A stretch of 64,000 nt of DNA from Glaucostegus cemiculus (Eukaryota), in NCBI GenBank assembly GCA_976551045.1, contig CDPCPM010000011.1:19592001-19656000 (forward strand), in the 5' to 3' direction. A program made the position numbers and the translations under genes. The number at the start of each line of letters is the position of its first letter. Position 1 is the first letter of the stretch. This document shows positions 1-64,000 of this stretch, one piece after another. The notes below the pieces were generated by a model, which did no database searches, had not been told where the DNA came from, and saw only the letters and a list, made by a program, of their open reading frames with translations.

Positions 1-2542
1 CAAATCAGTCAGTACGTATGTGATTCCAGCACTTTAGGTAATTGAAAGGTATGGTGGTTATTGCTCTGTCCTGCTACATTCAAAACAGGATTGAAGAAAG
101 AGTAACGCAATACAAAAGCCTACTTCAATAAATAGAGAAAGTTTTTTTTTAAAACCTCAGCAATAACTTGTGTTAGTGTACAGGGTAGGTCGCTCCATAA
201 CAGCATTTTCCATACCTGGAAATCAAACATTGTGACTTATGGTTTTCATTCTGTGCTAAATAGTCCTTGCATAAAGGAGCCTTCCTGTAAGAGAGCACTC
301 TCACTTTCATTGTTTCATTACGATGTATAAAAGCTTACACAATGTTGCTCCATATTAAATGGGAAATGAATGTTATAATTTTCCCACTGAAATTATACAA
401 GTTGTCTCTTATCCTTCTGCTCTAATCCTACTCAAAAGTGCATGGTTTAGGTTATAATCTTCGAACCAATTTTTTTCTTTAAAAAAAAATAACCAAGTGG
501 AAAATCCCCAGTTTAAATACCTGAAGTCAAACATATTTTTTTCAGGATTCCTGCTGAATTGTATCATGGGTCCAAGCAAGTGTTCTCGTGTGCTTTCATT
601 TTGTGCCTCTGTGGCATACTGGAAGTGTCCCAAGTGACAGTGCTGATTAGTAACGTGAAGAGAAAACATTAAGCATCATTAATTTTGCTAATGTATGTAG
701 TAGTAATCAGAAAATCACATCTGAAGTACCATTTCACAAATAAACAATCTGTCTAATTAGGCTTTGGATAGCTTATGCAGCAAGTTGAAATTCTGGGATA
801 ACTCTGTGAATAAGGATAACTTTGAAGGCTTTAAAATTCAAATGGGAAGCAGCAGACTTGTTGCTATGCATGAAGGGTGTGAACAATGAAGCATGACCGG
901 GGACCCATATGGAATGGATGAATTGTGACATTGTAGTCTGCTAGACAACAGATGAAAACATAGTCTCCATGGTGATGAACCTCAAAGTGGTAGTGATAGC
1001 AAAGGACCACAGAAGAAAATCAAAATGGATGAGGGGGATAGTATTGGGAGATCAGCACATGAAACTACTCTGCCAAGAATTTTGTCACTGAACAAGAGAT
1101 TGTGTGTTTACCATATCAAAAAGAGAGATCAAGGGGAAAGCAAACTTCATGAAGCAAGTGACCCTTCTGGAAATACTAATGTTTAAAAAAAAGCTATGAG
1201 TAAATACAATAAATGTTCTTCAAAAAATTTAATCTAGTTTCATGTCATATCTTCACTTGTAATGTATTTTTTCACTTCAACATATCTGGTATGGATAAAA
1301 AATATTGTTAAATGGTTCCAGGGATCAGAATCCATAACCAGGATACTGTGGTCCTGAGAAATTCAGTCTGGAAATCTCCCATGTATAGTACCTACATATT
1401 AGTGCAGAGCAAATGCTACTGGATTGCAGGATTTTAAAAATTATTTCCTCATTTTGCAAAATAAAAAAAGACAAAGTACTTTATATCCTTCCTAATAATG
1501 TTGAACTCTGGATAGCACCTGTAATACAAAGGTTCAAATATATGATTGTACCTCTGAAGGAGTTTTTCAGGCTCAACTTCATATACACCGTTGTTGGTAA
1601 AATAGAAGAACCTCTGAACATGCCAAAATTATTTTTTTGTCTGCTTATGAAGCTGCAATCAATTGGACATTTGTTTTGGGAACCAGCTTACATAGTTTAG
1701 ATTTTACAAATGTTTCATACTGTTGCCAGTTGGACAATAGATGCAACAAGAGCTAACTGGCTAGGGTTATCAGCTTGTTCTATTTTGGTAAAAGAGTTTC
1801 TGAAACATGAATGATGTTTGATGGTAACATCAGTGTTCCAGTATTTAGCTTTTAAACTCAGTGTCTTGAGTATCTTAAATCATCTTTAAATAACAGACAG
1901 ACATGGGAATACAGATAACCTAATTTTGCAGTAATCAATTTAAAGTGATAGTTTAAATTGTAAATGTTAAGATTCAAGTGGCATTAAACAAAATTGATTT
2001 CATTGACCGTAGTGATTTAAAAATTGCTATGTGAGGAAAACTTTTTCAAAATACTGTAAACAATTTAAGAAGCTGTCTAATTAAAGTTGAATTTCTATAA
2101 AAAAAAAAGAGAATCAGCAGTTAGGGGAAATTCACAGTTTGTCTTTCTCTTGTTTCTGCTTTTTTACCCTCCCTCTCCCCCCCCCCCCCCCCCCACTCCA
2201 CCACATACCCTCCAGGATGAGAGGTAATGATGAATGTTGGCAGCCATTTGTATCTAACACAAATGGCATTTCTTTACAAAGGAATGTTGGTGCAGATATC
2301 TATGTAGCAACTTGATTTGCACGGTCCTGCTCCACAACAATTATAACCTATGATTAAGTCATCCTTGATTTCAAGGAGAAGGATAACACCCAATCAAGTA
2401 GTGAAACTCTCAAATAGTGTTTCATAGAATTTGTCTCTCATCTCTAAGATGTTATTAATTGGCATGGTTGGCTGGATTCATGTAACAGGGAATATTGCAT
2501 TGTCAAAATGAATAATATCAATGAATTTGTTGCACTTTACAG

Positions 2543-2652
2543 ACCCAGGAAGCTTTGTTTACCCTTTCTGCAATGACTGCTGGAATTCGACGGAATTGGA
2601 TGCAGGCATTAATGAAAAATATCCGTCCTTCAACCGCACCAGATGTTGCCAG
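2543..2652 (+). CDS. MPRIP: MPRIP-family coding exon (end of second PH domain)
   Basis: ttacag| acceptor and AG|gtatga donor. Translates TQEALFTLSAMTAGIRRNWMQALMKNIRPSTAPDVA(S), matching the MPRIP/TRIOBP PH C-terminus (FTLSAMTSGIRRNW...APDV). 110 nt, phase 0 to 2. Confidence 0.93.
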
Positions 2653-2939
2653 GTATGAATCTATTTCAATGTTACCCTTCACTTGAGTGCTGAATAAGTT
2701 CTATTATGTTCATTTAAGAAAATGGTCCATTGATAAAATGTGTAAGAGTATGCTGTCCATTTTGAAGGACTTCATTAAAAAAAAATTTTAGTTGTGATCC
2801 CAAGCATTTTTGTGGTGCCACAGCTTTTTTCCTATCTATCCAATCAGTATTGTGGCAATGCCACTAACTGAATTATTTAATACAAAAATGTACATATAAT
2901 TATGTTATGGAATCTCATGTTAGTATTTTTCCTTATCAG

Positions 2940-3501
2940 TTTACCAGAAGAACAATGTGTTGTGATGCTCCCGGATACAACTCCACATTATGACAGCAAA
3001 TCGGATTCTCCATCATCTGAAACATCATCTGTGGATAAAGAGACAGGGCAGCGAAAAAGCCGAGCTCGTGAAAGGAGGAGAGAGGGAAGATCAAAAACTT
3101 TTGATTGGGCAGAATTCAGGCCAATTGCACAAGCGTTAGCACAGGAAAGAGCATCAAAGTCAGATATACATGACAGCCATTCAGAGAGATTCGGTTCACC
3201 TCTGTCAGACCTGAATGAATGGGAACGGACTAAACGCCGTGAGGAACGTAGAAAAAGATATGAGGCTGTGGCTGGAGCAGCAGGTTCAAGTTCAGCTGAT
3301 GCAAGCAAGATCGAATTTGAAGCGGCCAGTTCCTCACCGCCACTGGACCGGAGGCAGAAGGTGCATGATGAAATTGAAGAGCACTGGCAACAGGTAGAAC
3401 GGACACCCATCCGGGAAGAAAGGCGGGTTCCCCTGGCAACAGTACTTCCAAGTTCACAAATGTCACAGATTGATAAGCTGCTGGAAGCCCATACAAAAGA
3501 G
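2940..3501 (+). CDS. MPRIP: MPRIP-family coding exon (post-PH linker with RSKTFDWAEFRP motif)
   Basis: ttatcag| acceptor and GAG|gtaacc donor, inside ORF 2902..3555. Encodes SLPEE...SRARERRREGRSKTFDWAEFRPIAQALAQER...RRREERRKRY...VHDEIEEHWQQVERTPIREE, diagnostic of MPRIP. 562 nt, phase 2 to 0. Confidence 0.95.
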
Positions 3502-3999
3502 GTAACCAAAATGTACATTACTCCCTTTTTTAAACAAAAACTGCAAGGTGGTTAGTTGCTAAATATAAAATATTACACTCACTTGCTCTTTGAACTTGAG
3601 CAACAATGTATATCTGCTAGTAGTATGACAAAGAAGATGGAAATTCACAAAATGCTGGTGTCAAAGGAATGAAGTGTTTGAGCCAGGAGAGGCTAAAAGT
3701 CAGTGGCTTCTAGTGGAAGGTAGCAGGTGGAATGACACTAACTTAACAGCCTGAGAATTTTAAGTGGCAGGTATTGGATCACTCGGAGTCAACATAAGTC
3801 GATGAGATCCAGATAAAAGATGATTGGGATTTAGTACCGATTAGAATACAGGTAGCAGAGTTCTAGGTAACCTGACCTTCACAAACGGTCAAGGATGGGA
3901 GAAGACCTAAGAAGGCTTTAGAATGATTGATTCTGATGGTTACAAGGTCAGTAGTAGTTTCCTGAGTAAAAGCCCAGGGAGTAATTTCCATATTTATTT

Positions 4000-4290
4000 A
4001 CAGCATAGAAGAAAGCCATTTTGGTCCAGCAAGTCTGCTGTCTCGGTGAACAACCTGTTCCCCAGTAATTTTTCTTGTAACCTATTCTCCCACATTCCCA
4101 TCAACTCCCACCCAGATTATACAACTCAACTGTACACTAGGGGCAATTTACAGTGACGAAATAACCCACTATTCTGGACGTCTTTGGGATGCAGGAGAAA
4201 ACTAGTGTACCTGAGGGAAGCATCACACAGAGAGAACTGAAAGTCTGGATTGAACTTGGCTGTCGGAGCTTTGAAGCACCAGCTGTGCCG
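4000..4290 (-). mobile_element. Old HE1/V-SINE copy with CR1-type tail
   Basis: Degenerate reverse-complement of the V-domain SINE (gtctttgggatgcaggagaaaactag...tggattgaacttgg), with a CR1-like 3' end at about 4000-4040. Boundaries approximate. Confidence 0.6.
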
Positions 4291-4392
4291 TTCTGTACCT
4301 CAATACCTTAACTTAAGCTAAGTACTTAGAAATATGTAAAGTGTTACTGAAGGCTACTTTCACTTCTATACACTGATTCATTGTTTCCCTAG

Positions 4393-4530
4393 CTTGAAGA
4401 ATTGAAAACCCAGTTGGAGCATTGCAAGCAGGAATTAGTGGAGTCTCAAAAGTACAAAGTGGAGCTTGAAGCGCAACTGAAGGCTAGTTTAGAACGTGAG
4501 CAACAGATTCGTTCTGGTTACATCTCCCAG
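4393..4530 (+). CDS. MPRIP: MPRIP-family coding exon (start of coiled coil)
   Basis: ttccctag| acceptor and CAG|gtaaga donor. LEELKTQLEHCKQELVESQKYKVELEAQLKASLEREQQIRSGYISQ corresponds to MPRIP ...QLRVALGREQSAREGYVLQ. 138 nt, phase 0-0. Confidence 0.9.
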
Positions 4531-4899
4531 GTAAGAGGAAAAGAAGCCCTGTTCTGTACAGGCATGTCTCCCTTTTGACATGTAGAGAACCCTACCCTCC
4601 CTTATGAACCCCTTGCATGTTTTGTGAACTGACAACTTACCAAAATTTTTTTTTAAATGCATGGACTGCTGCATGACAACATGAAAAATCATTGGTGCTT
4701 TTATACCATTATTAGCAAATTTTAATGTTTATGGGGCAAAATAACATTAGTAAAGTATCATATGGAGGAGAAATTTGAGTATTTTAGTAGTTAGTAGATT
4801 TTAGATATACACAACCTATTAAAATCCTAGGCAATTAAAAATTGGTCTTCAGGTGCTAAAATACCACTTTATGACAAATAATGAATTGAATTTGAAACA

Positions 4900-6420
4900 A
4901 ATTAAGCAGAAAATTCTGAAAATTTGCAGCAGGTTGGGCATGAGATATTACATTCCAAGCCGATGACCTTTCAACGTACCTGGAAGAAATTTGAGAATAA
5001 AAACACATTTTTAGATGCAGAAAAATAGGAAAGGGGAGAACAGCATAGTTTGGAAGGTCTGTGATGGGAAAGAATGAGGGAGAGATGGAATCACAAAAAG
5101 GATGATGGAGAACAGAAAGTGGGTGGTAGTGGGGCAAGTAAAGAAACAAAAGGGCAGCTAATGTAGGTGTAAATGGAAGTTGTGTAATTATTATCTGAAA
5201 TTGAAAATAATAAAAGAAAACACTGGAAATCGAAAACAAAAACAGAAGATGCCTGAAATACTCAGCAGCTCAGGCTGTATCTGTGGGAAGAGAAACTGTC
5301 AATGTTTGAGGCTGAAGATCCTTTGTCAGAACTGAAAAGAAGACAAAAGAAGCTCCTAAAGTTGCAGGGAGGCTGTGGGAGGTCACCCATCATCAACCTG
5401 CTTTCGCCCCATCAAAGGCGTGTCTTCCCCCCACCCTCCCTGTAGCTTTGCAAGCTTCTTTGTCTTTTTAGATTTGAAAGGATCTTCAACCTGAAATTTG
5501 ACACTGTTTCTCTTCCCATAGATGCAACTTGACCTGCTGAGTATTTCCAGCATTTTCTATTTTTGTTTTATTATCTGAGATTATTTTACTTGGGGTTGAG
5601 TCCAGAAACTTGTCTTCTGCCTGGTTGGTAGAAGAACTGCTGTTCCTTGAGACATTGTATTGCATAGGAACAGTATAGGAGCATTGAAGATAGAGAGGTT
5701 AATGTGGGTGTGGGATTGGATTACTAAAATGACAGATGACCAGAAGGCCAAGATCATGCTAGAAGAATAAATTTAGGATGATCACTAAATTTTTGTTTAA
5801 TTTCCTTGTTCTTGAGGTGGCCACATCTTGAGCAGTGAGTACAGTGTGCTAACTTGAAACAAATGCAACTAATTTCCATCTTCACCTGGAAAGTATATTT
5901 GGTTCAATGGACAGTGCTAAAGCCAGGTGTTGCCACGTGCCATGGGAAGTGGAAAATGTGTGGAGGTGATCAAGAAGTGAACCTGTGTAACCTGGAAGAA
6001 ATGGTTCCTTCTCAGTATTGAAGGGGAATGGAAGCACTGATGTCTTTAGTGTTTGCATAAAAATGAAGTTGTCAGAAATTGCTGACGTTCCTGTATTGTA
6101 ATGTCATTCATTGTTGGTTGGAAGATTAGGGATGGAGAATGTTTTCCTGCTGGAAAGGAAGTGAAAGGCACGAGAGCAGATGTGTGGAAAGTAGAGCAAA
6201 CACCATCTGAAGTATAATCAAGTATGGAGGGGAATTCTCAACTGAGAAGAAATAGATACAACAGTAATGGAGAATTAGGAGAAAGGAATACATTCTGCAC
6301 TGGAATTGGGATGGAAATGTGGTTTATTGTGGATGTTCGACACTAACCTATCCCTTGAAATAAAGTTGGAGGTCAGTAAGAGAAGGAGCGAGTAAGACAT
6401 GAACCCATATTAAGGTGCAA
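4900..6420 (-). mobile_element. Decayed Penelope-like retroelement (GIY-YIG remnant), interrupted by a hairpin element
   Basis: The minus strand at about 5815-5905 reads like P.YTFQVKMEISCICFKLAHCTHCSRCGH, a decayed form of the PLE GIY-YIG motif FQVKQRFTCTSSNLVYCIRCSxCG. A pLTR-type end lies at about 4900-4980. Boundaries approximate. Confidence 0.6.
5233..5569. repeat. Fold-back element with ~140-bp inverted arms, derived from Penelope pLTR ends
   Basis: Left arm aaaacaaaaacagaagatgcctgaaatactcagcagctcagg...gggaggctgtgggag pairs with right arm cccaccctccctgtag...gacctgctgagtatttccagcattttctatttttgtttt. Confidence 0.8.
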
Positions 6421-6562
6421 AACTGAAGTTTGGTTCATTTTATTAGCGTGTGGAAGCTAATCTTCAGTTTATCAATGTTCAAACATGTGATTGAGAGGTG
6501 CAGGATTTCTTTTCCTTCAATTTTATTTCTATTGCTACTCTAATTTTTCTCAGTCTTCCAAC

Positions 6563-6628
6563 TGTTATGAAGTAGCTTACTATAGGCTTACTATAGCTTA
6601 CTATTCTTTTGTTGCTGGTTTCGTAACA
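6563..6628 (+). mobile_element. 66-bp internally deleted derivative of the LTR at 26803-27620
   Basis: Begins TGTTATGAAGTAGCTTACTA (20/20 identical to the LTR 5' end) and ends TTCTTTTGTTGCTGGTTTCGTAACA (21/25 to the LTR 3' end). Flanked by 4-bp TSD CAAC at 6559-6562 and 6629-6632. Confidence 0.85.
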
Positions 6629-7949
6629 CAACACAATGAGCAAAATATCTTTGGTGTATGGCCTTTGTTGTGTAAATGGAAGAATCTGAACAAGGAAGGA
6701 ATATTTTACAGAAGTCGTGCTGTTATCATGTTTTATAACATTTCCTGTAACTAGCTTGTTCTACGCTAACAAAATCTGAATTAATGGATTATGAGTAGAA
6801 ACTTTGACAAAATGTCAAGTACTTTGCTGGTACCTAAAAGTAGACAGAATTGAAATGTTATGGCAATTGTTTCATCTAAGTTTTTGACAAGATGGTTTTA
6901 TTCAGAAAATGACATGATTCCAATACCTATTTCAATGGCTCAGCACAGAAAAAGTCAAACTTGAAAACATTCTGACAACTGGCAATCTTGGAGCATACTT
7001 GAATTTCAGCCTTTGTATTATTTTAGGCTCTTTATAAAGTTTGATCAAAATAAATTTTGGGTAACTTTGGCTTGATTAATCTGTAATTTAGAGGACCTTT
7101 CTGATTACTTTTAATGATTAATCTGTGGATTAACTTCAAAAATCTATTTAAAATCATAGCTGTCTCTAGTAATACTGTGACATTGTTTATTTCACACCAA
7201 AAAGGTCTCAAATTCTTAGTTATCTGGCAGTCATGTGAATGAAATGAACTCTAAAGCATACTATTATCTCAGTTTTCAGTTATTGACCCATCACCAAAAA
7301 TAATTTATTGTTTCAAGGCAGGGAATGTTTGTTCATTGTATGTTATTTTAGTTATTGCAGATAATATTAGCCTAAATTAGTCTGAAAATTTAATTTAGTT
7401 AGATATTTTATTAAACAAACAAATGCACCAGAATTTTTTATTGGAAAAAATATATTGAAAAAATTAATCCATTCAAAATTGTGATGGATGATTTAAGAAG
7501 ATGGTTGTGGTAAAACTTCAACTTTGGAGTTTTTGTTCTGGCTACATATATTGTCACCAGTCTGTGTTCTGTAACCAGACAGACCTTGTTCATGATTTAA
7601 ACTATTAATTAAATTAAGCAAATAAATACTTAACAATACAGTTAACATTTTACTACCCATCTCTTAAAAAGGAGCACAAGGTTAGTATTTAATTGCTAAG
7701 TTGATGTATAAATAATTTTATGTGTCTGCAGATTTTTTGTAATCATTTATCTGCTACTGTAGCCAGTTAGTAATAATTGACTGCATCTGAACAATAATCA
7801 AAGGATTATTTGATGCTTCATTTTATATTTCCAAAATTATTGTCAAAGTTTGACTTTCATGATGATTTTTAAAACCTAAAAGTCAATGTTTCTTGAAATT
7901 AGGGGACCTGCTGCCAATATAAATTAAAAAGATACTTTCAATTTGATGT

Positions 7950-8337
7950 GATATCTTTATTAGTTGCATGTACATCGAAATACACAGTGAAATGCATCTT
8001 CTGCATAGAGTGTTCTGGGGGTAGCCTGCAAGTGTCGCCATGCTTCCGGTGCCAACATAGCATGTCCACAACTTCCTAACCAATACGTCTTTGGAATGTG
8101 GGAGGAAACAGGAGCACCCAGAGGAAACCCACACAGACACCTGAAGAGAATGTACAAACTCCTTACAGACAGCGGCAAAATTGAACCCAGGTTGCTGGCG
8201 ATCACAAGATCACAAGACAAGGGAGTAGAAGTAGGCCGTTTGGCCCACCGATTCTGCTCCAAAGGGAAGGGGGGTGGGGGGTAAAGAAAGAAAAAAAAAA
8301 GTTGTAATAGCATTGCATTAACCACTACACTACCATG
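7950..8337 (-). mobile_element. tRNA-derived V-SINE (young subfamily) with a ~100-bp insertion at 8201-8300
   Basis: Highly similar to 35937-36229 and 61527-61830. Has a Pol III B-box (GGTTCAATT on minus) and the V-domain GGGTTTCCTCTGGGTGCTCCTGTTTCCTCCCACATTCCAAAGAC. Confidence 0.85.
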
Positions 8338-8649
8338 ATCGTATATAAATATTAAATGCTGTAGATGAAATAATTGCACAGTTGATGCACACAATTATAA
8401 GTGACACAAGTTATGATCAATGAAAAATAATTTTAAGAAGATATTAATGAAAGTTTGCTTCTAATGTCTATTAAACAAAGTTAAGTGGGCTTTTTTTTTT
8501 ACCAATGCCGTCATTAGAATGGGGTACCATAGAATTATGTTAAGGTTTGCAACACTGAATGGTCACCTCTCATCCTAATTTCTCAATACCCTTGCTTAAA
8601 GCTATCAGCATATTTATAGGTACTTAAACTTGTCTTTTTAATTCCTTTC

Positions 8650-11600
8650 ATTATTTATAGAATCTTCTGGCACAGAAAAAGGCCCATTTTGTCTGTGTCC
8701 ATGTCAGCTGAAAAGTATCCAGCCTAGTCCTACTTCCCAGGCTGTTGTTAAAGGTTATAGTACAGAAAGTGCTCAAGCAATGTTTTTTTAAATGTAGTAA
8801 GAGCTTCTGCCTCTATCACCCTTTCAGGCCATAAGTTTCAGATGCTCATCATCCTGTATTTGAAAAAAGATGTCACATCTCTCTTAAAGGAGGTGGGTCC
8901 TTTCAATTTACATGGGCCTCTCACAATTTTGCAAATCTCAATTATATCTTCCTTTAGTCTTCTCATTTCTAAACAACACTAGCTGATCAGTCTTTTCTTA
9001 TAGCTAAACTTCCACAGTCTGATGTGCTATTACGTTCTTGTATTATGGAGACTAGAATCGTACTCTGAAATCTAACCATGCTGAATTGGTATTTATGCAG
9101 TTCTAGTTCAACCTCCCTATTCGTTTATCCTTTGTCTTGAATGATGAACAAAAATATGTTGCCTTCTCAGACACCTTACATACCTGTCTGCTATCTTCAG
9201 AGATATGTAGACAAGCAACACACAAAAAATGTGAATGCAGATGTAGACAAGCGCTTAAGGTTCCTTTGTTCTTCTCTATTTCTCAGTGAAACTACTTTGG
9301 TCAAAATTCTGATACTCACTACTCAAAACTTCCATTGAAGTACTCCACCACACAATCTGCAATATTTATGAAGAACAGCCATTTGCTAGCTACATCCTCA
9401 TCTTGAGAAATGAATTTTAAAATTCCCTTAGCTTGTTTGCCTTTCCCATTTACCACTTTTTTGTCATGTGACAATCCGTGGAATATTGGATATGACAGTT
9501 TTCTTCTCCTTATCAATTGCAGAACCAACTCTTGTGTTACTTGCACACCTTTTTAAAATTATGATTGTTACATTTAAATTCAAGAACTGATCTCATGGAT
9601 CTTTTCTGATTACGTACCTGGTATTTTACATAAATCCATCTAGGCTACCTCAAATATATTATTCTCATTGATCCTCCTTATATCTTCAAAAAAACTCAAC
9701 TCTTTAATCTGCTTAATCGTTTAATCCATGCTGACTGTTAATAATTAATTTGTATTCTTCTAATTGTACCATGTTGTAGCTGGATTTAATTGTTTATCTT
9801 GTACTTGTATTCTAATACAAGTAAGAGTGTTCTAGGTGAAAGTGCAGTTGTAAATCACAAATTTCAACCCTGATGTTAAAGGAGCTTCAGGATTTAATAT
9901 TGTTGGAATTACCAAAGGTGGCAATATTCAGTTCAAGTTCAGACTTGCAGAATTTGGTTTGCCAAGTGGATTTTTAGTTTCCTTAGATGGGTACTGACAA
10001 CTATGGAATGAGCATTGTGATCTATTGCTTACCACCTTAGCCAGAGAAGTAAAGAAAAATGTCAGAGTTTTTGCTGTGGCCTCCCTTGTTTTGCTTAACA
10101 GTTGAGATGTATTTAATTTAGATTTAGCGACTTATCTACTTCCAGAGGTTCTAAAACCCTTGCAGCACATTTATCTCACCATTGTTACAGATTCCTCTTC
10201 AACTGCAAGGTCTGTACCACACACCCCTTTTAAAGGCACTTGTAAAATATTCACCTAGAGCCATATCCTTTTGTTTTTGCATCCACCTGCAAGTTATTTC
10301 TGATGGGCACTATTCTTTCTTTAGTTATCTTGTTGTTTCTTTATTTGAAAAAGGTCTTTGGATTTTCCTTTGACAATGTCTTTATGCCCTCTCTTTATTG
10401 CCTGGTTTAGCATTTCACTTTGCACTCTCCGTTCTGTTTCCTGCAGTATTAAGCTCTCAGTTTCTGACATCAGGTTCCCTATTTAAGCCTTCCCTGCATG
10501 CTCCATTGTATCTGAGGCATGATGCCTGTGACTTAAACCTTGCATATTTATGGAAATCTGTTTGCTCTCAACCCTCAATATATTTTCCTTGAATACCTCA
10601 CACTACTCCTGATGCTTTAAGCAGCTGTTTCCAGTCTACTTTTGCTAAATCACATCTTGGTTTTCTGAAATTAATCTTTCTCCAGTTGAAAACTTTTAAA
10701 GTAGATCAGCTTTTGCCTTTTTTTCATGAATATGCTGAATCTAACACAATTATTGTCTTAAAAATGCTGTTCCACAATTAATGTTTTTTTTCCCCTGAAA
10801 TGGAGCCCATAACTGTTGTCTTGCTTGTTGAGCTTACAATATGTAGTCTAAAAAAAATCTTCATAATGCTTTTTTAAGAATTTTTTAAATATATATTGAT
10901 TACTATTAAACCAGTTGGAATTTCCTCCTAGTGCTGGTTTTGTTCAGTAAATATTTTACATATTTATTCTTCCAGTTCTCTTTGAATGTATGGCATCTAT
11001 GATATATTCCTAACAGTGTGATTGCCTCTTTTTGTTTCTTAGATATTCAATCCTTCAAACATATTACCCTAATCAAAACTGTAATTGTTTCTTTAAATAA
11101 TGTTGCAAAACTATAAAAATCCATTTATAATTCCATCCCACATCCAAAAACCCCACAATCAGAATTGCTGAGCTTCTGCTCCTGCACTACCCTTTAAGTA
11201 GTTTAATAGATTTGATAAACAGACCCATGCGTCTTATCTGAATCCTCAGCTCACTTGCCTTATTTCCTGGGTTCCAAGCTTTGAAGTCTGTTACATTTAA
11301 TGCTGCCGTACCCTTGTTCTCTCTGCCTTTTAAAGCTGTTAACTAATTCCCTGTCTTCCATTTCTAGCATGTCTTCCATTTTTTTCTGAATCTTAGGTCT
11401 AGATGTTCATCCTCCTGCCTAGTTAGCTTCCAACATTGGCAAATTTCCCTCAATTATTTTTATTCAACTTTGGTTGAGGTCCTATCCACCTGACTTCTAC
11501 AGATTCCACCTCTTCCAGAACTGATCCCAATTCGCTAAGAAACTAAAACCATCCCTACTGCACACCCTGCTGGCAATGTATTCACAGACACTATCCTCCT

Positions 11601-12300
11601 ACTTGTGTACTCAGTGGAATGTTGCACAGCACAGTGAAGACCAACTGCTGAAGCCAGGATTTTTAATCTTTTTATGTTAGCATCATTAGAAATCATTAGA
11701 ACCTCTCCCTTCTTTCTGCCTATGCCATTAGTATTGACATGGATACAACTTTTGACAGTTGCCTCCCCTCTTCAAATCCCCACGCGCCCAGATTGTTCTG
11801 CAGACACTACGTTACATATTTGCACAAGTGAAGCAACGTGCCATCCTGACTCGTGTCTGTGGCAACAGAAACACCAGTTTTCCCTGTGACAATTGAAACT
11901 CCTATCGCTTCTGCTATTTCTCCTCCGTAACCCCATCACTAATCCTCTTTACCAGCAGCCAAGCCACTTCTGCAATTAATTTGGCTCTGTGTTCCACAAG
12001 GGTACTTATAACACTTTTCAATTGAATGCCAGATGCAGTCTGGGGTTCCTGTTCCACCTGCCCGATCTTTTTTTGCTTATTGGTCACGCATTTTCTCCCA
12101 GCTTGCACGCACTTAATCTACGGGCTGATCACCTCCAGAAATATAATTATAGCTCTTAGCCTCTCAGATACGGTGTAGCAGCCCTAGCTGCTGCTCAAGC
12201 TCTGAAAGATGAAACTCGTAAATGCAGTCCTCCAAATGATGACATTGCACCACCTCTCCATTTGTACATCAGTCAGATGTCACATGGGATTTGAGACCCC
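8650..12300 (-). mobile_element. Heavily decayed CR1 LINE fragments
   Basis: CR1-type 3' end at about 8655-8720, followed by eroded RT-, endonuclease- and ORF1-like sequence. No intact ORF and probably several pieces. Boundaries approximate. Confidence 0.5.
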
Positions 12301-13309
12301 ATTCATTTTAATGGACTACTCAGTGTAGAGAATGGGAATATGAGGGCTTTTTTAATTATGGTACTTTAGTTTAACTTTGGGTATGTTTTAATATGTTATA
12401 AATAACTTTTTAAAAATTATTTATAACACCGTAAATGGTCTGAATATTCATGTGATTTATAAAATATTAAAAGTCACGAGCTTTGGCACTAGTGAATATT
12501 TAAATCTCACCTTTGCCTTATCTCAAAGAATGCCAGGATATTAAATGGGCTCTTTATTCTTTGTCAAATGTCAGTCCAGTTTCGTATTCACCAGTGAATC
12601 TTAAATCAGTAAGTTTTTTGATGATTGTTTAGTAAAATTACATATACATGTATCCTTGGTCAACACCTGACACTAACAGCTTGCATTGTATATTAAAGTT
12701 GTATCATAAAGCATCATGACAATTTACAGGAGAGTTATATAGCTTGGTATCGGATTTTATTTTGTAACAAGACATCGGAGCAGGTTTTAAGGAGTAAAGA
12801 GCTTCTGGCCTCAATAGCTGAAAGTGGTAAAATTAAAATTAGGGTTGTGCAAAAGACTAGAACTGGAGGACAATAGGTATCTTGGAGAATTGTAAGATAG
12901 GAGGACATTAGAGAAATGAAGATGGCAAAGCAATAGACGACTTGGACGAGGAAGAGAATTTTAGCGTTGGCATGTTGGTATAGGTGATGTTAGAGCTAAA
13001 ATATGCAGTCTTCTTGATTGTGCAAATGTGTGGTTGTGAGTTCATCCCTGGATTAAATATGAAACCAAGGTTACATTTGGTCATGTTTAATCTCAAACAG
13101 CTGCCAAGCAAAAGGGAATTGATTTGGTGGTTAAGAAAGTAGAGGCAGAAAATGTTGGTTTCATGTTCTGAATATTTAGTAGAAGAGAGTTCCTCCAACT
13201 TTTTGTGGATGTCTGGCAATCAAGTTAGCGTCTTGGAGACTGTTGAAGAGGCTGTGGTGAGGATTATTTAATAACCTCACAGTAGAAACACCCTGGGGAG
13301 AGAAGAATG

Positions 13310-15780
13310 GTCCAAGACTTGTAAAGTGAACAATTATGAGGGCATGAAAGCAGAACTAGCTAAAGTAAACTAGCAAATTTACATGTGGCAAGCACTTGAG
13401 GGGGTCTTTCCAATACAGAATCGATATATTCCATAATATATTCAACAAGGTTGGAGGGATCTACAATCCATGGTTAACTAAAAAGTTAAAGGTGATACCA
13501 AACTTAAAGAAAAAGCATATAATTGTGCAAAAATGGATGGCAGGTCAGAAGATGGGATAGAAAATAAAAAATCAACAAAGAATGACTAAATGATTAATAA
13601 GGAAGGAAGAATTAGAATACAAAATAAAGTTAACCAGAAATGTAGAAGCAGATAGTAAAAGTCTCTATAGATACTTTAAAAAGAGTTGATGTGACTATTG
13701 GTTCTATAAAGGTGTCTGGGAAATTAATAATTGAAAACAAGGAGACAGCAGATGAATTAAGCAGGTACTTTGCATCAGTCTCTACTGTATTGAATACCTG
13801 TAACGTCTCAGAAATAACTGCATGTCCGGGATTGGAATGGAGGGAGGAACTCAAAAGAATTTCAGTTTTGAGGTAGGTGGTCTTGAGCAAAATTACTGGA
13901 GCCCTGAGCAAGTCTCCAGGGCCTAATGGACTCCATTCTAGAATCTTAAAAGTTGTTAGTGGGATAAGTGATGCATTGGTTTTAATTTTCCAAAATTCTC
14001 TACGCTCAGGGAAGTTTCATTAGATTGTGAAAAAGCTAGTAACTCTTTAATTCAAAAGTAGAGGATGGCAGGCCAGGTAGTTTAAAACCTATTATAGAAA
14101 ATGTATTGGAATCTACTGTTAACGAAAAATTCAAGGTAATACCAACAAGATTTTGTGAAAAGCATATCATGTTCGACCAGTTTATTGGAGACATTTGAAG
14201 AGGATGAGCGTGTACTGTGAATGGAGGGGACCCAGTGGACATCCTATAATTAGATTTCCAAAAGGCAGTTGATGAGGTGTACATTAAAAAGCATGTCAAA
14301 GGTCTTAGTGCTGAGGCCTCAACCTTTTATAAGTTCTGTGACTGATATGAATGAAGACTCTGAAGATGTATTTGGTAACTGAAAGCAAACCAAGTTGTGA
14401 AGAGGACAAAAGCCATAAAGCTATAAAGATAGATTAAATGAATGGAGGGAAATAATCTGGACAGTGGAGTATGATGTGGGAAAACAAGAAATTGTCTGTT
14501 TTGGCAGGAGAAATAAAATGATGTGGCATATTGTCTTAACAGTGAGAAATTGCAAAACTCTGAGATCTAAATCTTCAAGTGCATGTTTCTCTGAAGGCTG
14601 TGTGCAGGTAATTAGGAAAGCTAACTTGATATTGGTATTGGTTTATTATTGTCACTTGTACCGAGGTACGGTGAAAAGCTTGTCTTATAAACCGATCGTA
14701 CAGGTCAATTCATTACACAGTGCAGTTACATTGAGTTAGTACAAAGTGCATTGATGTAGTACAGGTAAAAACAGTAATAGTACAGAGTAAAGTGTCACAG
14801 CTACAGAGAAAGTGCAGTGCAATAAGGTGCAAGGTAGATTGTGAGGTCATAGTCCATCATTGTATAAGGGAACTATTCAATAGTTTTATCCCAGTGGGGT
14901 AGAAGCTGTCCTTAAGTCTGGGGTACATGCCCTCAGGCACCTGTATCTTTTACCTGATGGAAGAGGAGAGAAGAGAGAATGCTCTGGGTGGGTGGGGTCT
15001 TTGATTATGCTGGCTGCTACACCAAGACAAGAAGAGGTAAAGAGTCCAAGGAGGGGAGGCTAGTGTCCGTGATGCTCTGGGCTGTGTCCACAACTCTCTG
15101 CAGCTTCTTGCGGTCCTGGGCAGAGCAGTTGCTGTATCAAGCCGTGATGCATCCAGATAGGATGCTTTCTATGATGCATCGGTAAAAGTTGATGAGAGTC
15201 AAAGAGGACAAACCAAATTTCTTTGGCCTCCTGAGGAAATAGAGGTGCTGGTGAGCTTTCTTGGCTGTGGCGTCTACATGATTTGACCAGGACAGGCTGT
15301 TGATGTTCACACCCAGGAACTTGAAGCTCTCAACCCTCTCAACCTCAGCACCATTGATGTAGACAGGTGCATGTACACCACCCCCTTTCCTGAAGTCAAT
15401 GATCAGCTCTTTTGTTGACATTGAGGGAAAGGTTGTTGTCATGACACCATTTCACTAAGCTCTCTATCTCCTTGAATGTCATTATTTATCACAAGGGAAA
15501 TTGAATATAAAAGTAGGGAGGTAGTGCATCATTTATAAAGGGCATTGGTGAGACTGTCTGAAGTACTGTGTACAGTATTCATCTCCTTACGGATGGATGT
15601 TAATGCATTGGAAGCAGTACAGAGAATGTTTGCTATACCAGTGGAGATGCAAGACACTGCAATACCTGGCATGGTGGGTTGTCTTAGGAGGAAAGGTTGG
15701 AAGGCTACATTTGTATCCACTAGAGTTTAAGAGTGAGAAGGCACTTAAATGAAACATGTAAGTCCTCCAGAAGCTTAATT
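13310..15780 (+). mobile_element. Decayed CR1 LINE ORF2 fragment, split by a Rex1/Babar insertion
   Basis: ENKETADELSRYFASV, KSPGPNGLHSRILK and ttagatttccaaaaggcagttgatgaggtg (LDFQKAxDxV) are CR1 motifs. Continues after 15470 with ALEAVQRMF. Confidence 0.75.
14630..15470 (-). mobile_element. 5'-truncated Rex1/Babar LINE (RT C-terminus plus 3' UTR)
   Basis: ORF 15137..15442(-) TKELIIDFRK...VERVESFKFLGV...KKAHQHLYFLRR...FYRCIIESILSGCITA is typical of Rex1/Babar. Tail AATAAA(CCAATA)n. Apparent TSD CTTGA at 14625-14629 and 15471-15475. Confidence 0.85.
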
Positions 15781-18700
15781 TTATTTCATTTTGTATTGTG
15801 GTGTTGATAGGGCTGATGCTTTCTGGTTGTACACCATCTCTCCTCAGAATTTTCTGTAACAATTCAGCGTCTTAATAGACCCTGACAAAATACCAATCTA
15901 GAACCACGTTTCTGTGTGCCAACGGGCCTCCGCCTCCAAACTATTGAATCTTCTATCACCATGACTTTGCCAACCAAATTTTTCTCTTATACACTTGAAC
16001 CACCCATGATTCCATGAACAGAGTTCTGACTCTACTTACCAGAAGAAGCATTTGCCAGTAACTAAATCTGTGTACAAGTTTGACAGTAAGATGCTCTTGG
16101 AACTTCTTGAATACCTGTCCTCAGAATTCTCAGTGTGTTCACTCTCTGTCTCTAAATCTTTGAGTTATAATACTTTTATCCTAAAATTCTCCTCCTTGCT
16201 GATGCTATTGCTGAAGCTCCAAAACCTTAAGCAATCAGGCTGCACCAGCTGGTGTTTTTATTCTCTCTGTGCATATCTCATTTTCCATCGCATGAGAAGT
16301 ATTTCTGGACTTCCCACACAGCACAGATCATACACAAGTGCAAAGCCAGGTCTTTCTTTATAAAATTGCTAACTAAATTTTTACCAGCATGTTTAAGTCT
16401 GAGTCCTTTTCTTTCTTGAGTCCAAGTATCTTGTTTCTTTAATTAATCAGAGTAGCTATTTGAAGGGAGAGGGTCATAAATTGCATTAACCAGCTCCTGG
16501 ATCAGGAGGGTAAATTTTGCAGTAAAGGTTTAGCTGGACTATAGTGAGGGGTGCAAGTGATGGATCTCGTAGATAGGATTAGGATGAAGAGCGAATGGGG
16601 ACAGAATTGGAGAGGAAACTAGGGAGATATTTTGTGGCTTGGGGAAGTGTTATCCTTTGAAGAATATTGACCTGGTGGGCTGAGGATTGGTCTTGGCTTT
16701 TAGTGGCATGAACTTATCAGACATATTGGAGGAGGCAAGGTAGAGGTTTTACAGTGATTTTTTTTTGTGGCAAAGAAGCCTGGATTTTATTTGCGTTCCA
16801 GTATAATCCTTAAATAATGTCTTCTAACAGGAGAGCTAGACTCAAATTTATATACAAGCAGGAGTTACTTGCCAGTAATGAAAAGCAGGTTTCTGGTTCA
16901 TTTTAATTCTGTCTCCTCCCTCTTGATGCTTTCTACCTCTTCATTAGATCAGCTATCTGAGCTCAGACTAGAGATTGAAACTTGGATCTTTTCTGGCTAA
17001 CTCATTTATAATTTCAGAATGTGCTTTAACTTTTAAACATGAATGCTGAAATGTTGAAGTGTTAGATCTGTTTGAGACAATGTTTAGGCCAATTGTAGGT
17101 AAAGTGAGCAGTGATTGCCACAATTTCTGTTTTGGGTGTTTTCTTTCTGCAGTCTCTGTGAAGTGCATTTTTCTATAATTGGTTTATTATTCCCCATTAC
17201 TATGTTGCTCTTACGAATCTGTAGAAACATCAAAAGGAACCAGAATGAAAAATCTGTAAATAATTAACAAGATTAAAATCAAATAAGGTAAATGGAAATT
17301 TCATTACCAAGTAACATAAGCAACCAATAAGCACAAATTAGTCTCTGAAGCAGGCTGAATAGCTGATTATAAAATGGTGACACTCTGTGCTGGAGTCTGT
17401 CAAATCCTCACTTTGTCTATCACCTCTTTCTTCCTCAAATAAATGAAAACTTAGCCACTTACTTGGATAGAAAGTCAAAGAAAAAGAAAAATTCAGAAAT
17501 AAAGACAGTGAATGCTGAAAATAGTCAGCAGGTCAGACAGCACCTGTGGAAATTGAAAAGTAAAAATGTCATCAACCACGTGCTGTATAACCTGCTTGGT
17601 ATTTCCAGAATTTTCCGTATTTATAATATATGAGACTTTGAGTGATAACAACTATGGTTAAGTTGGTTGCTCCAAATGTCACAGTTTGGAGAGAATAGTG
17701 GCTATTGGTGGTTGAAAAATGGCAAAGATGCGGATATAAAGAATAGCAAGAATGGCTATAAAAGTAAACAAAAATACTGATTTGGTGAAGTTTTTATTGA
17801 AGTCTTGTATGACATAATAGTCTTGTGGTGAATTTTGAAGAGTTATTTGAGCTTATTGTGCACAGTGAAAATTTAATGATTCAAAGCTAATTTCAAGTTT
17901 AGCAAGGTCACATGGAAAGTTGGTTTGACAAATTAACTGCTGTGCAGACTGTGTTCTGCTCTATAGAATTTTAAAATGGAAGTTCAAATTAAGAGATTCT
18001 AAATGTCAATATAATTGTTGTTCCTATCTGATTAGAGGAAAATGTAGCTAGATAATACTATGTAAATTGAAAGTACTGTTGATTTCACTGACAGTATGGC
18101 AGTACTTCAGAACTCTGAAATGCTTTGTTGTTTCCTAACATGAAAATCTCTGTCACTCATCTTTGAAGGAAGGGAATATGCTCTGGAGCCTCTAGCATAG
18201 CCACTCTATGTAGGTGTCTATTTGGCAGTGTACGTGAGTGTTCAAGATCACCTATTTTAGTTTTTCATTGGAGAAGCTGCTGGTTTCTGTTCTGATTCTG
18301 TATCAAACTACTTGGATCCACGTCTCCTGAGAGTCAGCTGGGCCCATTTTCCAGCTCTAACACTTATTGTAAATGATGCACTGCAGCACGCCATTCAATC
18401 TAGTAATTCATCATACTCTGTTTTCTGAGTTCATTGCCTCTTATTTTCCTTTATTATCTCTCCATTTATAATCATCAAGGTTACTTCTTGACCTTACTAC
18501 ATCGTGGTTTCACAACTCCCATCAACTTAATAACAGATAGGGCTATCTCTCATCACAACCTTGTACTGCCCTTTACCAACGTACCTCCCACCCTATTTGA
18601 TATTCTGCATCCTGATGACGGCCCTCTTCCAATTCACTCGGATGTATACCTTAAAAATATAAATTGCCTGGTCACTTTTTTCACAACAATCTGCTTAATC

Positions 18701-19319
18701 ACATTGACACCTCCACTTTGATGCCCTTGTTCATTTTAAAACCATTATTCTCTCATAACCTAGATTCCCAATGCAACTTTCAAATCCTCTCCCATGAATC
18801 AAGGAACATAAGTAAGCTGGATAAATGGCAATTACCTCCTGAGACAACTAGCTGTCCAGAATGATTAGATTAAAGCAATAACCTCCAGCTTGTCCCCTCT
18901 TTTGCAAATAATTTTCTTAAACCCCTCTCTCTCTCTTTCTTCCAATGTTTGAGGAGCTCTTGCATTGGCTTTTTACTGATGCTGAGACTGTCCACTTAAC
19001 TACATCTGTTGCTTCCTTCCCTTTAAGTTCCCTTAAAACTTCAGCTCAGAGTGCACTGAGCTGAAGTTCTAAGACTCCCCCCATAGACCTTGTCCAAAGT
19101 TGCACTTCTCCAAATTCTACCCTAACTACTTCTAATGCCCTCTCTTAGCTCATCTTATCCATAGGGCCCTCCTTCTGGTTCTGCTACTTCCACTAAATTG
19201 CTGACTACCCTATTCCTATTAAATTCCCTCAGTGTTACCTGCTGTTCAGATACCCTTCTTCCTTTTACAAATCTCACAAACAATTTTTTTTGTTCTTACA
19301 AACAAAAATACCCTTGACC

Positions 19320-20005
19320 CTTGGTCTTTGATGTACACCTTTGGGTGTAAGTCTTTAGCTTCCTGAAAATGGACACTCTGATGGATAAAGTAGTGAAGAA
19401 GGCATTTGGTATGCTTTGCCTTCATAGCCTGAGGCATTGAGTATAATAGTTGCTGTGTCATGTTGCAGCTAAACAGAACATTGCACGATACAGGTGCAGT
19501 TGAACCAATGTTCTAGTTGCCGTACTGCAGGAAGGATGTGGTGGCAATGGAGAGAGTGAGGGGAGATTCACCAAGATGTTGACTGGAATGGAGGGCTGTA
19601 CAGTTAAGGAGAGGTTGGATGGGCTGGGTTTATTCTCATTGGAACATTAGAAACTGAGGGGTGACCTTGTAGAGGTTTCTAAAATTATGAGTGGCATAGA
19701 TAAGATAGATGGCCTTTTTCCCAGGGCAGAGGACACATCTCTAAGGTGAGAGGGGAGAAATTTAAAGGAGATCTGAGGGGTAAATTTTTCCATATAAAGG
19801 GTGGTGGTTACCTGGAACAAGCTGCCAGAGGAGATGATAATGGCAGATAACAATTACAACATTTAAAAGGCATCTGGATAGGTATTTGGATAGAAAGACA
19901 GAGATCTGCCTAATGTAAGCACATGATATTAGTGTAAATTGGCATCACAGTTGCATGGAAGAGGTGGACCAAAATGACCTGTTTCTGTTCTGTATGATTC
20001 GATGA
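19320..20005 (+). mobile_element. CR1 LINE 3' fragment
   Basis: Decayed KKAFGMLAFI...ERVxGRFTKMLTGMEG...LRGDLVEVSKIMSGID sequence, ending in a CR1 3' UTR (...cctgtttctgttctgtatgattcgatga). Confidence 0.85.
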
Positions 20006-20739
20006 ACAACCTTCATTTGCTGTCCAACCTAGAATTGTTTTATGCTAAACTTATGCCTGGCTTTTCCTCCATTTAGTTTACCAGCCCTGCCACAGCACTG
20101 AAATGGCTCTTAATAAAGTCACTAATGATATTTAAATTAATTATGACAAAGGTAATGCCATGCCACCATAGTCTAGCCTGGTGAGATGCACTGTCCTGAT
20201 TTTATGCTTATCTATACAATTGTAACCAGGGAATCAACTGCAATGGAATCTCTTTTTATTCCTGCATTATTACCTCTGCACGTAATGTCCCCATCCTCCA
20301 CCACCACTCTTTCCCATTATTCATCTACTGGGTGTTATGGCAACATCACACAAAATTGTATCAGTTTTCACATGCATGTTGATGGTACCCAGCTCAGAGG
20401 GATTGCACTTCAGTGGACTGGAACTTCAACAGAATGCAAATGCCAAGGATTTGGTAAGCATGGGAATTTGTGAGGTTCTGATCAGTGAAATCTTGTTTTG
20501 GGTTTTGTATTTAAGAGTTTAACTTGAAATTTAAGATGCAATTTAGCTGTGTTTCTTTTACATTATTGGTCAATAGTAAACAATTGCCAACTGATACAAA
20601 CTAACAATTAACCAGTTGGTCAGCTATTACTGGTTATTTGATTTTTGAAGTGATCATGTCAGCAGAGGCTAAGCAAGCACTTGAGAAATTTGGGCAAGAC
20701 TAAAAATTATGCGAGTGAAGTATTTTGTTGACATACTGA

Positions 20740-21056
20740 TTGGTTACACTTAAGTGGAGTGCAAAGGTCACTGCCTCTGCTCCAATTATAATCAATCCTG
20801 ATCTCTAATGAAGTTTGCACATTCTCCCTGTGACTCTTCAATTTACTCCAGGTGCTCCTGTTTCCTTACACGTACCAAAGACATGCAGTTTGGCAGGTTA
20901 ATTGGCAAACATAGATTGCTTGTAGTATGTAGGTGAGTGATTAAAATCTGGGGGAGCTGATGGGAATGTGTGACAGATAAAATAGGATTAGTGTAAATAG
21001 GTGCTTGAAAGTCAGCATGGATTTGGACTTAAGGTTGTGCTTTCTCTGACTCTAAG
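20740..21056 (+). mobile_element. Old HE1/V-SINE with CR1-type tail
   Basis: V-domain gaagtttgcacattctccctgtgac...ccaggtgctcctgtttcc...ccaaagacatgcag, followed by the tail gtcagcatggatttgg...ctctgactcta. Confidence 0.7.
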
Positions 21057-21199
21057 ATGTAGGCATTTAGTGAATGGAGGAAGAGGTGCTGTCTACTTAT
21101 TTTTTTGCTTTTAAACAAAAACTGATCAATTTAAAAAAAAAACAATCAATTCTACCAGTAAAACAGCCTGGGGTTAAGTGATGACCAAAAATGCAATTT

Positions 21200-24100
21200 G
21201 ATTTTAGTAAATATAAACACAATAGAGCTCCTCGGTCTCATTGAATACATTTCCTATGCCATGTGGCAAATTTGGAATCTTCTGACATCCAGGACAACCA
21301 CGTGCAAAAAATGTTGACAACTGCAAGTTCTGGAGATTCAGAATTCAGATCATGACCAAGAGCAGGTGTAACTAAAGTGCACTCATGAGGCTGAATGTTA
21401 CATAGACAATGTGTTCTAGGAGGTGGTCACCCCACAGTTTAACCATTTGAAGATATAGAAGAACAGACCAGGTGAAGAGTGCAGAAATTCCCTCCATGCA
21501 TCACGCTACTCTGAAGACAGAAAATGCCAAGAGAGCAGAGCCAAAGCCCATTCTTTAGTATTGTTGATGACACGGTTGTATTGGGTCACGGTAGTAAAGA
21601 TAGTAGCTATACCAGTGACAATGGTAAGGCAGGAGAGTAGTAGTCAATAGGAATTTGGTATTTTCAGAAGCAGCTAAGAGCATCTGTGGCCCTTCCAGGA
21701 AAGGAAGTTGTTTCCCAAGTGCCAGGGCCATATGTGTCACTAGGTGGCTGCAGAAAGTTCCAAAGGTGGAGGGTAACCACACAGAGATGATGGTGATCCA
21801 CATTGGCATCAATGGCCTTGGCAGAAAGAAGGATGAACAGGAATCTGGGGAACAGATTAAAAAGCAGGATTTTGTAAGTAGTAATTTACTGTTCACTATC
21901 AGTGCCATGTGAGCACAGAAATAGGAATAGAGTGTAAATGTATATGTGGTTGAAGAGAAAATACAGAAGGAGGACTTTAGTACCTTAAGGTTTTGAGACT
22001 TTCTTGGGGAGCTGGGGCCCATATAAGCCAGCTGGTTGTTTCCTCACAGAGTGAGGATTGATATTCTTGCAGGAGATTTGCGGTGGTGTTTTGATGGATT
22101 CAAACGAGCTTGGCAGTGAGGTGGGAACCTAACAGCAATTTCTGAAAAAAAAATGTGACCAGATTAGATGTGTAAGGAGGGTGTTTATTAAATGATGATA
22201 GAAGGCCCAGGAAACACAGACTGGGGGGTGGTGTGAAATGTGTTGTTTGATATTTTTAATTGTTCATACTTCAATGCAGGAAATTAAGGTAATAAAGGTG
22301 AAGCACCAATGGCAAAAAGGGACATACCGATCATTATCATATATGGTTTAAAATTGGACAAGAGTAGCTGGTTACAAGGTTTCATCAGGGTAGTATACTG
22401 CAAAAAAAGCAATAGCAGTGGACTTACCTTTAGGGAATGACCCTGGCAAGTAAAAAAGGCAGTGTGAGAGAATTTTGGAGACAGTGATCATAATTCGTTA
22501 CATTTGGCCAAGTTGTAGATAAAATCAAAAGTAAACCTGAAGAAAAAGTTCTATATTGGGGTGTCAGTTTTACTTACAGAAATGATTTATCACAACTAGA
22601 CTGAAAACACTTACTTGAAGTAAATCAATATCAGGCCAATGAAGTGCATTCATGGAGGTGATGGTGAAGGTTCAGACTAAATGTTTTCCCTTTAAAGAGG
22701 GGAGCTGTCAAATCTAGGTCCCTATGGATATCAAGTAACATGCAGAACAGAATAAAGAAAAATAGAGGAGTTTATGATGGATACAGGGCAGCTCAACACT
22801 GTATGAAAAAAATGTGGACAGGTAAGATAAAAGAATACCCAAAAAATGTTTTATAAATATGCAAAGAAAAAGGATAACTGTGGAGAGGATAAGTTTTGTT
22901 ATAGGTGAAAACAGTGGTTGGTGTGTAGAGGTATACAAAGTTCTAAATTAATACATGTATATATCTGTATTGAAGTGGAGTATGATATTGATATTAACAT
23001 TGAGATTAAGAATAATAAAGGGATAGGAAAGGCTTAGAGGGATAAGAGCCAAATATGGGTGAATGGGACCAGCTTTGGGCATCTTGGTTGGGCTGAAGGG
23101 CTTGTTTCCATGCTGTATGACTCTAAATGTGAGGGGAAAGATACCATAAGGAGAAAGGGTATGTAGTATTAAGAGATCTAGCATCCTTAAAACCAAAAGA
23201 ATTACTGAGCCCAGATAAAATACCCCTGGCCACTAAAGAAGGAAATAGTACATGCGTATGTTATTTTCCAATCTGCTTTCGCTACAGGCATGGTGCCAGA
23301 ACTGGAAGATTGCTGATGTGATAGTGTTGTTGAAAAAGGGAGAAAGGATGTGACCAAATAACTGAAAGCCAGTTAACCTATCAAAGGTGGTGAGCAAATT
23401 GATGAAAAAAAATCTGAAGAATGTCATAAAACAGCATTTAGCTTGTTAATTGGGGGCAGTCAACATGGATTTGTTAAGGGAAGGTTACATCTTATCGACA
23501 AAATTGAATTTTTTGACAACTAACAAGAAGGGTTGATAAGGGGAGATAGAGTATACATGCATTTTAGCATTTATTTGACAAAGTCCCACTTAACACATTC
23601 ATCAAAAACATAAAAGCCACTGGGATTCAAGATAACATGGCACGATTAGTATTTCTTCAAAGAGAAAGTGGATAATGCTCAAGAGTTGTAACAACCAGAG
23701 GGCTGTATGCAGTGGGCTTCCACAGGACTCATTACTAGACCCCTAGTATTTTGTAGTACAAGTGAATGATTTTAACTTATTCATAACCTCGATGTTCAGA
23801 AGTTTATCAGTGATGCCAAAATTAGTACTGTAGTTAATAGCATGAAAGTAAGTTCCAGAACAAGATGATGTCAATGAACTAACTTGATGGGCACAAAAGC
23901 GGTAAATTGAACTCATTCTAAAGAAGTATGGGATAATATACTTGAAGTGCAAACAAGTCAAGGGTATGCATGATAAGTAGTAGGATAGCAGGAAGTTTAG
24001 AAGAACAGTGAGATCTTGGCATACATTTCCACAGATCACAAAATGTATCATAGATGGTTAAGGTGGTTTTAAAAAGAAACATACAGCATACTTGTCTTTA

Positions 24101-24490
24101 TCAGCCAGGGAATTAATTAGCAGACTTTAGAGACCAAGCTAGATATGTATAAACCATGATGCCACAGAGTACTGTGTACATTTCCGATCACTATATTACT
24201 GAAAGGATGCAGAGCAAGCTTACCAGAGTTAGCAGGGTGGAGACTTAGTTATGATGAGATACTTACTAGGTTGCAGCTGTGTTTTAAATTAAGGGAGTAG
24301 ATAAAAATTTGGGGGATCCATATCTTACTGCCAAAGTGGGAAGTGAAGGGAGAAAGTACCTGGATATGAACACTTGGACGACCCACAGCCTACAAGACAG
24401 TGGACAATGAGTTGGGAAGTGGAATTAATTTAATTAATCCATTTTTAGCCAGTATGGGCACAATGGACCAAATGGCTTCTTTCTGTGACA
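21200..24490 (+). mobile_element. Near full-length but decayed CR1 LINE (ORF1 SGNH esterase, endonuclease, RT remnants)
   Basis: ORF 21655..21912 CFPSARAICV...EGNHTEMMVIHIGINGLGRKK resembles the CR1 ORF1 esterase (CLPGARV...VVHIGTNDIGRK). RT remnants caacatggatttgttaagggaagg (QHGFVKGR). 3' UTR ends at about 24490. Confidence 0.75.
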
Positions 24491-26429
24491 AAGTACCACT
24501 TTCTGTTCCATTTTTTATGGTACCTCAAAACTGCCTTTCTTGACAACTTCACTGTCTCTGGATAGTCAGACTGCTTATCTGACTTCTAGCACTGGATAAG
24601 CAGCAATTTCCTTAAACTAAATTTTGGGAGGATTCATTGTCATCACAAACATGGGTCTCCAATTCTTTGTTTCTCACTGGTAGCTATTGAAGCTGTCGAA
24701 TCATTCACAGTCTCGGTGCTAAATTTGGCCCAGAGATGAATTTCAAACCACTTGTACACTTTTTCACAGATGCTGTATTTCCATCCTTTTAATATTGCCT
24801 GACTCTACAATGCCTCAGTTATTCTGTTTTGAAACCCTTATGTAGCCTTCTATTGTCTATAGTTATTACGCTTTTGTTTTCCCTTCTTTGTCCTGTGCTT
24901 CATAATTTTAAATTTCAAAATGTTATTATCCATCTCCTAACTCTCACTAAAATGCTATTCACCCATCACTTTTTGCTTCATGATTTAAGTTTGTTTCCAG
25001 TTAATCAGTTCTCACTCTTTATTTTCAAAGCTCTTCATGGCTTTGTACCTCCTGATCTTTGTAATCTCCCTCAGCTTTACAACACTGCAAGGTATCTGCA
25101 CTCCTGTTGATCTTTTAATCATCCCTGAATTTAATTGTCATTGGTGCCTTCAGTTGCTTAAACCCTTAGACTCTGGAATTTCCTTTTTAAACCACTGTCC
25201 TCTTTCATTTCTCCTTTAAGACGCTACTTAAAACCAAACCTTTAACCAAACTTTTAATGGACTGCCTTGTCACATCTATGGTTAAGTGTCGGCTTAGCTT
25301 TGATTTGATTTTGCTTTGTGAACCTTCTTGTGTGCATTTTTCTGCACTGAGTCATTAACAAAAAAATTATTTGAGTTTAAATTTCTTTACCACATTTAAT
25401 GTGCTACCCATTTACAATTCCTTGCTGTTCTATATGCATCAGGAAACTATTACAGGCTGAATTATCAAATGGTATTGAACTCAATTCCTTTATGTTTAAG
25501 CACATAGTATTGGTTCATACTATAACATGGCCTGGACTATACCAATCACATGGTGAAGGTATATTATGTTTCTAGAAGTATCATTCTTTGGGACCAACCT
25601 GGATTCTGTTCCAATCAAAAAATGAAGGAATGTTACATTTTCAGAACAGCCTTCCTTCAAGTGCAACTTTTAAACAAGCCCCAGCCAACTTGTTTCCCTG
25701 GTTAGGTTGTCTTTTCATTGTATCTTGGCCTGCTTGAATAAGAACTCCATGTTCTGAGTATTTCAGGTTTGGCAAATGCAAAAAAAATCCTTGTTCGAAC
25801 TCACTAATGTACCATTCAGCCATCTTTGTTGGTTTATGAGTTAAATTAGTATTCCTCTTATAATTTGCCTCAATCAAAATTCAGGTTATTTCACTAATTC
25901 ATGGTCAAGAGATAATGAGAAAGATCTGATGAGGAGGAATATAAATGGAGATTTTTGTGTTTTATTGATTTTTCAGTAAGGGCCTTGGTACTTTCAAGTA
26001 GAATAGTAATGATGTAGATAACACCTTGCATTACATTTATGTGCTGCCTAATCCCAACTCGCCATTATCCTAAAGTTTGACAAACAGTTAAATGAAATGA
26101 GCTATAGTATGGGCATGCAAATTGAGGTTAGTCATTTCTGAACTGAACTGAAGATATTGCAAACAGTTCAGCCTTGTCTTTTGCTCGCACAGCCTCTGTC
26201 CACCATCATTGAGCATGAAAGTGTTCATGGAGTCTCTCCTCTTGAAGTAACTAGATGTAGTAGGACTGGAGAGCTTTGATTTGATCCATTGGTTGTGGGA
26301 TATCTCCATCTATATTGTGCTTCATCCACTGTTTAGCATGCATGTCGTCATTTGTATTAGGATGGCTATAATTTTTATAATATCCTTGATGCCACACTAG
26401 CATATTTAACACACTTCATTAGGGCTGCC

Positions 26430-27685
26430 AATGTTGCATTTCAGAAATACTGGTCAGGTTATGATAGGAGAATGGTGTGGGATGAGGTTGTTATGCCTTG
26501 CCAGAAAGAATACTGTGCTCCCCATCAAGGATCTTGCCAGAGCCAGAGAATTATTATTCTGACAAGAGACTGACTAGACTAGGGTTAATTTATTTGGAAT
26601 AAAAAAGAGGTGCTGTAATTGAGATGTATAGAATTATGAGGGGCCAAGCAAGGGAGGTCAATAACGAGGAAAAAAGATTCAAGTTAATTGATAGAAGCAT
26701 TAGTAATAAATTAAGGAGAAAATATTCACCCAAAGAAGTTTGGAATGCAGGGTTTGGAATGCAATGTCTGTAAAGATGGTGGAGGCAGAAACTTGTATCA
26801 TGTGTTATGAAGTAGCTTACTACTGGCGAATGTCCCTTTAAGATGGGACATTGTGTGTGTATGTGTGTGCGTAACGTATGACGTCAACAGAAGATAAGAC
26901 TAATGTGATGAGGTCATTGGGAGAAAGAGGCAGACAGACAGACAGACTGACAGAGAGGAGAGAGGCACAGCAGCCTGTTTTGTTTCTGTCGATGGATGAA
27001 GGACAGTAACTGTGTTTGTCACTACAATCCACGGATGGATTTCTGGAGTAGTCCCGTGGAGTCCACTTTGTCGGTAACCTGTAGGACACAGGTGTTTGCG
27101 TGGATGACCACATTTTTGGATGCTTTTCAGAGTGGCAGATACTTCAGAACAAAGTGATGGAATTCACTTTGCTGCTAACCTGTAGAAGAACACAGGTATT
27201 TGCATAGACAGTCATGATCCAGGAGTTTTCGGGGTGAGAAAGTCACTACCGAATAAACACTGAAGTGTCGTTTGAGTTCTAAGTGGAACATTCAGATTTC
27301 GTGATTCCCTTCTAAGCTCTCTCTATATCTATGTTTTGTCTTCAGTGGACGGTGCTTGTGAAGAAGCCTTTACTCGTGTTTCATCTTACGGCTTACTGAA
27401 CTGAACTTTAAGAACTAATTCCTGGACTTGGAGTTTAGGAATTTGCCACACACACACGAGTAGTTTTGGGGTTACTGTTCAGGGTTCTAACATTTTTTTT
27501 TGTACTAATATACTAACTTTTTATTCTTATTTTACGTATTATCGGAAGTAGTTATTAATAAAGTAGTTTTAACACTAAATTATGACTTAGTGTGTTTCTT
27601 TTGTCGCTGCGTTCATAACACATGTTTAAAAAGTACTTGAAAGAGAACTCGAAGAATCATAACCTATAAGCCTGTGGACCAAGAG
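26430..27685 (+). mobile_element. CR1 3' fragment hosting the solo LTR
   Basis: The CR1 3' sequence ...gatggtggaggcagaaacttgtatcatg|...|catgtttaaaaagtacttga is continuous once the LTR and one TSD copy are removed. Confidence 0.7.
26803..27620 (+). mobile_element. Solo LTR (818 bp), Gypsy/ERV-type
   Basis: TG...CA termini with a perfect 9-bp terminal inverted repeat (TGTTATGAA/TTCATAACA). 4-bp TSD CATG at 26799-26802 and 27621-27624. AATAAA at 27557-27562, CRE TGACGTCA at 26879-26886. No coding capacity. Confidence 0.85.
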
Positions 27686-27930
27686 ATAATTGGTAATTGG
27701 TTTATTATTGTCACATGTAGCGAGATACAGTGAAAAGCTTTTGTTTGCATGCCATCCAGATGTATCTTTTCCTATGTGAGTACATTGAGGTGGTACAAAG
27801 GAAAAAAACAAATAGAATGCAGAATTTGGTGTTAGTTACAGAGTAAGTGCAGGTAGATAAATAAAGTTCAAAGGCCATGATGAGGTAAGATTCAGAGAGC
27901 AGAGTTCACCTTTATCTTATAAGAAGTCAG
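27686..27930 (-). mobile_element. Rex1/Babar 3' UTR fragment
   Basis: taattggtaattggtttattattgtcacatgtagcgagatacagtgaaaagctt matches the tail of the Rex element at 14630. Confidence 0.75.
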
Positions 27931-30900
27931 GGAGTGAAAAAAATCTAAATAGCTCATTTTATTTTTGCCTTGCCTAACACAAGGGGCCAAATGATTTACT
28001 TTCATGCCATTCCTGGCTGAGATTCTATAAATACAAATTATTTTTTAACACAGAAACAGGGAATTCTCTCCATATAGTCCAAGCTGGGGGACTCTTCAAT
28101 ATGTGTCTTTTTTCACAGTCTGACTGTAATAGAAACCATTGTTTGATTCTGCAAACCTTGCAGTTTTCTAATAGTTGTTTATTTATGGATCACTCTAAAT
28201 GGAAAAGCAGAAATGTTTTCACCAGGTTATTTGACTTGAGGTTTGGTATAAAATGCTAATTTTATCTCGGTCTGCAACTGATTAATCATCTTTTAAATAA
28301 TTTTTAATACAAGTAAAACAATTTAGACTAAAATGTTCATATTGGATGATTTCTTATCCTTGCATGTGCACTTCACAGTAGAAGTGTTCACTCTTACTTA
28401 AAAATTCATTTACTAAAAATGATCAATATTATTTCTTTTGAGATTTTCATGAAAAACTTTACATAAGTACATAGGACTAATTACCTTATTAGGAATGATC
28501 GGAGATTTTCTTGGATCACTACTGTCAATTAAGGTAGTTCTCCCATAAGTGGAATGGAACAATAACCTGAGTCATCTTCTGTCCTCAACACTCCAGTTTA
28601 ATTCCTTAGCAGTCAACCATGTTTAAACAAAAATAATTTTAAACACAGATCTTTTAAGTATTTTGTTTATTGTATTTCCTTGACCCCAATTTCTTTCTTT
28701 CCAAATTGAAAATGATTTCCTTGTTCCTTTATGGTATTGCAAAACTTTGCTGTCTTGTTTCAGCTGTTTAACGTTGCTGTCACATTCTGATTCCCTTCCT
28801 GATTTATTACTGCTTTTGCCTTTGAAGGTTGGATCCAATGGTATTTTCACCTACACTTGATCTGTACAAGACTGTAAAGGTGCAGTGCATATTGGAGTAA
28901 AGAATCTGTGCTCAATTCATAGATGAGCTTTTGAGTTTTGTTGTAGAGCCAGTCCTGGCATTCTGGAGCAGGAGAGAGGTTAATTTGTATTTAGTTAATT
29001 AGCAGTTGCCCAAAACAATATTGCAAAGGACCTCAACCCATGTGAGGTTTTTATTATCTGGGAGACTCAATGTGGTAAACCTTCTTAAATGTGCTTTTAA
29101 AATAAGGAAAATATTGCCCAGTTTTTTTTCCTTTTGTTTTTGTAGGCAGGATTGATTGTAAGTTAAATAAAGCTCTTAATTCCCCCTTCTCTAAAGATGA
29201 TTTACCATTCTTTCTTTTTGTTTCCTGATGACTGTTTGAAAAATCATAAGATATTATGGACTTAGACCCTCACTGATTATACACCCAATTCAGTCCAAGA
29301 GCTTACCTGTTATCTTTAATTTTATGTTGTTTTTTTCTCCTTGCTGTTGATGATATTTTGGTTAAGTTGGAAATGGTAGGCAGTCAAGAATTACAAAGGT
29401 GCTTCTTTGGTCAAATCAAAAGTGATAGACTTACCTGTGTGGACCCAGTTTGAATTATTTTATGCTACCAGAGGTTTGGCTCAGAAACAATATTTTTGAT
29501 CTGACATTTAGTCATTTAAAATGTATCAAAACCATTCATCCAATGAGAAGGATACCATTCGCATGAAATTTACTTTTATTATCTTCATCTCGGTTGGGCA
29601 AGTTATTTCATATTAATTCAGGCCTTTGAGGGAGCTTTCTGTCGAATAATGCACTTGAGATTTCACAGTTGGAATCTGCCCAAGTGTGGAATTTCACACT
29701 GGGCAGCCACAACATTGAAAGATGCACAATGTAAATGAATAGTCTTCTGTAGCCCGCGCAGAGGAGATGGGGTAATTCCATTGTCAGTTAAACTCAGTGA
29801 TTAACTCACGATAAATGAGTTAGATTTTATGCACACAATTTAACTATCATTGTATTTTTTCTCATTTCATTGGGTGAACTCACTGCATTTTCCATTTCTA
29901 CTACACTTTAAACAGACCTAATTTCTAAGTAAAGTTATTTTAGTTGCCTTACAATAGACTTGCCTCCAACTCGTTAACTGACATCAATAAATAATGTTTA
30001 CATAAATCACAAGAATAGATTTTGAGTAGATCATCATCTTTTGTTTGCATGTAAGTAACAATACTGAAGCTTCATTGATCAGGATTGCAAGCCAATTGAG
30101 AGCCAGAGCAAGGGCTGCGGTTTACCCTAGAATATACAATAAGTACATCCACCCTTCTGACATAGAGGCAGAGAGAATTGTAGCTGCAAACTGCCTGTGG
30201 GAGGAACTAAGTGGTCTGAGCAGCATCTGTGGAGGGGAGGAATTGTCGATGTTTTGGGTTGATAGTTGTGTCCACAGAGAGAATTGTGCTGTCTGAACAA
30301 CTTCTTTCTGTATTTATTTTGAATACAATAGATTTCTATTCTTGGGCTGCTCTGTTTCTCATTCCCGTGCTGACCCCTGCAATCTCATATGAAAATCGGC
30401 TCCACCTTTCACATGTAAATTGAAGACACCTGGCTCTACCTCAACACCACCACCCTTGACTTTTCTGCCTGTTGCTAAATTGTTAGACTGGATAAATTGT
30501 AATTTTCATCAGCTAAATATTGGGAAGGCCAAAGCTGTTAACTCAGTTCCCTGGCTGCTGACTTCACTGCTTACCCAAACATCTGACTGAAACGAGCCCT
30601 GAGCCTTCACAACTCCTTTGTCAAACTTGACCTTGAAATGAGCATCAGACCTCTTAGCTCCGCCAGTATCTATCCTATCTCTTAACAGAGTTTCCATCTC
30701 TCTTGTGTCACCCACCTCAACGACTGCCTCTGTACATCTGCTATTGAAAACCTCTGGTATCCTTAGAAATGAATATTCTAAAGTATGAAATTGTGTCCAA
30801 GTGGATGATTCATATTGCTGTCCCTCCCCACCATCTCTGAAAACTGTCTTCACTGATTTACTCCATATAATATCAAGAAATAGCTGTGAGCACAAAAATG

Positions 30901-32050
30901 AGAAGATCTGACAACATTCTGGGTGAAATGCTAAAGAATTGTGCTAAATAACTGGCAGCTACAATGTTAGGATCCTTCTGACAAGTGGGAATTTATCTGG
31001 GTATGTCCTGTCCACAAAAAGTGAAACAAATTCAGTCCAACTAAACTTCAAAAAAAAAGATGAGAGTTGTTGATTTGCAGAGCAGTTGGCAGTAAGTCCA
31101 TTGCTGATCTTTCACCTCACTTCCACTTTATTGCACTTGTCCCTTGATTTCCAATGGACTTCAGAAATCTGTTGATCTCCACCTTGACTATATAGCCCTC
31201 TCTTAGAGAGAATTCCAAACTTTCAGAAACCTAATTTGAAGTGTTTCTTCTTGGCCACATCTTAAATGGTTGACCCCAAATACTGGGACACTCTACTCTA
31301 GTTATGTTCTCTCCAGCCAAGGGAGAGCATAACTAGAGTAGAGTGTGTCTCGGTATTAACCCTGTTAAACCCCATCAGAGTTTTATGGTGAATGAGATTA
31401 CTTGTCATTTTTATAAACTACAGAGCATAGACATTGTCTCTGACCATTTGTCACATTTTTTTCTGTTTTTCTGTATTTTCAAAGTGAATGATTTTGCATT
31501 TGCTGTATTCCATCTGTCACTTTACCACTTATTTCAGCCCCTTGACATGACTGGGGTGTCCCTCAGGGCTATGTCTATGACACAATTATCTTTAAGTTAT
31601 TTCATGAAAAGGAATGCCTAATTTTATTTGTAACCTGGAAAATTTTCAGGCAAGGACTATAAATGGCAAAAAATAGTACATATTTTACATGCTAACAAGA
31701 CAGAGTCAAACCACGTGTACATGATTTTCAACAACATTAAGTTTCCTCCGTCGTTGACCAGCAACTTAACTGGGGTGACTCGCTTCATGCCCACCACCTG
31801 CATGCTGCTATATCATGAAATATTTTCCATTTGTCAGGATGAATGTAACTTCTAATAATATTGAATGGATGACATTATCCATTGCCAAACAGCCTGTTTG
31901 AATTGCAAGCAATCTACTATCCTAAGCATTTACCCTGTCCACCACAAGGCTGCAGTGTGTACCATGTGCAAACTGTACTATAGTAATGACATCTCCCAAG
32001 CTAAGAACCCCTCTGGAAGGATGAAGGCAGCAGATACATGGAATGCTGCA

Positions 32051-32749
32051 GACACTGGGCAGTGTAGAGGAGCAGAGGGATCTGGGAGTTCATATCCACA
32101 GATCACTGAAAGTTGCCTCACAGGTGGATAGGGCAGTTAACAAGACCTATGGGATGTTAGCTTTCATAAGTCGTGGGATCGAGTTTAAGAGCTGCGAAGT
32201 GACGATGCAGCTTTACAAAACTCTGGCTAGACCACACTTAGAGTACTGTGTTCAGTTCTAGTCGCCGCATTATAGGAAGGATGTGGAAGTGTTAGAGAGG
32301 GTGCAGAGGAGATTTACCAAGATGCTGCCTGGATTAGAGTGTATGGAATATGAGGAGAGGCTTAAGGTGCTAGGGCTTTACTCATTGGAGAGGAGGAGGA
32401 TAAGGGGAGACATGATAGAGGTGTATAAAATATTGAGAGGAATAGATAGAGTAGGCAGCCAGCACTTCTTTCCCAGGGCACCAATGCTGAAGACGAGGGC
32501 ATGGCTTTAAGGTATTGGGTAGAAAGTTCAAAGGAGAAGTCAGAGGAAGGTTTTTCACCCACAGAGTGGTTGGTGCATGGAATGCACTACCTGGGGTGGT
32601 GGTGGAGGCAGATATGTTGGACAGGTTCAAGAGATTGTTGTCTAGGCATATGGAGGGATATGTGGGAGGAAGGGGTTAGATAGTGCTAGGTGTGGTTTGA
32701 TGGACGGCACAACATGGTGGGCCGAAGGGCCTGTATTGTTCTATGTTCT
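32051..32749 (+). mobile_element. Relatively young CR1 LINE 3' fragment
   Basis: ORFs 32043..32261 and 32283..32510 (EEQRDLGV...RPHLEYCVQF; LERVQRRFTKMLPGL...RGDMIEVYKI). Tail gggccgaagggcctgtattgttctatgttct. Confidence 0.92.
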
Positions 32750-32879
32750 CTCCAAGTCATGTGACTTGGACGTTTATCACTCATCCATCATTGAAACTAG
32801 ATCTGAAAATAGGAACACCCTAGCCAACAGCACTTGTGGGAATACCTTCATCACAAGGTATCCAATAGTTCAGGAAGAT

Positions 32880-35320
32880 GAGTCATAGAGTACTGCAACA
32901 CAGAAACAGGCCCTTTGGCCCATCTAGTCCGTGCCGACCTGATCTTCTGCCCAGTCCCAACTACCTGCACCCGGACCATATCCCTTCAAACCACCCCCCC
33001 CCCCCCATCCATGTATCTATCCAAACTTCTCTTAAGTGTTACAATTGAAGCAGCATCTACCAATTCCGCTGGCAGCTCGTTCCACACTCGCACCACCCTC
33101 TGAGTGAAGAAGTTTCCCCTTGGATTCCCCTTAAATATTTCACCTTTCACCCTAAACCTATGACGTGTAGTTCTATTCTCATCCAACCCAAGGGAAAAGG
33201 TCTGCATGCATTTACCCGATCTATAACCCTCATAATTTTGCATACCTCGATAAGATCTCTCCTCATTCTCCTGCGCTTCAGGGAATAAAGTCCTAACTTA
33301 TTCAGCCTTTCCCTAGAACTCAGATCCTCGTATCCTGGCAATATCCTTGTAAATTTTCTCTGCAGTCTTTCAAGCTTATTGCTATCTTTCCTGTAGGTAG
33401 ATTACCAGAACTCCACAATACTCTAATTTCAGCCTCATCAACGCCTTGTACAACTTCAACAAAACATCCCAACTCCTGTACTCAGTGCCCTGATTTATGA
33501 AGGCCAGTGGGCCAAAAGCTCTCTTCATGACCCTATCTATCTGTGATGCCACTTTCAAGGAATTAGGGATCTGTATTTCCAGGTCCCTTTGTTCTACTGC
33601 ACACTTCAGAACCCTACCATTCACTATGTGAGTCTTACCTTGGTTTGTCCTCCCAAAGTGCAATACCTCACACTTGTCTGCATTAAATGCCATCTACCAT
33701 TTTTCAACCTATTTTCCTAACTGATCAAGATCACGCTGCAAGCTTTGATGTTCTTCCTCACTATAAATTTGCTGATCCAGTTTACCATATTATCATCTAA
33801 ATCATTAATATAGATGGCAAACAACAAACAGACCCAGCACTGATCCTTACAGCACACCGCTAGTCACAGGTCTCCAGTCAGAGAGACAATCATCTACTAC
33901 CACTTTCTGGCTTCTCCCGCTAAACCAATGTTGAATCCTATTGAGTACTTCATCCTGAATGCCAAGCAACTTAACCTTCTGGACCAGCCTCCCATGTGGG
34001 ACTTTGTCAAAGGCCTTGCTAAAATCCATGTAGACAACATGGACTGCCTTAACTTCAGCAACCTTCTTGGTAACCTCAGGGTTCTATAAGATTGGTTAGA
34101 CATGACCTACCACACACAAAGCCATGTTGACTATCCCTAATCAGGCCCTGTCTATCCAAATACTTGTATGTCCTATTCCTTAGAATAGATTCCAGTAATT
34201 TACCCACAACTGACATCAGGGTCACTGGCCTATAATTTCCTGGCTTAGAATAAGAATGCCTTTCTTGAACAACGGAATAACATTAGCTATCCTTGAGTCC
34301 TCTGGCACGTCACCCGTGGCTAAGGACATTTTAAGTGTCTCTGCCAGGGCCCCTGCAGTTTCTGCACTAACCTCCCACAATGTCCGAGTGGATACTTTGT
34401 CCAGGGGATTTACCTTCATTCACTTCAAGACAGCCAGCACTTCCTCTCTGTAATCTGGATGCTGTCCATGACCTCTCTACTCTTTTTACCTCGGGTCTGT
34501 CTCCGTAGTAAATATGGATGTAAAAAATTTATTTAAAATCTCCCACATCTCTTTCGGCTCCATGTATAGATGACCGTGCTGATCTTCAATTTTGTTGCCT
34601 ACTACCCTTTTTCTCTGAATATAGCCGTAGACACCCTTAGGATTCTCTTTTATCTTGTCTGCCAGAGCAACTTTTTGGGGGTTTTTTTGCCCTCCTGATT
34701 TCTCTCTCATGTTTTCCTGCATTTCTTATACTCAAGCGCTTCATTGGATCCTAACCACCTGTAACTGATATGTGCCACCTTTTTCTTTACCAGGGCCTCA
34801 ATATCTCTCAATAACCAAGGTTCCCTAAACTTGTTAGCCTTGCCTTTTATTTTAACAGGAACAAACACATTCTGTACTCTTAATATCTCACTTTTGAAAG
34901 CCTCCCACTTACCAAGCATCTCTTTGGAAAACAGCCTATCCAAATCCATGCCTGCCAGATCCCTTTTGATGCCATCAAAATTGGCCTTACTCCAGTTTAG
35001 AATCTCAAACCAAGGGCCAGTCCTATCCTTCTCCATGCTTATCTTGAAACTAATGGAATTATGATCATGAGATCCAAATTGTTCCCCTACGCACACTTCT
35101 GTCACCTGCCCTGTCTCATTCCCTGAGAGGAGATCTAGTATCATGCTCTCTCCAGTTGGGACCTCTACATATTGATTAAGGAAACTTTCCTGAACACATT
35201 TGACAAACTCTATCCCATCCAATCCCTTTACAGTATGGGAGTCCCAGTCAATATATGGAAAGTTTAAAATCACCTACTAACACAACCTTGTATTACTTGT
35301 AACAGTCAGCTATCTCTCAA
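32880..35320 (-). mobile_element. CR1 LINE, 2.4-kb 5'-truncated, with frameshifted ORF2 (endonuclease end plus RT)
   Basis: Minus-strand ORFs: NFPYIDWD...ILDLLSGNE...SHDHNSISF; ANVIPLFKKG; MDFSKAFDKVPHGRL...WRPVTSGV; FNADKCEVLHFGR; RGNFFTQRVVRVWNELP. Confidence 0.95.
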
Positions 35321-35936
35321 ATGACTTGCCAGCCTTTTTCTAAGGATAGTTAGGATAGCCAACTAGTGGCAACTCTCATCACCTGCAAATCAGTTTTTAA
35401 GAAGTCATCTGTTATGATATTCTAGTATATGTCAGCTAAGGGTATGGGTAACTGATTCATCACTCTTTGAATTTAACTTGGCAAATCTATACTGCCATTA
35501 GCTTTCCAGTTTCTATTAGAATTGTCTTTTTTTTAACTATTGGCAAAGATAGAATTTTGTTCTACTTGGTATGACCAAAGAAATGCATGTCCATTCACTT
35601 ACCCAAGATCAGGGTGGCATTCATGAAATGTCTCATTCTGCCCGACTAAGAAGCCTCAACCTTAATCAAAAAAAGATGCATCAGCAAACCTCAAGTCCTG
35701 AAGACTCGCATTACTGTTCAATTCCACAAGCGCAAGCTCTTCTTCCGTACCTCGTCTGTTTTCCATGTGTAAGCTGAGATGGTGACCAATCTATTATCCC
35801 CTATAGACCATGCCAGGTCTGCGCATTGTGAGAGTGAAACCTAATTTTATGTTTAGCACATGAGTCTCCAGGAGGAAAATACTGCAGCAAAAAGGAACGT
35901 GAAAGTTTAAATGAATAACTTATACTTCAGATTTTA

Positions 35937-36229
35937 TATATCTTTACTAGTCTCATGTACATCGAAACACACAGTGAAATGCAGCTTTTTGTGTAGCGTG
36001 TTCTGGGAGCAGCCCGCAAGTGTCGCCATGCTTCTGGCGCCAACATTGCATGCCCACAACTTCCTAACCCGTGAGTCTTTGGAATGTGGGAGGAAACCGG
36101 AGCACCCGGAGAAAACCCACGCAGGCACGGGGAGAATGTACAAACTCCTTACAGACAGTGGCCGGAATTGAACCCGGGTCGCTAGCTCTGTAATAGTGTA
36201 ACACTAACCGCTACACTACTGTGTCTGCC
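35937..36229 (-). mobile_element. tRNA-derived V-SINE, best-preserved copy
   Basis: Minus strand shows A-box-like TAGTGTAGCGG, B-box GGTTCAATTCC, the V-domain, and the tail CACTGTGTGTTTCGATGTACATGAGACTAGTAAAGATAT. Confidence 0.9.
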
Positions 36230-39200
36230 AACATATAATAGCTTGCTTATGATTTTAAGTGACTAAAGCATTAATTTTAGTTTTGTATATGTGTTGTATG
36301 AGGAGAATTTTGCCCACGTTGATGAATTGAGTGTTGAACACTGGAGAAATAAGTTTTGGAGGGAATGGTTATTTTTGATGGTAAGTGATAGGTGAACTAA
36401 GGTTACCAATGCTCTTTCTTTATATTTTAAATTGGCATTTAGTAGTTTGAAGATCACGGTACTTATTTGAGGAACAGAAAGGTGGTTTGAAGCAGAGATA
36501 AGCTGGATAGGGGATAATGAAGCTCTGTATTTATCCCATGATCAGTGTAAGAAAACAAAGTTAAGCAATATGGTGGTATTCTTTACAGCCATAAATTTTC
36601 AATCAAATTATTTTTTTAAGATCTTTTTCATATTTTGCCATATGCACTTGAGTCAATGTTGTGAGAAGAAAGAATGTGGAACAGTGAAATAAATTGGAAA
36701 AATATCTGTCAAAACTGTGCTGATGGTGGATTGAATGATGGAGATAAGCAATACATCCAGTTGTATCTGTGTCAATATTTCCACTATGTACCATGTACTT
36801 AATGTAACTCATTGTCGCTTCAGTACCTCACATACCCAAGACCGCTGCCATCTAAAAGGATGATGGCAGTAGGTACATGGAATGCTACAAGTTCTCTTCA
36901 AGTCATGCACCTGACTTAAAAGGATGAAGAAAAAAATGTACTTGAGATCTGAAATACCCTCAACATGTAGTCCTCTTAGAGTATCTCACTACTTTATGAA
37001 TATTAAATTTCTACTGTCTGCTGAACACCAGGCTCAAGAACATGGTGGGTTAACCAGAAAATAGCTTGATCATGCAACCCAATGTCACAATATAAATTCC
37101 ATCTGTGTCTTTCTCTAAGGAGATTTTCTAATTTTATTAGCCTATAACTCTATCTGGCCCTATCAATGGCTTTGATTCTTTGTCGTATTAAACTAGAAAT
37201 TGCTTAGCTGTTTTTAATGGTGATAAATCAGCATTTTGGATTATTCTATTGCTATTTTTAAGTACCGCGAAGATTGCAGTCATCTGTTGTAGAATTCCTC
37301 GAACTGTATTCTTGGATTTTCTAGTATAACTCTATGCTTTATCAGTTTCACTGGCATTAGTGTATTGATCCATTTCAAGATCATGCAACTACCAGAACTC
37401 AGCCTTGAAGCTGTGACTCAGGAGCCACCTTTCAAACAGACATACCACATTAAATGCAATTCAAGAGACCTCTGAAGCTATGACCAGTATTTCTGGTAGG
37501 AAGTTGCCAGGGAGGTCTCTATAAGGAGTGTGATTTATGAATGCAAACACTTTGGGGAAGCCTACAACACAAACAAATCCCATGGCCATCTGAATTTCTC
37601 TTGTGGGTTAAAAGGAAAAGTGATGAAGTTTTATCTGTTTGAGTCTAGAGTTAGAGTGACCTCCTTAACACAGCATTAAGCAAGAAGCTGTTACTTGTAG
37701 TAAAGATCTGTAGCAACACCTAGGATGATTCAGGGGTTAGGAAACAGAATAACTGTGACCTTGCCTTCCACAACCAAAGCAGTTCAGATGCTCTTGGGAG
37801 CCTATATTTGAGATCATAGTTGGTCAAGGATCTCAGTGAGAGCAAAGAATGTAGTTGTGGTCCTTTATATAGCGTAGTTTCAGGAAAATAAAGTTAGCAA
37901 AAGCTGGTTGCTTTTGTGGGTGAATAGAATTGTTTTTCAGAGCAGGGAATTTAGGGATACTGGAGATGAATTTTGTATCACTGTAGACAGTCATTCAAGA
38001 GAGATTTATGCTAAGGACAACAAAATTCTAGTGCTGACAGAAATACGGAAAGAAACGAGTTAAATTTCCCACCAGGCGCTGAGAGGCCCAGAACTGGATC
38101 AAACATTGCTCAAGCCCAGGTTAAGCCTATTTTCAATTGCATAACATTTTCTTGGAATTGTGCAAAGGAATTTCTTGCCCACCATTTCTTCTGCTTTCTA
38201 ACATAGTTCCTCCCCATTCAAGCTTCCCCCTGACTCCACATTACACACTTCATTCTACAATTACCCATTTATTCCTCTTACCGTTTCAAAAAAGCAGTTG
38301 TATTTCTTTATGTGCTTGTTATCCTTCAGCTGAAGTGATGCATTATCTGAACATACCTGAACCATATAAATTTATAATATTAATTATTAACATTTATTTA
38401 AAATGTAGATAAAAAATATTGTTTAATTTGTAAATCAGGTTTTTTAAGTAGATCCTAAAGATGTACCATTATCAAATTATATTGTTTAACTGAAATTGTC
38501 GCTTGAGTCTAAGGAACAGCAATTCCCTGATAAACCATGTATACAAAAGCTAGGAAAGGATTATAAATGAGTTGATGTACTGTGTGACTTGTATGAGGTG
38601 ATATTAGAAAGTTTGAAATTGTTTTAATTCTAGTTGTTTTTGATGATTTCATTTTTGTACCTTGGTGAATTTGTACCCATTTCCACTTTCCCAACATGCT
38701 TTCATGGAGTGATAACTGCTGCCACTGCATTTTGCACGAGGTACAATGGTGCAGTTATGTTAAACTAGCATTAATTTTGAACATGAGAATAAATGAATCA
38801 CCTATCTTTGACTTGTGAAATGAGGGGATAATGATTAAGATTATTTCAGTGTTTTGTTACTTTCCTATTCACTGTATTTTAACTTGCTGTGAATTATTCT
38901 ACAGTAGTTTGAACAAAATAGGTTTGCAGACATCCACTTAATTCTTTGCTAAAGACGTCCAATTCTTTGAATATTCCTCACTGGTGCCTGTATGTTGTTA
39001 GCTATTCTGATTTCCACCAACCAGAAGCAGCATAGTTATTACAACTGATATTATAGCTAATGTATAATCACTTGGTACCACATCAGAAAGAGAGGAGTGG
39101 GAAGGATAAGGATATAAACACTTTGATAGTTTTGAAGCATAAGCTTTGAAGGCATGAATGTGCCTAAGCTACAAGTCAGGGCTATATTAAAGAATTTTTG

Positions 39201-39637
39201 TAGTTGGTCTTCGGAGGATCCTACGGTTAAAAGCACTAGATTTCATTATAAATAGAAAAATTCCCTGCCTGTATGTTGATTATTGTATGCTAACCATGCA
39301 TTGATAGTACTTCCCTCCTCACCAATAATGCTAACTTTTCATATGCATGTTTTCTAAGATACTAATCTTATTCTGACTTCATTAGTGCAGAATGCTCTTT
39401 ACTTATTTTTGCTTAATTTTTGCAACCAATAGTTAATAGTTTGGCATTTATCATACTTAAAATGTAATTTTCTTCCCTGAATAATGCTGAAGTTATCAAA
39501 TCTACATGAAGAAAAATATATTTGCAAACAAATAATTGTTTTAAATCTCCATTATTGGGACTGAGAAGCAAAAATTAAACATTTTATTCAAAAATTTTTA
39601 CATCTGTGTTAACCACTGTCTGGTCCCCTTTTCTAAG

Positions 39638-42600
39638 CTGGAGCCACCTTTGGCAAGTTCTAATGCCTGGCAACAGCTACAGAAGCTGAACCAGGACCTG
39701 CAAGCTGAGCTGGAAGTCCAACGGCAAAAACAGGAGGTGGCTAATACACAAGCCCAGAGCCAAAAAAAGAGCTACCAGGATGCCAAGGAGCTCTTAAGAC
39801 AACAAGAGGCAAAAATGCAAAATCTTCAGGCCAGACTGGACATTTCTTTGTCAGAGGTAGCCATTAATGAACAGTCATTATCCAAAGCACAAAATGAGTT
39901 GAGACTTGAGCGTCAAAAGTACAAAGAACAAGCTGATGAGTATGAGAGAAAATTAAGTATGTTTAGCACTAAGCTTTGTGAGAGTGAAGAGAAACTTAGA
40001 GAAGTAGAGGGATTGCTTCTCGAAAAGACACAAAGTTTTAGGGATCTAGAAAGGCAAGTGGCTCTTCAGGACAACTATCAGCGAGAAGTGAAGCGGCTGC
40101 AAGATCATCTGGAAGAAACATGCAGTCGGCTACACAGCAGTGAACAGGAAGTTATTCTGAGTGAAGAACGTTTTAAGAAACAGTATGAAGGTCTGAAAGA
40201 AAAGTATGAAAAGGAAAAAAAGCTCTTGTCGCACAATGTACAGGAAGCTGAAGATAAGATCAGAGAATATGAAGATCGCCTACAGACTCTTGAGGCTCAG
40301 TTAGAGAGAGTTCAAAAAGAAAAATTGGCCACTTCCTTCAAAAGCAGTGAGATGGTGAGGCAAATGGAAGAACATGTTGAGATGAGTGAGGGGACAGTTA
40401 AGCGGCTTACCCATGATATAGACATCTTGTCAACTGAGAATGAACGATTAAATCAGCGCTATCAGGAAATAGTTAATCAGTTGACAGAAGCTGACAGAGA
40501 AGTTGAAGGGCTGAAGTTAGAACTGGTAAAGGATCGAGAAAGGTATCAAGACCTGAATGAAGATTTTGAAAAAGCTGTTCAAGAGGTGAATACACTGAAA
40601 AATGAAGTAGAAGAAACCAATTTTAAAATGGTATCAATGAAGAAATCATATGAGAGAGAATTGGAAAAGAAAAATAAGGACTTCAATGAGGCTTTAATCA
40701 AGCTAGAAGCTTTGGGCACCAGCTTGGAGGAGACAGAGAAGAAACTGCAGCTTAAGGAAGCCACACTTAAAGGCCTTGGTTGGCAAGTACCAACAGATAT
40801 TGATATGCTTCTAGAGAAAGAAAAAGAACTTCAAATCAAATTAGAAGAAGCGGAAGCTAGGTTAGCTGAACAGAGCATGAATCTGCAGATAACTGAAGCC
40901 AATTATAAGGGCCTTCTTTCCCAAAAAAACAAGCTTCAATCAGATTTGGAAATTTTAAAGAAACAAAATGAACATGTAACAAAAAGTAATCTTTCAGCAG
41001 TTGAAAATGTTCTTCAGTGCCCCACCACTTGGTCTGAACCAGAGGGAGACCAGAGCGCACGCAGTTCTAGTGTGCAGCTTTCTGAAGAATTGATGGCAAG
41101 GCTTCAGCATTTGGATGGCCAAGTGACAGTACTGACTGGTTCAGTAGTTCAAGCATTTTCTGAAAGTTGGTTTTCAGGGCTACCATCCTCTGAAAATACT
41201 GAAAGTTCTTGTGACTCAACAGTAGTGAATAGTTGCATTACAAACCTGAAAAAATGCCTGGCAATTGTATGCACACTTGAAACTAAATTATTCATAGCAG
41301 AACAAAACATTAACAAGGAAGCTGTTAGTCCTTTAGATACAAGACTCCATTGCGATGCTAAAAACCACGAAGGACTATTGGATCCTGGAGTTCATCCAAA
41401 AGGGAAGGGGTTAGAGAACCAACCATTAACATATTCTTTGTCCGAATATTTCTCCAGTTCAAATATCAAACATAATGTACTGGTCCAGGCTGAATTCCAG
41501 TCACTGCAAGCAAAACTGCTTCATTTACATCACGTTTTGGAAAGTTTACAACAGAAAATTGGTCAACTTGCACAAGAATGGGATATGGGAGAACATGGAC
41601 AATTGCGTGAATTAGTTCATGCATTAGGAGGTTCAGTACAATACTTGCAATGTATGGAAGAAGATTTAGCCAGAAAAAATAGAGTATTTTTTGGTGATGA
41701 ACCTTTAGTAAGAGATTCCTTAACAGAGGAGGAAAAGCTGAAATATTTAGCTGACAGACTTTCGCTTGAAGCAACAGCGCTTAACAATATAGCCAATGCT
41801 TTGCAGAATTCGGACTCCAGTGTGAAAAATACTTTAGATGAAATTAGAAAACAGGGTGAAAATGTTACTATGCCTTTGGTTTCTATGGATGATGTCAGTA
41901 CTCAAATTGGGCATGCTGTTCTTAATAAAATATTTATAGAAGGAGAGTTTTGGGCAAATATGCCTAAAATTCAGGAAGACAAGGTATCAGATGCTGAAGA
42001 GCAAATGAGCAAGCCCATCAGCAGTTACCTAAATATGATGGCAGACAGTAGCTTAATAAAAGGTGAAATATTGTTCTGGGCCCATAATATTTTGGAAATT
42101 TCAAAAGAAAAGCTGCAGCAACTGAAAGCACAGTACTCAAAAATACATCATAGAAGCCAGAACTGTGAACAGATGCTCAGGAATGTTGTAGCTGCGTATG
42201 GCACTTGCCGGCTTGATGAACTGATCAAAGAAATTCGGAATGAATTGAATAAAGATGAAGAAGAAGAATCATTGCTTTTCTGTTCTCAAGCTTGTAGACT
42301 ACCATCAGCATCTAATTCTGCTGATGAGGACTTTGAACTTTGTATAAGGACAGAGTTAGTGCAGCAAATTAAGAAAAATGCTTGCTTGTTGAAGAAAATG
42401 TCACACTGTATTCAATCAAGTGCAGATGATGAATTGGGCCTTCTGGCCAGAAAGTTTGTTCACAGTGTGGATTGCATACCCACATTAAGCAGACATTGTA
42501 ATGCAAAAGATATCTGGCCTTTTCTGCTACAAGATGCAATGATGCAAGCTGAATTGTCATACGTAATCTCCAAGATACAGTTAAAACATGATGTTGTGCA

Positions 42601-43357
42601 AAGTGGGAATAAACAATTGAGAGTGGACACTTTAGAAATGGAGCACTCAAACTCCATTACTTCATTGCAGGGTATGGATGTAGCTGAATTGAAGAAACAA
42701 AAAGAACAGGATATTAAGTTTAAAAAATTCAAAGGGGACCTTGCAGAGTTTAAACAGTCGGATATTTCAGAATCAGGTGCTGCTGCTTGGACAACTCATA
42801 TCCATATTGAGGGAGAACCAATTGACTCACTGGACAAGGCAATTGAACTTCAAGACATGGCAGCAAGGCATAAAAAAGAGCTACGTGAAGTGCGAGAAGC
42901 ATATGAAGCTGAGGTGGAGAAATTGAAAAGGGAGATAGCAAGAGCAGGGGAAACATTAAGGCTGAAAACAGAAGAAAATGTGAAGGAAATAGATTCATTG
43001 ACTATTTGCATGGAGAACTTGAAGGAAAAGCACGTTGAAGAGCTGAAGAGACGAGGAGAAGAATTTAAAATGGAGAAGAGAGAACTGGATAAAAAGTGTG
43101 CTAGGGTTAAAGAAGAGCTTACACGAGAAATTGAAGCTTTAAAAGAATGCAGAGATCCTAAAGAACTGGACCTAGTAAGTGATCTGCAGAGATCAACTGA
43201 CCCATACAGGAAAACAGCAAGTGAGATGCATTCCATGGCCCTGCTTAGAAACCGTATACAAGAGCTGGAGTCCCAGATAGATGCCATGAAAAATAAAATT
43301 GAAGCCAGTCCAACAAATCTGCGTGAGAAATATGAAAAGGACCTGGAGAATCTCAAG
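39638..43357 (+). CDS. MPRIP: Giant 3720-nt (1240-codon) cassette exon of the long MPRIP isoform; coiled-coil rich
   Basis: ccccttttctaag| acceptor in frame with ORF 39650..43486, and AAG|gtgtcc donor after KYEKDLENLK. The N-terminal part (AWQQLQKLNQDLQAELE...LLLEKTQ...LGTSLEETEKKLQLKE) matches the recalled long-isoform exon of MPRIP. Phase 0-0, so skipping keeps the frame. Confidence 0.9.
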
Positions 43358-45119
43358 GTGTCCATGTATTTAATACTGAATAGTAACTGCATGTTGGCTT
43401 GTAGCATTACACCTTGCTGTCAGCAGTTAGCTTATGTTTGTGTTCTGTTATGTGTCTCAATCTGCATGGCAGATAGAATTGCATGATTTGCTATTGGACT
43501 GGGCAAAGTCCTGAAGAGTACACTCCCTAAATTTTAGGGGGATGGTGGAAGGGGACAGATCCTGCAGCTGACAAATATGCTGGATAAATAAGAAACTGCT
43601 GGCATTATATTTGCATAAAAGAATGGATATTGAAGCTGTCTGGTTTTGAGCCAAGAGTTTGCACCCAGAAAAAGTACCTAAAATTTGCCCAGTTCTTCTG
43701 TGTCTGTCTTTTTGAGTTTACTGTGTGCTCTTAAGCATTTTTTTTTCTAATGCAGTAGAACCCATTTATCTACTATTTGTCTGAAGTAGATTTGGTTGAG
43801 TTATCAGAAAGGCTTTGAAGATTTTAGTGTTCTGTTGTATCCTAAAATCAAAGTATTAGAATATCTTTTTCTAATGTATAAACCATTATGACTTTGTTTA
43901 CTGTTGTCCAGCCTTTGGCATTAAAAGATTTTATTCATCGCTTAAGCTTCATTGATTAGGCCATTTTGACTTTGAGTAAATTTGTCAACAAGTAAAACCT
44001 TTACAAAGATGTACAAAAGTCTCTAATTACTCTTGCTTTAACATTTTGTTTTAAATTTCATCCTTATTTTATTAAGATTAAATTTCCTGTTAACATTTTA
44101 TTGATGTGTTCAGGTTCATTTTGAATGCATCGTTTTGATAAGTAATTTATATTTCTGGTGGAACAGTGGGTTCAATTGCATTTGATTAAAAGCATCCCTT
44201 CACAGGAATCAAGCTGTGCTTGGCAATGTAAGTTGGTGACTGTGTTACCTTCAGTGTTTGACCTAATGCTATGCAATTAATATATGAATCTCCTTTTCTT
44301 TTCCTTTCTCTTTCAGCTGGCTACATATCTCTATCGCACCTTTTGAGACATTAATAAACTAACAACTTATTTTGTTTACCAACTGATGTCATAAAGATCC
44401 TTATGTTATATTTTCTATGCAAGAAAAGGTCTCATTTCACATTGACTGTTGAAAGTTTTAAGTTGTCCCTAAAAACTGTGCCTTGGATAACTTGAGGTGA
44501 TTATCTCAATCAAGGCTCTTTTTTGACTGGAGACAGTCAAATTAAACCAGCACGTGCAAGGGAACATTTTTCTCCATGACAATGTTAAAAGTTACAAATA
44601 TCATGAAAACAAAGTTGGTCCCCAATTCAAATCCTGATTATATGGTGTAAGGAGGTGCACTATTATGGATGTTGAACTTAGATAGTGAGAAGAGAAAATT
44701 TCATGGACCTCACTTCTAGTGGCTCTCATTTGAGTCCTTGTAGCAGTATGTGGATGATTGAATCAGTGTGCTGTCATCAGGACTGACTGCTGGACTGAGA
44801 TTAGAGGGCATCTAGGACCTCTGGACTTGACACCACCAAAAAGTCAATGCTATATATTTGTATGTATGCTTGTGTGTGGGTTTGAGGGGGTGGAATTGGT
44901 GGGAGGGAGAGGTATGAGAGCATTGGAAGCTGATGAATTTCAGAAAATGCACTAAGCATAATTATTGAGCTTTATAATGGCAGAAATTACAAACGCACAA
45001 AGGAGTTTATTTTGGGATTAAAATTCAGTAGTTACCAACTATTAAAGAAAGCATTTTAAACTCTTATAAAAGGGAGGTGTTGGCTTCACTATTTCTATTT
45101 TTAAGAGCACGCAGACATT

Positions 45120-45920
45120 CAAATTAGAAGCAAAATTGCATCATCTAGCCCTTCAAGCCTTCTCTGTCATTTAAGATCATTTAAATTCAACTCCACCTTC
45201 CCATTCTTCTTTGAACTTTTCATCCCTTGCTTATACTTGTCTGCCTTAAATTCAAATGCTCTGCTTCCATTGCCTTATCAGGAAGAATGTTTCAAAGACG
45301 CTCAAACTTCTGAATTTAAAAAAATGCCTCACTTCTCTCTTAAGCAGGCCACTCTTATTTTTACACAGTGACCCCCAATTCTAAATCCCACCACCACCCC
45401 CCAACCCTGTCAGGACCCCTCAGGAGCTTGTATGTTTGTATCAGGTTCCCCCTCCCAAACTCCTGCAAACATCAGTGTAGTCTGTGCAACTCATAAGAAA
45501 CCCTACCCATTTCAGCTATTGGTCTCATAAACCTTCTCTGAACTCCTTGCAGCAAAGTTACATCCTTAAGTAAGGAAACAAAACTGTACACAGTTCTCTA
45601 GATGTGGTCTTACCAATTTACTATACAACTGAAGAATTGCCTTTCTATTTTCATATTCAATTCATCTTGCAGTAAACGGTGACATTTGCTAGCTTTCATA
45701 ATTACTTACTGTAAACCTGCATATTGGCTATTTGCAAATCATGCACTAGGGGCACCCAGATCCCTCTGCATCTCAAAACTCTGTAGTTTCATCATTTAGG
45801 TAACGTGCTTTTATATATTACCTGCTAAGATGGACAATTTCACATTTTCCTACATTTTACTCCATTTGCCAAATCTTTGTCTACTCACTTAACCTGTCCA
45901 TATCTCCTTGGCACCTCTTT
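45120..45920 (-). mobile_element. Decayed CR1 3' fragment
   Basis: aaactgtacacagttctctagatgtggtcttacc (RPHLExCVQF on minus) and cccagatccctctgc (QRDLG). Confidence 0.75.
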
Positions 45921-48638
45921 TAAATTTGTTGCTTACTCTGAATGTATTATGAAAATTGAAACCTGTGCAAGATGATAGCCAAGAAGCAGCTGTTGCATAT
46001 GAAAGTATTTTTGTTTGTTGAGGTATTGATTGATTTTTGTATTAAAAATGTCAAACATCTTACCCTGATTCTTACTGTAATCAGTGGAATCATTGCAATA
46101 TTTTTCACTGTTACTGGTTATAACTTGAACCAGTTGAAAAACTGATCTGTTGGGAATGCAGCAAGATCTCCAGCTGACGGCATCTCTCCTAAGGTCAGTC
46201 AATTACCAGGCTGTTGCAAAGTCACAACATTTATTCTAATAAATGGATCTGCTTTATGCTGCAGAGAACTCTTTCCCTTCAGAATACCAGCCAATAGTTG
46301 GGAATGTGAAGTGAGTATGTGTGGGTAAAATCTAAATGGAGAATCATTTTTTTTAAATATTAAAAGCCTTCACATCCCCTTTAATAAATTTATATTGCCA
46401 ATGATTTCTGATGCATATTTGTAGTTCTTGGTTTCACAACTTTACAGCACTGCATGTCTTTATAGGAAGAAGAGATAATGTGTCTTTTAACACCCAATAC
46501 TGTCCTAGGGTGAAATTCAGACAAGAATTTTCCACAGTTGTTTATCCATTGTTCTTTTGAAGTAACGTGTTATGCATCAGTTATTTTAGAAGAAATGGAG
46601 TACAGAATCCAAATTTTATATGGGAACGGAATGACCCAGTAGTGCAAATGGTGCACTGTTACAAAGGCAGTCATGTTCTCATGGAACTGCAAGTTTAAAT
46701 TGCATGAACTTATTTGACCCACATGCAACATCTGTTCTAACATTACCAGGAATAGAAGAGATATGAGAATGGAAAGCAAATTATATTTTTTCTCTCCTAG
46801 AGTATTGTGTGTATTAAAGCAATAGATCAAAACTAATAACTTACCAGTCCCATTGGGATTCACTTGCAGCAATACCACATGTCCTACATACATGTATAGG
46901 GAACAACATCACTGCTCATTTGATGACTTTTTTGGGGGTTCACAGGGGCCTTTCAAGAAAAGAAAACTTATTGGGCTTGGGATTATTTTTACTTAGAAAT
47001 TAGCATGTGCAGTAATTCTTGGATTTTCTTTTCTGCTTAGTTGGCCATTAATGTTAGGAAGTAGCAAAACTGTGTGAAAATACAAAGCACAGTTATTCAT
47101 TAATAAATTATAAGATTGAGTAGAGTAAAATCTAACTGAAAAGATTTTAGCAATGGAAAGGCATAATTCATATAACTGATTGCCCAGTTAATTCCACGTT
47201 ACCATGAGGAAACCCTTGCAAAATCCAGGCTATTGTCTCATGGGAAATGTCTTTGTTAAATTCCTCTAGAATATACAACATTAGTTATCTCAAAATGTTA
47301 ATGGGAACCAAACTGTCTGTCCTGCAGTTCATGTAGTACAGTCTCTTTTAATTACAGCAAGTTAGTGATTTACATAAATTCCCATTTTGGAGGGATTTTT
47401 TTTATTCAAGATGTTCTGAATACAAGTTTAGGCAAATGCTAAGTTTTTTGGGCCTGGAGTACTTTTTTTAAAATTGCATTTGATATACAAAGAAGTCACT
47501 TCATTTAGTCTGAAATGTGCAGTGAGTGTGGGAAAAGTAAAGCTTGATCTCTTTTTGTGTACTTCCTAATGGACAATATTGTCAGAAACATGAGCAACTT
47601 CCATCCTTGGCTTGTGTCTGGTGCACTGAAACTTAATTTAGTTCCAGATTTGTGTTGCTTAGCTCCTACCAGGAGCAACAATTGGATTGATACCTGTGCC
47701 ATCATCTGCATTTAGATTAGGAATATCAAGGCTGAATGGCTATTTGGTGTGAAATCTCACACCAATTATGGTCTGCCATTTTTAAACATGGGCAGGAAGG
47801 AAAGAGGAATAAGGAATAACAGTGGTCAATGAAACTCCAGGAACAGTGAAATAAAAACTTGAGGTAAAAGCCAAAGAACAATATTGTACAATGCACATTA
47901 ACAACACTTCACATAAGGAATACAAGCTTTTGCACAAACTAAACTTCACACAATGTGCCGTCAGTCTTTTAAGGTTGTGCATCTATGTAAGTGTTAGCAT
48001 ATCATTCCATATGTAAGATTTGTATGACACGTCTCCAATAATGCTTACAGAACATAAATTCCTTCCAATGTGCATCTAGTATGATGCTGTTCAGCACACA
48101 GCTCTTTGTTCTTTATAGAACCAGTCAGTGGTGGTTTTGTTTATTGATAATATGGACATTGGAAGCTTGATTAAAAATTGGCAACATGGCATTAGCTAAT
48201 GACTGATTATCAATGAAAGTTTATGTTTGACCCACTTCTCCTGGAGGATTTGAATCAGGGACCCAACCATAAAAAGACAGACTTTGAACATTGGAATAAA
48301 TGTTGCAGTTGGTGCAGTTTGTAGCAGCAAATTGTAAATCTGTGATACTATTACCAGAGTGCTGCTTCCATGGTATTACTGAGACCTTCTTATTCTGTAT
48401 ATTTTATTACATAGATAACTTCTTGTTGACTTTTACTAATTAAGATAATCAGGCAGGAAAAAATATAGATGTAAAGCACTTTTTAATCAGACTCATACTA
48501 AATAAAAGACACTTTTAAAAGGATCCCATAAATTTTGGCTAGTGCAGCATCAATGCAATAACTCGTTATTACCAATACCATTTAAGTGCATTTGGGGGAA
48601 AAATGCTCAGAATTAACATTTCCCCTTTGATGTTCTAG

Positions 48639-48786
48639 GCTACATGTGAACGTGGGTTTTCTGCTATGGAAGAATCACATCAAAAGGTAATAGAGGAACT
48701 GCACCGGCAGCATCAACGAGAGCTAGAGAGCTTAAAGGAAGACAAAGAGCGGCTTCTAGCAGAAGAGACGGCTGCCACCATCTCTG
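48639..48786 (+). CDS. MPRIP: MPRIP-family coding exon (C-terminal coiled coil)
   Basis: gttctag| acceptor and G|gtaggt donor. [49 protein letters not shown]. 148 nt, phase 0 to 1. Confidence 0.96.
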
Positions 48787-49444
48787 GTAGGTGAAAGTAC
48801 CAAGAAGAGTATGGTGAAGGTGAAGAGTATGAATGACTGGAATCTGCACTAATTTAAAAAAAAGGTGGATGATTAATATTATGATGAAATATACTCAGGA
48901 ATACCTTCATGCCATGCCTTTTGCATTAATGTGTGAAAAATTCCAAATGTCACCATTGCACGTTACAAACTTCAGTACCTAGAACAGGAACATTGATATT
49001 AAATTTTAAAAAATGCTGGGAATACTCAGATCAGGCCAGGTCTGTTGTGAGAAGTAGAACTAATATTTACCGATCAACTTGTGGAATAGAACTTGCTATC
49101 ATGTCAGAAAATTACATTCATCAGAACTGAGAATAGTTAGAAATCAAATAAATTGCAAAGAGGAAATAGTGGAGAATAAAAAGGCAGTGCCAGCAATAAG
49201 GTGGACACCAAGAGCATAGACCATACAAGTGGTGATACAAGTTGCATAGTGGAATTCTAAAAGGGGAGAAGTTAAATATTGGTGTTGCTTGATTTCCCCA
49301 TTGTAAGTAGGAAGTAAAATCCCATATTTGATGCTCATTATTTGAACAGTACATCCCCAGATTGCTTGAGGAAAGGCAATAAGTATAGGGTATTTTTTGA
49401 GAATCCAGGTCAGAGAATAAAATTGGAAACTGCACAATGGTTAA

Positions 49445-49950
49445 GAGAGTCAGAGAGAGGTACGGCAAGGAAACGGGCCCTTCAGCCCACTGAGTCTGCA
49501 CAACTATCAACCACCTATTTGCACTTTTTTAATCCCCACTTTTTTAAATTCTTACCACATTTTCCTTAACTCACCCCAGGTTCTACCACTCACCTACACA
49601 CTAGAGACAATTTGCAGTGTCCAATTAACCTACCAACCTGCACGTCCTTGGAATGTGAATGAAAACCTGACCACCTAAAGAAAACCTAAAATAAAAACCA
49701 AAAATGCTGGAAATAATCAGTGGGCCAGGGCGCATCTGTGGGAAGAGAAACATTTCAGGTTGACAAAGAGTCTTCTGGCATTTTCTGTTTTTATTTTGGA
49801 TTTCCAGCATCTGCAGTTCTTTAAATTTTCATTTACCAGAGGAAACTTGTGTGGTCACAGGTAGCATATGAAAACTCCACACAGACAGCACAATCAGATT
49901 GAACCTAATAACTGAGGCAGTGACTCTAATAGCTGCATCACTGTGCTGCC
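49445..49950 (-). mobile_element. Old HE1/V-SINE with CR1-type tail, interrupted by a short Penelope-derived fold-back (~49685-49830)
   Basis: Tail ggaaacgggcccttcagcccactgagtc, body ccaattaacctaccaacctgcacgtccttggaatgtg, head aaactccacacagacagc...ttgaacc...cactgtgctgccc. Confidence 0.7.
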
Positions 49951-51654
49951 CCTAAGGACTGTATGATATAGTATCTCTTTCATAAGTAGTCTGGTGACAA
50001 CTTGTTTTTGAGGCACCATATAAGGTTGACAAAGCTTTAACCAGGTGTTCTTAGTAGTAGAACATCCTCCAGACTTGTAGCCTATGCGTGTCATTTGCTT
50101 TACTTATATAATACAATTCTAATCCACTTGGAATAGCAAAACACAAAGTATGCCAAAGGCATTACCTTTATAATGTAATTTAGTAAAAAAGGTTAGTGTG
50201 ATTTGCCAGGTGTGTTTGATTATTATGGATCGTGCAAGTGCCAGGTAAATGCCAGCTTTTGATATGTGTTCTATTCGTCAGGGCATGGCTTGAATGTAGT
50301 CTTTTAATATGGAAGCAAGTTCTGCCCTACAGGTTGAAATTACTAGGATAATAAGATGACTGGATGACCAAAATAATAATTCTAGAGGCTACATTTTTAA
50401 CACCAGGTCAGTTGCACTGAACATTGTGCAAGGCTGGGAAAATCTGAATCTCCCAAACAAATGTTTTATTTCCAGCTCAGTCGTAGCCAGAAATCCATGG
50501 CAAAATTTGACTGAAATGCCAGACAGAAATTCTTTGTAATGCTATAACATTATATTTGGCATAAATTATGTAGGTAGGTTAGATTTTTTTTTACAGTTCT
50601 ACAGCATTGTGTGCAGTGGGCAAACAATAAAAGAAAAAAAATGTAAAGACCTGATTTTAGTGTCGGAACTTTTTCTTCATAAGTGCTATCCCAGTATGAC
50701 CAGTGGGGCTCCATAGATCACTTCACTCCATAACTAAGTATTTCCCTTAACTTGCATACATCACTAGTTATTGTTACACATTGTTCACATAAAGAATTTA
50801 TCTGTCTAAAGAAGAGAATGGGTCCTTCCAAGTTTCCAGGCCCATAACATGTAAATCATAGAAAATAGCTGGGTTTCATGAACTATATTTTTATACTGTG
50901 CGGGTGTTTCTTGATAGAACATTCTAAGTATATATTTTAGGATATAGTAGGGGGGAAAATAGAACGTAGGTTCTACAAGGTTTAAATTGTGACATTTAAG
51001 AAGACTGGATAACCTGGCTGTTGTAAGAATTGAGGTGGTATGAAATGTACAGGATCTTTGTTCAGGTACAGTTCAAAATAAGCCAAATGATACGCAAGTC
51101 AATGACTGTGTTCTACATTGTAGGCATAAAGTCATTTAACTAAAATGGAAGCTTTTCTCGTAGTAAATGAACGAGAGAGTTTGCTGATGCCCATGAAGTT
51201 ATAATAATGAGATGTAGCTGCAGTTGTGGAATTCTTCCTTGGGTTTTGGAAGCATTTATTTCCAATAGAGTTCAACCTTTTGGCTTGTATTCTGTAACCA
51301 CATTTCCTCACTGATCTTTCAATGTTGTAACCTCTATGGAAATGATATCCGTTAGGGTTATGTGGAGATATAACCAAATATGGGAACACTTCTAGTGCAA
51401 TCATAACTGCATCATAGTTGTGTTTCCCATTGGTCTTCCGTCTGCTAGAGAAAAATCTGCTTAAAAAATGATAATGTTGACCATTAAATTTGCATTCTAC
51501 AAAAATATAATAAAGTTCTGCCAGCTAACCTTTTCATTGAATAATCTTGGAAATGTTGGTTGTTTCCAGTTGAAATGATTCTACATCAGTTTTTAATTTA
51601 ACCAGAATTTTCACATTAGCTGATCAATAAGGTCAGGTTCAAATCCATTCTAAT

Positions 51655-52050
51655 AAATGCCTAGACTGGAAGGTTTGAGTTGTAAGGAGAGATTGGATGG
51701 CTGGGATGGTTTTCACTAGAGTGAAGGAGGCTGAGTAGTCACTTTAGAGATTTATATGGGGCATAGGTAGGGTAGATAGTCTTTTGCTTTTACAAGGTCA
51801 AGGGCGTTTAAAACTAGAGGGCATAGGTTTAAAGTGAGGGGGGAAAGATTTTTAAAGGGGATCTGAGGGGCAAGTTTTTTTTTTACTCAAGATGGTGGGT
51901 TTATGGAATGAGCTGGTAGAGGCAGGTACAGTTAGTGTTCAAACGACATTGGGACATGTACATGGAAAGGAAAGGTTTAGAGAAATTTGGGTCAAATGCA
52001 GACAAATGGCATTAGAATAGATAAGCAACTTGGTCAGCATGGACCAACCG
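51655..52050 (+). mobile_element. CR1 3' fragment
   Basis: aaaactagagggcataggtttaaagtgagggggg...gatctgaggggcaag (TRGHRFKVRG) plus 3' UTR. Confidence 0.8.
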
Positions 52051-52691
52051 TAATGTACAGATACAAAAACTGCTGTGACTCAACATTAAGCATTCAGAAG
52101 AGAATTTTTAAGTTAACTTGGAAGTATAAAAGATAAGATAGTGCCCATATCTCTGCAAAAGAGACTTCAAACTGCTGAACACTTTTAAAAAAAATTGTGT
52201 TTGAAGATTGCTGACCTTCTGGAGTGTTGGCACTCAAACCACTTTCTCACCATTTTCCTGAAAATTAAGGAATTGTTACATTTCTTAGTCTCCCTCTTCT
52301 TCTCTTAACAGCACTGCAGACTTTTCCGCACTTATCTTGCCTCTAGTAGTTCCGTCTTTGATATGCCCGGAGCTAAGGCACTGGTTCATCTACATTATTT
52401 TAAAAGATTTTTTTAAAACTTTTTACTTCTTAATAATGTAAGGTTATCAATGGTAAATTTCAGTGTAGAAAATTAGACCAATAATATATGTGATTAAAAT
52501 AAATGTATTAAAATTAATTGCAATAGTTTAACAGTATTTGTAGTCTTGGTGTAAATGAGTGTTGATGGTCAGTGCTGACTCAGTGGGCGGAAGGGCTTGT
52601 TTCATGCTGTATGAATCGATGATTGTATGTGGGGGTAGGTAATAGAATGTCACATCAACTTTTTCCAACGACTTGACTTCGTGATGCAGAT

Positions 52692-52708
52692 TGCTGCCAT
52701 CTGCTAGG
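52692..52708 (-). promoter_or_regulatory. Candidate CTCF site
   Basis: Minus strand CCTAGCAGATGGCAGCA is close to the CTCF core CCASYAGRKGGCRS. Motif match only. Confidence 0.4.
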
Positions 52709-52791
52709 GAAAGCAGTGAAAATAAGTTTAATTTTATTTTTATCCTTTTGGTTGACTTGCAGTTTTGAAATCTGATTTATTTTTTAAATAG

Positions 52792-52909
52792 CCATTGAAG
52801 CAATGAAGAATGCACACCGCCTGGAACTTGACCGTGAACTGGAAAGGATAAGGAAATCTCAAAACAGTAATGTAAATGCAGACCTTGATGAAATATGCAA
52901 ACAGCACGA
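52792..52909 (+). CDS. MPRIP: MPRIP-family coding exon
   Basis: ttttaaatag| acceptor and GA|gtaagt donor. (A)IEAMKNAHRLELDRELERIRKSQNSNVNADLDEICKQH(D). 118 nt, phase 1 to 2. Confidence 0.95.
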
Positions 52910-54435
52910 GTAAGTACAAGATGAATAGTTTTGACTAAGACAGCCCAAACTCAATCTTGGCTGTGCTTTGGCTTAGTCATTTTCCTGGAGGTTATCCATT
53001 TATAGGCATTTTCGTTCCAGATGTATCTTAAAAGTGGTACTGTAGTTCTTAAATAGTGTCAAAGAATTCATATCTATTACCTGGCTATTAGTGACATGTT
53101 GCTTAACATTGTCTTACTCTGAGACATTATTATAGAGTATATACAGAATAAAATAGGAAAGACTATTGCTTTTCACCCAATCATCTCTAATTGCACATGC
53201 TTAGTTTTGAAGCTTTTGTTAATATTTATAATACTGTGTTAGAGTTTATGATGTACTTCTATCAACGTTTAACTCTGGCTGAAGAGAAGGACCAGCAGTG
53301 GTAGAGGGCTTTATTTATGATGAAGCAGCTAACCTGGTCAGTTCATTATTTAGGTGGGTGCAGTTGATCTTTACTAATCAAAGTACTAACCAGTAACTGG
53401 TTTTCCACACTTTCTGGCAGTTGCTAAGATGCATTGCTGCTTCAGTGATAGACTTAGTTACGTTGTTGGTATGACGTTCAGTCCTCGAAGTCTGAGGCGC
53501 CCTCTTAATTAAAAAAAGATCTTACCTTTCACCTCTAAAATAGATCTGAGGAACAGAGTGCTAAAAGAATGAAGGAAAGGAAAGCTTTTTAACTAAAGGG
53601 GAGAGGCTGTTCAAAATGGGGATAAAGTAAAATAAAAGACACAATTGAATTACCATTGAAAAATCTTAAGTAAGTTATAACTAAAGTAATATTGTAAGAA
53701 TAAATTTACACCTGATGCATAAATGGATTTAAAACAGCATTGCTACACAAATTATTAGTGTACTGTCAAGATTTTAAGTTCCTCAGCAGTTTGTTTTTTG
53801 TTCCAGGTTCCATTATCTGCAGTCTCTTGTGTCACCACCGTAACTCATCTTTTGCTGTGTAATATTACACCCAATCCAAAACAAAAATTCACCTACGTTG
53901 AATTTTGATTAGTGTAATGTGAAAAATTCACATTTAAGTGGTCAGTGGGGGAATGGGAGAGAACTCTGCCTTTTCTGCAATCTCTATTGAAAGTTCATAT
54001 AGGCCAGGGTACTCAGCACAGCTGAATCAAATTTCCTCTCAGAAATTAAGAGAACATTGAAATCCAGTTTGACACCTGTAATTCAATAATAACATAGCTC
54101 AGCTTAATTTTGGGAAAGCTCATCTGATATGCAAGGTACATCTTTCAGAAAAGGTTTTTGCTGTACATTCTGCTTCCAGCTGTCCAGTCCTACCAACCCC
54201 CACTCCCCATATCACTTTTCCAACTACCCAAGCCAAATTTAAGGCAACTAAATATTTTTTATTGGAATGGAAAGGGAAGACACCCACTCATCAGAGTTGA
54301 TGACCATCTATGCAGAATGTAGTAATACAATGTAAATGTGACTCAGTACTGAAATGTAATCAATTAAAAGATTAAAGATTGAATTTATAATCTAGCAGAA
54401 CAGAAGCAATAAATTCTTTCAAATTTGTTTAACAG

Positions 54436-54595
54436 TGAGGAGTTGGCGTCATTGCATCGAGAAATAGAAGTCCTGTCTGAACAGTATTCCCAGAAATGTC
54501 TAGAAAATGCACATTTAGCTCAGGCTTTGGAAGCAGAGCGACAGGCATTAAGACAATGCCAACGTGAAAACCAGGAACTAAATGCACATAACCAG
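54436..54595 (+). CDS. MPRIP: MPRIP-family coding exon
   Basis: tttaacag| acceptor and CAG|gtatga donor. EELASLHREIEVLSEQYSQKCLENAHLAQALEAERQALRQCQRENQELNAHNQ, nearly identical to MPRIP. 160 nt, phase 2 to 0. Confidence 0.97.
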
Positions 54596-54699
54596 GTATG
54601 ATGTGTCTTACCCCTCCCCATAATACTGCAATCATGTAAGAAGAATATGCCACTGCTAAAATGCTGTGTAAAATTATATTGCTAATGTACTGGAATTGG

Positions 54700-55760
54700 G
54701 ATGTAAAAGGTTAGGAAAAGGGTGAAGCCATTTACTTCATTGAACTTGCTCTGAGATTTAATGAGTTTGTGTTTGATCTGTGACCTGACTACATAGGGTG
54801 TAAATCTATTGCCCTAAAATTAATATTTAGTTAACAAAGATATACATCTCAGATTCAGAATTAACATTTGACCTTACATTAATTACCATTTAGAGAAAAG
54901 AATTCCAAACGTCTGTCACTTCTCACATATTCTCACTCAGAATAGTTTCCTAACTTCAGTACTGAAAATCCTGACTGATATGTTTGACTCTGGTCTCTAG
55001 CCTTTAATGCAGCAATCAACGTAAGTTGATTTTCTTTGTTGGTTCCTATTATACTTTTTAAAGCCTTAATCTAATCATTCCTTGACCTTCTAAATTCCAG
55101 CATATACAACCCTAGCTTGTATCCCTCATAATTTAATTTTTAGTCTAGGTATCATTCAGATGAATCTACACAGCACTTCCTCAGGCCAATATCTCCTACA
55201 AAGAGGTGGTGCACAGAACAGCTTGGTGTTCCCCAGTTGTCATCTAACCAAGACTTTTGTATAGCTGTGAAATAATTATTACTGCTGTAGATTACAGTCT
55301 TTTAAAGGCCATCATCCAGTTTCGTTATTGGTTACTTTCTGCATCTCTCCATGAAATTTTAATGATGATGTACATGAACTCCCCCCCCACCCCACCCCCC
55401 AGGTTTCTTCAAACCTCCACAGTTTCTGATCTTACAACAGTGAGAAAGTACTTTATTCTCTCCCTTTTATGACCAAAGTACATAAATCTACATTTGCCAA
55501 CTTTGAAATCTGTTTTCCACTGTTTTGTTTTTCTGTTCACAATTTATTAATGTGGCTTGATAATTTTATGCATCGGTCTGTATGCCCATAGTTCTGTTTA
55601 TCTGCAAATAAATATACAGCTTTCCATCCCATCTTTTAAGTTACAGCCCCAAAATAGATCCTGTCAGGGCGCCACTAATCACACCCTAGCAATTTGAATA
55701 CCCGCATGCACATAATCCTAGTCTTGTCTGCCACCACTCATCCAGTTTCGTGGCCTTCAA
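54700..55760 (-). mobile_element. Decayed CR1 3'/RT fragment
   Basis: Eroded CR1 3' UTR and RT C-terminal sequence on the minus strand. Boundaries approximate. Confidence 0.55.
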
Positions 55761-57171
55761 TTTATTGACCTTCACCTAAGTTCAATGGTATCTTGGAAAC
55801 ATTGTCAGCTGCATTCTGGAAGTTGATAGGAACGAAGGCATGAGCATTTCCCCCATCAACTTCTTCAAAGGCAAAATTAAGTGAACTTTTGCTGGCAGTC
55901 TCACGTTTGAATGGTTTGGTAGCCCTTGGGGGGAGGGGAGGGGGTGGCTGGGATTGGGTGGGGGAGATAAAATGCAAGCAAATGTTTGAATCATTTTACC
56001 TTGTTTTATTGTCAATTGTTTGTAAATATTTTAAAGTGTTGCTAAATATTTTTAATTAACTCTTTATTTAAAACAATTTGAGTAATTTTAAGTGTATATG
56101 ACTATCAGAAAGTTCAAAAGATTTTGGGCTGTCAGGGCAATACTGAGGCTTGGCCTTAGCAAATACACTGCCGGAGATGTAATCATGTCATGGAGAAAGT
56201 CAGCTCATTCCTCCTCCTTGTATCCAAGAAAGGTAAGTGCATACATGTGGGCATGGCAGACAGCGTGTCCAGATACTGGACCGGGTTCTGCACATTCCAG
56301 CCCAAACAGGTTCAGCATCCTTGACTTGCCCTTTATAAATCCATGCTGGTGCTCATTGATTAACTGAAAATTTTTAACATGTTTAATCACTCCATCATTG
56401 GAAAATCTAATAATTTCCTGACGGAAGGTTAGGCTAATTGATCAGAAATTTGTTGGTTTCTTCCTCTTCCCTATCTTGAGTAATATATCCAATTCTCCAA
56501 CCTAAAGGAATGGAAAATTATAGTGACGGTATTTGCATTATTTCTCATCTGCTTCCTTTAAAATGCTAAGGTGGCAAGTGTTTGGTTCTGGGTGTTAATA
56601 GCCAATTAGTCCCTTTATTTTCTTTGTTATTGCTTTGCTTAATTGAATTTTATTCCAGATTTAATAAAATGCCCCTTAAGATAGCTGATTTTCTATGTTT
56701 TTCTACTGTAAATACTAAGTAATACTTCATTATGTCTGGTATTTTTTCCCTCAGTGCATGCATTGGGTATAGCAAAGGCTCAAGACCTTGACAGCATACA
56801 AATGTAGTGCTGAGAAACTAGCTGCATGCCAAGCCAAGCTATTCTATTCAGCTACAATGCTGACATCTGCCTGACAATGTAGAAAATTGCCCAGATATGT
56901 TCTGGCCACAAAATCCAATTGTATTAATTGCTCTTATTAGTCTGAGCTCAATCATCAGAAAATTGATGGAAGGTGTCATTGGTGCCGTTGTGAGCCATGT
57001 CCATAACTTACAATTGCTTCCTTTTGGGTTCTGCCAGAGCAACTATGCTTCTGACTTCATTCCAGCACTAATAAAATAAATTACTTTCAAAGGTGAGGGA
57101 GTATGACTGTCCTTAATGTGAAGCCACCACTTGATACATTGGTATGAAGGAAGCTCAACACAACTGGAGTG

Positions 57172-58045
57172 AACCATAGAACAATACAGCACAATTCAGG
57201 CGCTTCGCCCCCACCATGTTGTGCCAACCTTTAAACCACGCCTAAAACTAACTAACTACTTCCTCCCACATATCCCCCTATTTTAAATTCCTCCATATGC
57301 TTATCTAACAACCTCTTGAACTTGATCAACATATCAGCCTCCACCACCCCGCCCAGGGAGTGCATTCCATGCACCAATCACTCTGGCTGAAAAACCTCCC
57401 TCTATCTCCCTTGAACTTCCCACCTATAACCTTAAAGTCATGCTCTCTTGTATTGAGCATTGGTGCCCTGGGAAAGAGGCGCTGGCTGTCCACTCTTTCT
57501 CTCTCAATATTCTGTATACCTCAATCATGTCTCCCCTCATCCTCCTCCTCTCCAATGAGTAAAGCTGTAGCTCCCTTAGTCTCTCCTCATAACCCATACT
57601 CTTCAATCCAGGCAGCATCCTGGTAAATCTCCTCTGCACCCTTTCCAATCCTTCCACATCCTTCCTCTAATGTGGTGACCAGAACTGGACACAGTACTCC
57701 AAGTGTGGTCTTACCAGAGTTTTGTAGAGCTGCATCATTACCTTGCGGCTCTTAAACTCAATCCCACGTCTTACAAAAGCTAACATCCCAAAAGCCTCCT
57801 TAACTACCCTATCGAACTGTGAGGCAACTTTCAGTGATCTGTGAATCTGAACCCCCAGATCCCTCTGCTCCTCCACACTCCCCAGAATCCTGCCATTAAC
57901 CTTATACTCCGCCTTGGAGTTTATCCTTCCTCACACTTCTCCAGATTGAATTCCATCTGCCACTTCTCAGCCCAGCTCTGCATCTTATCAATATCCCTCT
58001 GTAAGCTTCGATAGCCCGCCACACAATCCACAACAGCACTGACCA
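57172..58045 (-). mobile_element. Relatively young CR1 3' fragment, same subfamily as 32051-32749
   Basis: ORFs 57667..57876 and 57424..57657 (EEQRDLGVQIHRSLKVASQ...RPHLEYCVQFWSPH; LERVQRRFTRMLPGL). Confidence 0.92.
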
Positions 58046-58489
58046 GTGAGTGGATGGAAGTAAGTGGGAAAACCTCTCCAGAGGCTGAAGTCATGTCTAA
58101 TATAAAGGCAAGTGGTTATAGTTTATGGAAGCCAATCATCTCAGCCCAAGGACAATGTTGCAGGAGTACCCCCAGGCAGTGACCAAACCCACTGATCTTC
58201 AACTGCTTCATAGGAGACCTTCACTCCATTATATCATGTCATAAGTAGAGATATTTGCTGAAGAATGAGCTCAGAGTTTGTTTCCAGATAATGAAGCAAT
58301 CTAAGCCTGTCTGTGGCATGAAGAGCAATCAGGCGTGTACTAACATTAGCATGTACCATCCTCATCATACAGGAGGTAGAATAACCATATATTTAAAACA
58401 AAAGGAATAATTTTCCCCTTGATGTTCTATGGCAATGTCATTGCTGAATCTCCTGTTATCAGTATTCTGGGATCACCATTGACCACATT

Positions 58490-58668
58490 GAAGTGGTTGA
58501 GGCAGATACATTAACAACATTTAAAACGTACTTGGACAGGTACATAGATAGGAAAGGTTTAGATGGATATGCGCCAAATGTGGGCAAATAGTGCTAGCTT
58601 AAATTGGAATCTTGGTCAGCATGGATCAGTTGGGCTGAAGGGCCTATTTCTGTGCTGTATGATTCTAT
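58490..58668 (+). mobile_element. CR1 3' UTR fragment
   Basis: gtggttgaggcagatacattaacaacatttaaa...gggctgaagggcctatttctgtgctgtatgattcta. Confidence 0.8.
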
Positions 58669-60247
58669 TACCCATATTACTATGGCTGCAAGTTAGAAGT
58701 TAGATATTTTCTGACAAGTTATTTACTTCATGAATCAGTGATGCCTTTCCACTTCGTGTCTTTCTTCAAACATAAGTAAGGACTGTGATGTATGTCTTGC
58801 CATCTGCCCTGTTATCCTTGTATTCCTTGTATTTCTCTCAGTCAACAGGATCAAGCTAGTTTTTGCATTTTTATGCATTTTATTCTAGATTGTTATATTT
58901 TAGTGCTCTGAGGCTGTATCACGGCATAGTGCCCTTTCATGCAATAAATGTAAGCTAATTTTGTTACACAAATCTATCTTGAAACAATGGCTGTATCCCC
59001 CACCCCAACTGATCCTCATATTTTGAGTTTACTGCAGATATTTTCTGTGTGATATGTAAGTCAGCCTTATGTAAACAATATAGCTGTTCTATGTTTCTCC
59101 CTTTTGACTGAAGGTTAAAATAAACATGTAAAGGGAATTACTAAGTTTAGCTGATCTATGTTGGAGCAGACGAGCCAGGATTAGTAGCCTTGCTAAAAAT
59201 CACACTTGTGAATATTAAAAACTACAAAATACTTGGGTTTGATATTCCATTGTTGAATAGCCTGTTACTTTTATTTGTGTGTAACTGTTAGTAACTTGGG
59301 TAGAGCATGCCAGTGCTCAGGGAACAAGATACGACCAAGAGTTGATGCCTTCAGGAAATGTGTGGGTGGTGGGTACTGTTGCTGACAGTCCTGTATTAGG
59401 GTAGCAGCAGCATTTTTAAATGGGAAATTGGCTCACCTGAAAGTAAGATGCAAGAGATAGGGGTAGGAGTAGGGCATGATACTTCAAACCAGCTCTGTCA
59501 TTCATCAAGATCATGATTGATCTTCTACTTCGTGCCATTTTTCTAAACTGCCCCCATATCCCTTGATTCCATTAGTATCCAGAAATCTGTCTCTGTTTTG
59601 AATGTGACCACGACTGCGTAGCCCTCCAGGATAGAGGATTACCAGAATTCACCACCTTGTTGGCCTTTTCCACCATATAATTTTACCAATTCAGGTACCT
59701 TATCTATGAAGGCCAAGTTCTAGGCAGGTCCCAAAGGCAAAAACTTTTGGATGGTACTGTCTAAGAGCCACCAACAGATGCAAAGGGTCAAGATTTGGGG
59801 ACAGTGGGGAAAATACTGTGGGATGACCACTGACTTTGAACTAAATATAAACTTGCTTCACAGCAGGGACTTCTTAGAACCACTAGTGGAATCCTTACTA
59901 ATGTATCAAGCCCTATCCACAAAAACATTGACACCGAGCTGAGCTACATCCTGGGTCTCGTCAGCTGTCAAAATAATTTCCATTTTCCAAGTGTTGCTGC
60001 TGGAGGTGGGAGTTTAGGTGGGCTGCAACAACCCCCTTTTCCACCAATTCCCTGTCTCTTTCTTTCAACTTCTTGCCACCCCTCTTGTTCTATGCCTCCT
60101 TTCCTCTTTGCTCTTTCTACTCCCATGTTTTTTTTCTGTCTCTTTCAATCCTCTTCTCTCACTTTTTGACTGGTAAAACCATGTGCTTAAAAAAACATAT
60201 TGAGCATTTACCCTTGTGTCTTAATTGAGCTTTATTGTTCCTAATAG

Positions 60248-60361
60248 GAGCTGAATAATCGTTTAGCCGCAGAGATAACACGGCTGAGGACAATGATGAC
60301 CAGTGACAATGGGGGTGATGCTCCTACTCTATCACAAGGCAAAGAAGTGTATGAACTAGAG
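60248..60361 (+). CDS. MPRIP: MPRIP-family coding exon
   Basis: ctaatag| acceptor and GAG|gtaacc donor. ELNNRLAAEITRLRTMMTSDNGGDAPTLSQGKEVYELE. 114 nt, phase 0-0. Confidence 0.96.
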
Positions 60362-61060
60362 GTAACCATACATGTTAACACTGGATATAAGCTGACCCCA
60401 GGTTTGTTCATGGTTAGGAATTTGATAATACCAGACTGCAACACTGACTAGCTCCCATTTATGAAGATCTGAGCCTTGGGATTCTCAGGTTACCTTCATT
60501 TTAAGAGTTATGTGATATTATTTTTCTTGAGTTTGGATGGAGCCAGCAGATGGTATAGTAGATCAGGACTGGCAGTGCAGGAAAGGATGGCGGAAAGAAG
60601 TCAAGCTTTGGATGAAGTGAACAGGTAGTTGAAGAGTGAAATAATTAATTTTGGAGAGCTTGGTGAACATGTGCAGGTTGTCAGTATGTAAACAAAAGAA
60701 TTCCTTCAACTTTAAATGTAGAAAAGCAAATTCGGAACCAGGCTAGAAAATTATGATGGTTAAAGGTGCACAACAATGAAAAGCATTCCATCTATGTAAC
60801 ACGAACAACAGTCTGTAGAAATTAAATTTTGAAAACGATCAAAATGAAATTTTAAGATAGAATTTCATTGATTACAATGACAAGTGCAGTCCATGTTATG
60901 TAAAGAAGAGACTCAATTTCTTTGTTACTGTAATCCGGTATGAAATAAGAAATTTTAAATCCAAGTGTAAATCTCAGTTGTAAAAGTATTCATCTTATTT
61001 TGCTTTGCAGGTTTTACTGAATATTCTGATATTTAATGTAGTTGTGTCCATTCTGTTCAG

Positions 61061-61147
61061 GTATTGCTGAGGGTCAAAGAATCAGAAATACAGTACTTAA
61101 AACAGGAAATTAATTCACTGAAAGATGAACTGCAGACTGCTCAGCGT
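61061..61147 (+). CDS. MPRIP: MPRIP-family coding exon (last one visible; the gene continues past the window)
   Basis: ctgttcag| acceptor and CGT|gtaagt donor. VLLRVKESEIQYLKQEINSLKDELQTAQR. 87 nt, phase 0-0. The expected next exon (DKKYASDKYKD...) was not found before 64000. Confidence 0.96.
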
Positions 61148-61526
61148 GTAAGTAGTCCTCAAGCTGTACCTATTCTCAATAGTAGCTTTTATTAGTTTTT
61201 ATTACAGCAAATTTTTTTACAGCGAATAATTTTAAAAATTATTTTACCCTCTTTATTTGGTGAAAAATAAGTGGTGAATGCCAACATAATTTTCAACTAT
61301 GGGGGGCTTTGCAGATACATGTGATATCCACATACAGTAGCATTTCCAGCAGCAACCTAGAGACATCAATCAGGGATTGGAGCTCTGATTCACTTACCCA
61401 CCCCCTCTTCCTAAGAAGCAATGGCAAAATAATTCCAGATACCATACCAGCTGAGAGTGGCTCACTCAGTACAGATCAGGAATATATCATGTGACAACCT
61501 ACATATCAATGAGGACATTAGGATAG

Positions 61527-61830
61527 GATATCTTTATTAGTCACATGTACATCGAAACACACAGTGAAATGCATCCTTTGCGTAGCGTGTTCTGGGGGCA
61601 GCCCATAAGTGTCGCCACGCATCCGGCACCAGCATAGTATGCCCACAACTTCCTAACATGCAAGTCTTTGGAATGTGGGAGAGTGCTCAGTTTCCTCCAG
61701 AGCACCTGGAGGAAACCCACACAGACACAGGGAGAACGTACAGACTCCTTACAGACAGCGACTGGAATTGAACCCGGGTCACTGGCACTGCAATAGCGTT
61801 ACACTAACGACTATACTAACGTGCCTGCCC
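61527..61830 (-). mobile_element. tRNA-derived V-SINE (young subfamily)
   Basis: Highly similar to 35937-36229. B-box GGTTCAATTCC on minus. Tail ends GTGACTAATAAAGATATCCTATCC. Confidence 0.9.
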
Positions 61831-63746
61831 CTACTTTTAATGAATGTCTTTAGTAAATTTGCTTCCATTCTTCAAATCATTTGTGCAGTGATATAAAAAA
61901 TATTAGCCTTTCAATGTGCAGTTCAGGTAAATGAAAAGGCAAAAGCTTTATTACTTGGTGAGGTTTTTATCCAACTGATGTTTAGTTGCTGTTCTGAGAA
62001 AGCCCTTGGGACCTTAATGTTTGCTTTTTCAAGGATGTTGGGGCAGGGGGAGAAGGAACTTGTGTGGTGCAGTGATAGTAACTTGCCTAAAGTAAAAATC
62101 ACAGTATTCGTTTTCCCACATAGTGTTCAGTGTCAGGAAAATTATAAATTCATTGGATTACATTATTAGGATTATTATCAATCAAAGGAACTGAAATAGG
62201 AAGAACATTGCATCTCCCAATTCTAATTAAGTTCGGATAGAATCTACATCTAACTTGCATACAATGTGTAATGCACAAAACCATACAAAGGAATTGTAAT
62301 TACTGAGAGGGAGCTTGCTGCAGACATAGGCTTTGAGAAAGCATGAGAATTTTGCATCATTGCGGACAGCCCCAGGCAAGCTTTGCCATTCCACGTAAAT
62401 TTCTCTTAGCACTTAAAAATAAGCCCTTGAATTGTTGATTTGTTGCCGGAGTCAGGAGTGAAGAGAATTTTGCAACGAGAGCCAGCTTCCTGGTTGACTG
62501 AAAATCTTGCTGTTTTACTCCTGCTCCCCAAGAATTCCATATTCGTCTTTAAAAAAAAAAGTCTGATTCTAAGAATGGTAAATGCTGTTTTTTACCCTCT
62601 TGACTGCTGGCTTTCATTCTCCTTCATACTTATGAATTTTGTATTTAATAAACCCTGAGACACCAGGCTGCAGAACTCAGCTTCAATGACAACTTCCGTT
62701 TGCAATTTAGGAAAAAAACAGTGCATTTTGAGGTTTGCCTGTTCCGAGAGAAACGGTATCAGTAGAAGTGGATAGAGCTTGCAAAACTTTAATGTTAACA
62801 TCTGAAACTGTGATTTCACCATTCTTTTCCAATGCTAATTTCTGTATTCATTCAAATTAAAACCTAATAGAGGTTAGAAACATTGCAAAATAAAAATTAA
62901 GTGATGAATTTGTCCAAGGTCCTCAATTCTGAACACATGCAAGAATACAAGGTGTCAGTTGTACTTGCCTCTGCTTTTTTGTTCACTCTTGTTACTGCAT
63001 TTTCCTTTTTAAGCATGTATATATATTTTTAAATGCTTATCTTGCAATAAGGTGCAATATTGGTATTGATTTCACTATTGCATCTTATTGTAATTAATTA
63101 AATTAGTGTGGAAATGGAGGGGAAAGTGCATAAAACATTAAAGAGTAACACATAAAGCAAAATATTTGAGAGCAGCCAGCAGAAAATTTCTTTTTCTAGT
63201 GTTTTGAAGTACTTGGGGAATGAGTGGTTGCTGTTGTGCTACCTGTTTAAATGCTTCAGTGGCTGGTTCTGCTTTGACAGAAGGTAAGTTAGTGCAGATG
63301 AGAGGGACCTGCACCAACAATCCACCCAGAGCTCACTAGAGTCCAAATAGTTTCTGTAAGTTGCCAGAGACCCTAGGTCAAATACAGAATTTTCCCAAGT
63401 ATATTCACCTTCATGTTCCTTCAGACTAGGCTGGCTGTCCCAGCTGTCTCTTCCTTATTCTAACATGCCTCTTTGTTTTAGCTTGCTTATTACCTCCATG
63501 TCAAGTACTAAACTTACTATTTGTTAAGCCTAATAATTGTCCTTGTACTATTTATTTAAGTCCAGTAATGGTTGCAGTTGCATATAGGAGAATGACATAT
63601 TTAGCAGTCTAGAGCAGAAACTGAATAGAGTTGCCAGTTATAAATTCACCTGCTGCAGTATGTGGTTGGGGTGAAATTAGCCTGAAAGCCTTAGAAAATG
63701 ATGACCTTGAGTGTAGATTACAACTGATTGTTGTTTGCTTGTTGCT

Positions 63747-63762
63747 TAGTGCCACCTAGTGT
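63747..63762 (-). promoter_or_regulatory. Candidate CTCF site
   Basis: Minus strand ACACTAGGTGGCACTA is one mismatch from the canonical CCACTAGGTGGCACTA. Motif match only. Confidence 0.5.
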
Positions 63763-64000
63763 CACTGAAGAAAACATCACCCGTGAATATCAGGATGAGT
63801 TGTGCTGGCTGATGGTCCAGCAGTCTGAATTCCTATCCAAAGCATTGGCTGACTGGTGCTTCACTGGACTCTCCAATAAGACCAGTGACAGAGCAATAAC
63901 TTCCTGAAGATGGTTTCAGATGCACTTTGCAGCTAGCCTTCAGCTTTGTGCCAAAGAGAATTGGCGTCTGAATAGTGACCCCATTTTACTGAATAAGTTG

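Follow-up and report, generated by a model that had tools for sequence, protein, structure and literature searches.

A 66-bp ends-only LTR stub as the probable scar of a Gmr1-like Gypsy insertion in a ray-like genome

The 66-bp element at 6563-6628 of the window, by which we mean the whole stretch of 64,000 nucleotides analysed, is almost certainly the dead scar of a Gmr1-like insertion, a judgement that covers every reading in which it is a scar. Our main reading, to which we assign a probability of roughly 0.55, is that the two integrase ends became attached to the chromosome when the cDNA was broken or unfinished in its middle, and that the stubs were rejoined by polymerase-theta-type end joining. 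The integrase would have held U3 and U5 ends that belonged to one gapped cDNA or to two cDNA pieces, and would have made the 4-bp duplication by inserting both. The host would have resected the cDNA from its free inner ends towards the tips, and slip-back synthesis on the U3 stub, in two rounds, would have led to a 1-nt join to U5. The stub is a derivative of a known family via known kinds of error, and no function is predicted for it. A single stub of 66 bp is of little weight; the family-wide pattern carries nearly all of the interest.

The element lies between two copies of CAAC (Table 1) and consists of 25 nt of U3, 16 nt of filler and 25 nt of U5. It is non-coding, has a 9-bp terminal inverted repeat with one mismatch, and includes a 10-bp tandem (3.1 copies, 6573-6604) that is one among 4 tandem arrays in the window. 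The coordinates, the length, the CAAC duplication and the 818-bp LTR with its CATG duplication were all as a preliminary description of this DNA had given them, and its view that ends of this LTR family are joined here also stood. That description had, however, set the U3 part at 20 nt and derived both ends from the LTR in the window. The first 20 nt are indeed the same as in that LTR, but the last 25 nt differ from it at 4 of 25 positions. Among 70 distinct full LTR copies, exact sister-subfamily matches were found in 14 for positions 7-25 of the stub, in 33 for its last 25 nt and in 11 for both. Because both stubs match the sister subfamily, the native U3 stub is taken as 25 nt, not 20, and the filler as 16 nt. 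The LTR in the window is not the direct parent of the element. Within the window, LTR matches were confined to the full LTR and the two stubs, the latter with E values of 2e-4 and 5e-6; the match between stub and LTR is not due to chance.

Table 1. Positions of the features in the window, and loci of the fold-back LTR units found elsewhere in the genome.
Feature	Position	Strand	Remarks
Left target-site duplication	6559..6562	+	CAAC; single copy in relatives
U3 stub	6563..6587	+	first 25 nt of the sister-subfamily LTR; integrase end TGTTA
Filler piece 1	6588..6596	+	9-nt copy of stub positions 15-23; primer repeat GC
Filler piece 2	6597..6603	+	7-nt copy of stub positions 14-20; primer repeat AG
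U5 stub	6604..6628	+	exact sister-subfamily match to the final 25 nt of the LTR; integrase end TAACA
Right target-site duplication	6629..6632	+	CAAC
Full-length 818-bp solo LTR	26803..27620	+	flanked by CATG duplications; of the other subfamily (90% to copy L025)
Fold-back LTR units			L038, L040, L044, L045, L048, L049, L052-L057, L061
Fold-back LTR units, continued			L102-L104, L107, L115, L117, L120, L122, L178/L179

Elsewhere in the window, an open frame of 1313 aa at 39545-43486 (+) gave a weak coiled-coil Pfam match below the cut-off (16/111 ORFs scanned) and is probably a single, very large host-gene exon. A 24-bp inverted repeat, 96% complementary with its copies 11 nt apart, lies at 31288-31346.

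The empty site was seen in relatives. In contigs of the runs X3, X4 and X7, which represent three organisms from three studies, exactly 70 bases are missing at the site, and 4 letters fit either side. The same stretch is absent from run X6, which came from the same sample as X7, with 10 other letters in between (a diverged local stretch). The comparison rests on these four runs; X5 did not span the site, nor did the two closest runs, X1 and X2. The 66 bp are a true insertion into an ancestral single CAAC. The independent integration claimed in the preliminary description is thereby borne out, and the check it had proposed, for a single CAAC at the orthologous site, gave just that in X3, X4 and X7.

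The filler parses as local copies, in agreement with the templated end joining that had been proposed for it. For piece 1, the GC at the stub end equals the GC preceding the template; for piece 2, the common primer is AG, and the template continues with T, the base with which the U5 stub begins. The junction thus has a nearby-copied insertion, primer repeats (2 nt only) and a created microhomology (the final join is 1 nt), and the filler fits two SD-MMEJ loop-outs, a pattern of several rounds that is described in the available text of PMC2943611. Since the primers are short, the parse alone is no proof, and we infer polymerase theta as the junction enzyme from the form of the junction. The available part of another report (bioRxiv 10.1101/2022.09.25.509424) links alt-EJ to retrotransposon cDNA synthesis and does not describe such stubs.

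The parent family is abundant. A first look gave 8,350 LTR candidates, one 29-nt U3 start has 6,860 exact copies, and U5 ends number 15,528 genome-wide versus 12 for the reversed control. The LTRs begin with TGTTA and end with TAACA, copies have a PPT before the LTR and a PBS after it, and the duplications are mostly 4 bp long. Exact duplications bound 19 of 30 full LTRs; their sequences vary freely, and none is CCGG or CCGT. A minority has 5 bp instead of 4 bp (L007, L015, L026, L057, L076, L084, L095 and L101; 3 of the 19 exact cases among the 30 full LTRs). Paired direct LTRs with PBS, PPT and one outer duplication were found at L063, L064 and L188-L192 and as pairs in the 30-locus sample. 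In the provirus L062, the internal region reads SCAN/CCHC, H2C2, rve, RVT_1 and RNase H, with a CR1 piece interrupting the RT region; the order of the ORF pieces places the integrase upstream of RT and RNase H. Its gag has a SCAN domain (PF02023, E 7.7e-12) plus PF00098. The gag ORF contains a D-T-G motif of the kind seen in proteases, and Pfam gave no protease match; a protease between gag and integrase may be present. The integrase-before-RT order is a defining trait of Gmr1-like elements, according to the available text of bioRxiv 10.1101/2025.03.03.638093. Given the SCAN gag and this order, together with the LTR features, we assign the parent to a putative Gmr1-like Gypsy LTR retrotransposon family. 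On contig C1, the region 0.5-7.7 Mb holds 100 U5 ends in ~7 Mb, well over the genome mean, and many of them belong to ~5 kb proviruses. In segmental duplicates on the same contig (L158 vs. L161/L162 and L174 vs. L181/L182), which share their flanks, one copy is a provirus and its counterpart a solo LTR, an instance of solo formation after insertion.

The preliminary description had left room for a minimal unit mobilised like a MITE, possibly of a Ginger-like DNA element, and had proposed a tabulation of element lengths and target-site duplications. Short ends-only copies (27-177 bp) were surveyed with a U3-anchor/U5-anchor pattern, gap up to 150, whose exact anchors miss diverged copies; the medium bin covered 178-327 bp, and 328-650 bp lay outside the survey. 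The short bin held 27 places: 10 solo copies with an exact 4-bp duplication, including the 66-bp stub; 13 that are one arm of a fold-back unit; two 3' LTRs in proviruses whose 5' LTR is whole; and the two paired 50-bp LTRs of L062. The 22 places of the medium bin represent 19 events, namely 3 solo copies and 1 probable one, 7 fold-back units, 6 one-sided proviruses, and the unclassified L108 and L109, which were kept out of the classes. L033 and L034 (43 and 60 bp, with 4-bp duplications) were excluded from the tests, as their right ends were not assignable to U5. Only the two LTRs of L062 have a junction common to more than one of the 27 short copies.

A DNA search with the 66-bp form found itself and one other stub, L002, and the exact-anchor matches genome-wide contained no second independent site of its junction. 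By the test that the preliminary description had set, the element is a one-off deletion scar with a unique junction. The idea that the 66-bp unit is a MITE-like element mobilised by the integrase of the family or by a Ginger transposase is hardly credible, and we regard it as largely refuted. The stub does have the shape of a MITE, being short and non-coding, with terminal inverted repeats and a target duplication, and its 17-nt filler motif is also present in L002, these being the only two places. L002, however, is 81 bp long with different breakpoints and flanks; common descent of the two was rejected on these grounds, and the common motif fits the same slip recurring. Exact-anchor searches gave no case of one internal structure at many sites. 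Repeated junctions do exist, in a set of six identical palindromes of 76 bp and in another of three identical LTRs of 254 bp, but these share flanks and are segmental duplicates, so MITE amplification was rejected. A TRIM, or mini-LTR retrotransposon, has two short LTRs enclosing PBS and PPT; the 66-bp element is a single stub with host DNA on both sides, and L062 alone has paired 50-bp LTRs. Of the features that the preliminary description had suggested looking for in full-length copies, paired LTRs, PBS, PPT, gag, integrase and RT are present in the family, in place of a lone integrase, and the Ginger-like reading fails on these features. In the available text of PMC2836005, Ginger1 and Ginger2 have TGTNR termini and 4-bp duplications, as this family does. 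Their TIRs are ~40-270 bp (Ginger1) or 50-180 bp (Ginger2), whereas the LTR ends here have just 9 bp in common; their targets are fixed (CCGG/CCGT or RTATAY), whereas the duplications here vary freely; and they have a lone transposase with no RT, unlike L062 with its RT and RNase H.

Fold-back LTR insertions are a recurring class. The 20 units (Table 1) read U3..U5, linker, U5..U3, with two U3 ends, and 16 of them have an exact outer duplication (11/13 short, 5/7 medium). The linkers contain tRNA read-through, poly(A), PBS or internal sequence. All 20 deleted arms continue with 1-3 A and a T, after which 13 depart from the PBS immediately and 7 extend into it. In L056, positions 1428-1500, within the linker, hold most of a tRNA (Rfam tRNA 28.4 bits against a cut-off of 29, E 0.017) with the anticodon TGG, that is, proline. 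This tRNA-Pro copy extends beyond the usual stop of plus-strand synthesis on the primer; shorter tRNA read-through is present in the linkers of L061 and L048. In L040, L053, L055 and L107, poly(T) abuts the inverted LTR at its position 778, which is 22 nt past AATAAA and is the poly(A) site of the LTR. The tRNA and poly(A) linkers can only have come from reverse transcription, and their presence means that the family integrated faulty cDNA. On many occasions the integrase of this family inserted faulty cDNA that carried two U3 ends. Double insertion was rejected as the origin of the fold-backs, as the linkers are without a target copy. Rfam miRNA matches on the fold-back centres were all under the gathering score and reflect the hairpin. 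One of the 10 short solo copies, L050/L099 (G000:C76:4228240-4228410), is a 113-bp stub bounded by a 4-bp duplication of its own; it was inserted, inverted, into another LTR copy on the U5-side, an autointegration-like arrangement.

A U3/inverted-U3 pattern was found at 34 places (L065-L098), 29 of them independent, and 24 of these 29 have an exact 4- or 5-bp duplication. These U3-U3 palindromes are 48-177 bp long and MITE-shaped, and each has its own junction. The U5/inverted-U5 pattern was found at 2 places, neither bounded by a duplication, and U5-U5 units were rejected as a class. For Ty elements, the available text of PMC5371799 reports that the PPT primes repeatedly and that dead-end plus-strand strong-stop DNA builds up in particles. 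In the literature covered by our search, most subscription papers being outside it, we found no description of insertions with two U3 ends as a population within a genome.

Given these classes, the size distribution bears on when the middle was lost. Among the solo stubs that have a duplication, 10 measure 27-177 bp and 3-4 measure 178-327 bp, whereas random breaks within the LTR predict a short share of 0.25 or less (~1:3). The skew of the solo stubs (10/13-14 short) has p 4e-4 or less (10/14: p 4e-4), and that of the fold-back arms, 13 short and 7 medium (13/20), has p 2e-4. The internal control, one-sided LTR deletions in ordinary proviruses, gave 2 short versus 6 medium (p 0.64), as random breaks predict; the size ratios of solo stubs and proviruses differ at p 0.03-0.07 only, on small numbers. 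Background would account for ~1 short solo stub, against 10 observed. The size skew and this low background mean that most short stubs need a route tied to the ends, and, since the solo stubs but not the one-sided provirus deletions are skewed to short lengths, trimming at integration is favoured over later gutting. In the latter reading, a normal solo LTR or provirus was gutted long afterwards by a random double-strand break and end joining, and the spared ends reflect recognition bias. The same SD-MMEJ filler would be expected there, and eight proviruses do have one LTR deleted and the other whole. Moreover, internal joins of similar size occur in CR1 LINEs, and their rate lies within 2-7 fold: with anchors ~850 bp apart and in the short bin only, 5 short joins (4 junctions) were found among ~11,600 copies. 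The 10 solo stubs among ~12,400 LTRs correspond to 1.9-2.3 times the CR1 rate (p 0.18-0.31), or to 2.7-6.6 times if solos make up 70-35% of LTRs (p 0.07-0.0007), both denominators coming from 30 loci of one contig (24/30, 14/30). Since stub sizes are skewed to the very ends, the opposite of the provirus LTRs, we consider the 'gutted in place' account of the preliminary description possible but rather unlikely, and trimming at integration the likelier timing, though timing is less sure than the scar itself. Two CR1 copies on different contigs, L123 and L126, have one internal deletion junction in common over ~400 bp, which suggests a deleted CR1 that was copied.

Two further routes also end in a U3-U5 stub. 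In a fold-back collapse, a palindrome loses the inside of one arm, and the linker and second arm are then lost between 9-bp terminal repeats, leaving U3-U5 with the original duplication. The U5 end and the inverted U3 end do have 9 bp in common, long inverted repeats are fragile (available text of PMC3855049 and PMC8053094), and the arms show the same short skew as the solo stubs. In addition, 13 of the 27 short ends-only LTRs are fold-back arms, far over the likely 4-15% share of LTRs, but that share is a range derived from 1 verified case in 30 loci. The route also requires two events that leave no trace, and we judge it improbable. It is a decidedly slim prospect that a premature jump of RT from U5 to U3 produced a provirus with a mini-LTR at each end, and that the two later recombined to a solo mini-LTR. 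L062 (G000:C50:4238050-4244172) has the expected form, with two 50-bp LTRs of the same junction (2 mismatches), lying at a 6-nt microhomology, and a CTTG duplication; its mini-LTR deletion predates its integration. One deletion is carried in both arms of L102/L103. Recombination between repeats of 40-150 bp is expected to be slower than between 820-bp LTRs, and the single paired case, against 10 solo stubs, counts against this route. RT misalignment has been proposed for HIV LTR deletions (available text of PMC9278108), but the three jumps on 1-2 nt homology in the 66-bp stub would fit polymerase theta better than RT.

Within the preferred reading, trimming and rejoining at integration, the two ends may come from different molecules. 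Short units bounded by duplications number 24 U3-U3, 10 U3-U5 and 0 U5-U5, and these counts fit a random pairing of ends, which predicts 24.7, 8.5 and 0.7 with one fitted parameter. We tentatively raise the possibility, itself on the doubtful side, that Gmr1 integrase in the ray-like germline routinely joins the ends of separate dead-end cDNA pieces (U3-U3 and U3-U5) while polymerase theta stitches the inner ends. If so, the 66-bp stub and the U3-U3 palindromes would form one class, MITE-shaped, each born once and never transposed as DNA. As a set, the stubs and fold-backs preserve, as fossils with normal target duplications, the failures of reverse transcription and integration: copies of primer tRNA and of poly(A) tails, plus strands that folded back, and insertions with two U3 ends. 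If the at-integration reading is true, LTR elements have a way to produce TIR-bounded DNA that looks like MITEs and that annotation would wrongly file under DNA transposons, and the family would offer a testable in vivo case of integrase pairing ends from different molecules.

The parent family resembles the Gmr1-like Gypsy elements (Metaviridae) of fish, with their solo LTRs and internally deleted copies. As in the available text of bioRxiv 10.1101/2025.03.03.638093, it has a SCAN gag, integrase before RT/RNase H, paired LTRs, PBS, PPT, TGTTA...TAACA ends and mostly 4-bp duplications. It differs in that the 66-bp copy retains just 25 bp of each end, and in its many two-U3-end insertions, which are unmentioned in the available part of that preprint. 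The junction shares with loop-out SD-MMEJ and polymerase-theta insertions the overlapping local copies, the short primer repeats on one side of the break and the newly made microhomology (available text of PMC2943611); in contrast to those, it is a germline fossil in a fish-like vertebrate, and the enzyme is deduced.

The fold-back units are like the inverted LTR tandems of Drosophila, which arise by double insertion, in having two inverted LTR copies at one site. According to the available text of PMC5932611, the Drosophila tandems keep the target motif in the junction, whereas the fold-back units have tRNA, poly(A), PBS or internal sequence there and one outer duplication. Aberrant proviruses offer a further parallel: in asymmetric HIV LTRs (PMC9278108) and one-ended HIV/ASLV proviruses (PMC5041404), as far as the available text of both goes, faulty cDNA or integration likewise leaves deleted or inverted DNA, and host repair finishes the event. 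In the HIV/ASLV cases, one end is usually joined by the host, with odd host duplications (PMC5041404), and the 3' deletions in HIV start upstream of the LTR (PMC9278108). In the 66-bp stub, unlike these cases, the integrase ends are exact on both outer sides and the 4-bp duplication is normal.
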